64,000 bases of DNA, taken from Ramazzottius varieornatus. Lineage: Eukaryota; Animalia; Tardigrada. Position 1 is the first letter of the stretch. Every line of letters begins with the position of its first letter. Shown piece by piece: positions 1-64,000 of this stretch. The translations under genes were made by a program, and so were the position numbers. The notes beneath the pieces were generated by a model. It saw only the letters and a program-made list of their open reading frames with translations, ran no database searches and was not told where the DNA came from. Location of the stretch: assembly GCA_001949185.1 (NCBI GenBank), contig BDGG01000007.1, forward strand, positions 445,401-509,400, given 5' to 3'.

Positions 1-1606
1 GATGAAGATAGCACCTGAACATGAACAGGTTAGCTTCACAAATGTTTTTGATAAGCAGTGGACTATCAATACCGAAACTCCTTTAGTATCATCGTTAATA
101 AAACTTACCGAGCATGACTGGATGATCCCCAATATTGGCAGATCTCGACCGAAGAAACAGGTGTCGATACGTCACAGCAGTAACGAAGAACTTTCCCACG
201 TTGAACATGGTGTCGACGCCAAGCACAGAAAAATTATCAGCATTCGTGCAGAATCGTACCATGTCACCGAACTGTCTCTTTGTTGCGCAGAAGATGAAGA
301 GCGATGGGACTGCGTGGATTTCGTTGATGAATCTGAGAGACGGAAAGTCGAATTCTTTCTTGCATTTTTCCTGAAGTCCCATGATGTCATCTACTGGCTG
401 CGCGTCTTGAGTTAAATTTCGGATTTGTTTCGTGCCGGTTGGGATACTAGCGGGGTTCTTTACTGTGTAGATCTCATCGCGATCCTCTTCAAAGGTCTTC
501 AGAGCGTTGCCGCGGTCTTGGCTCTTTAATGACTTCTTCACGCTTTGATAGCTTCGACTGTAAGGCTTTGATCCGTGTCGACGGTTACCATGCTGTGAAG
601 GTTCGAAGGAATGTGCCTCCTTGTCAAACTGGTAATACAGAAAGGAGTAATCACGCTTGGCATGGCTGTCGTCGTGAGCGCGAATGTACACTCGTCTGAA
701 GTCTTTGGACGAGTTGCAGATCCAAGTCTGTCGAGTGAACCAGTATCCCTCTTCATCAGCGTCGTACTCTTCCTTCGTTGCGCTCATCAATTTACCTTCG
801 GTGCGGGTGAAATAGAAGGAGCGCGGACCGTGTGTTGCAGAATATGCTCCGTTATCGTCGGAGAGAACATCACGCGGATCAGTCAGCGACTTCTCATGCA
901 TGATGAACACACAATGATCTTCTGGTCTAAATGGCGGATCTTTCGCGACAGGATCGATTTCCAAATGGACGTCCAGTAACAGCTGGACAGCATCAAACGT
1001 GCCGACTGTCTGGTTCCTTCCTCGACTGAAGCAGTCTGTGTTAGCGTACTTGCAAGGCGAATATCCCAAGCTACGTCTGAAAACAAGTATCAACAGTCAC
1101 TTGTTAATTTCTGAACGTGGTTTGTCTTGTGAATCGGGTAATCGCAATTATCTAATTAAAAGTTCGCAATTAAATTTCTGATGCGAAGCTAGTCTTAAAC
1201 CAGAACCGGCTCACCTGAGCTCATCAACGTCCTCTGGATCAAGGTTGAACGATTTTTCTGCTTCCGGTGTCTCCTTGTGTTCGGAACTGATGGTCTGGTA
1301 ATCATCGGTTTCTTTGAATGCTGCCTTCAAACTCCTCCGCGCACCTTGATCCTCTTCGTCACTGCTGTCGAGCGTGATGACGTCTTTACTTGGCTGCTTC
1401 TTTCCGGTGATTGAGAGTACGGTTGACTGTCTTCCCGCACTTCCCGACAAGTACGCGCTCAAGTTTCTTTTGAAGCCCCGATCAATCTAGAAGACCATCG
1501 CATGTTGAAATTGAGATTATGGAGGTTATCGTGTTCGTATTAGGATAACTAATTAATCTCTTACCGCTTGAAACGACGATGGTTTTTTAATGGGGCTGTT
1601 TGGCAT
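1..1606 (-). CDS. Intron-containing MULE (Mutator-like) transposase-related protein, 3' end outside window
   Basis: Exons ~1606-1565, 1486-1215, 1076-109 and 15-1 have GT-AG boundaries; the first two junctions were checked and join in frame. ORF 95..1093 contains HGN...PYSR and SVLGVDTMFNVGKFFVTAVTYRHL...HPVMLG, which resembles the first catalytic-Asp block of invertebrate MULE transposases. Start codon is uncertain. Confidence 0.65.
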
Positions 1607-2342
1607 ACTGCTTTCACTTTCGGAATTATACGGCACAAGCAAAGGAAATCTGCAACCCAAAAGCGTGATGGTCAATATTCAATTTGTTTTCATGATCTGA
1701 CATTTTTCTGATGGCTTAATGGCTAAAACGCGAATGTCCACTTACGATGATTTCTCTCTGCCTCATTTCCGCTGGATGACTCCTCCATGACCCAAAAGTG
1801 GCGACCAAGAGGCAGAATAATACTCACGAAAATATCGGATTACGTTTCAAATAACAGTATCAAAAAGACGGAAATGAGGAACGAAACGTCGACCGTTATT
1901 GCATTTGTGCATCAGACACTGATGAAGCAATATCGCTATCGTGTGAGCGCCAAAAGATTTCTCATTTAAGGCTGGTTCTTCACTTCATTGTCTGTAAAAA
2001 ATCTCCCTGCAGCTTTGTTGTTCTGTTGCAGACTGGCGCCCTTCACGGTCTCAACATTAGGAGCGTGATAAGCCGGTCGAGTTGCATCGGTGGCCGTTAC
2101 TGCGTAGTTATGTGAATTTACGTACAGAGACAACATTCCATTTTTGTAGAATATTATTCGGAGAATTTTCGTCTGCATATTGTATTTTTAATATTTAAAA
2201 TGTACATCAGTCCAGATACAGAGTACAAATCCAGGGGAAATCCAGATACAGAATCCAGATACAGGGATCCACCGATCCAGTCCAGGCCCTGGTTTTAGCA
2301 TATGCCCTCTAACTAAGCGCCGGTTAAGCTGCCTTCGGCACT

Positions 2343-3148
2343 CTATTTCTGATATTCAATTTTCAAAGTCTGGGTAGACACATTACCCTTAAAAACGACT
2401 TTACCGCTAACATTAATCCAACAGCCTGGGAGATCGATGTCTCCCTCGTAAGTACCGTCGCACACTTCTAGTCCTACGATTTTGACTTGAGACGGGCTCT
2501 TGACCACCCATTCCCGGAAAGGTTCAGTCCTACCACCCCATGGAGGATGCATGCCATGGCAGGAATCATATTTGGCTCTCCAAGATCCTGACTTGTCTTC
2601 GGTAAGTCCATCCATTGTTTTCACCCTTCCTGAAGCGGCAAAATAAAAGAAAGTAAGTGCTCTGCTCGGTGCGACGGTTTACAGATGAGAATTCCGTCAT
2701 TAAACTAACGCATTCTGCTCTAGGAGCCTTCATCGTGAAATACCCATCAAGAATTTAGCTAGGATCCAGTTCAGAGAGGAGCATACCCAGGTCCACTTCG
2801 CAATGGTAAACAACAGTTGCTTCTCCCTCATTGCGCCATTTTCCAATCACTCGAGCAGTAGGTATCGCAGCGAAGTAAATTCCTGGACCCAGTCTACCTT
2901 CGGTACTCATCAACAAGCCCGACCGCGTGATGGGAGATGCTGCTCCCACTTTTGTTCCATGACCTTTGACACAGCAGTATGACTATAATTGGAGCTCAGT
3001 GCAATGATGAGCGAGCATTCGTACCTAGTATGCAGGCATGTCGCATATAGCAGTCGGAACTGACATGGTGAGAATCGTCGTTGCCACACAGTGCACAGTG
3101 ATGCTTCTCATGGTCCCATCTGCATCCATCAGCCTTGCATCGCGGCAT
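2343..3148 (-). CDS. Gig2-like / PARP-type ADP-ribosyltransferase-fold protein with N-terminal Cys/His cluster (copy A)
   Basis: 3 exons (3148-3025, 2963-2787, 2629-2343) splice in frame: MPRCKADGCRWDHEKHHCALCGNDDSHHVSSDC...HGT...GRLGPGIYFA...CEVDLGRVK...YDSCHG...FREWVVKSPSQV. The HGT, GxGIYF and E motifs match the H-Y-E ART/Gig2 pattern. Confidence 0.75.
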
Positions 3149-3602
3149 AATGTCAGAAAGCACCAGAATACCGAGCTCAGAAATAAGCTAGAATACTTTA
3201 GCTGTTGTTCCGTGACCAATCTGCCAGAAGAAGAACACCATAAAACGTCGACTTGCAAGGTTATATCGATATTCATGAGCAGGAAATCCGTCTTTTTTTA
3301 GAATCAAATAGTGTATTAATGTAGGTAGAGTATACGGAGTTTTCAGAATTATGCAGTTACTGTTTGCATCCGAATGCATCGTTCTCGACATGGCCAGTAC
3401 TATGCTATCTAGTTTATCTGAACGCCACAACAGTTTAGGTAGACTGAACCAACAGTCGATAAGGAGTGTTGCCTGTCAATTAGCCGGATATGGAAGAGAA
3501 CGGTTCTTTGTCAGTCTTTGTTGGCTATTTATTGGACGATAGTCCTCATCGGCTTCCGTTTAGTAACAGCAACAATACTAGGTTACTCATCCGTTGCACA
3601 TT

Positions 3603-3732
3603 GTCAAGAGTGCTTCCCTGCCTGTGATCAAATTTGATTGGTTTCGAGTATATGCGCAAGCTTACTGCCACTGCAGTAATACGATCACAACTGCTAATCA
3701 AATTTGAGCACGGGCTGGGAAGCATTTTTGAC
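3603..3732. mobile_element. Short palindromic MITE-like element
   Basis: gtcaagagtgcttccctgcctgtgatcaaatttgattgg at the left end is nearly the reverse complement of ctaatcaaatttgagcacgggctgggaagcatttttgac at the right end. Confidence 0.55.
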
Positions 3733-3871
3733 GTTTTAATCAGAATTTCTGGCCGAAGTAGAAGATAGGGGAAGCATGGGCGTGGTGTGCAACCGGCTCA
3801 TATGAACCACAGTTGGACTGAGTCCGAATGATAGAGTGGCACCGAGATATCGTTCTTGCAGATATCGTGTT

Positions 3872-4476
3872 GTACATTCCGGTCGCTCGAGAAGTAGACA
3901 TTGTTCTTCCATTTTTATTCTCTCACCAGTCAAACATTTACCGTACAGCTTGCCTAAAATGGAAAAAGACGACGTCAAGAGTCCACTAGCAATCAATATG
4001 ATAGAAAATTTAACTATTTCTTTTCAACCAATGTGAAGGCACGAGATTTTCGAAAGCAGTTTAGTATAGCTGAGCTGTCAGCCTCTGACCATCCCTTCAT
4101 AGCTGGACTCGCTTACCACGAAGCAATTTCCGTGGTAAGCGAGTCCAGTTTTCTGGATACAGGGATGTCGGTTGCACGGCTCCGCCAGAAGTGCCTTTCG
4201 TTGTTCGATGCTTATCCGCAAGATATACTCCACTGCATCTCCGTCTGTCGAACCAATCCCCAATCTGAAAACGTCTTCCTGAATCTCTACTGCTTGTCTG
4301 ACAAAGATGTGGTGCGATAAGAAAGAGAAGGTTCGATACTTTGAACAGAGAACAAAAAGTAAATACAACAGATTGCCCGTGCTACGTGAACGAACGAACG
4401 AACAAAAAATCAAAAGTACTCATGGCGAGAACTCTTGGGTTTACTTTAATTTTGCAGCTTTGAGATCGAAAAATGG
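3872..4476 (+). repeat. Dispersed repeat, copy 1 (inverted copy at ~46118-46666)
   Basis: Colinear similarity over ~550-600 bp with the reverse complement of 46118-46666; both copies translate to VSESSFLDTG...ILHCISVCRTN. Confidence 0.8.
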
Positions 4477-4780
4477 GTTTCGGCGGCCCAATTTCTGGAA
4501 ACTCATTTTTGCTACCAAATGACCCTTTTCTGGCGTTAAGTTTAAGAGAAGATCCAGGGACAGGGAATCGAAAGTTTGCCGTACCTCGCCGTGGCTCAAA
4601 GTCTCAAAAAACTGTTCGCCCTTTTGGGAAGACACTCGGGAAAATTTTAGGGGTGACCAATATCTGAAACATCCCCGCCAGGGGGTGTAATGCCAGAACG
4701 ACTGCCAGCCCTAATTTGAGGGCTTTCAAGTTTCTATGCAGGGGTGCAATCTAACCGCTTAACCTGTCTTGAGTATTTTC

Positions 4781-6220
4781 AGGACGAGCGAAGCGAGTCC
4801 TTTATAGGTCTGTCGAAAAGTCAATGTGTGTCGCAAATGGTGAAGCTTTCTGATATCGCAAACTTCGTTATGTAAAACGATGCGCGAGGTGACCGGGGTT
4901 GCAAGAAGTTTTTATTCGGAATCCTTATCAAACCTCATACGCCTGTCACGATGGGCGCAGTGAGAAAGACATCCGACCACGGGAAGAACTTTGCCAGTGT
5001 TCCGGAAGAAACATTAGCAACAACGCGTCATACAAGTTATGACTATGATGACCATGAGGATTTGTGGGGTCGTCCGCGCAATTGGACTTCAGCTCCACCC
5101 CCTCTGGCACCACCAAGAATGACGGAGCGCACATCCATAAGATTACGAGCAGACGCTACTAACTTTGCCAGCCGCTCAACCCTTGCTCACATGGTCTACG
5201 AGCAGTTGATTGTCCCAGGACGAAGCGGCAGGGTAGTGGACGACCGAGCAACGGAGGCGCGAAGCGCCGGAGTGCGAGTCCGCAGGGGGTTCAGGGGGCT
5301 TAGCCCCTTGATGTAACTAGAACAAACATTGTGCCCCATGGCTGTTAGGACTCTGCACTCAGCGTGCGCGCTCGTATTGTGAGAAGCGCTAGTCAGGACG
5401 AGCGAAACGAGTCCTTTATAGGTCTATCGAAAAGTAAATGTGTGTCGCAAATGGTGAAGCTTTTAATATCGCAAACTCCGTTATGTAAAACGATGCGCGA
5501 GTTGACCGGGGTTGCAAGAAGTTTTTATTCGCGACCTTTATCAAACCTTATTAGAGCCCTGCAATATGCAGTACGTTCTGCACTGCACTGCATCTTACTG
5601 CAATGCAGTGCAGGTGCAGTCGCCGAAATGGTGAGAAAATGCAGTTGCAGTGCAGTTGGAGTTTTAAAAGTGAGCACCGTTCGCCGCAGTATACTGTTGT
5701 TGCCCCAAAATAGTGGTAAATTCAATTTTTTCTGGTCGGATTGTACCTTTTTCGTTTAAATCTCCGTAAAACATTCACGTTCACGATGTATTTGACATGT
5801 ACTTCCCAAGACATGCAGAAATTCTGAATTTTTAAAGGCAGTTCAATGCAGTTGCAGTTTGGAGAACAGCCAAAAAATGCAGATGCGGTGCAGTTGGAGT
5901 TTGTGAAAACCGGATGCAGTGCGGAAGCAGCACGCGTTTCAGGTGCTGCTGCAGGGCTCTAAACCCCATACGCCTGTCACGATGGGTGCACTGAGTAAAA
6001 CATCCGACCACGAGAAAAACTTTGCCAGTTTTCGGAAATGTTCCGCAAAAACATTGGCAATAATGGGGGAAGGAGGAAGGAGAAAGGGGGAAGGGGGAAG
6101 GGGGTTCAGTGGTCAGGAGCGACTGACCCGAAAAAACAAATGAGAGAATCCCTCTCATTTGTTTTTCTTTTGTTTCTATCGCATTCGCTCGGCTTTCCCA
6201 GTGGTCAGCACCACTAGCTA
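4781..6220 (+). mobile_element. Two tandem copies of a Helitron/Helentron-like non-autonomous element
   Basis: Units start at ~4781 and ~5394 with caggacgagcgaa(g/a)cgagtcct (hairpin) and share ~230 bp. Unit 1 contains the GC-rich hairpin aggggttcagggggcttagcccctt...ctag and ends at ctagt. The class assignment is inference. Confidence 0.55.
5552..5961. mobile_element. hAT-type MITE nested in the second Helitron-like unit
   Basis: TIRs tagagccctgca / tgcagggctcta; degenerate 8-bp TSD aaccttat / aaccccat. The empty site aacctcat is present in unit 1 (~4931). The interior is rich in tgcag repeats. Confidence 0.85.
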
Positions 6221-6582
6221 AACTGCTAATAAGACGAGCCGCATCCAAGTGCTGCGGACTTTGTTGTCATGTTAACTGTCGTGTCGCATGTCATTTCCGT
6301 CACGATATAAACCTAGTCACGAATACAGAAACCTGCAATTGTTAAAGTCGGTCACATGATTTTGCATGTAAAAAGTCTTTTTCTGGACATACATCGGTAA
6401 AGTCTGATGGTCAAAACAGCGAAATAGGGACACAAGACAGCGAAATAGGGACACAAGATAGAAAAATATTATCGCTTTTAGATAAGACAAAAATTTTCAA
6501 TTACACAACATGAAAAACTACCAAATAAATCAGTGAGCCTCCACGGCTGAGTTTTCCTCGGAGGATATTCATATTCTTCCGC

Positions 6583-7377
6583 CTATCTCAATGTTACGTG
6601 TGCTCCATTAAGAACCATCGTTCCAGCAGTTATATTACCGCCGAAAGTTACTCTTCCACTGATATTAATCCAGCAACCGGGAAGATGGATGTGTCCGTCG
6701 TAAGTTCCATCACAAATTTCCAATCCAACAATTTTTACTTGCGAGGGGCTCTTGACCACCCATTCCCGGAAAGGTTCAGTCCTACCACCCCATGGAGGAT
6801 GCATGCCATGACAGGAGTCATAGTTGGCTCTCCAGGATCCTGATTTGTCTTCAGCAAGACCGTCCATTGTTTTCACCTTCCCTGTTACAAACAGATAAAT
6901 GAAACACAACAGTGTGTCTGGCTCTGCCCCTTTTTAGATCGGATCTAGCAATTTGACCAGCGGATTCCGGTTTGACAATTTTAGCAACGAAAAAGTTCTT
7001 CAAAAAAGACACGTACCCAGGTTCACTTCGCAGTGATAAAGAACCGTTGCTTCCCCCTCATTGCGCCATTTTCCAATGACCCGAGCAGTAGGTATCGTTG
7101 CGAAATAGATCCCTGGGCCTAACCTACCTTCAGAACTCACCCTTAAACCGGACTGCGTAATGGAAGATGTTGCGCCCGTTTTTGTTCCATGACCTTTGTA
7201 AGAGTATATGATTGTTAAGCACGTTACGCGTGATGAAGAACCGATTTTTTTACCTAATATGCAGGCAAATCGTCTAGGACAGTCAGCACTGACGTGACGA
7301 GAGTCGCCATCTCCACAGAGTGCACAGTGATGTGTCTCGTGACGCCAGTTGCATCCCACAGCGTTGCATCGCGGCAT
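6583..7377 (-). CDS. Gig2-like / PARP-type ADP-ribosyltransferase-fold protein with N-terminal Cys/His cluster (copy B)
   Basis: 3 exons (7377-7254, 7193-7017, 6881-6583) with the same exon 1/2 lengths (124, 177 nt) and phases as copy A: MPRCNAVGCNWRHETHHCALCGDGDSRHVSADC...HGT...GPGIYFA...FREWVVKSPSQV. Confidence 0.75.
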
Positions 7378-7924
7378 GATGTTCACGAAAATCCAATTAT
7401 CAAGTCCAGAACTCGATTTCAGTTAATCAAGTTAGTTTGGTGTCCGCAAGTCAAGTCTTTGCGAAAGGAAAACGAAGACGAAACGTTACTGCACAAGTCA
7501 AATTGCGCCAACTTGACAGGTTTGTATTTAATCATCTTAATTCAAAATCTTAAACGGATGTTGTCGACAGACTCGACACTGGACAAAGACAGTCGCGTTT
7601 CATACTTTCAACAATCTGATGATAAAACAAGAACTACATCGGTGTTCCCTAAGTAAGTGTTTACATTGTCGCCAACTGTATCTAAACGCTGCGACTAAAA
7701 GAGGGATAAGACAGATGTCAAGTAATGGTCTGCAGTCGACGATACTCCTCGGCAGAATTATCGGTGGTCTGCTCATTGTGCAACAGTAGTTTGGGTCGAA
7801 GCAGACGGTTTGGGACCGGCGCCAGTTATGACAGTTGAGATAGCGCAGAGTGATCGAGGTATTGTTCTTGCAACACGAGCGGACGTTAGACCGAATATCA
7901 ACCTCGATAACGAATCGTCCCTTA

Positions 7925-8809
7925 CGAGGGGATTTAGCCAATGCTCCAGTCTCATCTGACAAACTGAAACGACAGAGAGGTAGAGGAGAGTTTTCTCTAT
8001 CGACTGGCATAGACCAGGTCGGCAGAAAAAAATCCTGGAAGACACAGCAGGAAGCGGAAGTGACGTCAGAATCTGGGCGGAACATGGGCGTCAGCAAAGT
8101 TTACATCGGCCTCAGTCAAGTGGTTTGAGTGTCTGCTGGTTGATTTGCTATTTGATTGGTCTGTAGCGCTATTATGGGTAACAGAGCAGCTGATCACTAC
8201 AGTTGTGACTGTTTCGTCAAACTTCGTCCTCTTTTCTCGTCTGCTCTCCTCCAGTTATCACAGACCTGGATTCTGGTGTGGACCTTATCAATAAGCCAAC
8301 CGCACCTCTGACAAGTGCCTTCAGTCATGGTCACTTGGAGAGTCGTTGGGTTGAAAATCCTGTTCATAGACCATCTCCAAAAGCTTTAGGATGTTCAAGG
8401 GGTTAACAGAATCCATGTCTGCGATAACTGAGGAGAGAAAACGAGAAANNNNNNNNNNNNNNNNNNNNNNNNNNNNNNNNNNNNNNNNNNNNNNNNNNGA
8501 TAACTGGAGGAGAGAAAACGCGAAAAGAGAACGAAGTTTGACACAACAATCAAGACTAGTGATCAGCTGCTCTTCTACCCATATAGTGTTACAGACCAAT
8601 CAAATAGCGAATCGACCAGCACACAATCAAATTACTTGACTGATGCCGATGTTCCGCCCAGATTCTGACGTCACTTCCGCTTCCTGTTGTGTCTTCCAGG
8701 ATTTTTTTCCGCAGACCTGGTCTATCCCAGTCGATAGAGAAAACTCTCCTCTACCTCTCTGTCGTTTCAGTTTGTGACATAAGACTGGAGCATTGGCTAA
8801 ATCCCCTCG
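7925..8809. mobile_element. Foldback MITE with ~330-bp TIRs and TTA target duplication (spans an assembly gap)
   Basis: cgaggggatttagccaatgctccagtc... at the left is mirrored by ...gactggagcattggctaaatcccctcg at the right; tta flanks both ends, which suggests PIF/Harbinger type. Confidence 0.8.
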
Positions 8810-9081
8810 TTAGGCACTACAGTAACCTGCCGAAGTAAACAAATATAGGCGGGTATTATACTTGGCTCTTGCTTGATGAAAGACTCCAATGACCGGAACT
8901 ACCGCTTAGAACCACTGGAATTCCCTGAAGGCGCCTTTGTGAGCATACCTGCTTGGTGTGGGATCCGATGGACCCGAATCTCCACAAAATGCTCGAACAG
9001 GTTCAGAAAGACTGCCCAACAGTATCCGCCTTAGTGATATTCGCATAAGAGTAACTCGACCAAACCCAATTTTAATTCAAC

Positions 9082-9460
9082 AAGCCCGAGCTGCCAGAGC
9101 TCTAATGTAGTCTTAATATGATATGTCCCGGCCTCAGATTGTCTAATATAATGTTAATATCTTACTATAAACTTCTTATGTCGGGTTCCTTTTACAATAT
9201 ATTACAACATATCGAATCACTTTCAGATCATTATGTCAACGGTAGAAAAGAACTTCCCTCCTTAACAACGTTGCCAGTAAAATAGTCTTACCTAGATCCA
9301 GCAACAGGAAGCTCATGAGTTCACAGTCAGAAGATCTGCCAAGGAACTGTCCGAAAATAAAACAGCAGTTTTTATCGGATTCTGTCTCTTCTCTGGATGC
9401 TCGCGGAGCTCCCTTCCTTCGATCATGCTGACATCCCTGGGAAAACAGCCAAAATATATA
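9082..9460 (+). repeat. Dispersed repeat, copy 1 (direct copy at ~21433-21800)
   Basis: aagcccgagctgccagagctct...tatgtcaacggtagaaaagaactt...ccaaggaactgtccgaaaataa aligns with aagcccgggctgtcagagttct...tatgtcaacgggaaaagagaactt...ccaaggaaccgtccaaaaataa. Confidence 0.75.
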
Positions 9461-11340
9461 CAATGACTTCCATAAGTATTCGGGTACCGGCATCTGTGTT
9501 AAAAAATGCATATATCGTTGTTTTTCAACCAATCCGCATTCTTCCACTTGTGCTGCAAGGACAAGTAATTTATTCTTATCACGTTGCTTGTGTTGGGTCT
9601 AACTAACAAATCAATTCGCATCAGAGTTTTAACCTCAAGATCTTCCGTCTTTCTCAATGGATCAATTCGGAATGAGACTCTTCATAAGTAATATCATAGA
9701 CCACAGCGGAAAAGCTCTTTCGAGACAAGGATAAGAAGAACAGGGCAATTAGACATTTGTCAGTGGGGAAAACCGAGTATACTGCTTTATGCTCGGGTCC
9801 TCGAAACTTTCCTGCAGATAACTGATAAAGTGCTCGTTTCATAGCTGGATGTTTGCTTCATTCTTTGACTGTAAGCATTACGTCTTATGTGTAGGAAGGA
9901 TTGTGTAGCGGAGCATCAAAATCGGGTTAGTTTCTGATGGTTTCGGTTGTGTGCTGTGATTTGATTTGTTGGTTTGGCCGTTAAGCAATGTAGAACGAAA
10001 CGTTAATTAATTGTCCTTGCAACACAAGGGGAAGTATGTGGATCGGTTGAGAAACAAAGGAATATCGATTTTTGAACACAGACAGAGTGCCCGAATGCTT
10101 ATGGGAGTCAGTGTAACGCGCTCAAAAACGAAATGTGGTGCCTGAAAAGCAGGCAGCGTTGAATAAAGCGGGAATTGCGAGATTGCAGGTGAGTCCCGAA
10201 ATCACACTCCTGCACATACAAGTTAAGCCCACTGCTTTAATCAGGTCGCTACCTCCGAACGTTCGCGACGGCACCTCAGGCGCAGTGGATTCTGAACGAA
10301 ACAAAACTGCACAAGAACCTTCTTTAGATGTGTAGTTTTGCGTGAGCTAAAGGGTATTAGGACTTACGGGAACGACTAACGGCCCATTCTGTAGCGGATA
10401 TGAAAAGCTATTTTTTACCGTGGCCGAATGCTCCTGTTTTCTGGCATGCTGCTGACACCAAAGCGAAGCCACCATCTAGTTGATCGAGACAGGGTCCGGA
10501 GAGGGCTGCGGAAAGGTCATGGTTCTGTGAAAGGTGGCTGGGAATCCCGGCTAAACGGGATAATAGAACAGCAGTGAAGGTGGACGTAATACATCACAAA
10601 AAGTGTTCTCCACACGACGCAGATGAATGTCGCACTGCCATGCACGACTTTCATCCGACAGCCTGTCAGTCGGGTATCTATTCGGTCCGATCTCTCGCTG
10701 GGTCGATCCATCCGGTAGGTCCGAGCCTGACTTCTGGAGCTACTCCACTGAAGGGAAGACCGAATCGAGTCTGCCGTCCCAGTCATCAACCCGGGTGGAC
10801 CCGATCTGGAAAGAAAACCAACAGAAAACGGAAGAAATCAAGCAATTAAACAGAATCCTGAAAAGAAGTTCAGTCGATCAAGCCATCAGGTGAAAACTTT
10901 GATTGATTGATTGGGTGTACCAGGTATACACACCTGACGCTCACAAATGTGCAGCGTACATACGGCAACGTAGACAGACGCGCCCAGACAGCACAGTAAG
11001 CCGATCCGAGGAACCTTTTTTTATGAGGCCAGAGTTGAAGGATGATAAGGAAGGCACTCCTCACCCTGTTCGGTGTGTTTGCATTACTCCGCGACAGCTC
11101 AGCTGGAATTTTGAAGCGAATTTCCCACCCAGCGACACTCAGCTATTATCACTTGCGAGCTCGATGGTCTATGATGTCTCGTCTACACTGTCCTGCAGTG
11201 TTGGTGTTGCCGAAGATCTGACGGACAGTTTAACTTACCCATATTTTTGCAGCGAAGTATATTTAAGCAGTACAATTATATTTTCGCTCCAGACAACCCG
11301 TGAATGTTAGATTAAAATCTCAAACACCCAAAGTGGCTTT

Positions 11341-13205
11341 CTACGAACGTGGCAAGAAGGAGATTTTATATGGCTTTGGTGTATTCACGATGCTCATGAC
11401 GGACACCTTTGTCGAGATAACTTCGCCTGGCGGAACACTGAAGTCAAAATTCTTAACCAACGTGACGAAGAAGAGAAACAGTTCCATTTTTGCGAGAGAT
11501 TCACCGAGGCAGAACCGCTTCCCTGTAGAGAGGAATACGAGGATAAGGAGTTGATACGGTCAGCGTGGCACAGTAGCTTACGTACCCAAGCCAAACGGCA
11601 TGAAGCCGTCGACTTTATGCAGGACCTGTCCGTCAGCGTCCAAGAAGCGCTCAGGCTTAAATCTCTGTGGCTCAGGAAAGTACCTCGGGTTTTCATGCAC
11701 AGCTGGAGTGATTGCCGCAACCGTTGACCCTTTTGGAATTATGTAACCGTTGAGCTCGAAATCAACAGTAGGGCTTCTTCCAACGATTGGCACCAAATTA
11801 CCCATGCGCTGTACTTCCAGAATGGTTCCCTGTGTGTACGGGAGACTGTCTGCCAACCGAATTCTGATATAAGTTAAAAGTACTGTACTTACGGTGAGTG
11901 TTGCGAATCGTACCTTTATCTTTCATGGTCGGCAAAGCTCTGTCTCCCAGTACTCCATCAATTTCCTTCTGCAATTTCATGAGGACCTCGCGGTTTTCAA
12001 GGAGGTAAATAATAGCCCATGACAAAGTTGTCGAGGTAGTTTCGGTTCCCGCACCGAACAGATTGACAATCGACAGCAACAACTGGCGGTCTACAGAATC
12101 GTCACAGCTGGTCGTTAGAGTTTCGGGACTCTTTCTGTACTTATTCTCAATTACCGGTAAATGTCGAATTCAAATTATTCTTTTGGTCGTGCTGCTGTTT
12201 TAGGTAAGCATCAATGTAGTCCGTCGGTTCATCGTTCCCTGGACGAAAATTCGACTTGTGCTCGTCCACCAGGCTTTGCATGAAGGCGACAAGTCTTTGG
12301 CTATTGCTTGTCCACTTCTCAAACAGATCGTGAAACCTTGTGAACGGAATCAGCCGCAAGAATGGGAAGTATTCGATCAAATTGGTCTTCGAGGTCAGAC
12401 GGATGTTGTCGCTGACCAGCGACGCCATCTGCCTAAAACGCTCATCGGTGTGACTAAACCGTTGTCCGTACGAGATAGCGCAGATAACGTTAGCGACACT
12501 CGGAGTGATAACATCCGTCGGGCTAACAGGCTTCCCGTCCCAAGCTCTGATGTCACTAAGCAGCTCTTGAGCCTCTTCCACGATAGTATCTTGTAGCCAG
12601 GTTTTTCCCATGCCGAAGTCGCGAAGGGTCGTCAGGGCGAACCTTCGATGTTCTTTGGCGAGCTCGGCATCCGTGAATACTAGTCCTGAAAAGATAACAA
12701 TCTCATTTGCCCTGCAGAACCGGTTTACTGCAGCGCGATGGAAACTGAGTTTATGGTGGTTCTATAGGACTTTTATAAGAATTAATGTACCTTGCCGGTT
12801 GAAGAAACTATCACGCAAGACGCTCCTTGGTCGAGCAGAAAACACATCGTCATTGAGGACGCGTTTGATGGTTTCATAGTCCGTAATAAAAATTGTACGT
12901 CTTGGTCCAAACTTCAGCGTCGCGACGCCGTGTACTCCATACTGCTTTACAAGCTCCGCCACATGACGCAGCTGGTCAATTCCAGCTCCGCGAATTTGCA
13001 TGAGATTGCCAAGTATCGGTACACCTGAATAAGTTTACTCATGAGAAACGTCCTTAAGTGCTTAGCTTCGAACCTATTGCGAAGACTGACGTGGAGGTCC
13101 CGGAGGTAAGAGTCCAAGCTCTTCGTCCCAACGTCGAATCCAAAGCCATAAAAGCGTCAGCAGAAGCCCACATCCTGCAGCAGTCCATGCCAGAAGATCT
13201 AACAT
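11341..13205 (-). CDS. Cytochrome P450, CYP2 clan, multi-exon
   Basis: N-terminal TM anchor followed by PPGPPRVPILGNL; I-helix AGTETT; ExxR (EVQR); PERF (FKPERF); heme motif FGLG|KRFCLG across an intron; stop at 11341. Confidence 0.93.
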
Positions 13206-13735
13206 GATACAAACGGGGAATCAAAATGATACACAATAATCCGTGAAGTCGCTGTAGTGAACAACTTTGTGGTGATTGACTCAAGACGTTCATTTATCTG
13301 ACGCCTGACTGAGACCAACTTTTTCACGAGGCACAGTATCAAACTCAGGAGGCTGTTTACAATCCATCTGTGATAGTGAAACAGCCTCAGAAGCAGTCAT
13401 AGGGTGTTCGCTCAGTTTCCTGTCCGCGTTTATCAGCAGATCCAAAGTCTGATTTGAGTACCGCTGTTTACAACCATGAGCACGGACTAGACTGTACAGT
13501 ACGTGCTTACTCCTTTCATCAGACGTACGAATGTCGGTCAACGTTGAACCATGCGATGTTGGTAGAAATTTATTGATAGTTATGCACAGTCAAGTAACTT
13601 ATTACAGACATCGGCGTAGTATCCATGGTCATAGTGGGCAGCAGTTTCGTCCATCTTTTTCGGCTTCGTGATCTGCAGACCGGATCTTGTGGAGCGTGTT
13701 TTCCATCCGTTGCCTGTAATTCATGAAGCCTTCCC

Positions 13736-14517
13736 GGCATGCTGTAAAAGCTGGACAAGACGCTGGACACGGACATTGGACAATATCTGGTTGGACTGCT
13801 GTATTGGATGATTGGGCTGGACAAACTGATTTGAAACCGCGTGAAAACGCGACGAAAGCACGAAAACAGTTTCTATATTCTCCGAACAAAAGCAAAAGTG
13901 ACACAGCAAAAGACCGGAATTCCGAAACTGCAATCCATCATAGTGTTAACAATTTATCACGCTAAAATACTCGTAGTGATCCAGTAAAACCGTAATGGAA
14001 TGAATCAGTTCGTCTGCGTCCATGATGCAGCTTCCAGTTTGGAAAACTTGATGCATAATCTGTACGCCTTGCAGCTTTTGAGAGGGCGGCAAATAAGACG
14101 TACAAAGCCGCTTTGCCAAGTGGCGCACGCTTGTGGACACGTTCGCTGCTCGAGAGGGCGATCTTCACGGTGGTTTGCCGGCCAAAGGCGCACAGATCAT
14201 GTATCAAGTTTTCCAAACTGGAAGCTGCATCGTGAACGCGGACGGATTGATTCATTTGATTAGGGTTTCCCTGGATCATTACGAGTACTGCGGTGTCATA
14301 AACTGTTAAAATTATAGATTGCGCTTTCAGAATCCCCGTCGTTTGCTGTGTCACCTTTGCTTTTTTCGGACAATGTAGGGAAAATGTTTTCGTGATTTCG
14401 TAGCGATTTTGCGCGGTTTCAAATCAGTTTGTCCAGTCCAATTGCCCAGTACAGCTGCCCAACCGGAAATTGTCCAATGTCCGTGTCCAGAGTCTTGTCG
14501 AGCTTTTACAACATGCC
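13736..14517. mobile_element. MULE-type foldback MITE with ~330-bp TIRs
   Basis: ggcatgctgtaaaagct... / ...agcttttacaacatgcc, long imperfect inverted arms, and a 9-bp degenerate TSD agccttccc / agctttcca. Confidence 0.8.
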
Positions 14518-15209
14518 AGCTTTCCACCTCGAAGACCATGTGTGCACTAAATCAAGCGCGCCCGTTGCCGACAACGAAACCATTACTCCGCTCTAGATTG
14601 ATATTCCACAAGCCGATCTCGACGATCTACAAGCACGACTGCGCAATACCCAGTTCCCGAGAACCCGAACGAAAGGACTTAATTTCACCTAGCTGGCTTC
14701 CACCCCGGCTACCTCAAAAAGGTATCTGATTTCTGAATGAATGACATCAACTGGGAGAAACAGGAAAAAATGCTGAACGAAAACTCGCACTTTAAGACGG
14801 GAAATAGGACTGGACATTCACTCCCTTCACCGTCGATATCGCCTTGCGCATATCAAGACAAGGCCGACGGTAAATGAAGTAAAGACGTACCCGCTGATGA
14901 TGTTGCATGGATGGCCAGGAAGCTTCTTCGGTCTGTACAAGTTGATATCATTTCTGAGGGAACCCAGAGATTTCAACGGTGTGACTGACGCTCCGGATCT
15001 TATCGCACCATCATAGCCCAGCTTTGGGATATTCCCGAGACGGCAGGTACCTATGCGTGTTCCAGTTCTGGCTGCACGTTCAACACAAATAATTCTATCT
15101 AGGGGCCGTAGGACCGACAGGTGCTTTTCTTCCGCCGTAAGCTTGGACCCGTCTCATATGGGCCGAATACTGGATGAGCCGATGCGCCGATGACGTATGC
15201 CTAATATTA

Positions 15210-15708
15210 GGGTTTCGGCGGCCCAATTTCAATACCAACGCTCGCCAGTCTAATTGTTGAGGAAACGAGTTTGAAGTTTTGGGACCCCAAGGGCAAAGTT
15301 GAACTGCTGATGCACTCTGGGGTGACAGACATCGAGGAACACAATGCTGAATTCTGTTTAGCCGTCTGAGTACTGGTCAGATGACTTCGTCCGAAGAGGC
15401 TGAAGTGATTCGAAGTTTCGACTGGCCAAGTTTTGACGTCCGACCAAGTTTTGACGTCTTTCAACCCGAATGGGCATCTGCATCTGGTCTGACAATAAGC
15501 CCCATGTGGGGTGCTTCAGCTACTATCCACCCCTGGATTTTTCGACAGAATCTTCTTGAAAGGGCGAAAAGTTTTGTGGAACTTCTATCCGTGACGAAGA
15601 GTGGCGGCTCCACGACTCGATGCCCTTGAGTACTTTAAACAATCTGATGTCAAAAAAGTGTACTTCGGAAGCAAAAAAGTTCTTGTCAAAATTGGGCCGC
15701 CGAAATCC
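15210..15708. mobile_element. MITE-like element with ~20-bp TIR
   Basis: gggtttcggcggcccaattt at the left and aaattgggccgccgaaatcc at the right; the same terminus also occurs at ~4475. Confidence 0.6.
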
Positions 15709-18700
15709 ATTTTATTTTCGGAAGTGACTGGGGAGCCACCATCACTCGCTTTATGACACTGGTGTATCCAGAACGGTATGCTCTTGCTTTCAGTATATTG
15801 TGAACTGGAACTAGTTGGTTATGCCAAAGACGGTAATAAATTTACCAGGTGTTTCTCATAAGTTGCAACGATTTTGAACTTGAATAAACAAATGAGCAGT
15901 TCTTTCACTTCTTCGAGAATCCGCTCCTTGGTGGCCAAAATGGCCAGATGATGACAAGATGGGGTTGATCAACCGAGTCGATTGCTATGCAAGTAGACCG
16001 CTATTTCGAAAAAGGTCCGCAACGGTAGCGATCGTATAATTCTCTCGAGTATCGCCAGTTCAGGTGCATAGTTCTCTTCAATCGCAAAGTTGGCGCTTTT
16101 ATTACTTCGGGTCGAATTTTGCATATTTACACCCATTAAGTAGCTCAATTTAGTTTCGGATAAGATCAGTGACGTGACACCAATGGATACCCAAATTCAT
16201 CAAGATTCCAACAGTTGGGGTCATCTTATGAGTCCGACCTCCCAACAACTCAACCGTGTTTCCGGCCCGGCTGCTGCTGCGGCCGTCCACAAGTTCACAC
16301 GCTATAATTAGACCTAATTTTTCTGTATCATATTGGAAATTTGTTCTGTCCCTGGGTCTTGGCGACAGCCTCTAACCTTTGAACCTGGGAAACGAAGAAA
16401 TGAGTGAAAGTATCCCCCCGAGCTGCATTAATAGTTCGAGCATAGTTGCAGGCGCGTTCGAAAAGTTCTGGCTCGCTGCACCAGGAGCTTCCTGAAAGAT
16501 ATGCAACACCCGCAGGATGTCATCGTCCGGGAATACAGAGTGCTTGAAGACTGTTTCCTCGCTATGAAAGAAATGTAAAATCGCTTTACGCTAAAAAATC
16601 AGCCACAACCTTTGGCCGACTTCAATTCTAAGGTGGCTCCAGTTCTGCATTCTCATTTCCAGACAGGCCACAATTCTGAAAACTGAAGTTTGGCTTGACT
16701 TGATTGCTGTCTTGAGTGTGGTATCTTGAAAATCCCAACGCAGTTGAAAACTACCTTAGATAATCTGTACTACTCGGATTCCGCTTCGGCTAAAGCTGAA
16801 GGTCAAGAAAGTAACCTCATCTGTTGAACGATTGATTGTCTGAAAATTATGGCTCTAACAGTTTACATCATGTGTCTGAGAGGCAGTTGCGGTATGAGGA
16901 CATGCGCGTGCTCAGTATAAATGCAACGCTTGCATGGTCCGTCCTGAATTTATCTGTCATTTGCTAACCCGCAAACTTCAACTTCCTATTCCGTCATGGC
17001 TTTCGAGCTCGGCAACTGCTTCAGTGCTGTCCGCGTGCATCATCCTCGCTCGGTCGGGCTTAGTCGAATCAAAATCTTCGTCAGAGAAAGCACTACCTAT
17101 GCTTCCGTTCTGACTCTCGATAAGGAAGAAGAAATTAAGGACTTCACCCAGTTTACGCATCGATACGACCTTTTGTGGCCTGCAGGAATTCTCCATTCCA
17201 CCAATCGTGTTCCTTTCGGCACTTTATCCACAATTATGACAACGACACTTTCGATGTGGAAGCTGTAACTTCCAGCTTCTTATCAGTTTACGCGACGTCG
17301 ATTAAAGACTATTTTCTCTGTTTTGGGGGCGTACCCCAACCACGATGACTTTTTAGAAATCCAAGCCTACATTCGGACATTGACCAGTTCGATACTGATT
17401 AGTCGGGGGCGGGGGGGGGGAGGGGGGATTTTATGACGAAGACGTGTCCTTTCTAGCTATGTTTAAAGATGAGACTGCTAGAATTGTTGCTGAACAAAAA
17501 CTCTAGGCTGTCAAATAACGTTTGTTATCTCGATCACGGTTTCAGTAACGCTAGAATGTCGGATAAAATAGCGATCAACCTCCCGCTAGCTGAGCATCAC
17601 CCCGCTCGTACGGTGGTTTGTATTTCTGGACGCTGCAATGAGCTGACCTGGCCATGGGTACTTCCTGTCTTAGTCCACAAACCGTTTCAAGATATCGTTG
17701 ACGGTCAACGTCAGTTTGAACAGTATTCGGTCTTACGCAATGGCCTGGTTCGCGATGTCATCATGCTAAGTCTGAACTATTGCCGTTTTCACCAAGTCGG
17801 TCGTCCACCTGGTCGCCAGAATGGCCGAAAACTCTATATTAAATAGCGGTCTCCTACTTTTGCGACATGGATATGATTTTCAGGGTCCGTTCACCGAATT
17901 CTCCATCCAGAAAGTTGTGGATATGATGAACGATGTTAACCGTTATGCGTATCCCGCTTCACAACCTACTGATCCTTACGGTACGGCTGTCGATCCAGAA
18001 CCAGTAGGGTCATGGCATCAAACCGTACCGGAATTCGAGCTCGAGGCAATGGACCGTCTCAATACCGCTTTCCAGGGTCTTCCAAGTGTCGAAGAGCTCA
18101 CATCGGCCCTCCACCTCAACACCTTGACTTGTTACGCTATGCAGTAACCGTATAAAATAGCTGCCACCAGTAATATAGTAAGATCTCCAGAGTCTCTGAT
18201 TGGTTCACAAGCGTACGATGAGTGTGCGCGTCGCCCATGGAAAAAAGGCCCCTTTGGCTTCTACCGCAACCCCACAATAACGACGTTTGCCGCTTCCAGG
18301 GTGTAATTCAGGCAGGAAACAATATGGGACCAGATGATGCCACATTGATCCACTTTTAAATACGCACTGAAAGCTAAAGGTGGATCGCAGCGTAAGGATG
18401 AGGTGGTTTAATGTGGGACGATCCCATATTGGTGCCGCAATGCAGTCTACGGCGGTCCGGCGATGAGACAGCATCAAAGAACTTCTGAGTAAGGTACCCA
18501 TGGCTAACGCGAAAACCTATCTGGTGGAGCTCTTGTTCCATACCCCGATCACTTTCGAACCTGTTTCTTAAACGCACATTACTCATGTTCACATCCATAA
18601 CGATAGACTAATGATTTCCTGCGTAAAGGCCTTTCAGTTGCAGAGGTGGAACGGCTCTGGTCCACATGGTCCAACCCGTTCAGGATTCGGGGTATAACTA

Positions 18701-19779
18701 CAGTAATACCGTTAGCTTGACCGCACTGTTTCTATTGCTGCCGTGCTATTGTCTGCCTATTGTTATAAACCGCCGAAACATGACTGCGCACTATTAAAAC
18801 TGAGGATCGATCAAACAGACCACAAGCCTGCAACAATAACAAATTTGATAATAACAGAAGATGGACAAAAAATAGACCGATCAAGGAACCGACAAAAAAA
18901 TTCCGACAAGGGGGGGGGGGGATTTACCACAAGTAGACCTAAGGTCTCAGTCGAGAATAAACTAAGTGAAAATGACCGACAAGATCCGACTTGAGCGTAA
19001 GTTGAACAACAAGAGAAGCTGGGTACTTCAAATTAATTTAGAACAAGTCAAGAATTTTAAAACAAGACAGAGCTTCAAATGGCTCAGAAAGAGCTATAAG
19101 AAGAATTGAAACGCTTGAAAAACAATCGACTGAAACTGCCGGCTCTTTACAGGAACTACGCTTTCTTATCATCGTCGCTGCTGTCATGGAGAGACAGAAT
19201 GCGCTGCCGGTCTTCGGCAGTTTGACGGTGCGACCGTCGGCGTTCAGCTTCAAGATTTTGTTGACCCTCGCCATCTGTCCCTTGTCACCCGCCTTGGCCA
19301 CGAACTTTGACTTTCGTTTCCGTTTGCGTGAACCTCCTTCCTCTGGCTCACCAATGTCCGATTCGGTCTCGCTAGATTCCAGGAAGGATGATCCGGCGTA
19401 TTGGATCGGGTACTGGATCAGCATGATGCGTTCGTTTGTAGTATTGATTAGCTTGTACTGGTTTCTTGTTTCTCGTCGCATCAGCTCAGTCATGTATTCA
19501 TTCATGGCATTTAGGAACAGGATCTTGTCAAGCTCGCAAGACGCTATCTTGAATTCTTTCTCGAGAAAAATCGGAAATAAAGAATGGTAAGTCTCGTCAG
19601 ACGGTTCGAACCAGTGGCACAATCTTGCCAGCTTGCTGCTGGTATACGAGGTGGTAGTCGTGAATATTTCGCTTGTTGCGCGCAGCGGGAACTTTCATCG
19701 CTGTCGGCTGAAGCGCCGACAGCGATGAACGTTCCCGCTGCGCGGGACAAGCTAACTCTTCAAATGGCTTGGGACTGTG

Positions 19780-20212
19780 GGTCTAATGTGGGAGCCTGTA
19801 GTCAGACCATACCATGTTATTCAACGTGGGATACAGGATGTCATGTACGAGAGGTGGCAGCACTGTATACTGGGTCCACCGTTGTTGTTCATGAGGGAGA
19901 TTAGGCTGCGGATCTCAAAAAAATTCCAATGTGGGATTCGTGACGTAGTGAAATGGACGTGGTCAATTAGGAATAGGATTAACAGGGTTGCAGTGGGGGA
20001 TCTGGTGAGGCTGGGAGTACTTTGGAAATTAATATGGGAACTCTGACATCATCAAATCGGGTCATTGAAAGCAATGTGGGATTTACAGCGCAACAATAGG
20101 AGTTGAAATCAATATGGGATAAGACTGGAAAGGAAACATGCGGAAGAAATTCAATATGGGATGTCAAAGTGACTTATGTGGTCGCAAGGTGGCGGGAAAT
20201 CAATGTGGGATC
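19780..20212 (+). repeat. Degenerate minisatellite-like array of aa(t/c)RTGGGA motifs
   Basis: About 8 occurrences of aatgtggga / aatatggga / aacgtggga, several spaced ~40 bp apart. Confidence 0.45.
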
Positions 20213-21432
20213 GCTGGACGGCATGCCGCGTCCACATTGACGTCAACGCTACTGCCACTGTATCCAGCTCCGACTTTTCCATGGGCGATCCCTCCCATCA
20301 CCTGTAAGGAGGTGCGTCACAATCTTACGGAAGATCTTACGGAAGAGCGGGACAAGTAAATACTTAGCATGCGTATACCCATCCGTGCGCCTGAACGAGT
20401 GGGCTGGTAACTTTCCAAATCTGTCCAATCAGCGTTCAGACCGTTGTTCGACTTTTTAGATGTTACTGTTGTATTAACCTGGACAGCTATACTGGACTCA
20501 CTCTGGAGCAACATAGCGCGCATGTGATGATGCGATCGTTCGATCATTGCGCAAGACGACCTTTTGGAAAGCTAACTTTGTGCTTAGTTGATTTTAAGTT
20601 GGTCGAGGTATCAGCTGTAGCATCATTCACTCTCGAAAGTACACCGATGCGAAATGCAAAATGGCATTATAGGTCGACAGAAGGTTTTTGCTAGAAATTT
20701 AGAGGATAGCAACTAGTCGTAAGCCGTATTCAGTCTAGCGGTATTTTAATCTGGACTGTGGCAGGGTAGCAATCTGTCGGAGCCAAATGCCGCCTCTTTG
20801 ATTCGCTGCATAGTTGAAAGCGACTGCGACGTACTTTTAAGAGTTAAATATCAACATTCACATCACAAACACTCCGCCTGAATATTTTTTATACAACGAA
20901 ACCTGTGTGCCGGTTTACATGCAAGAACGCTGAGCAGTGTAATCAAAGGATTTTCAATCATGGCGGTAATTGGGCCGACAAACACCTACAAAATGGTCAT
21001 CCTTACGGCGACTGCATCAGTCCCCGGTCGACCGGCATTCAAGCAACTGTGTCCCGACCAGATCACAAAGAGCGCTATGAAAACCATTATGAAAACATCT
21101 ACGCTCCCCCTGTCCGTAAGTGACTCCAACGCTACTACCATGCAAGGTGTCAGATGGAAAATTGGATCTGCGTATGACGGACCTGCGGACGCTAATGCCC
21201 GACAAAGCGTTGATGGAAATTCCAGCTATTCGCTTGCCCTCAACGATGACACAGGAAAAGCTCTTCCTCTACTGTAGACAAAGATGAGTCAGTTATTGGC
21301 GAGGAGTCTTCTACGATCACTACACGTTTGTGGGCGTCTGCGCTTGCTTGCATGTAGTTGATTCTGAGCCCAGCTATTACGTAAAACCATTGGTCTCAAA
21401 ATGACGTATGTCGAACTTGAAAGGCCCCTCGT

Positions 21433-21800
21433 AAGCCCGGGCTGTCAGAGTTCTGATATAATCTTAATATAATATGCCCCGACCGCAGAGCATCTAATAC
21501 AATTTTAATATATTAACTTGCTTCGCTGGGTTCTCATTATAATATATAATAATATTTCAGCCATTTTTAGATCCATATGTCAACGGGAAAAGAGAACTTT
21601 CTTCCTTAACAATTTCGCCAGTAAAACAGTTTTACTCAGATCCAGCAATAAACAGGTCATGAACTGTCAGTTAAGAGTTCTACCAAGGAACCGTCCAAAA
21701 ATAACAGCAGTTCTAACGGCTGTTGTCTCTTCTGCGTGATGCTCGGGGAAGTCCCTTTTTTCAAGCCGTGCTGGCATCCTTGAGATGACAGTCATCCCAA
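21433..21800 (+). repeat. Dispersed repeat, copy 2
   Basis: Direct diverged copy of 9082-9460. Confidence 0.75.
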
Positions 21801-23866
21801 ACGCATTGCAGGATCGCGCTGCATTGGCTTTTTTACAGCGTGAATGGCGGGTATGCAAATGGGTCCCCGAAACCGCAGTCCTACATTCACCAATCAAATC
21901 AACTACTTCAATCAAGTCACCACATTCGACCATTCGTCAGTGTAACGCACGCGCAGGTGCTTGGTGCGTAAGGTCTACTGGCATACAGCACACTGCGCAC
22001 AGTTTCACGCTTGTTACGGACGCAAATCAAGCATTACTTTAATCAACTGAAGCCAAATCCGCATTTCAATGATTTTAATTTGGAGCGCCCTGCGGCTTGA
22101 TTTTCATATGATAATTCTAGCTCTGGCTCCCATCTAATTTGATACTAATAAATACTCCACCTCGGCCGAGGCATCTAATAAATGTTAATATGATATATTA
22201 GATGCACAAAGCAGATGCACAAAGCATCTAATAAGTACTAATTTGATATGATACTAATATATGCCAACATCACTATTTTTAACTGTCGGATTAACTCCAG
22301 ATTTTGCGTTTGCCCTGCTTACGAGAAGGCTATACTTGACATTACGTGAAAGATCCTGCAACTACCGGACATTCATGACGATATGTGTGCTCTTCTACCA
22401 TACGTGCTTAGGAAGCCTGATACTCCCTATTGTCAAGAGCCGCGACGAGTACCTGAAACCGATGGAGAAAATGCAAGAAGCTCACGTCAACGATCCCAAT
22501 GTTACTCGCGTACTCCTCAACATTGCAAACTTGTATGCGACTACCATGTTTGTAAGTGATACCTCAACGAAAAGGGTTTGCGAGACCTGCTAACATAGTC
22601 CGGGGCTTCTAGCTCTTCTGTCAAATATTTGAAGACAAACTAATGGTTCAAATGCTGAACAGTTTTGGCACCATTCATAACTCCATATTCTGTCAGAATA
22701 TGTGTCGCGTCGCGCGCCCAAATATTTTTTGCCTAATCACACTCCTACAGATGTACCGTACAACCTGCTTGACAGGTGTTTCAACAGCTGCATCCACTAC
22801 TTGGTGTAGTTAGCCGAGCACAACTTCAAACGTTCTTCAGAGAAGATCTGGTACAGGCTGCGCCGGTTGCAGTAAGAGCCTCTCGTTCAGGAAAACCCGA
22901 CAAACAAATACGAGAGTGTGATGGATCTCCGCAGCTTTATGGAAGTGTTACTAAACCTACGCCGACGTCATGAGATAAGAGGGCCATTTCCTTGGGCCAT
23001 TTTCTTTTCGTACCGGTTTCTTTCCTTCCCCTTCCTACAGGCCCGTCGGCTTTAAGCTACAGGACAACCACTAGACCCAAGTATCAACTAGAACTACTTC
23101 GCGGCATACGGTTCGGGCGTTGTGTTTTGGATGTGGAACTGCGGTGGCATAGTTACTTTGATCTGGAATGCTCCAGCGCGGTAAGACGCAGACCTGGCTG
23201 CTGAGTCTGTCTGGCAAACAGGTTTCCTGAGCTCGATTTTCGCCTGGAGAACTTTCATAACCACCATGTCGCTACCCTAAGATATGCTATAAAACGTGCA
23301 CACTTGAGGCCGAACCCGGTAACTCGAAGCTATGGGTCTTCTGTTGCCCATGTTTGGAGTCGCCGATTTTGCGTTGTAGACCTGGAGCTGTAAATGAGGA
23401 CAGAAAAACACTCAGTATTTCGTTTACTATATCTGCATATACGGGTAGGTATCATCACCGAATCGTAAATACACCCTTTCTGTCGCCTCTCCCTCAGAAG
23501 GGTTGAAAAACACCTACTCCAACCGTAATTGGTGGGACATCATCGTATATCGACGATCCTACCTCATAGTTAATCCCGCACTAGCTAATGGAGAAAATCG
23601 CACTTCAAGCCCTATCCATTCAGGAATTTAGTTATTGGTATAGTCAGGGACAACAGAAATCATTGTGCGTGAGTTGTGATTTGGTGATTAAATGACTGTT
23701 TTTGCAATTAGTAGACGACGGCGCTCCAGAGTCGATAAGAAGGTAGCCGAGAATCAGTGGTTTTCTTGTCGTAGGAGAACAGTATAAAACTGACCCCATT
23801 TTACAAGCGGCGTGGTGGCGTCTGACATTCTGCTTTTCCAGCTCCTGTGTTTGTCTGCAGTTTTCG

Positions 23867-25865
23867 ATGGCGAAAAATATTACTGAGCTATTTTGTGCTA
23901 GTTCCACTTGGAACGTCGGTCAAACACCCACGAATGATCAAAAACACTTGGTTGATTCGTGGAATGATATCAGTTTGGCCAGTCTAATCCACCCTCACTG
24001 GCTGCAGTACTTGCCAGCACCTCCCGCCTTTCGTCTCTCCTTTGGGCTTGTGATATTGGTGATCGGCGTTGTGGCGTTCCTCGGGAATTGCTTGGTAGTC
24101 TACAATTTCCATAAGTAAGCCAACTTGGAACAGTCTGAATACTGACAAGACTGCGGACTCAGTCGGAAGCTTTGCAGGACGCATCGCTACAGCAATAAAG
24201 GCGAACTGGACGACTTGATGGTGAATTTGGCTTTCTGCAATATGCTGATGTCCGCTGTCCTCCCACCGACGTACGCCATCAGCAGCTTTAAAGGACGCTG
24301 GGTCTTCGGATACTACGGTGAGATTATGCGCCACCGGATGCATTTGATCCTGAAATTTTGCCGCAATTATAACTACAGTATACCAAAAATCTCAGTTGGT
24401 GGTGTACACGGTTCTGCTTCTACTGTAGGTTGTCAGCTGCACGGGTTGATCGGATCGATGTGTGGCACAGTATCAATGGTGACGATAACCGGTAAACGTT
24501 TTCCCAGCTTTTTTTATCTCTTAGTCCTAATGTCTAGTTTTTTCCAGCTATGGCTTTGGTACAGTGCTCTGCCATGTGGTAATCCCGTCCCCACTTATCA
24601 CGACCATGCCGGCGTTATCCAGCGTAGCCAATAGCAGTTTTCTTGTTTTAGCAAGCCGTTTGAGCAGTCGCAAGCTTCGGTTACTGCCCGTCACTCGAAA
24701 AGTACCTTACGTTTCATCTGGAGCTACAGGTAAAACTTACATGCTTGTGGCACATATCACAGACAAAGATGTCTACACCGAACGAAACATTGTGTCCGAA
24801 TAACGTCAGCGACACTTTGAATAACCAGGTTTTAGTTGGCAATTTGGCAAAGTTCAATGATAAGTTTTTGGCAGCACGTTCTGGGCGTTTCTCCCTCTTG
24901 TTCCGCCGTTCGCGCCATATGTAAGTAAAGCATTCGAGTACCTTATTTGGGATTCAGCCAAGCTTCCGCTACCGGTAAGCACGTTCTTGATTTCGTAGGC
25001 TCTTTCAGGCTACCTCACCACATGTTCTTGCAACGTTATGGACGACCGGTTTGCGAATCGAGTTTTCATTGGTTCCATGTATGCATGCCTACGACATTGT
25101 GGGTAGGTGCTTACCGCGATCCCAGAACTTGGTCGCACCGTGGTGTTTGCAGGTGTATCGGCGTGTATTTCGTCCCTCTACTCCTGATTATTTACGCTTA
25201 CGGACGAATCATGTGGATAACCCATAAGGAAACGTGCCAGCGCAGAGCTACAGTCGACCAAGGCCTACGGCTGCGACTTGCGACTGGCAGGAGGCGGCAA
25301 ACGCAGGTCGAATCGGCCAGGACCATATTTTATTTCGTGGTTGGGTGGCTGTGGGCCTGGACGCCCTACGCAGTGGTAGCAGTGATGGCAATTTCGGGGG
25401 CTCATTCGTACCTCACGCCAATGGCGTATCATCTGCCATCCATGCTCGCCAAGACGTCTGCTGTATATAACCCTCTGAGTGGGTGCAATGGCCGTTTGTG
25501 AGAACTCCGCACCAGTTCATCTAACATCTGTAATCTTTTATCCCGGTTGATGTGAAAGTAAAGTGTGCTTCCTTTTTCTGTTTTCAGTTTATGCGTTCAG
25601 CAACTCTCGGAACCGCACTGAACTATACCATCTCGTTCGACGATGTTTCGGATATACTGGAGAAAATGAATCGCGACAGGGACCGATTGCGCGTTCAATC
25701 AACGCTCCAGCACAGTCGCTGATTGATCGAATTGCCACGCCTCAGCCGTCCCCTAGAACTCCGCGTATTCAGACAGCCATCCGCATGACTGACTTATACA
25801 TGTATTCCTGCGAAAACCCAAGCTGTGGTTCCCCGCGTAGAGGAGGAATAAGGTTTTCGGTTTGA
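23867..25865 (+). CDS. Opsin (r-opsin-like), 9 exons, with atypical signalling motifs
   Basis: Exons 23867-24114, ~24178-24317 (acceptor uncertain), 24429-24491, 24548-24578, 24652-24729, 24875-24920, 24999-25078, 25153-25478 and 25588-25865 splice in frame. Motifs: IHPHWLQY N-terminus, GN (TM1), NLAF (TM2), WVFG..GC, AWTPYA (TM6), LAKTSAVYNPLIY with the K296-equivalent at 25451-25453. Confidence 0.9.
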
Positions 25866-26169
25866 CAGGTGGTTATCTCCCTAGAACTCCGATACCCAGG
25901 TTTCGGACGTTATTAATAGTCCTTAAGCACCTACTGTCGCAGAACAGGCTGGCTTTCGAGTTGTAGTAACTACTAACTACTGACGGCCTTCCGGTCAAGG
26001 AGTTATAATGAATACCTTGGTTAACAATAATGCGGTCTCTGGGCGTCTAAGGTGCTACTTATCTATTAGCAGGAGCGAACGGCCCTGTATGCTTGTGAAA
26101 ACGTAGGGACTAAATTTTGGCTTTAAATTTTGTTTCTAGAAAATTAGGAAACTGTAAACTCATGGTTTT

Positions 26170-29130
26170 GTTTTGGTTTTTTCTTGTTTTTTTAAATTTG
26201 GTTTACTGGTAATTTGATTAGACGAAAAAAATTTTTCTGTTTCAGTCTCCAAAAACAAACGCAAGCCAATTTGCAAAAGCATAAAGAGGCCCGGTAGAAC
26301 CAGACCCCAAAATATTAAAACAGTACAAATCACCTAAAAATCTCGGTTATTGACATCGACAATAGAATAGATCTCCTCCAAACCTCTATGACTAAAAAAG
26401 ATTCCGAAAACAGAGGCAGCATTACCACGTTGAATATCTATGCTAAGCTTTTGCTTCAAAAACGTGAGAGATCTTGTTTCGCCAGTGGCTTCTTCTATTC
26501 TTTTGCCTATCTGCTGGATAAGGCTGGATGCTGCGTTCCCGAAAGCACCGAAAGTTTCGAACGCTACTGGACAGAACAGGTAGCGACCATCCAGCTCGCG
26601 GTACTTGTGTCTCTTGAGCTCTTCCGCCTTGTTGGCGGCATAACCAAGCTGCCCCGCTGATCCTCGCAGGTATGTTTCTGCAAGAGTGTCAACACAGGTT
26701 ACATCCCAGACAAGAACCTTACCTTGTTGCCACGGGATGAGCGCCAGTCCGTCAGGTCGTTTCTGGTCGTCCCTGAGGATCCCGTTGGGCTCAAGGGCGT
26801 TCGAGACTTTACAGCTGATGAGGCGCCCCAGCTCGTCGACAAGTTTTTTGCAACGACAAACATGGGGCTCACAGAGCCCAGCCCCAAGACGCAAACCAAC
26901 TGAGATGCGGAACGAGTTGTCGTCCAGCAAATTACCTAAAACAGAAATAAGTAACGCATTAAGCCATGCTCCTGAGTCCCTTGCTGGTACGACAACTAAT
27001 CTGGCTTTCTGCTTGGGAACTAGCATCCAGAAGGGTTTGATAGTGCTGGTCAACTATCGGGATGTCCCACGCCTTCCGCGCTGATCGGAGAGGGAGAATG
27101 GGAGGCTGTGAGATACTTTGTTCCTGCCAGAGGTGTATCGCTGGCGATACTATACTATTCACGTCGACTTGAGGATAGATCTGTTTCATCAGATCGAACG
27201 ACGAGTGAACGGAAGCCAAAAAGGCCGGGAGAGCCGGTTCATCGACGCGTCTGATGCCGAGACCGCCCCTACTGACGGGAAGGCTTGACTGCCGCCAGGC
27301 CGTGTCGTCCATTGCGATTTTGGCGATTTTACCTGCACATTTCCGGATGGTCTCATCAAAAGCTTGAAGGGAAGGGAGGCAACTGAAAGTCGGGCTGCAA
27401 CGAAGGATATACAATAGCTTAGGTAGACTAAGACAGTTCTTCAACAGAAACAAAGCTTGGCGGGCCGAGATTTTTTCCAAGCGTGTAATCATGAGCTCAG
27501 CTTGTTGGCTCTTTTTCTCTAAGACCGGAGGGATCGCTTCGGTGAAGACTGGAGCTCCAAGTAGCGTTAGGGTCTCCTTGTCCGGAAATATTACGCCAGG
27601 GCAGAGGAGCTTCATTTTCTGGCGTGTAACTTGCTGTTGGGTAGGAGTACCTCCACAGACAACAAACTCACATTTGGACGTATTGAGCTCGAGGCCCAGA
27701 GAAGCGCCGATCTCCACAATGGTATGCAAGTCCCTACTTACCAGTTCGAAGTCTCCACCAAGCGTGGCATTGTCAAGATACCATACATTGAAGGGCGACT
27801 GAAGCGACTTGGACAGGTTCCGGGTCAGAAGACAGAACAACGATGGCCCTAGGAGGTCTCCGTGTTGAACCCCCCGGGCGGAAGGGATGACGTGCTCGCC
27901 GTAGATGAGATTTGTTGGCGACATGTACATCTGAAAAATAAAAGGATAAATCTCGGGAAGGAACTTCTGGGCCTCCTCGAGTAGCCTGTCTCTGCTAACG
28001 GAATTGAAAGCATTCCTAAAGTCCAGTTTCAGCAAAATTTGGCGGCCTGCCTGGCCTGAGAGGAAACCTCTAGTGGAATGTACTGCTGCTTCGGCGCCGC
28101 CTCTAGTGCCATAGCCGAGCTTTTGGGGTCGTACATGCTTGCTTGTGGCTTCCATCACTCGTTTACTGATGATCTTTCCCGCTGAACGCCACTCAGTGTT
28201 ACCGACCGCAATGGGCCTTATTCCCCCTGTCTTCTTCGACAGAGCGATCAGCGAGGCACCATACAAGGCAGGGCAGACATCTTCTGGTACTTTACCATCC
28301 AGCATCGAGCCGACCAAGTCGGCAAGTGCTTGCGCCAGCTGTAGCGACATAGGTTCCCTCAAACCTACTAGCAAGTCTTTCAGGTGCTGAGGGCGAAGAC
28401 CATCAGGACCCCCAGCTGAGTCACAGGGGAAACTGCTTACAGCTGAAGTTATTTCCTCCGTGGTGACTGGTGGCGAGGGAGGACCAAAGCACTCTTTCGA
28501 GGGGAAATGGGCATCTTAATGTTCGCGGGGATGCTTTTTTTGTAGCTCTCTCAGAGTCTCTGTTGACATAGGGGCTATCACATCTTCGGAGGTGAGGACC
28601 CTAACGGCACCGCTGATATCGCCACCGTTCAACTTCAGCTCCACTCTTCTCTTCATCTGCGAGTCTTCGTCGATCGAGTTCTTCGTCTCCTTTATATTAT
28701 TGGTTTGCGTTTTCGCAGTAGTATCCACCGCTGCAGCTGGCCTAGTGATGTTTTCTTTGACGAGAGAGGTAAAAGACTTCTTCTTAGAGGACGGCTCTGG
28801 AAGTCTGAAAGCAACCGAGGGGAAAGTAAGTAGTTTCTGACAGTGCTCCACATCATTCTTCCTGACACACTCTCTCGCAATATCGAGGAGGGCCGAAGCT
28901 GCAGTTATGCTCGCACCACGTGGTATTCTTTTGATAGTCGGGACAGATCGTTCGACAGGATTGACGGATCGGTTTTCGTCGTAAGCTGCTCAGGACTGGC
29001 TAAGGATGACTGTTTGATCACGTAGCTTTCTCTGGGCTTCTTGGGATGGTCTTTTTCCTCGATGCTTGGTTAGGAAGAGGCAGCTAAGAAGCCACACAAG
29101 TCGTACTTCACTTTCGACTTTCCTTAAGAT
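26170..29130 (-). mobile_element. Decayed non-LTR retrotransposon, CRE-like clade (RT + restriction-like endonuclease)
   Basis: Broken ORFs 28516-28851, 26959-28374 and 26334-27053. Motifs: GGIRPIAVG, LKLDFRNAFN, GVQHGDLLGP, WYLDN (YLDD mutated), LPVSRGGLG, C-x-C, RPDG...WDVT...PVAFET...QRGNA. An A-rich 3' tail lies near 26165-26195 on the minus strand. Confidence 0.92.
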
Positions 29131-29863
29131 GCCATCGTGCTACAAAGAAACATACAGCAAGCAAAATATGCTCCAAAAAATATCTGTCAGGCGAGGTGCG
29201 TATGAAGCAACCTAGGTGCGATCCGGGGGAACGCGTACGTTCACCCCGGAGTCATCTTCAAAAGGACAGAAGGAGCAACTTTGTCGTTTCTAGTGGGGAA
29301 GTTGAGGCGAGCGTGAAGAATAATTGTGTTGCGTTTTCGACAATCCGAGCTTGTGTAGGTGGTTTATTGTTGAAACACCTGAAAAACTTCAAAGAGACCA
29401 ATACTATCCAGAAGAGAACCAATATTAATGTTACTTATAACATTCTAGACCTGCTCGAATTGATGACTGATTCCGCTGCGGGTGCTTTGAATGTCAAATC
29501 GGAAGACAACTGGGTTAAGAAAGGAACCCGCGATGAAGATCGACGAATGGAGGAGGAACTCGAGGATGCAGAAGGAGAGTTCGGCTCGAACGAAGATGAA
29601 ATGGAACCGGAAGAAGCAGGAGGTTTCGATGAGGTGGCGAATGAAAACAAGGATGACGAGGACCAGCCAGAAGAAGACCATACGTAATTGTCACGCACAC
29701 ACTGAAGCAGAAACACCGGCAGAACGGAGTACAACGAAGCAAAGTTTATCAGGAAGAATGAGCAGACAGACAGCGACAGAAGCAGGCAGTCAGGCGAGAC
29801 GAGCGATGAAGGACATGACGGGACGACTCAAAACTTCACTCTGACTTTCACCGCGTCCATCTG

Positions 29864-30126
29864 GTCATGGTTAACTTTCAAAATTTTAAAGTCCGACGAC
29901 TGACACTTAGAATCAGAAAAAATATATTTTTGGAATTTATAAGAAGAGTTATTCGTAAATCATAGTACGCTGCTAATATTTGTGGCGGTGACTCGTCTGT
30001 TCAGTAATCCACATACACATTTTCGTTGTAATTTGCTGTTTTCACAACAGTATAAAATGGAAACCAACACAATAGGTTTCGAAGTGTCGGTTTTCGGAGT
30101 TTAAAATTTTGGAAGTTAACGATGAC
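29864..30126. mobile_element. MITE-like element with ~45-bp TIRs
   Basis: gtcatggttaactttcaaaattttaaagtccgacgactgacactt pairs with aagtgtcggttttcggagtttaaaattttggaagttaacgatgac; AT-rich interior. Confidence 0.65.
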
Positions 30127-32452
30127 TTGCAGTTTACAGTTTCCTAATTTTTATAGAAAAAGATTTTAATCCAAAAGTTTGTTTTTTTGACGCCCTACGT
30201 TTCCACAAGGATACAGGGCCGTTCGCCCCTGTCTATTAGATCTGTCAGTATGTCTTTGCGGTTTTCGGCGGAACACTTTCAAAAGTATTTTCAGAGCTCG
30301 TGCACAGACATTAAAAATTGGCTGATGTTCTATCTGCTTAACAGACTCTTGCCGATTTTTCAAAAGCAACATCTGGACAATGCAAGGAGATGAAGAAACA
30401 AGAAAGATGTCGGAAGGAGTAAGCCTCAGTTCTAAACACAACCGTTTTGAAAAATCTTGGCACAAAACAGGCTTTTCGAATTCGAGACTGATTGAAAGGT
30501 CTTATGGCACTCATTGAACTGATTGAAAGGTCTCTCTGTCAACTGCAAGGAAAAAACCTTGAAAGATATGCTGCGAGTGTTCTGAAAAACAACGTTGTGC
30601 AGAACAGGGTGGAAAGTCGCGGTTGTCGACGCGCGCCACTTTATTGAGGTGGGAACTTCCCAATTTTTCCCTTTATCATTGCTTAACGAAAACAAGACCC
30701 AAAGCTCTTGGAAAGTACACCAATGTATTTACCATCCACTTTCGAAGTTTTGCTTTCGATGGCTTTCAAAGCAAGAAGTATTGCATCGTCCGATGTCAGT
30801 TTTTCCAAGCGTTTTCTCCCACCTGGCTGACTGATGGAGTAGGCTGTTCTCGCCAAATTTGAAACGATCATTTGCTAGCGTCATCGGTGAGGTCTCGCTT
30901 ACCGTAGTGTCTGAATCTTTAGCTGCCTTGGTGTGCCTACAAGAAATAGAACTCTAGGTGGAGGTACTTTTCGAAAATTTTCTATCACGAAACATTCTCG
31001 TATAAAACCACACAAATGCACGGATCAGAGTTTCTAATTCCTTGGGCAGAAGACTACTGTGTCTAGTGTTATTTATGAAAAGAAGAGACGAGAAATTCTG
31101 TCAAAGGCCAGAGATATGAATTTTCAAAACTTCCCTCCGAAAACCCAGAAAGTCATACTGACAGACTTAATAACTGCCTTATACAGGATTGCGAAAGGTG
31201 GCTGAACAGTGCACTCTACTACCGAGTAGGTTTCTTTTGGTTTTCTCGTCTCAGGACAACAGGGTGGCCTCCAGTGATACAGTTATGCATTGGCGATTCC
31301 TGTAATATCGATATTTCAGTGTTTTCGACATACTTCGACATACTGATGAAGGATGCAGACGAGAAGGCGAACATGTTCTTGACTAAAGAACATGGTATAA
31401 GAGAATAAGGACCTGTTTTCTGTGTAAGGCATGTATAGATTAACTTTCCACGATAGTCTTCGGACTGCTGTATTCTCTTCGGTAATCGCGTACGTCGCAG
31501 ACGATACTTTTATCAGGGAGTTTGCGAAGCAAGCAGTCAGACTTCGATCTACGTCACCTCACTCTGTCAGTGTGATCAAAACCGTTAAACAGCTGATTGT
31601 TTTGCGAAGCGGAGCTTGCAAGGTCGTTTTTCCATCCTTCAAAGCAAGCACACAAACAGGGGAAACCAATGTTGAACGCGGTATCGGTATTACTCGGTGA
31701 TACTTGTAACGATTACCGATTTCGGAGTAACGACACTTTACCAAGTACTGACGGTTCAATACTTGTTCAACACTGGGAAAATCAAATGTGATGTGAATGA
31801 GAGAAAATTTCGAAGACGAGAAACGTAAAAAAGGCATAGTACGAAGTGGCAGAAATGACGACACGGTCTTGCTATTACGGCATACACCGCAATCCCACCG
31901 TTATATTGTTTATAAAAACCGTTCGAGTGACGTACACAGATTAAAAGGAGAGATACAGTAACCGTGCCATCGCCGATGCCACGGGCGAAGATTGGATGAT
32001 GTTGACAGTCTGCTTTCCAGTGCTTTACATGCTACACCTCAGGCACCGTTTAAGTTTTTCAGTGTAGCTAGTGAACTTAGAACTCGCGTCTTCAAGTTCG
32101 AGTGACTGGCGTCCACTGATATCAACAACAAATTTCCGTCTACTGGCTTACGGTTAGACTGGCATAGGAAACATTTCGGCTCGAGATTCTCCGATATAAC
32201 ATTCAGTTTGACTTTTATCGCGCTCCGAATGCTTGTTTTATGTATGTCTAGACAAGTAAGTTGTATCATTAGTAAATTCTGCGAACATCCGGTCTCTTTA
32301 GATGTTAATTTCTCCGTTGTCAAAAGAATTTGCCAACTAACTCGTCGGCGTGTTTTGCAGTGCAGCGAAGCAGAATTTCGGAGCTGACGGCGGAGATATT
32401 CTCTAGACTGAGTGAACAATGCCGTGCCCCTACACGAGCCTTTTTCCAAGCT

Positions 32453-33679
32453 ATGGAAGAGGCAGCCCAAAACTGTTCATTTGTTGTAGAGGACTTGGCC
32501 GATCTGCCAGCCAAAGAAGCTAAGAACGTCTTAACCACAAGCTTTGCCGAAAAAGGTCCGTTTAGCTCTAGCAAATTGTGTGGCCATCCTGAACATAGAG
32601 AAGATGAGACGTTAGGAGACTATGTCGATGAGTTATGGTCGCTGTACCTGCCTACCAGCTTTGGCTTAGTTGACAAGACCGGCCAACTGGTGGCAGTTTC
32701 GGTTATGTCAGATTTGTATGAGTCTTCCCGCATGGATTTTCAAGACATTGTGGCGCGACACGAGAATAACTACATGGATGAGATCATGATGTACCTTGAG
32801 CACTTAACCCAGAAAGCGGCGCCTTTGTTGCCGGTGTGTAATTGCAGCGGTAAGTACTGATACACCTGGATGTACGTCTAACGTGCACCCCCATTGTACG
32901 TAGTGCTTAGCGAATCTCTGCGAGGAGCGAGGTCCTACTTTGCTCAGACTACAACTTTGCTCATGAACGTCACGTTTACGTCACAAAGCCTAAGGACTCT
33001 GACCAGACGCATGTCCGGGTGTATCTGGGGAATACAGTATTTCCAAAACACAGCCATTTTCGGCCTTGTGTAGCTCGACATGTCGATCGAGTCTTAACCA
33101 AGCCGGAAACCGTGAGTTGCAGGTATAACGTTATCACGTGAGATGGTGGGGATAAAGTTGGATGAATTCACGCCGATTGAGAACTTCTACGTCATGTTTC
33201 TTGCTGTAAGGGAACAACACGAACGAGCCAAGCGACACGGTTACAAATTTTCGGTGGCCGAAAGCGCCCATCCCTATTCACAGGTACTGCCTTATCAAGG
33301 TACACCTGGCCAGGTGTACAACTAGCACCCTCGGTGTTTATACTGTAAACTAGGTACCTCTAAGCCGGGGCTGTAAGGCGTCCGTCTCGTCAGTCACAGG
33401 TCCATGTCGATAAGGTTGGACACGTGTTGGTGTTCCAGCGTTATCCTCCGCAGATTTAGCGCTCGTACAAAACCCTTCACAGAAATCGGATATTGTTTAG
33501 GCCTTGTCGACACACTTCAGCTGCGAGGAACTGTTCGTGGACCACCCCTCCCAGTACATAAACGCCCAAGGAAAGAAGCCGTTTGCCTGCATGAACAGGA
33601 AAATTGTTGTGAACTACAACCTGAAGAAATACTAAATGTTAACGTTGGACCTTCAACGCCTTCCATGGATGAGTTTTAG
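32453..33679 (+). CDS. Ebony C-terminal-domain-like / AANAT-GNAT-fold protein, possible frameshift in last exon
   Basis: Exons 32453-32849, 33123-33283 and 33400 onward. TTSFAEKG, DELWSLYLPTSFGLVDKTGQLVAVSVMSD, MYLEHL and EFTPIENFYVM...AKRHGYKFSVAESAHPYSQ parallel the Ebony amine-selecting domain as recalled. Confidence 0.6.
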
Positions 33680-34506
33680 TACGCTACAACCTCTTGGTTT
33701 TTTGTTCAGCGCTGTGTGGACATCCATGCCAATGCTTACCCAGAACATCGTTTTGGCTGCCTGCACTTTTCTCCGATGAACAAGAAAACAATTGGATGCA
33801 CAATCCCATGCCATCGGAGCTTGTCGTGTTTTTACAATAGCACCCTCTACAAAGCTAAAGGCATCATGTACTGTGGAATCGGACTCAGTAATTTTGACTT
33901 AACCGGAGAACCTACTTACGTGCTCCTAAATGTTCCTTCGGATCCATGGTATTAGGTTTTTCGGCCATGAGAAAAGATGTTATACGAGCTCACCGCTGAC
34001 CTTCTCTTTATTGAAGAGGCGGCGTTATATCGCCTCTTATCTGTTTCAGCACCGTAGTTACGCCATCAGCCATGCCTTCGATTGATTGATTTCCATTTCG
34101 TTGAATTTCTGTTGATTGAGTACGAAAAAAACACACAGCGTGCGACGTAGCGTCGCCTCTGCGGTATTAGTAAGATTACAGCCGCTAAGATTACCCCATC
34201 ACAACATGATCTGGGTGTTCCGGGACACGCGATTTCAATGGTACTTTCTGGCCTCAATCTTTACCAGTTCCCGCCAGTCGAACGTTTAAGCATGATGTAA
34301 CTGCCGACTTCGAGAGTAGCACTGATGAGCGAAACGTTACTTTTGAATCTCTGTTTATACGTGATTTGTAGGCTCCCACTGAAGTAACTTGCATGGTTTT
34401 CGTTTCCCTAACAGAAAAACAGAACTCTTTATAGGATTGAGGACAGAGAGATCCGTAGATCGAAATGACTGGCTTTCGCCTTTGGATTGAAACCACGTGG
34501 AGATAT

Positions 34507-36394
34507 TCACCGGGTACTTACGCTAAAATATAACGTAAGGACCCGGTGGATATTTCCGTTCCGAGCGCCCGGTACCTGAAATGAGGGTTCAAGCCGCCAC
34601 GGGCATGGTTTGACTTCGGGCAAAGCAGTAAGGCCAGTTTTGAGGATTAGTTTGGCGTACACTGTAGTGTCCGAAAGACGACGTGCGCCTTGTGGTAGAT
34701 TTTCCTTCAATGCGCGTTCCGTTTGTGCCTTTTCTGATGGGCGTTGTCTGGGTGACTGCTGCCCGTCTTCTGCCACGATACATTCGTCCGATGTCCGCAG
34801 AGCCTTAAGGTATGAGGGAGGACTACGTCCACATATCCCAACCGCTACCACACAGACGTCATACGGTGTAGCAGGCTTCAGTCCCCCAATCGTTACTTTG
34901 GTCAGAGTGGCGCAAGGCTCAGGGTGTGAAATCCATTCGTCATCTACCAGCTCTCCATCGTCCAGACTCGAAGCCCGATAGGATACATTGAACTCTTTCC
35001 AGGATTCTCGACTTCTGACTATGGCAGGTTCTTTCCAGCAGACAGTCATAGAAGAAGCGGTTGCGTCGACAACTTGAAAATCTATAACAGGCTGACGAGC
35101 CGTGAACGGCATTTTGTTTCCCTCGATATCGTAGCAAACGATCTGAGCAATGGATCTGTTGGGAATGATACTTTGGGCGACGACACACCTAACATCATTG
35201 TTGGCCGAAGCGAACTCTGTAAGTTCCTTGACCAGGGTCACAAAGGTTTGAACAGTTGTTAAGTTAGCCCAACAGGCCCAATACGAGTCCGGGTTATTAG
35301 TGGATCCGTACGCTTCTCTCCAGTCCTTCACAAAAGACGAAAGTCTCTGTTTTGCTTTATGCACTTGACGGACAATCTCGCTGGTGCATCGTACTATTTG
35401 ACTGTCCCGGCTGTAGAGTTCAGTCAAAGTACCGGTGACAGCCGGACGCGTCTTCGATGTGCCCGAGCATCCCGCACACTGCGCCGTGAATAGCGGAAAA
35501 TCTGCTGACAACTGGATGAACCATCATATCTGTTAGCAATAGAGACTGTTGGTGAAAAGCGTCGATCACGCTGACAACTTCGGCTACGTGCTCGTGCTGG
35601 AATGGTCCGTTAGTGCAATGGAACTTCGTAGACAGTCGGTCCAGGGACCTTAGTCCAATCACGTTTGGGACCAGGTCTGGCGGTACAGCTATGGGTTGGT
35701 AGTGATAATGCGACACTCTTCTACCGCATCAGCAGCGCAGCACTGACTGAACGGCAGCGGAATATTGCTGTGAAACGTCACCGTGACCTCACTGGCGATA
35801 TCTGGTGGACGGCAGGCGCTTTCAGGATACTGGATGATGTCAGCTAGAGCACCGGCAATTTCTCTCAAGAAGCATCTCACCTGAGTCTCATCCTCATCAA
35901 GCTCACGGGTGTAATCAAGCACAATGATGCAATCCACGATGTAGGCAATAGCGGCAACAACATGGGTTTCTATACCGCTTGTTCTAGAATGGTGCTGTTT
36001 GATCAAGTAAGGGATACGGTCGTCTGTCAGCGACACTCTCTGCCGAAGATAGGAACACCTCAAGACAAGGCTGATACTGTGATGTGCGGTTGTTGAGCAC
36101 GAACTCCCCGGATCCGTTGGGCTTTGTGATACCCAGTGCTACATTCAACATATGTACGTCGGATTCCGGTACCCTGATGACCTGCAGCTTTGTCATGAAA
36201 GAGTCGACCTGGAACAGCTTCACCACAGGGATAGGCGAGGGGATGGTGAGCTTGTGAACAGTCGCCGCAGACAAATCATCTACCAACCCATAGCTGTACG
36301 AGGCTGGTACGACTAGCGTCTTTCAAACGTCGTAGAACTCTCCTAGCTGATACTGCTGACCGAACGCTGGGATTCGGCGGTCCGCTTTGTCCAT
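34507..36394 (-). pseudogene. Stonustoxin/verrucotoxin-like (MACPF-related) N-terminal domain + fibronectin type III domain, disrupted
   Basis: MDKADRRIPAFGQQYQLGEFYDV* resembles the recalled stonustoxin ALGRPFTLGMLYD; also THVVAAIAY and an FN3 domain (VVDATASSMTVCW...LKPATPYDVCVVAV). There is a premature TGA at 36323-36325, and the homology is split across several frames. Confidence 0.7.
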
Positions 36395-39302
36395 GCCGCC
36401 CGCACTAGATGAGGATTTGGCTAACGGCACTGGCTGCTAACTGCAAAGAATTTGCCAAACCGGATAACATGGATTTGGCTAAGAAAGATGAAGCTTCATC
36501 AGAACCGTTCAGAAAAGTGTCTCGTACTGCACCTGAATCCAATGCGCTGCACATCACGAGTAAGCTTATGTTAGACAGTTCTTCGAAACTGTTTGTCGGT
36601 CCTACCATTCCGATATGCCAGCTTGAACGATTTAAGTCTTCTTGACATTGCGCATACCCCTCTTCGCGTCACAGTCGATTTCCCAAACTTCTGGCCATTT
36701 CCTTTGTTTAATTCGGTTGAAAGCTTTGGGACAGAGGTTTTTCTCTCTTACAAAACTAAGCGGCTCGGAAGAAAAAGGTTCAGAGATGTAACTTAAGGGG
36801 AATTCGTCTCGACAACAGCTATGCACAAATGAAATGAAACGTAATGGGGCGCAAATGGGAGGTGTTCTGAAGTTCAGGGTGGAGTCAGCTTCTCATTGGC
36901 CGAATACTATGCAGCACGTCATGCACTAGCAAAGGAAGTTCCGTAAGCCGAGCATCGCGCACTGGTGTCGACATGGCCCTCGAAGCATGCACCACATGCT
37001 TCGAGGCTTGCACCACAACACATGTACACTTTGGTTTTCTGCTAGTGGCACGATATAATAATTCCATTCAGATATAAGGCAAATTTTTGGGAGGAGAAGA
37101 AAAGTTGAAAAGTTGATTGCACCTCCCTTATGTTTAACTTGTCCTAGAAATTTGCCCCATACTTGAATGGAATTAACATATTAGCTGAACCAAATCTCTC
37201 CATTCCTTTGGATAGGATATGTGGATTCTACATGTCCAACGGCACTGAAAACGCAAGACCACCCAAAAACTTAGATAGTCATTCCTGTAAAATTAAAAAA
37301 TCTGGCTTATACAGAATCGACCGCGACTCGGTCCAGTTGTTCTTTGGAAAAACTGAGTGCTCCGGTCAACCAGTTCGCTGTGTTGCCACGAGTGACGTCA
37401 TTTATCTTTTCAAAAACCTCGCTCACTCATCAGTCATCCACCTGGCCTCCGCAATTAGCCTAATTTTTCTGCAGGGCCATAGGTTGACGCTTTGACATCC
37501 AAAGCTTGATCTGTAGTGTAGGTGTTGGAACTTCACGAGACATAGGCAGTTAGATTAGACTAGGTGTTAACCCTGACCGCTAGCTTGGCGCCATCGTGTC
37601 GGACTGGGATTTCTCGTCTTGTGACGCGTGAAACTTTCAGGTACCGTCCGTAAAGTAGCTTTCACATGGGCTCTATCCCGCACTGCCGTTAGGCTTTCAA
37701 GAGACGTTCCCTATGACCGGATAGTCCATCAGAAATGCCGATGCCTTTACGTGGTAGTTAGGACCTTCAAACAGCCACGGATATCACTAGATATGCTCTA
37801 AGTCATTCCCCTTGATTGGAGAAAACACAACAATCGTGGATATCAGCATAAGACAGCATATCAAACCGATACAGGGCGACAGAGATTCTCGCTGCTAGCC
37901 AGTCTAGCCATCTGGAACGTACTTCAGCTGGAGACGAGCATTAATTTGCAGTTTCACACAGCGGTTTAAGACCGCGCTGCGTACTGATCCATGGATCGCG
38001 CAGGTTCTCCTGATAATGCTATTTCCAAGGAGGCGCAGGTGTCGCGAATGATGGTTACGAAGTAAAGCCTAGCTTGCACTGGACCCTCATAAAACTCCTG
38101 CTTTCGCAGCAAAAATGACGCAATCATCTGGCCCACTGTCGGCGACCGGCTGATGGCGCAGCTGGAATTCAGCCTTGCGACGTAGCTGGTGATTTCAGAA
38201 TCCGCCCAGTGACTTATATATCAATAAACAAGCACAGTTGCTACTGTATTCACGTTTCATCCAATTTTTCATCGCTTTTTACAGCAATCCTGTTATGGCA
38301 AACACCGTACTAAAAAAATACGCGAACTCATCGGAACGGTCATTAAAAATTCCTGTTTAATGGACGGTATGTGATACTACTACGCCGCTTCCGGCCGTGC
38401 CTTCTAAATCAGGAAAACATGGCGGCACGAAAGAAGGATCGAATGTCAGAAGAAGCAAGTTATTGACCTTAGGTTAGATGCTACGGACTAAATGAGAATG
38501 TCAGGATACCGAATAAATGCATCCCACTGTAGCAACTATCAGAGGTACTCCGCGATAGAGGGTAGCACATAAGTCTGTCGCGAATGCCCGAAAGGTCTGC
38601 GGATGACTGGTGTTGTCAGGATGACCGCTGGAGTAGTGGGTTCTCGCTGCCGTGGATGTTTAGTCATCCGCGGTAACATTTCGGAGGATGTGATCTTTAC
38701 CTCCTTTTCGTTAGCTTGGAAAGGGATGATCTGATTGATTCTCGCGCGACAGAGGAAACAGCACAACATAACGGAGTATCCCAAAGATCTGCGCAGTGCA
38801 CGTCGGTAGGCTTTGCAAATGGCAAAGAAGATCAGCTGAAATCTCAGAATATGATTAGAGAACTGGCTTTTCCACTTATGAGGCATCCTCGAAGATGTCT
38901 GTTCGGTGAAAGGTATCAGCGTATTATCAGGTATTTCAGTATGACTTGTCCGTTGGCGCAGTAAACGTGACGGTTTTCTTGAGGGAGTTCTCAAAAATTG
39001 TTTCTCACAATTTGAGCAAGTCGCAATCAAAATGGTTTCTCGCAGTGATTGAATGACGCAAGATCTGGCCATTTGGATACGAAATCATTTTTTTCGCCAG
39101 GTTACGTTCATCAAGGGAAAAAATAGAAAGAAAGGCACAGGTAAAAAGTTTTCGCAGCTTCTTCCAGCCTAGTGTGGTCTTCGAAGCATGATCGCACGAT
39201 ACTGACTTGTGTACCCAAAAAACAAGGTGAGCCTTTTACATGCGCTAGGATATTTTCTGAAATCCAAAAGTCTAACGGCGAAGACAATAAGAATTTTGAA
39301 AG

Positions 39303-40262
39303 TCACCCCCCAAAAACGGACAAGTCATACTGAAACACCTGATACGTGGTGAGACAGAGCACACTTACCGGATTCACCGCATACTGGAAAACAGTCAAGG
39401 CTCGCAACCAGTCAAACAGCAAAGAAGGCGGCGTTGACATACTAAGTCTGGCTAAAATAATGCTTTTCGGAAGAAGGCATACGAAGCACCACAAAGCAGA
39501 CACAAAGATGGCTCTGGCGATGACCAGCCGTTTTTGAAGTAACCTATCCAGACTAGCTGAGGGTTGCGTGGAAGAGCGATTCGTCCTGATTTTCAGGTAG
39601 GCAGTCAAAAACACCATCAGTGTAATCACCACGCTGACCAGATAGGGTACAGTATGCATGGCAAATATTGGAAGGGTCCCAAAGGGCAGGGGCTGAGATG
39701 ACGCGGGGGACAATATGCAGGTCCCGTGAGCTGTCGGCAAAAACATCACTTTAACACCTGCTGCACTTAGTGCAACCAGAACACCCGCGATAGACCATGT
39801 AGCGAGCATAAAAGTTAGGGACACTCTTGTATCCCGAAACTTTGGATACAAGTGCGGGAGACCAATGGCAACTGCTCGGTTAATGGCAAGAGAAACTTCC
39901 GACCAGCCTACAGCTGTCAACACCCCAAGGTGCATCTTATAGGTCCAGTCACAACGATAGCTACTTTCACGGATCGTGCTGTTTCGAAAGTGGTCGTATC
40001 CGGTTATGGTCCGGTAAGTATGGAGAGGTTGAAAAACTGCGGTAAATATGAAGGCAATTATGGCCATGTGACCAATCAACAGCTTTGCACCTGGTTTGCA
40101 AGTCCTGTCGGCGCAGACCGCGATGACCAGAGATAGGTTTGCTCCAGTGCTGATAAGGTGGAAAAATATACAAGGTATCAACCAGCCTATAACGTTTTTG
40201 CTTCCGGCCGAAAGCACAGTACCGTTAGTGTAAGAATCGGTTAGAGGAACAGACATTTCCAT
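39303..40262 (-). CDS. Orphan class A (rhodopsin-like) GPCR
   Basis: 319-aa ORF with 7 hydrophobic segments, GAN (TM1), LAINRAVAI (NR in place of DRY), CFVCLLP (TM6) and YAVNP (TM7). A probable splice donor follows NP (~39367), so the true C-terminus is uncertain. Confidence 0.8.
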   Translation of the reverse strand: MEMSVPLTDSYTNGTVLSAGSKNVIGWLIPCIFFHLISTGANLSLVIAVCADRTCKPGAKLLIGHMAIIAFIFTAVFQPLHTYRTITGYDHFRNSTIRESSYRCDWTYKMHLGVLTAVGWSEVSLAINRAVAIGLPHLYPKFRDTRVSLTFMLATWSIAGVLVALSAAGVKVMFLPTAHGTCILSPASSQPLPFGTLPIFAMHTVPYLVSVVITLMVFLTAYLKIRTNRSSTQPSASLDRLLQKRLVIARAIFVSALWCFVCLLPKSIILARLSMSTPPSLLFDWLRALTVFQYAVNPVSVLCLTTYQVFQYDLSVFGG

Positions 40263-41898
40263 GGCGCTTTCGAGAAAGTATTAAGATACGTGGCAAAATT
40301 CATCGTGGAAAAGGATAACACACAGGCTGAAACTGACAAAAAGCATCCGGGACGACAAGAGTAGACGACACCGCGGACAGCTAATATACGCTAAAAGGAA
40401 CGAGATGACAAGCAAAAGAGCAAAATATGCACCTGCGGAATGCGGCGTCCATATTAAAAACCAATCGTTCAATCTGACACGTACCTCAGGACTCCTGATT
40501 AATTTTCCGAAGTGGGTCCTACAATCCATAATTTACTGGAGGAAATGGCACTGGCAAGCTGTGAGCTGCTCTTCGGACTGGATTAACAACAGGGTGCGAC
40601 ACTCAGAGAGCACCGAATTTAATTGTAGACTTAGTGAGTCTTCAAGCTTAAGCTCGCTATTAGTTTTCATGCGGGCCAGCGCACGGCAGGGTACTTTTCC
40701 CATCAAAAAAACACAGTATTGAGCGGAATCCAGCATCAGAATTTCGCAGCCGAATATTCGTTCCCGGATCTGCGATATCTAACGTTAGTAAGAGGAGGTC
40801 GGCATGCAGTTACCCAGTGACGATTTCCAGCATGGAGGTATCCAGGCCTGATTTTCGCAATTACTGTTTCAAACTAGCTTTTCTTGGTCTCTGAATCAAG
40901 AATAATTTATTTGAATTCTTCTGAAACAGAATAAAAGTCATATGAAGTCAAAAAGACGACATATCTTTATTCGAAGGAAGGTGGGTCGGAGGTAATGTTT
41001 TTTACGCTGTTTATTGTACTATGAACGATCAATGATAATATCCCAAATAGGATGCGAACAGCTCAGGAAAGAGATTTTCTTTGCGCACAGCAAACACCCG
41101 CAACTTGAACCCAGCCCCCTTTTCTGGAAGCGTGTTACCGGTGTGCGGCCATCCGGCCGTTGACTGAATTCCGACTAAGGATACGCATTCCGTTTTCCGC
41201 TCCGTTCCTAATTCGGTCTGGAAAATAGAAATTCCGCTCCGTTCCGGCTAAGTCCGATTTGGAACGATGGAATCCGAATCGGAGTATAAGCCTCCGACCG
41301 GAATTCCGCTTGTCAGAATCCGATTTTCCACAGTGGGATTGCCACTTTTCGCTAAATTTGGTGTAGTATCACTCACTGATCATCATCTGAATCAACGGCA
41401 GATGCACCCGCTGTTGATCCAGGGCAGCATTTCGCGTTCACTTCTGATATTTTGAGTGAATTTCCCGATTTTCGGAATTTTGTTCCCGAGGATGATCTTG
41501 TGGACTACGACGAGGTTGTTACGGCTAGCGCACGAACTGGTTTTCTCACTTTGAAGGACCTATTCGAGTACAAGCCGCCGGTTTCTCGATGATTTCTGAG
41601 TTCAGTTGTTTTTCTGCCTTCGAATTATTAGTCGGTCAGCTCGCACAGTATCCGAAGCTTGTTTTCCCTTGGTTTTTCTAATTTTCAATTGCAGTTTTGG
41701 AAAACCGTCTTTTGTATTTAACAGTTCTGAAAACGAAAATAGGACAAAAGGAATATTAAGAATTCCGTTAGGAAAGTCCTTTCCAGGGAGCAGTGCAGGC
41801 GGAATGTGTATCCTTACTTCCAGCTAACTCGGCCTAAAAGAGGAACTGCGACTGAACAATTTTGTCACCCACAGCAGCTCTCGTGGCCTTATATGGTA

Positions 41899-42487
41899 CA
41901 CGCACGACGAGATATTACGGGCCAGTAAAAATTACGGGCCAGGCGGAAAAGACGGCAAATTTACAATTTGTATCGAAGTCAGAAACACAAATCGGAAAAA
42001 TGACGTAACGTAGTAAAATTCAACCGTAGAAAATTGTCATGGACAGTGGCCATCAGCTGATCAGCTGTTTCACTGTGCATAGCCATTCAACTTTCTCCCG
42101 GAGAAGCTCTGGACTCTTTGTCCCGATATCCTTTCCGTGAGCGTTTTTGAAAATGTCCCAGTCCTTCACGACCAAACGGTATCGACGATACACCGAAGAA
42201 GCCTTGAAGGATGCTCTATCTGCTGTCGGGAATGGAATGGGACTACGCGAAGCAGCTCCAGTCTTCAGACTTCCGCGCAGCACCGTCCTACGTCATGTCG
42301 AGGATACCACACAATAAATATTAATATGACACGTTTTAGCTCCTCGGCCCAATGTCCAGCACGTACGTACAGCAGTGCAGCCTTCGTTGCTGGTTTTTAC
42401 TTGTAGCAAGAATCACCTGCCCGTGCCGCCGTAACGAAAGGGCCTGGCCCGTAACTTTTACTGGCCCGTAATATCTCGTCGTGCGTG
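41899..42487 (+). mobile_element. Non-autonomous pogo/Tc1-mariner-superfamily element with HTH-psq transposase remnant
   Basis: ~46-bp TIRs cacgcacgacgagatattacgggccagtaaaa...; TA on both flanks; the interior (~42174-42297) translates to KRYRRYTEEALKDALSAVGNGMGLREAAPVFRLPRSTVLRH. Confidence 0.85.
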
Positions 42488-42769
42488 TACAGAGTTTGCG
42501 GTTGTTACAATGATTGTGACAGCTATTGACTTTGTGACGCCTATGGCGGGCTTCGTTTCGCTGATCATACCTCCCGTCCGGTGGATATCTCCGTGCTGAG
42601 CACCTCGTACACGGTGGCACAGGCCGCTCCGTTCAATGCGTGAGGTGTATTGTAAGTTCTGTGGCTTTCTTGGTAAGGCACTCTATTACTGTAGCATCAG
42701 CAATCGTCGATCCTGTAGTACGGTATAGAGATTTGGCGTACCGAAGACGCCACGGGCCTTACCGGTACC

Positions 42770-44543
42770 GTGCCGCCACAGCTTCAAGTGATTGAAGCTC
42801 ATTGTGCTCTGCCGTGTTCTGCGGGAAAATTTGTCGTACACTGTGGTTTAAGTACCGAAATCGAACCTGCACCAACGGTGCGTTATGTGGACTGGGTAAT
42901 GGAAGACGCGATCAAGCTTCAGTCCGAACCACCCGTGCCCGCGGTTTACCAGCTTAAGCTCACCGAAATCGGATGCGATAAGGTGAAGAAGATACGCGAG
43001 TATCGTGTGGGACCACACTCCCAGACGGAAGTCTTACAGGAGAAGGTTGTACTTGTCATGGGTAAGACGTGTGCTGGGAAAACAACTTTGATCAACGGCC
43101 TGGTTAACTACATGCTTGGGGTGAAGTTCGAAGATCCAGTTCGTTTCAAACTGGTCCTCGAAGAAGAGTCAGACTACGTTCATTTCGAGCTATCCAATAC
43201 CAAAACGCGCCGACTGCCCCTATCCTTGCTCGTTAACTATCATTGTTACTCCGGGGGTCGGGGACACTGCTGGTATTGAACGAGACGAAGAGATTCAGGG
43301 ACAACTAAAGACGTTCTTTGGCTGTGACCATGCCACCCTGGTGAGTGACGGTTAAATTACAGACACTATAGTAATTTTCATCCGTTTTCATGGTTATCTA
43401 ACGGAATAATCTAGAAATGTCCGTTCCCTGGGAAATTTTAAAATGGCATTGGCTTTCAGGGTATCGACCGAATTGACGCTGTTGGCCTGGCTATGCCAAG
43501 CTCCACTATATGGATGGACGCCACTCAAAAATATAGGTTGAGCACGGTTATGTCGGTTTTTGAAAAGGATATATCCGAAAACCTGTTTCTGCTGCTGACA
43601 TTTGCCGACTACAAAACGCCTGTGGCACTGATCAACGGCGTTCAAGAGGAGTTAGGGATAAAGTTTGCAGGTTTCTGTAAATTCAACAACTGTGTTCTGT
43701 ATGAACCGAATGACCACACGGCGGATGTTTTTACTCGACGCTACTGGAACATTGGGCCAAGAGCGTGGAGAATTTCTTCTCCATACTGGTTCAAACCAAG
43801 CCACAAAGCTTGGCCCTTACGTGAGAAGTACTCGAAGAAAGAGAGCGAGTGCAAATACGTCTGGATGGAATGCTTAAACGCAATGACCATACACTTGACA
43901 GAATGGCGGCCATCTAGTCGAACGAGCAAGCTCTCACTCAAGCTATGACCGGTGTGAAAGCAAATGCCAATCACACTGTGGAGTTTGAATCGAGGTATGT
44001 GAACGGCGGCCTCATCCAACCGGAAATGGAGTTCATCTAACGAACTGTCTGGTTTGCAACTTTACATGTCATGATCCGTGTGCAATCGAAAAAGACGACG
44101 ACAAAAAAGAGTGTTATGCAATGGACAAAACTACGAGTTCTGCACAGTTTGCCCTAAAAAGTGTGAGTGGACTCATCACTCAAACACGCCGTACGTCTAT
44201 GTCTATACCAAGAAGAAAGACAAGAAAGTTTTGGAAGACTTGCTGAAGGCCCATAACAATTTTAAGACAGAAAGCGAACAGCTGAAAGCCTTGCTTTCCA
44301 AGACCCGACAGGAATACGAGGCGTTGGGGAAGGAGCAAGCCAGAAACGTTGAGGAGTTGAAGCAGGCTTTCGATAAACTTGACCGCATCGCGGTACTGAG
44401 AAATAAGTCTTCGGTTATCGAGTACTAAGATCAAAGAGGAAAGAAACCAAACGTCAAGGATACTAGAAACGCATCCTTCATTTGGAAGAAAAAAGAGAAA
44501 AAGAGTTGATATCTCTAAGCATCAAGCGAGGCGAGAAGGTTTG
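42770..44543 (+). pseudogene. AIG1/septin-like P-loop GTPase with Cys-rich and coiled-coil C-terminus, frameshifted
   Basis: KVVLVMGKTCAGKTTLINGLVNYMLGVKFEDPVRFKLV; a frameshift into SLTIIVTPGVGDTAG (G3 DTPG changed to VTPG); IDAVGL...LLTFAD...FCKFNN; then CLVCNFTCHDPC and CTVCPKKCEWTHH; further frameshifts. Confidence 0.78.
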
Positions 44544-44663
44544 ACCATGTAAGCGAGTGGCCAGTCTGTCTTTACGGCAATCCTCTTGTGCGGTCACTCA
44601 CGGTTCCTATAAACTATCCAATGTTATCGCACAGCGTGTGGTAACTAACAAGGGATTGTCGCC

Positions 44664-45222
44664 AGTCGGTCCACATCGATCCTCAAACCGGTACGGCAGA
44701 AAGACAGAGGAAACTCTGGTCCATAGACTGAGATAGTCTATCTGATAGACTGAATCGCCAAAACTAATTTCTGGACGTTCTGGCAAAGTTCGGGAACAGA
44801 AGAGCGATTGCCGTTCGTGGGGCGTACAAGTTCTGTTCCAATGACGTAGTGTTCTATGACTGAGGCTTTGATTGAGAAGGAGGGATGATTTCGTGGTGGT
44901 CCGAACAGCTCACCATAGAGTGCTTGAAGCTGCGGTAGTGCAAATTGTGCGGCGTCAGGCGTTGGCCTCGCGCCGGTCAGCTGACCGCCTTGCGATCGAT
45001 CAAGAACCAAATCACTGTTCCAAATCGCAGTTCATTACGTCATGGAGGTTTGATTAAGTCTTCGGGAGAAATCTGTTCGACGGTTGCTCCCTTGCTCCCT
45101 TGCTCCCGAGTTTCGTCAAGACGTCCGTCAATTTAATTCACCGATTCAGTCTATCTCAGCCTATAGATCAGCGTCTTCTCTATCTCGAACCGTACCGTTT
45201 TCAGGAACAATATGGACCGACT
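44664..45222. mobile_element. MITE-like element with ~80-bp imperfect TIRs
   Basis: agtcggtccacatcgatcctcaaaccggtacgg...gactgagatag at the left pairs with ctatctcagcc...ccgtaccgttttcaggaacaatatggaccgact at the right. Confidence 0.65.
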
Positions 45223-46117
45223 AACGTAAATTCCTTCCAAACTCGTCCACGCAGTTCCAAATAGAATCTGCTAACTCTCGTTATCGGTGTACGAGATAGT
45301 TATTCAGTTTTGGTGTCCAGTTCAGTTAAACAGTTAACAAGCATAATTCCGGACTCGATGAAGTTCCCTTCCAAGATATTGAATTCACCTCCTTGTACAG
45401 TATGTTGATAATTTAGTATCAATATTTCGTGTACTTAATTGTGCGGAGCTTTGGACTTACTAAGAAGCCCTGGGAGATAGAAGAAAGTTACCTCTATCGA
45501 GCCATACAGGCTGCGAAACCGGGGTCGGAAATTCCGACATGACGACTGGTATTGTGCCTAGCGGTATCCCGTTCACTAGCCAGAAGGATCTTTGACAAAG
45601 AAAAGATCAGAAACTGCAGAACTTGTGAAAACATGCGGGGATGCAGAGGACTGATGGTCAGGTCTTACTGCGGAAATCATCGAAGAGTTTTAGGGTACCA
45701 CGGTGTTGCTCTGAAGTGAAAAAGAGAGAAGACCTGAAAGGGGAGTTACCTTGCTCGAATAAGAAGCTTATCACACTCTCTGAAACATCCTGGTTTGATG
45801 TTGTGCTTTCGCTCTGTGAGATTCCGTTTGACACTCTAGGAGCCATGGGGTCAGGACGGTACCATAGTGGTGGTTTTTCAAATTTTCGACCGTTCGTTTG
45901 ATTCTTTGCGTCTGAGATTTTTTACTTTGCCTCGACGAATCACTACTTTATCGTGTAAGAACCGTGACCAGCGGCCACTAGCGACAGGAAAATCTGAAGA
46001 ATAAAACTTTGGCATTGCCGTCTCTGGCGTTACTTCGTTAGGATGTTCTCCCAAACGAATAAATGCCCAATCCGTCTCAAATAATTCGGGACGGATTTGG
46101 TCGCTTGAGAAGTGGAT

Positions 46118-46666
46118 ACCATTTTTCGATTTCAAAATCGCTAATTTACGGTAAACAGCGCTCGCCGTAAGTACTTTTGATTTTTCGTCCGTTCGTTCAC
46201 GCATCAGAGGTAATCTGTTGTAGTCACTCTTTGTTCTCTGTTCAAAGTATCGAACCTTCTCTTTCTTATCGCACCGTAACTTTATCAGACAAGCAGTGCA
46301 GATTCAGGACGAAGTCGTCTGGTTGAAGATTCGTTCGACAGACGGAGATGCAATGGAGTATATGTTGCGGATAGCCAGCTAACAACGAAAGGCACTTCCG
46401 GTGGAGCCTTTGCAACCGACAAATCCCTGTATCGAGAAAACTGGACTCGCTTACCACGGAAATGGCTTTGTGGTAAGCGAGTCCTGCTGTGAAGGGATGG
46501 TCAGAGGCTGAAAGCTCGGCTATACTAAACTGCGTTCGAAAATCTGCTTCCTTTCACATGGTGGAAGGAAAGTTGTTGATTTTCTGTCATATTGATTGTT
46601 AGTGGACTCATGACGTCTTCTCTTTCTGCTTTTGGCATGTCCACCTCTCGAGCAACCGGACTGTAC
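46118..46666 (-). repeat. Dispersed repeat, copy 2 (inverted relative to 3872-4476)
   Basis: Reverse complement aligns colinearly with 3872-4476. Confidence 0.8.
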
Positions 46667-47666
46667 TGCATTCAGGTATCGAGCCAGACGAGCCAGAGCA
46701 CTGACTAGTGATCGAGAAGCGGGAGAAAGTTCGATTGTTCTGCCGATGAATGGAATCGCGAAGTGATGATAAATATTATCGAGAACGAGAGGAGAAGAGT
46801 GCTTACGGCGCTAGCGCAACGAAAATTAAAGTCGTGGTTTCACGGCAGGTAGGCAGTAATAATGGGTTCGATCTCCACAGACGCCGACGAGTGCACAGAA
46901 GCGTTTCGAGTTGCCAATTTGTCCTTCGGATGTCGAGCTGCAAGTATCAAACGACTATCACCGGCACAGTGAGTTAAAACCGGGAATTACGGGTAGCATC
47001 GGTACACTTATTCCGTCACCACCGTAAATGTCACCCGGGAATCGAAAACCATCAACCATGCATTCATCAGAAGGTGATTCTGCCACCGCCGGAAAAATGG
47101 AGAGTTTTCAACCTTAGCTGACAGGAATACAAACATCTAGCAAGGATATTACCCAGACTTGTTTGTTTCAAACAGACAAACTGGCCCCAACGCGAACCTC
47201 AGGTGCATGGTTCCTGCTGAGTGGGTTGTGTCAGCACACCTCACAAGATTTGATGCCGAGGGTTGAGCCTGATCCGTAGGATGTCGCTAGTTTAAATTAT
47301 GTTTGGTCCCTCAAATCCTGTGTATATGACAGAGAAGTGACCGAAAGTGTACTCAGGTGATTAGGGAAGCGGTTTACGTTCACAAAGCTCGCACGGCACA
47401 ACGCCAGAGCAGTCTGGCACCGTATTTCCATTGATATGGAACTCGTGATTTCTACATGTGAATATCGAAAAGAGCTGCTGTACATAATTATGTAAGTGAA
47501 CGAGAGATTAGGGGGAAAATGGAGAAGGAAATGTGGAAGGCGCTGACGAACTCGGTTACGATAGACACGGTAACACCGGAGGGTCGGAAGTACCGCAATA
47601 CGACTAAAGTCTGAGCAAATAAATCAAACTCAAGCATTTCCATTACGGCGTCACACATCTTCGAGC

Positions 47667-48788
47667 TCAAACACAGAAGAAAGCCGGGTCGAGACCGTGC
47701 TCGGTCAACTTCACCTTCGACCAGTCGGCAATATCTTCTTCCACTTGGGCGTTTCGATCAACGTGAACTTGAGCGTGACATTGGCTGAAGAATTCGCGAG
47801 GGTTTTTGCAGCATCTAAACACCTCCTGAAAATGGTCCACTTCCAACTGCTTTTCCAGAAAGGAAGCTATCTGCAGAACACCAGCACCATGGTCCTGTAA
47901 CAAAACCTCTTGCCAATCAAAAGAGCACAGCATGGCGAACAAGGAAGTAGATTATTTGTAAGAAAGAAAAACGTACCTTGATCAGATCACTTTCGAAGAG
48001 GATTTGGACATTGTCGTCGTCGCGATGCTTCCAGTACCCTTTGATGTTTTCGAAATACTCATCCAGGAATTTGGGGTCTGCACCATTCAGAACGGCTTCG
48101 ACAAACTCAGCGAAAGATTGCTTACTCAGGGTTTCATTCCCATTCTGGGCAGCTGCTTCTATAATGCTGACGTACGTGGAGAAGATTACGTCCTTTAGGC
48201 GACTGTACACGTAGATAGTCTATTAAAACGCAACAACCATAAACGTCTAGCTGTGCAAATAAACCACATTACGACTTCGTTATTTGTGTGCGAACGAATT
48301 ATCGGTGATGATTTTTCTCTTGCCTTCACATTGGCGTCGATGGCGGCTTTCGGTAGTTTCTCCCAGTTCAAATTTGTGGTGAACAAGCGTGGAGTGTCAT
48401 CAGCCGGTCCGCCTGGAACAGCTCGTTCAAAAGAGAAATCCTCGGTAAGACGAATCCATGGACTCAGCAGGACTTCCTGGTTCGGGTTGGCGTCGCAGCC
48501 GGAGTTTTCTTTTCCTTCCTTGTGTAAAATAAGGGTGATAACGGCCTGTGTCCAAGCGGTACCTACAGAATGATATTGCTTACGTCACAATATTCATAGT
48601 AAAATACGTGGTCCATTCCATACGAAGTCGTTCAACCGTCTGACGTCATGCATAACAAACAGCAGTGCTGACGGCATGATGGTCGATCAAGACAATCAAG
48701 ACTTACTGGCTTCCATAAACGAAGCCACGATGATGTCGTTGTCTGACCATTGCATATCCACGTTGTTCCCGTCTTTCGCAGTCTCCAT
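47667..48788 (-). CDS. Cytosolic sulfotransferase-fold protein with degenerate catalytic motifs
   Basis: Exons 48788-48707, 48562-48324, 48219-~47977 and ~47894-47667: DNDIIVASFMEASTAWTQAV, PRLFTTNL, KTIYVYSRLKDVIFSTY, YFENIKGYWKHRDDDNVQILFESDLIKDHGAGVLQIASFL. Start context accaccATGG. Confidence 0.75.
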
Positions 48789-49335
48789 GGTGGTTATAAT
48801 GAACAAAATTCTAGCTAGGGTTTATCTGGAAACCGATGAACTGTGCATGCAGGGACAAGAGGGTTGGAGGAAGGGAAATCCAACAATCGACACACTCTTT
48901 TGAAATGAGAAAATTCTCATTCGATACACTCCAAGTAGCAAAGGCGGTACTACTCTTGCCGCTTGACTGTGCAAGCTTGCCAGCACGACTAAATCCATCA
49001 GCTCATCGTTTTGTCAGTGTTTGCTTACTGCGGCAACAGTGTGATTTACGAGAAGTTCGTAACGCTATCGAAAGAATGATGAGTAATGAGTTCGAACAGC
49101 AGCATACACTTCGGCTCGGCCTACTGTATACGGTGTATTTTCGACCTAGCTCTTCTTTCCAGTGTTACAGTCTCAGGTTTCTTCCCTCCCTGGCATAAAG
49201 ATGTCATTTTTAAAATTGCAGTTATCGGATGGAGGAAATATTTGCGGTCAAGGTCGTAAATCCGCTGTCTGCTTCATGCTTGATCAGTGATGCCGGGTAG
49301 CGGTCATGTCAACGTATAACGCCACTTGTGTTATG

Positions 49336-49817
49336 TATGGTGAGCCGGGAGATTCAAAAGTCCACAGTACTTTCACCGCGGGTGCATGCGCGGAGAAACT
49401 CCATGCGCGGTGAAATACTTTTTCCGCGCATCCACCCACGGACGAGAGTTCCACCGCGGGTGTCCGCGCGGACAAGCGAGTTTTTCCGCGGGTACATGCG
49501 CGGTTTAANNNNNNNNNNNNNNNNNNNNNNNNNNNNNNNNNNNNNNNNNNNNNNNNNNCCCGCGGATAAAGATATTTCACCGAGCGTGCATGCGCGGATA
49601 AAGTCAGTTTACCCGCGCATTCATGCGCGGAGAATAAATTAAACCGCGCATGGATGCGCGGAAAAACTAGTTTCTCCGCGCGTACAGCCGCGGTGATACT
49701 CTCGTCATAGTCCGCGGGTGGATGCGCGGGAAAAGTATTTCACCGCGCATGCAGTTTCTCCGCGCATGCACCCGCGGTAAAAGTACTGTGGACTTTCGAA
49801 TCGCCCGGCTCACCATA
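49336..49817. mobile_element. MITE with ~110-bp TIRs, ccgcg-rich interior, 6-bp TSD (spans an assembly gap)
   Basis: tatggtgagccgggagattcaaaagtccacagtact... / ...agtactgtggactttcgaatcgcccggctcaccata; gttatg flanks both ends. Confidence 0.8.
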
Positions 49818-50033
49818 GTTATGTCAAGGCCGTGCTGACCAACGGTCACCCAAAGGTATAAAGCTAGTAAGTAAGAGCATTTCCCGAATTGCAATGCTGG
49901 CATATTGTTCAGTTGATTGTTTGATGCAGGAGCAGGCTCATCTCACGGCTCTCGCCTCAGTTCTTACCAATCCTAAATATCGGATTCTCTTCGGGCTAAA
50001 AGAGATCCTTGGATCACCTAACTTTTCATTGTG

Positions 50034-50833
50034 ATGGGCGATGAGGACATAGCCTTGAGGAAGAAGGCGAAGAAGGACAAGAAGCGTTCTCGCAAAGGAA
50101 GCAAGAAAGCCAGTTCGGACCGACGGTAATTTTATTTTTACGATTTCGTTCTTCTTTCCATCATTCTCATGAATGTTGCATTCCAGATCGTCTTCGACGT
50201 CAAGTAGTAGCTCAGAAGATTCCAGAAGAAGGTGTAAAGAAAAGAAAAAGTTGAAGAAAGCGAAGAAGAAAGACAAGAAGAAAGCGAAGGAAGCGCAGCG
50301 AGAGGAGCAATCTGCAGCTGTAGCCAATGGAGGCTCAACCGGAAGCGATCTCCTACCTGTGGAAGAAGCTGGACCTAGCGTAACGTTAGCAGAAGCTCCG
50401 GTAAAACCGAAGGGACCGATGACGAAAGAACAGTGGGAAGCACAACGGAATACACTTCGTCGTGTACTTGATGCTGAAACTGGTCGCATGAGGTAATATT
50501 TTTACGATTTTACTATTTTACAAGTAGCATTTTACGATAATTCCGTTTTGTTATCCAGCACTCCGCACTCGTGACCACGCGTGCTCTTGCGTCCATTAAT
50601 CTTTTTTTTGCGTTCCTCTGGTAGGCTTGTCCGAGGTGATGGAGAAATCGTAGAGGAGATCGTAAGCCGTGAGCAGCATATAGCCATCAATAAGGTACAA
50701 TGACTGCATCTCTCGATGAAGCTCATGGAAGAGTGGTTCCGCTTTCGGCTGATCGTTATGTCTTTCACAGGCTGCAACCAAGGCAGATGGAGCTTATTTC
50801 GAAACAGTTCTCGGGATGAAAAGGCATAAGTAA
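50034..50833 (+). CDS. ARL6IP4: ADP-ribosylation factor-like protein 6-interacting protein 4 (SR-25 family)
   Basis: Lys/Ser-rich N-terminus; conserved PMTKEQWEAQRNTLRRVLDAETGRMR|LVRGDGEIVEEIVSREQHIAINK|AATKADG across 4 exons. Confidence 0.9.
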
Positions 50834-51265
50834 TTCGTCAGGCTTCGTACGTTGTTGCATTATCGGTTGTGTCTTCTAGCACACTGTTTTCGAGACGGGA
50901 TCGATCTTTCCTGAATCATGATCGAAGCGCAGAAAACCTGCTCTTTTGAACGAAGAGTATTCTTTTTTTTGCCTGTGATACGCTGAGTACCATGGTGTTT
51001 TTTTTCTGTTGTATGTCCCGTGTGCTCTTCTATTCACATGTAAATATTCGAACTTTTGGGAGCGATGTAATGACAAGGAAGTACTGAAAATAAAGACGAA
51101 AATCTTAAAGACAATAATGACAATCGTCACGAAATCAGAGACCGCAGACTTTCTACTTTGGTCACTGTTAAGTTGCGTCCGTACAGAGGGTAACCGCTGA
51201 AATATCAAACCATCAGGGTATGTAACGAAGGACAAAGCATGCGAGTGATTTATAAAAACTAGTGC

Positions 51266-52345
51266 TTATCGTGAATCGCGAAGGACGATCTGGCGATCAG
51301 CGTTCTCCTCATAAGCCTCCAGTTTCTTTAACAGGAGATCAATCCGTTCCATTTCTTGGTGGATCCGGCCCACCAGGCCTTTCCTCACAGCTCGCACCTC
51401 AACGCGATCAGGCGGAAGCTCGACCGCATCTGTCTTCATGATGAGCTTCATGAAATGTTCGTTGAGCAGTTTCAGTTGCTTCTCCAGACTTTTAGCAGTC
51501 ACTGATTCGCTCTCAGAAGCATTGCCTCCGACTATCACCATTTCTATTTCCATGGCCTGCATCGAAACAGCGGACACCTCATCTTCAATACCGGACAGGG
51601 ACTTCTTGTGGGCCTGAAAGAACAGAAGAGGAATATCAGACTCCAGCGCATAACAAACCAGCAAATCAACAGGACTGACTGGGCCACGTGACACCCCTTC
51701 TACACTGCCAGTACCACGTGGCTGATGCTATACTACATATCCCACAACGAAATAGAATTCATGTGGAAGACGTCGCAGTTTACCAGCGATCAGTGTTAAG
51801 CACTGATTTTCCCTGCTCAACATCAAGACACAAGACTACACAGCACAACCATATTCAATCAACAATCTATAACGACATGCATGCTGTACCTCATCAGGAT
51901 CTGGTGGTTTCCTTCCCAGCATCATCATCTTGCTTCCTTCGCGAATTTTGAGATCAACTAGTACAGCATTGCCCGTCAGATGGGCTCCTCGATGGATTAG
52001 CGTCTGGTTTTCAGGAGGGACATTGGTCAAAGAGGCCAGGTGATTCTGAAGGTCGAGGACAGTCAGCTGCGTCTCCTCTTTGCTGGGCAAATCCTTAGCG
52101 ACGTCGATGTGGTACAGCACTGTCTTCCCACTGTTATTCAGACCGTACGCCACAGAGAAATGAGGGATTACAGGGAGCCTTGGTGGTTTGGTAGAAGACT
52201 TGGACGTAGTGGATCCCATCGTACCGTCTTCTCGATTCATTCCATCGTCTCCGTGGAAGAGATCAATGACGCTGTCAGCGAATCCTTCTACCTTGTCCGC
52301 AGCTTTGGCGACGAAACCCTCCAGAGATTTGCCCAACGCAGACAT
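51266..52345 (-). CDS. BAG1: BAG family molecular chaperone regulator 1 (ubiquitin-like + BAG domain)
   Basis: UBL domain (TVLDLQNHLASLTNVPPENQTLIHRG...GSKMMMLG) plus BAG domain (EHFMKLIMKTDAV...RAVRKGLVGRI); multi-exon. Confidence 0.85.
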
Positions 52346-53012
52346 TTATGTATATCAACATCCAATACAAGAACCACATGGGCTGTTCGAGACAAAATAC
52401 TGCTAGTGCCAGGAGCAAGAAAGCCTGAAGAAAGAAAGTCGTCGAGCAAGAGTGGAAATAAAATTCAAGTCGAAAAGTAATTTTGATTTTTGAAAGAACT
52501 GGGCCGAATCAGTCAATCAAACTCTGGAAGTTTCTAGAAGTTACAAATCAACTGTTGGATGACATGGTCACACATCTACAACGCGGGTCAAAGTCACACG
52601 ACAACGCAGGGTGGTAAGTACCAGCCACCAGTTGCACCGTTACACCGGCAAGCGGTTGCACAAGGTCCAAGTTTTCGATTTCCGGAACGCGGAACGGAGC
52701 AACTCCAGGTTTTGGCTCCCTCGTCCGGTCATGCACGGTAACTTACTGTAGGGGGGAATCGCCCTGCATTCTTACCGGTTGAAAGATTCGCCAGCAGCAT
52801 ACGACCAAGTTAAGTACGCACGTCTGTATAGTGTATACGCAACAGTTGGCAACTGTGGTACCTCACGGACGTAAAGCGTAAAAGTTTTCAAAGGTTATCT
52901 GTCCCTTACTCATTTATTTATTCTCGACTACGATGGCTTGAACAACAAAATACTGTAATATTCAAAACAGGTAAGCATTCGAAATTTACAACAATGTCGT
53001 GCACGAACAAGA

Positions 53013-56000
53013 TTACGGAGATTTCCTCTTATTCAGTTCAGCCAAGACCTCAGTCTTGCTCGCATCTGTCCATGCAATATTCGCTCGCACCCTATCCAGA
53101 GCCTTCTTGAAGGCATCCTGTTCGGGCTTTCCCACTCCGCGGTCTTCGTTCATTTTCTCAAGCTGCAAGAGAGACAATATCCATTCACGCGAGTCTGAGT
53201 GTTGCTGGACTAAACTTATTTCGGTTTTAGTAGTGCCAACCTCTTTCAGCCGTGTAGGGTCATTGAAAGCTGCCGTCACGTCCGCAATGATATTCGACCT
53301 ATAACAAATACCGTTTTCGCGCTGAAGCTGTCACAACTTTAGTCACAGTAGTTGCGAGCCGTGAACGGTCGATTACGGTACCTCCGCGCTAGTCTGTTCC
53401 AGTTTTCGTCCTTCTTGATAAATTCCCAGGCTTTGGTGGCACCGGCGTCCCATCGACTAATGTATGCGAAGATGGCGTTTTTGTCTTGGTCTCGAACAGT
53501 ACCATCTACCGATTTCTCCAGCAACCTAAGAGAAACTACCAATGGAAAACTGTTTTCAGTTTCGACATATTCATATTCGATCCGGTACGATGACACGGGA
53601 TATTCATGTTGACCTGTCAAGGAGTCCTTCATTCTTCGTACAGGCAAGTGCTCTTAATAGAGAAGATTTGGCGCCGGTCGTTGTCTCTCTGTTGTGCATG
53701 TCGTTTAAATCATTCCAGTCCGATTCTGCCCCCTCTCGGATACCGTAACACAAGATCATGTTTCTGGTTTGAGGGAAGTTCAATACCGGATGGGCGGCAT
53801 CATTGGCGGTTGTGTATCTGAAAAGACAAACTTGCTGGCGTCATAACACAAAGCAACTTTACGGCGGTGCATCTCAAGATCAGCCAGCCGACGGATATAG
53901 TCACTTCAAACGGCGACTGGCATTCTACGAATACTTACGGCGAGCTGAGCTGGGTCCCAGAAGTTCGCCAAGCCTTGAATCTTTCCTTCGTCTCAGTTAG
54001 ACATTGTGGATGCTCATAAAAGCAAGCATTCTCGATAACGGCATTGTCGAACAGCAAGGTGGTGTACTCTGACTCTCGGCCTTCAGCCCAGGTCTGAGTA
54101 CTCCACAAGCTGTTGCTTGCAGACGGATATAGTCCTCGGAACAATTTCTGCATGTAGGCAACGAGAGGCTGATACTCTGCCCAGACTCCCCGCAGCATCT
54201 GGTCGAGATAGCGGAGGTTATCCATAGCCGACGCAAAAGGACCGTATTTGCTTTCCTCCTTCAGATACTCTATCAGATCGAAGACGATCCCGTACGATAC
54301 ATCGTATCCACCGGCCCTGGGGTAAGAAACTTTGGCTGACCAGTTCTGCTCAGTAAGTGCACAAGTCGGGTATCGTACCTGGCCAAATTGAAAGCGTCGT
54401 CAATCAGTTGACCCCGGCTAACTTCGTTTATGCGGTCCCCCAAGCGCGTGGAAAGGAAACTGCTAATGCGTTTCCAGTTTACAGCGTCGTAATTAACGCG
54501 GAAAAACCCAATCTGTTGCACATTTGCGACGATGAAATTTTTTTCTGTATTCTCCTCGCTACTGCCAGGAGGCAGAGGCGGGAACATAAAATCCGGTGGA
54601 CAGTTGTTGGTTGAAAGATCCCCTGTTAAAACAACAGTCTCATGGCTCGTTGGTCAGGTGGCCGAGATGATCATCTGGTCATACGTGCCTTCCTTAGCTC
54701 TGATCCAACAAACTGTGTATTGTCCCGTTCCGTTCACCTCCCCAATGTTGTCCTTTACTCCTAAGGCTAGAGTCAGAGGAATGTGCCACAGGCGATTCAG
54801 ATCACCGTCTCTTTCCGCTCCCGTTCGCATGAGAAATCGCTCCTGTTTGAAGCGAATCTGTGACCCGTTAGTAGCAGCGTTCGGACCGGTGGCGTTGAGT
54901 CGCGTCAGCTTGATGACGGGATATCCGCTTTGCTCCACCCAACTGTTCAGTGCAGCGGTAAAGTCAGGAACGGTCCCGCCCTCGGGAACTGTCTCAGCGC
55001 TGAGATGTTTAAACAAATCTTGGTGAACCACATTCTTCATCCTATACTCAGCCACGTATTTCTTCAGAGCCGAATAGAACGCCTCTCTTCCCATTATTCC
55101 TTTGATCATATGTAGTATCGAAGCCCCCTAGAGAGATTTCAATACACAAGAATTCCTTGTTATTAAAGCCGGTTAAACAACATGTCATTAAAAGAGGCGC
55201 TGAGTGCGGAATGGCAGCGCGTACCTTGGCGTATGTAACGGTGTCGAACATCTTGTCGATGTCAGGTAAGGTGTTGACCGTCGGGTCGTACAGAGCATGG
55301 GAAACGCTGTAGGCATCCACCTGCATGGCTTCTCGTACCACCCAATAGGGGAACAGCGGACCCTGCAGCACAGAGCTCTTCAGACCAGAATATTCATACA
55401 AACGGAAGTTGTCCAGGGGATGTGCACCTACCAAGCCCCAGACTCTGCTACCTTCTGCACCGTTCATGATTTCGTATTGGAAGAACCTGGCAAAGCCTTC
55501 GTTGAGCCAAGTATCGTCCCACCATTTACAGGTTACCAGGTCGCCAAAGATCATGTGAGCCAGTTCGTGGCCGATAATGGCGGCACTGCCTCGCTTGACC
55601 TCTGCGGACGACACTCTTGGCTCGTACAACAGACTGGTTTCCCGATACAGGACCATCCCCCAGTTTTCCATGGCCCCTGCGTTGAAATCCGGTACTCCGG
55701 CTTGATCTGAAATACAGGCGGAAATCAGGTCAGCTGGACTGTATAGGAATGTCGTTGGTCTAGTGCAGCCTACCCATCTTTGTATGGTCGGCGTAGTATG
55801 GCTGGCCGAAACTGGCATCCAAGTATTCAAGGCTTTGTCTGCTTTGCGTCAACGGGAACCTGGCGTTATCGTGCTTCGTCAGCATATCTTCGATCGCGAA
55901 AATTCGATTCTGTTAAAAGCGTGCCAGATGTAAATACAAAGACATTTGCACAGAAAAAGTTTTCAACTGTGGCCTCATACTGGCTTTGCTGCAATTTCGT

Positions 56001-57007
56001 CATCCCGGCTTCCGAAATCGCTAATGAGAAATGCCACCAAATAAGCTGACATATTTGGCGATGTTCGGAATGGCTGGACAGTCCACTGTTTGCCGTCGAA
56101 TGTCTCGGACGACGAGGCATTGCGCTCCCCGTTACTTCTGGTGTTGTTGAACCGCGCATCGTGTCGTAATGTGACCTCAAAGGTACTGCGGAAGCCTGGT
56201 TCGTCAAAGCAAGGGAAAACGCGGCGTGCTTTGAACGCTTGGAACTGTGTGGTGGCTAGGTATCTATTATCGAGATAAGAAAACCTGTTATCCAATACCA
56301 CACCGAAGTACCACCAGCCAACGGTCATACGACTTTTAGGCTTGCGGTACCCACTTTTTGACACCGCTGCGTTCGAAGGAGCTGCGGTACAGCCCTTGGT
56401 TGTCATTCGCAATAGTCCCTTCAAAGTTCTCCACAACCAGGATATATTCCTGCCCTTGTACAAGTGGTTCTTGAGTTTCCACCACGAAGACATCCACGGT
56501 CCAGTGTTGGAAGTCCACGTTACTGATGGCCACACTGTCCGCTCCCCTCATCAGCTTGACATTGTCTCTCGTGAATGTTATTTTTCCCGAGCTGGCGGAC
56601 GCGCGAGTTCGAGCATGCAGAGTGATGTTCCTTGCGTCTGAAGTCATCGGCACCAGTCGGATGCGTACAGTGCCAACCGTCGTGAAGGCTTTTCCCATGC
56701 TTTCTTCGGTTTGATCAAAGGGCAGGTAGACTCGAAGATCCAGGCCGTAATTGATCGGCAAAATGTGCGTTGGCAGGCGAAGAAACGGCGTGTCGGGTGT
56801 GATCGGTTTGGTCGTTACATTGTTACCACCTGGTCCCGTTGATGGGACGGTAGTGTGCTTCCATAGTTCCGCAATTTCTTTCTCTTTCTCGGCCACTTCG
56901 CTTTTAGTTTGACCCCACAAAACGCCAAAAGCAATAACCATGCTCAGCAATGTGACAAAGAGAACCGCTACAACGATCTTCACAATCATGCCCGTCTTGG
57001 GCTCCAT
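53013..57007 (-). CDS. Aminopeptidase N-like M1 zinc metallopeptidase, type II membrane protein
   Basis: N-terminal signal-anchor; ATTQFQ..ARRVFPCFDEP; GAMENWG; HELAH followed by WLNEGFA; ERAP1-like C-terminal exons (FFRVNYD, RGQLIDDAFNLAR). Confidence 0.95.
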
Positions 57008-58904
57008 TTTGAAAAAATACCACTTCCTTATCCAGACTACAATATCCTACAAGGTACTGTGGTAAAGAGAGAAAAGGAGCGAACGAAGGGGAACGCGGAA
57101 GTGAAGGTCCGGGTTCTTCGGCAAGTTTATGAACTTGTTCGGGGCATTATAAGGTTTGCACCAGATAAGAAGCCTATTTATTCGGGATGGTTTATTGCCG
57201 TTTTATCAGGTGAGCTCTGTGGCGAGTAAATTTGCTTTACGTGGAGCATATGCTGTCCACCGTGATGCGAAGGATGATTAGGCCACCTTGGCATTGCAAC
57301 AATCTTCTGATACGATTATAGACATTACACGATGCTTTATGCAAGCATGCCGACCCTGATAACAACACCATGGCGGCTCGCACTTGAACCTACCTTGCAA
57401 CATATCAACGCAGGATTCCGACTTCATGATGGACTTTGACAAAAATTTCAAGAGTGAGATAGCAATGTAGAGTACCATGGATTAGTTAATTAGTTAACCA
57501 AGGGTCACCGAGATCCTCGGCGACCCTTGGACAACGACTGAGAAACGTATCTGACAGACCGGTGGCAGTGCAACCGTATCTCGAAAATACCCAAGGGGAC
57601 TCTGAATCGCAAACTCATCAGAGAAAGCTCGAGCTCCAGACAGCACGATCCTTTTCTCAGGATGATTCCCCGATTTTTTTCTGATTTTTCCAATTTTTTT
57701 ATTTTTTGCTGAATCATGGCTTTGTGTTTGATCAATCAAATTCGTACGATTCAACTGGCGAACACAGCTAGTTGGCTAACAAAGAATTGATTACTCTCAG
57801 GACCCTGCCGGTCGGACAATCGTACGACCGACAGGGTATGACGTAACTCGTGGTGTCTGCTGTACGATCGGCAGCCACGCGGCTGGGTAACTAGGTAGGA
57901 AGGTAGGAAGGTAGAGGTACAATGGTACAATCGCCAGGGTGGGTGGGTAGGTTGGTTGACCATTGATCTTGGTAGATTGACCACTAGTGGCTAACCGTTG
58001 GTCTTGCTGTCTTGACCACTGGTGGTTGACCATTAATCTTTCTAGGTTGAGCACTAGGGGCCGGCCATTGGTTTTGGTATGTTTGATCACCGATACTGGC
58101 CATGGGCATTGATAGGTCGACCGCCCAATCGCAGCTGATTTATTGGCCCGACCTTTCCGTCTATTGGTCAATGGGCGTGGTAACCGGTCTGGGCGGAGTC
58201 CACAGTTTACTGGAGTCGATAATTTGACTGAAAGACGCTTTTTACTACGTCAGATGTGAATGAACCTTGGTTCCCATTTTTTGATCTTTCCGCCATAGGC
58301 TCAGGCTTGCCATAGTTTCCCCAACTTAACGGCTTTAGAATGCCTGAACAGCTTTCTACGATGACTCAAGCGGTCTATGATTCATTCCAAAGCTTCGCTA
58401 GAAGGCCAGCCTTTTGGGCGGAGCTCTCGCAACTGTGCTGCGCCACTCGATCGTGACACCGGTCTTCTTCCCAAAGTGGCGCAGCACACCACTCATTGTA
58501 CCTGATAAACTACGCCGCTCTTGTGAAAAACCTAGTCAACATTTTCATTCTGTGTCATCGCTATTCTCCCTGGTTTTCAGCATGGAATTCATGTGAATGA
58601 GTCTTCAGTTTTGCAACGCGAAAATTGAATCGATTTTACTGTTCAGAAGGGCAATAACAGTTGACCAGTTCTCGGCAAACCTCGCAAACACAATAATTGC
58701 CAACGATCATTCTTTCTCTAAATTCCCGAACGAACAAACAGTGCAAAGTGCAGGTTCCGCGTGGTGCCGAAAATCCTTTGTTTACTCAAAGCAAAGAGCT
58801 GAGAACAGACAAAAGCAAAATAGTCGTGATGTAAAGTGTGAACAGAGCGGAATGGCTAATAATGTAAATAAAAAGCAGGTAGTCCTACCAGATTATCCAT
58901 CAGG

Positions 58905-61900
58905 TTATTTGCCTCGTCGCGAAGGCTCCGAAGCCGTGGGCGGAGGTGGCGGTCCCCGTCGAGCCAGCTCGTCCATGTACTCCAACAGGATATTCTTCCG
59001 GTCCTTGCTCAGCGGCTCGAGTGTCGAATACCGCTTATCCATCTATAAAAACAAGAATTATTCTCGTACTCACACACTCACACTTCCATCCAATACGAGA
59101 AGATCAGAACTGGGTAACGAACTCCCCCAGATCACTTTCCAAAGTGGCGCACTTTCTGTGATATGAGCATGAAACGTGCGCCACTTCGAAAACAATCTCA
59201 TCGGGCTCTCGTGAATGACGCATTCTTCCAGTGTTACTGCCTGACAGCGTGCGACATTTGAAAAACTAATCGGGTCGAGTTTGTGTTCTCAGCTACTTCC
59301 ACAACTTACCTTCAGAATTTCAATCAAATCTCTCATGACTTGGTCCGACTCTTCGGCCTTAGCTTTGGACTTGAAGTCCAGCATCTTCGTCTCTTTCAGC
59401 AAATCGCGGAAATCCAGCTTGGCCTTGTCGGTCTTGTCTCTCAAATACTTGTGAAATTCCTTCTCGCATTTCTGGAAAGAACAGCCACGATGAACCATCC
59501 ATAAAATTTGTACTTCATTCTCAAATCAAGAACATTTTTACCGATTCGCTCGAAGAGAACTTTGCATATCGTGGATCATCTCGAATCTTCTTTTTGGTTT
59601 CCTTCCACGAGGCGTCCAATGCCACCTACAATACCAGCGGGCCACAAATTAATAAACATCCACTGGGATGCACAGTAAGTTTGAAGGAAAAGATGCCCAC
59701 TTACATCGATCTCGTCGAGAAGGTCGCGATAGGCCTGTTTCTTCTTGGCGCTGAGCATGTCCAGATGCTCTTCGTAGATTTCCTCCTTTTGATGCTTACC
59801 CAATGGCTCGGCTAAATCATACCTGGAATCCTTCTTTAGAATCTTCCTTGCTTCCTTGTACGTCAGTTCCGTCGTCCGAACCTAAAAATAAAAACAACAA
59901 GTTTCAAAGAAATTCAATTGGCTCATGCGCGAGCATTATTTATTACAGAGACTGCGGAAACTTGTCAGGGATGACCGATCAGCATCAGGATCAAGAAGTT
60001 CATTCGAAACAAACCACAACGTTGGCACAGCATCGATGAATCACTTGCCAATGTTGTCGGTTTTTTGAATGGATTTCTTGATCCTGACGCCTCGTTCCTG
60101 ACAGGTTTCCGCAATCCCTCAAATGAATTTCCACCAATCCAGGAAAAGGATTGTGAACAGATTCAATAAAAGATTTCCGATCGAGTATCGACAGGAAAAT
60201 TTCTTACCAGGTCCACGAGAAGGGCTTTGTAGTGTTGGACAGCTTCGTCGAAACGGTGGTGTTCCCTTTCCTTATCTCTGTCCTTCGCCACGACGCTCAG
60301 CTCTTCTTGGACCTGTCGCTGACGTTCGCGCATACTGGCTTCCATCCTTTCCTGCTTCTCGCGTTCTTCCTTCCCCTTATCGTCTTCTACGTCCTTGTCC
60401 TCTTTCTCTTCTTCATCCTCATCACCATCAACGCCCTTCGACTTCTCTTCCTCATTGCCATCCTCTTCCTACAGAGACCACCATAATTCATTAGCCGGAA
60501 TTCACGAAGAGAATGTTGTAAGTTCCTAAACAAAGCGCAAAACATCGAAATCCCAAGTGGCGCAGATTGTCATTGTCACAGAGTGAGAGCGTGCGCCACT
60601 TCAAAAAAACACGAACTCGACGATGTGGATTTTTCTAGTGGCCCATGTTTTCACTAATCCTAGCTCAAGCGTGCGCCAGTTGAGTTATGATTATACGTTT
60701 GGTTTGCTGGTCTCGCATTTAACAACGAAACTCAGAGAAATACCTTTTCTTCCTTTTCGCGCTTTTTCGGTAGTGTCTTCACGAAATCTCGGAAGATTTC
60801 CTCCCGTTGGTTACTGCTTTCCACTCGTTCGTACCGCGGATCATCCCGCAGCTTCTTCTTGATATCACTCCAGTGGGACTTACGGTTGATGCCAGGGACT
60901 TCGCTCAACATCTCCATGAAATTGTCTTTGATCTGGAAAGAACACCACAGAAAAATCATAATAAATGATTCGGAGCATTCGAAAAATATTTAAAAAAATT
61001 CATTCGGCAAACTTTTACTTTTTCCTGTTCAGCGATACGCTTCTCGCGTTCTCGTCGTTTCAGCTCATGGGTGAAATCGTCGAAGAGCTGCTCGCGATCT
61101 TTCATCCGTTCGATGTTACGGTATCGTTCGTCTTTTCCATACTTGGCCGAGAAGTCGGTGAAAGACGACCTATTGAAACAATTTCCATTTGTCATTTTGG
61201 TAAAGATGAGCCTACGAGGAAGAGGAACGTACTTGGATGTGAGGTTTGCTTCGTTGAGAAGGTTCTTGAAGGCTTCCTTGATTTCAACCATTTTCTTCTT
61301 CTTTTCTTCGCGTTCCTGTTCGGCTCGTTCGCGGGTGTATTCGTCAAAAACATCGCGTCTATCCTTCGAAGTCAAGAGTAAGTAACGGCTATCAAAGACT
61401 ATCTTATGCAGTTCTTTCTCCCACGTACTGAACGCCGAAACCTACAAACAAAAACAATCGTGAGGAATAAAATGTTATCCAGAGTTTCGATCGAATATTC
61501 TTACGTCTCGTTCAGCCAAGAGTTCCTTGAAGCGCTTGGTTCTTTCCGACAGCGGAATGGACTCCCTTTCCTTGGCCGCTTTCAGTTCGGCTTCCATGGC
61601 AGGATCCGTCTTGGCTTTCGGTTGTGCGGCAAAGCGCTGACTGGCCGCTTTGGCGTTTGGAGTGGTGTTATTCTCCTTCGTTCTCGAACTCTGACTACCT
61701 TCTCCGTCCGACTCCACACTACTTCTCGAAGCTCCATCCTCCACTTCCATCCTACAAAATAACATGAAACAATCACCAACCGATATGATGAATCAGACCA
61801 GGAAAATATAACTCAAAACCGATGGAAAAAAAGGAACCAGTTCATCATGCACCTGCACACACCAGAGCCACGCTACTGCCCGAGTGACCGTATGCAGGGG

Positions 61901-63339
61901 CGTGAAAGAGCCCCGAACTGAACTATAAATGGACAAAATTCGATGGAGTTTTGCTTACTTGAGTCTTTTCGCCGTATTTCCTTCAACAGCGTCGTTGCCT
62001 TCGCGCTTGACTCCACTGGTGCCGCCTGCACCGTTCTGGCCGTTTTCTGCAGGCTCAGTCTTGATTTCTTCCTTAAGTGCTACAGCGACCTCTTCCGGTA
62101 CTTGAGCCAGAATGTCGTCCACTTCCTGCATACCCACCAGTTCCGCCGGCTTCTTCCACACCGACGCCTTGGTCGAAGGATTGTGGAAGAATGACTTCTT
62201 ATCGCTCGTCCACACAACACACCTGCAAAAGAAGCCATAAGCTGACAAGTTCCCAAACTTGAAAACAACAAACAAAAAAATCGGTTTTATTCTGTATTCG
62301 TTTCTTCCCGTTAATGCCAGCTTACCAAGGTGTTCCGGGAATCTGCTTGGTAGCGACTGGTTTCGTCGCAGCGTCCTTCTTAGCCTCACCTGCTTTCGAG
62401 TCCGTTTTCGCTGACGCGTTTGCTTCGAGTTTCTTCCTCTCTACAGAACGAAAACAATTGTCTTCTTCGTCGACTTCCCCCTAGAGAAAGCGTACAAAAT
62501 CCAAGGACTTACGTTCGTACTCGGCAACTTCCGGTGGTTTCTCAAAGACTGTCTTGCCCAATTTGCTGTTGTACCAGGAGCTGGCACCCGATCCATTCGG
62601 GTATTCCGTCCAGTCTGCGGGCTATATTATCCAAAACCATCCTTACTGCCATGAAGGAAACTAACCTGAACAGAAACACTTACGTCACTTCGCGCAACAA
62701 TCGGAGGCATCATACCAGGCGGTGGCATGAACGGCGAAAAGGGAGGAAAGCCCATACCTGGTGGCACACCTGTAACAAGAACACAATGTTAGAACATCCC
62801 AGTCAAGGCCGTTCCGAGATGGGTCTCAGTTACCAAACATGGCTGGGGGCATCATGCCTGGCATGGGCATCCCGTGTGGGCCCTGCATGGGCATCATACC
62901 CGGCATTGGCATTTGCATAGGCATGGGCATCGGTTGTTGTTGCTGCATGGGCACTGGGTGAGGCTGCTGCGACATAGACAGTGTTGGTACAGCGCCTTGA
63001 TTGATTGAAGAAGGAGCTCCAAGCTGATACTGACTCGCTGCCTGCGCTTGACCCATCGCGTTCTGCGCTGCCCCGGCTTGTCCCCCTGCGTCTCCTCCAG
63101 CAGTAACAGTTGCTCCTGGAGGCTTCATGAGCTGCGCTCCGGGTGGCAGCGTCCAAGCAGTCGCCCGCGTAACGGCGTGGTAGTAATACACCTAGAAACA
63201 TGAGCCCGGTCAATACTTGACAAGATCAGAGACGAACACGAAATACCTTTCCGTCCGGTGCTTTTGCTTCCATCCATACTTCTGGCTGAGCTGCAGGAAT
63301 CACTTGTGGTGGTGGAACGGCTGTAAACGGCGCAGCCAT
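58905..63339 (-). CDS. TCERG1: Transcription elongation regulator 1 (CA150; WW + FF domains)
   Basis: WW domains (VWMEAKAPDGK|VYYYHAVTRATAW; IPGTPW|CVVWTSDKKSFFHNP), a Pro/Met/Gln-rich region, FF repeats (SAFSTWEKELHKIVFDSRY) and C-terminal RRGPPPPPTASEPSRR. Confidence 0.95.
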
Positions 63340-64000
63340 AGCCACTGCTCAGGAAGACTACTGCGAGAGCAATATAGTCAATCAAACCATATCAATCAAC
63401 TAGGACAACTGAAAGCCGTTAAAATGGATGTTACCTGTCTTTCTTCCGCTCAAGTCGAACTTCACTAGATCCAACCTAACCAAGAGGCGTCAAGATATCC
63501 CTGCAATAGTGGAAGCAGTGGTAAGATAAGGACTGGAACTACTAGATAAAAGAACGACTGGATTATCCCTAGGGCCAGAAGACTTACGGTGACACCTTGC
63601 AAAGAAAATTAATCGGTAATCAACGAGTTTAGAAATAGACTCATACTGTTCTGCCAGCACACTGTATCCTGTATATTTCTCGCCAGTGCGAATACTGCGG
63701 TTGAAGAATCAGAAGCAAAATGAAACGGACAACACTGAAAGGAGGCGATGTTCAGACATACCTGAGTGCCAAGTGTGAGGCGTCCGCAGACTCCGCACTA
63801 CAACGTCCTGAAAGCTCTTCAAGTCCTCCTGATCCGTAGCCACTCCCGGAGCTCTGCAGATCTTTGAAGGATCGTTGCGAATATCCTCGTGTAAACGTGA
63901 GAGAAACGTTTGGATCCGGTCGACGAAGAAAACTGGAATGCGAGAAGTCGACGACGGAAAATTTTAATACAGTATGTGTAGAATGTGTAGTCGATTTTGA

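What the first reader, a model, noticed from the sequence alone, without database searches (positions are those of the whole stretch)
23867..25865. Intact opsin that keeps the retinal lysine but lacks ERY/DRY, both classical counterions and the HPK/NKQ motif
Seen after manual splicing: the TM3 end reads MALVQCSAMCKPF against bovine rhodopsin LAIERYVVVCKPM, so E134/R135/Y136 become V/Q/C. ECL2 reads YALSGYLTTC against r-opsin YVPEGNLTAC, so E181 becomes S. Position 113 is His (GCQLHG). The tripeptide after NPxxY is NSR, not HPK/HPR or NKQ. K296 (LAKTSAVYNP), the TM3-ECL2 cysteines and all 9 exons stay in frame. Established: R135 is almost invariant and needed for G-protein activation, and E181 is the r-opsin counterion. 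Inference: this could be a non-signalling or arrestin-biased opsin, a UV-absorbing pigment with an unprotonated Schiff base, or a retinal-binding/photoisomerase protein evolved from an r-opsin.
Basis: partly seen in the sequence, partly recalled or inferred. Interest (0 to 1): 0.85.

Follow-up and report, generated by a model that had tools for sequence, protein, structure and literature searches.

The report
Expressed tardigrade opsin without signalling motifs
This is a real, transcribed and correctly spliced light-receptor (opsin) gene of the tardigrade Ramazzottius varieornatus that keeps the lysine that holds retinal but has lost the residues opsins normally need to switch on a G protein and to hold the chromophore's charge, so it probably works in a non-standard way.

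Summary
The window is from Ramazzottius varieornatus. The gene is RvY_12034 (GAV01297.1), filed as a "hypothetical protein" with a model that lacks the N-terminus.

- **Gene model:** the full gene has 9 exons and encodes 429 aa. Spliced RNA contigs from three studies confirm introns 1-7 exactly, including the 31-nt exon that encodes VQC in place of DRY.
- **Residues:** alignments to squid and jumping-spider rhodopsin confirm N at 2.50, H at 113, V-Q-C at 3.49-3.51, S at 181 and NSR in place of HPK. K296, W6.48, Y5.58, NPxxY and the disulfide cysteines are kept.
- **What is shared and what is unique:** the gene belongs to a clade of five R. varieornatus paralogues with identical exon architecture. 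Loss of HPK and Cys at 3.51 (DRC) are clade-wide. H113 with no acid at 181 is shared with the tandem pair RvY_06702/06704. Only this gene lost D2.50, D3.49 and R3.50.
- **Constraint:** a fragment from another organism (P0002) is its sister, so the lineage is old. Variants in RNA contigs are one non-synonymous and three synonymous codon changes.
- **Most likely function:** a retinal-binding opsin that no longer activates G proteins in the canonical way. This is untested.

The scan also noted the H113/A181 tandem pair (s1-789816), which I checked, and other motif-poor opsins in this genome, which I did not check. It is a new variant of a known kind.

The parts
23867..24114 (+). Exon 1: start codon, N-terminus with an NIT glycosylation site, the r-opsin HPHW motif and TM1. 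Missing from the GenBank model RvY_12034.
   Evidence: It starts at the first in-frame start codon after a stop. The 24114>24178 joint is seen in an X1 RNA contig, and the X4 loose end matches the end of exon 1. The script model agrees.
24178..24317 (+). Exon 2: ICL1 and TM2, with Asn104 (codon 24239-24241) where class A GPCRs have Asp2.50.
   Evidence: Joints in X1 and X4; Pfam 7tm_1, weak; alignments.
24429..24491 (+). Exon 3: TM3 start, with Cys131 (bovine C110) and His134 (codon 24440-24442, bovine position 113).
   Evidence: Joints in X1 and X4; alignments.
24548..24578 (+). Exon 4, a 31-nt micro-exon: TM3 end, with Val155-Gln156-Cys157 (24559-24567) in place of D/E-R-Y.
   Evidence: Both flanking joints appear in an X4 contig with no differing letter; the 24577>24651 joint also appears in X1. 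The four paralogues have a 31-nt exon here that encodes DRC.
24652..24729 (+). Exon 5: ICL2 and TM4 start.
   Evidence: Joints in X1 and X4; script model.
24875..24920 (+). Exon 6: TM4 end.
   Evidence: Joints in X1 and X4; script model.
24999..25078 (+). Exon 7: ECL2 hairpin, with Ser205 (25005-25007, bovine position 181) and Cys211 (bovine C187).
   Evidence: Joints in X1, X4 and X2; alignments.
25153..25478 (+). Exon 8: TM5, ICL3, TM6 and TM7, with Tyr5.58, the AWTPY motif (W6.48), Lys329 (25451-25453, bovine K296) and the start of NPLIY.
   Evidence: Pfam 7tm_1, E = 5e-11; PDB matches to spider and squid rhodopsin; 100% identical to P0001; joint 25078>25153 in X2.
25588..25865 (+). Exon 9: end of TM7, helix 8 with Asn-Ser-Arg (25602-25610) in place of His-Pro-Lys, a disordered C-terminal tail and the TGA stop.
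   Evidence: An X1 contig starts exactly at 25588 and runs to 25953. P0001 uses the same junction. The AF2 model shows helix 8 followed by a low-confidence tail.

Best explanation
RvY_12034 is an expressed, intact, fast-evolving rhabdomeric-type opsin paralogue of the eyespot-less tardigrade Ramazzottius varieornatus. It most likely still folds as a seven-helix opsin and binds retinal through Lys329 (bovine K296). It has lost three residues of the G-protein activation machinery (Asp2.50 to Asn, Asp3.49 to Val, Arg3.50 to Gln), on top of the clade-wide loss of the HPK tripeptide. It therefore most likely no longer activates Gq, or any G protein, in the canonical way. Instead it probably acts as a G-protein-independent retinal protein: a light- or retinal-dependent partner, scaffold or arrestin-binding receptor, or a retinal-handling protein. 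It has no carboxylate at position 113 or 181, and neither do its two closest paralogues. Its Schiff base is therefore either unprotonated (UV-absorbing) or stabilised in another way, for example by an anion or water held by His134. Shown here: the gene structure, transcription and splicing, residue identities, family placement, and the age and conservation of the lineage. Inferred: retinal binding, loss of G-protein coupling and the spectral consequence.
For: - **Transcription and splicing:** introns 1-7 are confirmed by spliced contigs from three studies. There is no second genomic copy that could be a retrocopy.
- **Intact gene:** the ORF has 429 codons. The same 9-exon architecture occurs in four paralogues, with identical 63/31/46/80-nt exons 3, 4, 6 and 7.
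- **Opsin family:** best solved relatives are squid and jumping-spider rhodopsins (E about 1e-33), with K296, NPxxY, W6.48, Y5.58 and both disulfide cysteines aligned.
- **Fold:** the AF2 model of P0001 has pLDDT 79.8 and pTM 0.74, with TM2-TM7, the ECL2 hairpin and helix 8.
- **Private losses:** all four paralogues keep D2.50 and D-R at 3.49-3.50; only this gene has N and V-Q. R3.50 is present in 67 of 69 other opsins.
- **Pattern of change:** at sites invariant in the other four paralogues, its changes in the retinal/extracellular half are conservative hydrophobic swaps (13 of 64). Those in the cytoplasmic half (11 of 39) include D104N, D155V, R156Q, L259R and Y346N.
- **Age and constraint:** the fragment P0002 (56% identical over exon 8, from another organism) is its sister with support 99/96 and keeps the Lys and TM5-7.
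- **Variants in RNA contigs:** one non-synonymous change (C10R) against three synonymous codon changes, one of them a double CGA>AGG Arg change.
- **Established knowledge:** Arg3.50 of the E/DRY motif contacts the G-alpha C-terminus and is needed for transducin activation in rhodopsin. Glu181 is the usual counterion of non-vertebrate opsins (PMC6513861).
Against: - No functional assay exists. Retinal binding, absorbance and coupling are all inferred from sequence.
- NPxxY, Y5.58 and W6.48, which also belong to the activation pathway, are kept. This could mean that some conformational signalling is still selected.
- The gene has the longest terminal branch of its clade (0.69-0.93 against 0.16-0.58). 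It departs from clade-invariant sites two to three times more often than any paralogue, in both halves of the protein. That also fits relaxed constraint.
- The variant sample is tiny (4 codons).
- Mutating conserved acidic residues, including E181, had only modest effects on Drosophila Rh1 absorbance (PMC4571949). Absence of Glu181 therefore does not by itself predict a UV pigment.
- The state of 3.49-3.50 in the sister fragment P0002 is unknown, so the age of the VQC change is unknown.
Confidence: 0.5

Rival explanations
1. It is still a working G-protein-coupled photoreceptor. It would use a non-canonical activation interface and counterion, for example chloride or water held by His134, or a different G protein. 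It would then be an ordinary non-visual opsin with unusual residues.
For: K296, W6.48, Y5.58, NPxxY, helix 8 and the disulfide cysteines are all kept. The lineage is old and transcribed. Opsins without E113 or E181 can be visible-light, G-protein-active pigments that use chloride as counterion (coral ASO-II opsins, PMC12401545). Paralogues RvY_06702/06704 combine H113 and no E181 with an intact D-R, which suggests the counterion change alone is compatible with signalling.
Against: R3.50 is near-invariant (67 of 69) and, by established knowledge, is needed for G-protein activation. Here it is lost together with D3.49, D2.50 and HPK. The ASO-II solution uses Glu292, but this protein has Ser at that position (SMLAK; read from the sequence).
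Confidence: 0.22
2. It is a decaying gene. After eyespot loss in R. varieornatus, or after duplication, constraint relaxed and activation motifs eroded. The open reading frame simply has not yet been hit by a stop.
For: It has the longest terminal branch of the five paralogues and the most departures from clade-invariant sites, in both halves of the protein. Several motifs are lost at once. R. varieornatus lacks eyespots (PMC8350360). Contig depth is low. Other unchecked scan notes report further motif-poor opsins in this genome.
Against: 429 codons across 9 exons stay open, with 8 canonical introns that are spliced correctly. The sister fragment P0002 in another organism keeps an open exon 8 with the Lys and strongly conserved TM5-7. 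Variants are one non-synonymous to three synonymous codon changes. Changes in the retinal-pocket half are conservative. The other opsins of this genome that I checked keep E/DRY, so there is no general decay.
Confidence: 0.15
3. It is a retinal photoisomerase or retinal store that supplies 11-cis retinal to the other opsins, by analogy with RGR and retinochrome.
For: It keeps the Lys and the pocket but lacks G-protein motifs. RGR and retinochrome also have degraded signalling motifs and are widely held not to signal (PMC9368030). No RGR, retinochrome or peropsin-type opsin is reported in tardigrades (PMC8350360).
Against: It is an r-opsin, not a relative of RGR or retinochrome. Its NPxxY is intact, whereas the hallmark of those groups is a derived NPxxY (PMC9368030). 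Even for RGR and retinochrome the photoisomerase role is disputed (PMC9368030). By general knowledge, r-opsins are bistable and need little external re-isomerisation.
Confidence: 0.1

Closest known systems
Paralogues RvY_06702 and RvY_06704 (tandem pair on another contig of the same genome)
   Same: They are sister to this gene in the tree (98* SH-aLRT; 98/94). They share the 9-exon architecture, His at 113, no acidic residue at 181 (Ala), Cys at 3.51, Lys296, NPxxY and no HPK (NPR).
   Different: They keep Asp2.50 and Asp-Arg at 3.49-3.50. This gene has Asn and Val-Gln, and a terminal branch three to four times longer.
Tardigrade r-opsin expansions: 'Ramazzottius arthropsin 1-3' (Fleming et al. 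2021, PMC8350360) and He-r-opsin-nv of Hypsibius exemplaris (Dutta et al. 2026, bioRxiv 10.64898/2026.04.15.718617)
   Same: These are lineage-specific, non-visual r-opsin duplicates in eutardigrades that keep K296 and NPxxY and have a derived tripeptide in place of HPK (HQR in Hypsibius; NPR, NSR or SAR here).
   Different: Neither paper reports loss of E/DRY or of the E181 counterion. The Hypsibius nv opsin that I aligned keeps ERY, Y113 and E181. I could not map the papers' gene ids to RvY_12034, and no paper in the library names this gene.
Canonical Gq-coupled r-opsins with solved structures (squid rhodopsin 2z73; jumping-spider rhodopsin-1 6i9k)
   Same: They are the best sequence matches among solved structures (E about 1e-33). 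The alignment is collinear from TM2 to helix 8, and the Lys, the disulfide cysteines, W6.48, Y5.58 and NPxxY are conserved.
   Different: They have D2.50, Y at 113, DRY, E181 and HPK. All five of these sites differ in this gene.
Coral ASO-II opsins with a chloride counterion (PMC12401545)
   Same: They are opsins with a retinal Lys but no Glu at 113 or 181.
   Different: They belong to an unrelated cnidarian clade, have a conserved Glu292 that helps chloride binding (this gene has Ser there), and activate G proteins.
RGR opsins and retinochromes (PMC9368030)
   Same: They are retinal-binding opsins with degraded G-protein motifs that are thought not to signal.
   Different: They belong to a different opsin group. 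Their derived motif is NPxxY (for example NAxxY), which is intact in this gene.

Membership tests
Opsin (retinal-binding class A GPCR) | Seven-helix rhodopsin-family fold | tested here: met
   Pfam 7tm_1 on exon 8 (5e-11) and weakly on exon 2. The AF2 model of P0001 has pLDDT 79.8 and pTM 0.74, with TM2-TM7 and helix 8. TM1 lies in exon 1, which was read directly but not folded.
Opsin (retinal-binding class A GPCR) | Schiff-base lysine in TM7 (bovine K296) | tested here: met
   Lys329 aligns to the retinal Lys of squid and spider rhodopsin. The column is invariant in 77 of 77 other opsins.
Opsin (retinal-binding class A GPCR) | Carboxylate counterion at position 113 or 181 | tested here: not met
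   His134 at 113 and Ser205 at 181. 73 of 73 aligned other opsins have E or D at 181.
Opsin (retinal-binding class A GPCR) | Actual binding of retinal and light sensitivity | not testable with these tools
   This needs expression and spectroscopy.
Canonical Gq-coupled rhabdomeric opsin | Phylogenetic position among r-opsins | tested here: met
   The best solved relatives are squid and spider r-opsins. The five-gene clade falls inside the r-opsin part of the 82-row tree.
Canonical Gq-coupled rhabdomeric opsin | E/DRY motif with Arg3.50 | tested here: not met
   Val155-Gln156-Cys157, confirmed in RNA contigs.
Canonical Gq-coupled rhabdomeric opsin | HPK/HPR tripeptide in helix 8 | tested here: not met
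   Asn-Ser-Arg. The first position of this tripeptide is His in 65 of 77 other opsins.
Canonical Gq-coupled rhabdomeric opsin | NPxxY in TM7 | tested here: met
   NPLIY.
Arthropsin (non-visual r-opsin group; the label used for Ramazzottius genes in PMC8350360) | Forms a clade with arthropod arthropsins | tested here: inconclusive
   The quick PMSF tree puts the five-gene clade with tardigrade visual r-opsins (96* SH-aLRT). The careful LG+G4 tree leaves it unresolved. Forcing it together with the Daphnia/collembolan clade is not rejected (AU p = 0.53). That clade is only presumed to be arthropsin, because no source names it so. The Daphnia sequence aligned (P0089) and the five-gene clade both have Cys at 3.51.
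RGR / retinochrome photoisomerase opsins | Membership of that opsin group, and a derived NPxxY | tested here: not met
   The nearest relatives are r-opsins and NPxxY is intact. The criterion is taken from PMC9368030.
Pseudogene | Stops, frameshifts, broken splice sites or no transcription | tested here: not met
   The 429-codon ORF is open with 8 GT..AG introns. Spliced transcripts occur in three studies.

The most novel reading that the evidence does not exclude
A sub-clade of tardigrade r-opsins (RvY_06702, RvY_06704 and RvY_12034) has given up the otherwise universal Glu181 counterion for a His113-based arrangement, either an anion or water bridge or an unprotonated UV-absorbing Schiff base. 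One member, RvY_12034, has gone further and become a G-protein-independent retinal protein, as an arrestin-biased receptor, a scaffold or a photoisomerase. This arose independently of RGR and retinochrome and has been kept by selection since before the split from the organism that carries fragment P0002.
Probability: 0.25. Interest if true: 0.8.

Novelty: new variant of a known kind. Interest (0 to 1): 0.6.

Why it matters
**Separating retinal binding from signalling.** Opsins are the model for how a class A GPCR couples a ligand switch to a G protein. Natural opsins that keep the chromophore lysine but drop Arg3.50 and the counterion are rare: in the 77 relatives compared here, none lacked an acid at 181 and only 2 of 69 lacked Arg3.50. 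This gene is expressed, correctly spliced and old. It would therefore be a natural experiment on what a retinal-binding seven-helix protein can do without canonical coupling.

**Built-in controls.** Its two sister genes (H113, no E181, DRC kept) and two further paralogues (Y113, E181, DRC) form a graded series within one genome. This series can separate the effect of counterion loss from the effect of DRY loss.

**Link to an open question.** It bears on what the large non-visual opsin expansions of tardigrades are for, here in a species without eyespots.

**Annotation fix.** The GenBank model RvY_12034 lacks exon 1 and part of exon 2 (96 residues), and three paralogue models (RvY_06704, RvY_06206, RvY_14828) are mis-spliced.

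Tried and rejected
- **The look-up of encoding contigs on P0002:** I wanted the DNA of the sister fragment, to see its exon 4.
- **The search for related loci, JGI metagenome contigs, with an exon-8 alignment:** 75 pattern matches, none confirmed as a relative.
- **The search for homologous proteins with exon 2 (46 aa):** aimed at finding the D2.50 state in orthologue fragments. No candidate shared enough words.
- **The search for homologous proteins with P0001 and P0003:** only distant arthropod opsins (34% identity or less) and one paralogue. No full-length orthologue is in that collection.
- **dN/dS between paralogues:** synonymous sites are saturated (pS 0.70-0.85), so this says nothing about this branch.
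- **AU test on the 82-row tree:** it did not finish in three runs. I replaced it with a 30-row test.
- **Artefact of manual splicing:** rejected by the RNA joints and by the independent script model.
- **Alternative exons restoring DRY or E181:** none in the introns.
- **Retrocopy as the source of the spliced contigs:** only one genomic locus matches exon 8 at 100%.
- **General opsin decay in this genome:** the visual r-opsin locus and five c-opsin-like loci that I checked keep E/DRY or DRW.
- **Supplementary tables of PMC8350360:** not held, so the paper's g-numbers could not be mapped to RvY ids.
- **Joined 429-aa model:** Exons were searched by reference. The database protein P0001, identical to residues 97-429, was used for the PDB search and for AF2. 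Joined models of the five paralogues were built and used only inside local scripts for alignment and trees.
Full report
**Source and identity.** Exon 8 of the candidate (window 25154-25477) is 100% identical to one protein among 1.84 billion representatives, P0001. P0001 is GAV01297.1, "hypothetical protein RvY_12034" of the tardigrade Ramazzottius varieornatus. The window is contig C7:445401-509400 of that assembly. P0001 has 333 aa and begins inside TM2, so the public model lacks the N-terminus and TM1.

**Gene model.** Reading the sequence and locating splice contexts gives nine exons: 23867-24114, 24178-24317, 24429-24491, 24548-24578, 24652-24729, 24875-24920, 24999-25078, 25153-25478 and 25588-25865. 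Together they make 1290 nt, that is 429 codons plus TGA.
- A script independently returned the same nine exons. It anchors on conserved peptides and picks GT..AG pairs by similarity to the paralogue P0003.
- The same script reproduced P0003 exactly for its own locus. The last 333 residues of the window model equal P0001.
- ATG 23867 is the first in-frame start codon after a stop.

**Transcript evidence.** Contigs of four public runs from three studies were laid on 23700-26000.
- They carry joints at 24114>24178, 24317>24429, 24491>24548, 24578>24652, 24729>24875, 24920>24999 and 25078>25153. All are GT..AG and match introns 1-7 of the model. No other joints appear and depth inside the introns is zero.
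- The 31-nt exon 4, which carries VQC, lies in an X4 contig with no differing letter. Its downstream junction is also seen in X1.
- Intron 8 is not bridged. An X1 contig begins exactly at 25588, and the GenBank model uses the same junction.
- Only one genomic locus matches exon 8 at 100%, so the spliced contigs come from RNA and not from a retrocopy.
- No reading frame in the introns could supply an alternative exon with E/DRY or a Glu at 181.

**Residue assignments.** HMMER alignments of P0001 to squid rhodopsin and jumping-spider rhodopsin-1 (E about 1e-33, collinear from TM2 to helix 8) and a MAFFT alignment with twelve named opsins agree. In the numbering of the 429-aa model:

| Site (bovine or GPCR numbering) | This gene |
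|---|---|
| 2.50 (D83) | Asn104 |
| C110 | Cys131 |
| 113 | His134 |
| 3.49-3.51 (E/DRY) | Val155-Gln156-Cys157 |
| 181 | Ser205 |
| C187 | Cys211 |
| K296 | Lys329 |
| NPxxY | NPLIY, 335-339 |
| HPK tripeptide | Asn-Ser-Arg, 343-345 |

Tyr5.58 and the AWTPY motif (W6.48) are kept. Among 77 other opsin representatives, position 181 is Glu (69) or Asp (4) and never anything else. Position 3.50 is Arg in 67 of 69, and the Lys is invariant.

**Fold.** AlphaFold2 on P0001 with a 39-sequence alignment gives pLDDT 79.8 and pTM 0.74. The model shows helices for TM2-TM7, an ECL2 hairpin, helix 8 and a disordered tail.

**Paralogues.** A six-frame search of the genome found four close relatives. RvY_06702 and RvY_06704 sit in tandem on C3, RvY_06206 is on C2 and RvY_14828 is on C11. 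After re-modelling, all five genes have nine exons, and exons 3, 4, 6 and 7 are 63, 31, 46 and 80 nt in every one. The GenBank models of three of them read through introns.

| Gene | 2.50 | 113 | 3.49-3.51 | 181 | Helix-8 tripeptide |
|---|---|---|---|---|---|
| RvY_06702 | D | H | DRC | A | NPR |
| RvY_06704 | D | H | DRC | A | NPR |
| RvY_06206 | D | Y | DRC | E | NSR |
| RvY_14828 | D | Y | DRC | E | SAR |
| RvY_12034 | N | H | VQC | S | NSR |

All five keep K296 and NPxxY. Three layers of change follow from this table.
- Loss of HPK and Cys at 3.51 are ancestral to the whole clade.
- His113 goes with loss of the acid at 181 in three genes, and Tyr113 goes with Glu181 in the other two.
- Loss of D2.50, D3.49 and R3.50 is private to RvY_12034.

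**Phylogeny.**
- In an 82-row tree (quick search, LG+C20 PMSF) the five genes form a clade (100*) on a long stem. RvY_12034 is sister to RvY_06702 plus RvY_06704 (98*). The clade joins the tardigrade visual r-opsins and a Hypsibius non-visual (HQR) opsin (96*), inside panarthropod r-opsins.
- A careful 30-row LG+G4 tree confirms the inner relationships (100/99* and 98/94*) but leaves the deeper position unresolved.
- Forcing the clade together with a Daphnia/collembolan clade that I presume to be arthropsins is not rejected (AU p = 0.53).
- Fleming et al. 2021 list "Ramazzottius arthropsin 1-3" with no Hypsibius counterpart (PMC8350360). That fits this clade, because no Hypsibius protein came closer than 36-43% over exon 8. 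I could not map their gene numbers, because the supplements are not held.
- No paper in the library names RvY_12034. Dutta et al. 2026 describe derived HQR tripeptides in Hypsibius non-visual r-opsins but do not discuss DRY or the counterion.

**Age and constraint.**
- On exon 8, an unnamed 115-aa fragment from an ENA assembly (P0002, 56% identity) is sister to RvY_12034 with support 99/96. Another fragment, P0013, joins RvY_06206 and RvY_14828. The RvY_12034 lineage therefore predates the split from another organism. It has kept an open exon 8 with the Lys and well-conserved TM5-7. In P0002 the NPxxY Asn is replaced by Thr.
- Synonymous sites between paralogues are saturated.
- Contigs of runs X2 and X3 differ from the assembly at four codons: C10R, and synonymous changes at S39, I287 and R385 (CGA>AGG). 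This leans towards purifying selection, but the sample is very small.
- RvY_12034 has the longest terminal branch of its clade.
- It departs from sites invariant in the other four paralogues at 13 of 64 positions in the retinal/extracellular half. All of these are conservative hydrophobic swaps.
- It departs at 11 of 39 positions in the cytoplasmic half. These include D104N, D155V, R156Q, L259R and Y346N.

**Other opsins of the genome.** The visual-type r-opsin on C4 has D2.50, Y113, DRY, E181 and HPR. Three c-opsin-like loci have DRY or DRW and E181, and two more have ERY. There is thus no general loss of E/DRY among the loci I checked. Earlier notes of this scan flag the tandem pair with E181A/H113 (s1-789816). 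I verified that one. They also flag several other motif-poor opsins in this genome, which I did not check.

**Interpretation.**
- The gene is real, intact, expressed and old, so a splicing artefact and outright pseudogenisation are unlikely.
- By established knowledge, Arg3.50 is the contact for the G-alpha C-terminus and is needed for G-protein activation. Its loss together with D3.49, D2.50 and HPK, while the retinal lysine and the pocket are kept, points to an opsin that binds retinal but does not couple in the canonical way (confidence about 0.5).
- What it does instead is open: arrestin-type or scaffold signalling, retinal handling, or a light-independent role.
- The absence of any carboxylate at 113 or 181 predicts either a UV-absorbing unprotonated Schiff base or a non-carboxylate counterion. 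There is a precedent in coral ASO-II opsins, which use chloride but with Glu292 (PMC12401545). This gene has Ser at that position.
- Drosophila Rh1 mutagenesis warns that r-opsin absorbance can be robust to loss of conserved acids (PMC4571949).
- Rivals are a still-coupled non-canonical photoreceptor (0.22), relaxed constraint in an eyespot-less species (0.15) and an RGR-like photoisomerase (0.10).

**Limits.**
- The metagenome scan and the exon-2 search found nothing.
- The joined 429-aa model was not sent to any search or fold tool. Exons were searched by reference, and the database protein P0001 stood in for residues 97-429. Joined models were used only in local scripts.

Noticed in passing
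G000:C3:786500-796499 (L013): RvY_06702 and RvY_06704: A tandem pair of r-opsin paralogues with His at 113 and Ala at 181 but intact D2.50 and D-R-C. The GenBank model of RvY_06704 (P0219, 251 aa) reads through introns; a clean 9-exon, 412-aa model exists. Together with RvY_12034 they form a sub-clade with no carboxylate at either classical counterion site.
   Followed up: partly
L014 (G000:C2:8421500-8427500) and L015 (G000:C11:269500-277000): RvY_06206 and RvY_14828 are annotated as 330-aa and 178-aa fragments with intron read-through. Both have complete 9-exon models (435 and 426 aa) with Y113, DRC, E181 and K296.
   Followed up: partly
window 26334-28374, minus strand: Two overlapping ORFs (239 aa and 471 aa) lie about 470 bp downstream of the opsin's stop codon. 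The longer one has a reverse-transcriptase domain (RVT_1, 1e-19), so this is probably a retrotransposon remnant.
   Followed up: partly
window 34510-35511, minus strand: A 334-aa ORF with a fibronectin type III domain (7e-10). It is unrelated to the opsin.
   Followed up: no
L020 (G000:C1:1859500-1866500) and L021 (G000:C11:397000-404500): Two further opsin-like loci keep ERY, the Lys and NPxxY. In ungapped matches they appear to have Lys, not Asp, at the TM2 2.50 position (LNLTVSKF and LNLSACKL). This was not checked with a proper alignment.
   Followed up: no
P0028 (Triops granarius opsin BAG80980) and P0044: These branchiopod-type opsins also have His at position 113, but together with Asp at 181. 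His113 is therefore not unique to the tardigrade clade.
   Followed up: no
P0002 (ENA fragment, sister of RvY_12034): In the presumed orthologue the NPxxY Asn is Thr (VYTP). This is another activation-motif change in the same lineage. The source organism is unknown.
   Followed up: partly
window 23614-23866 (5' of the start codon): An X1 RNA contig runs continuously from 23880 back past 23700 and 86 nt further. This implies a 5' UTR of at least about 250 nt, or an upstream transcript.
   Followed up: no
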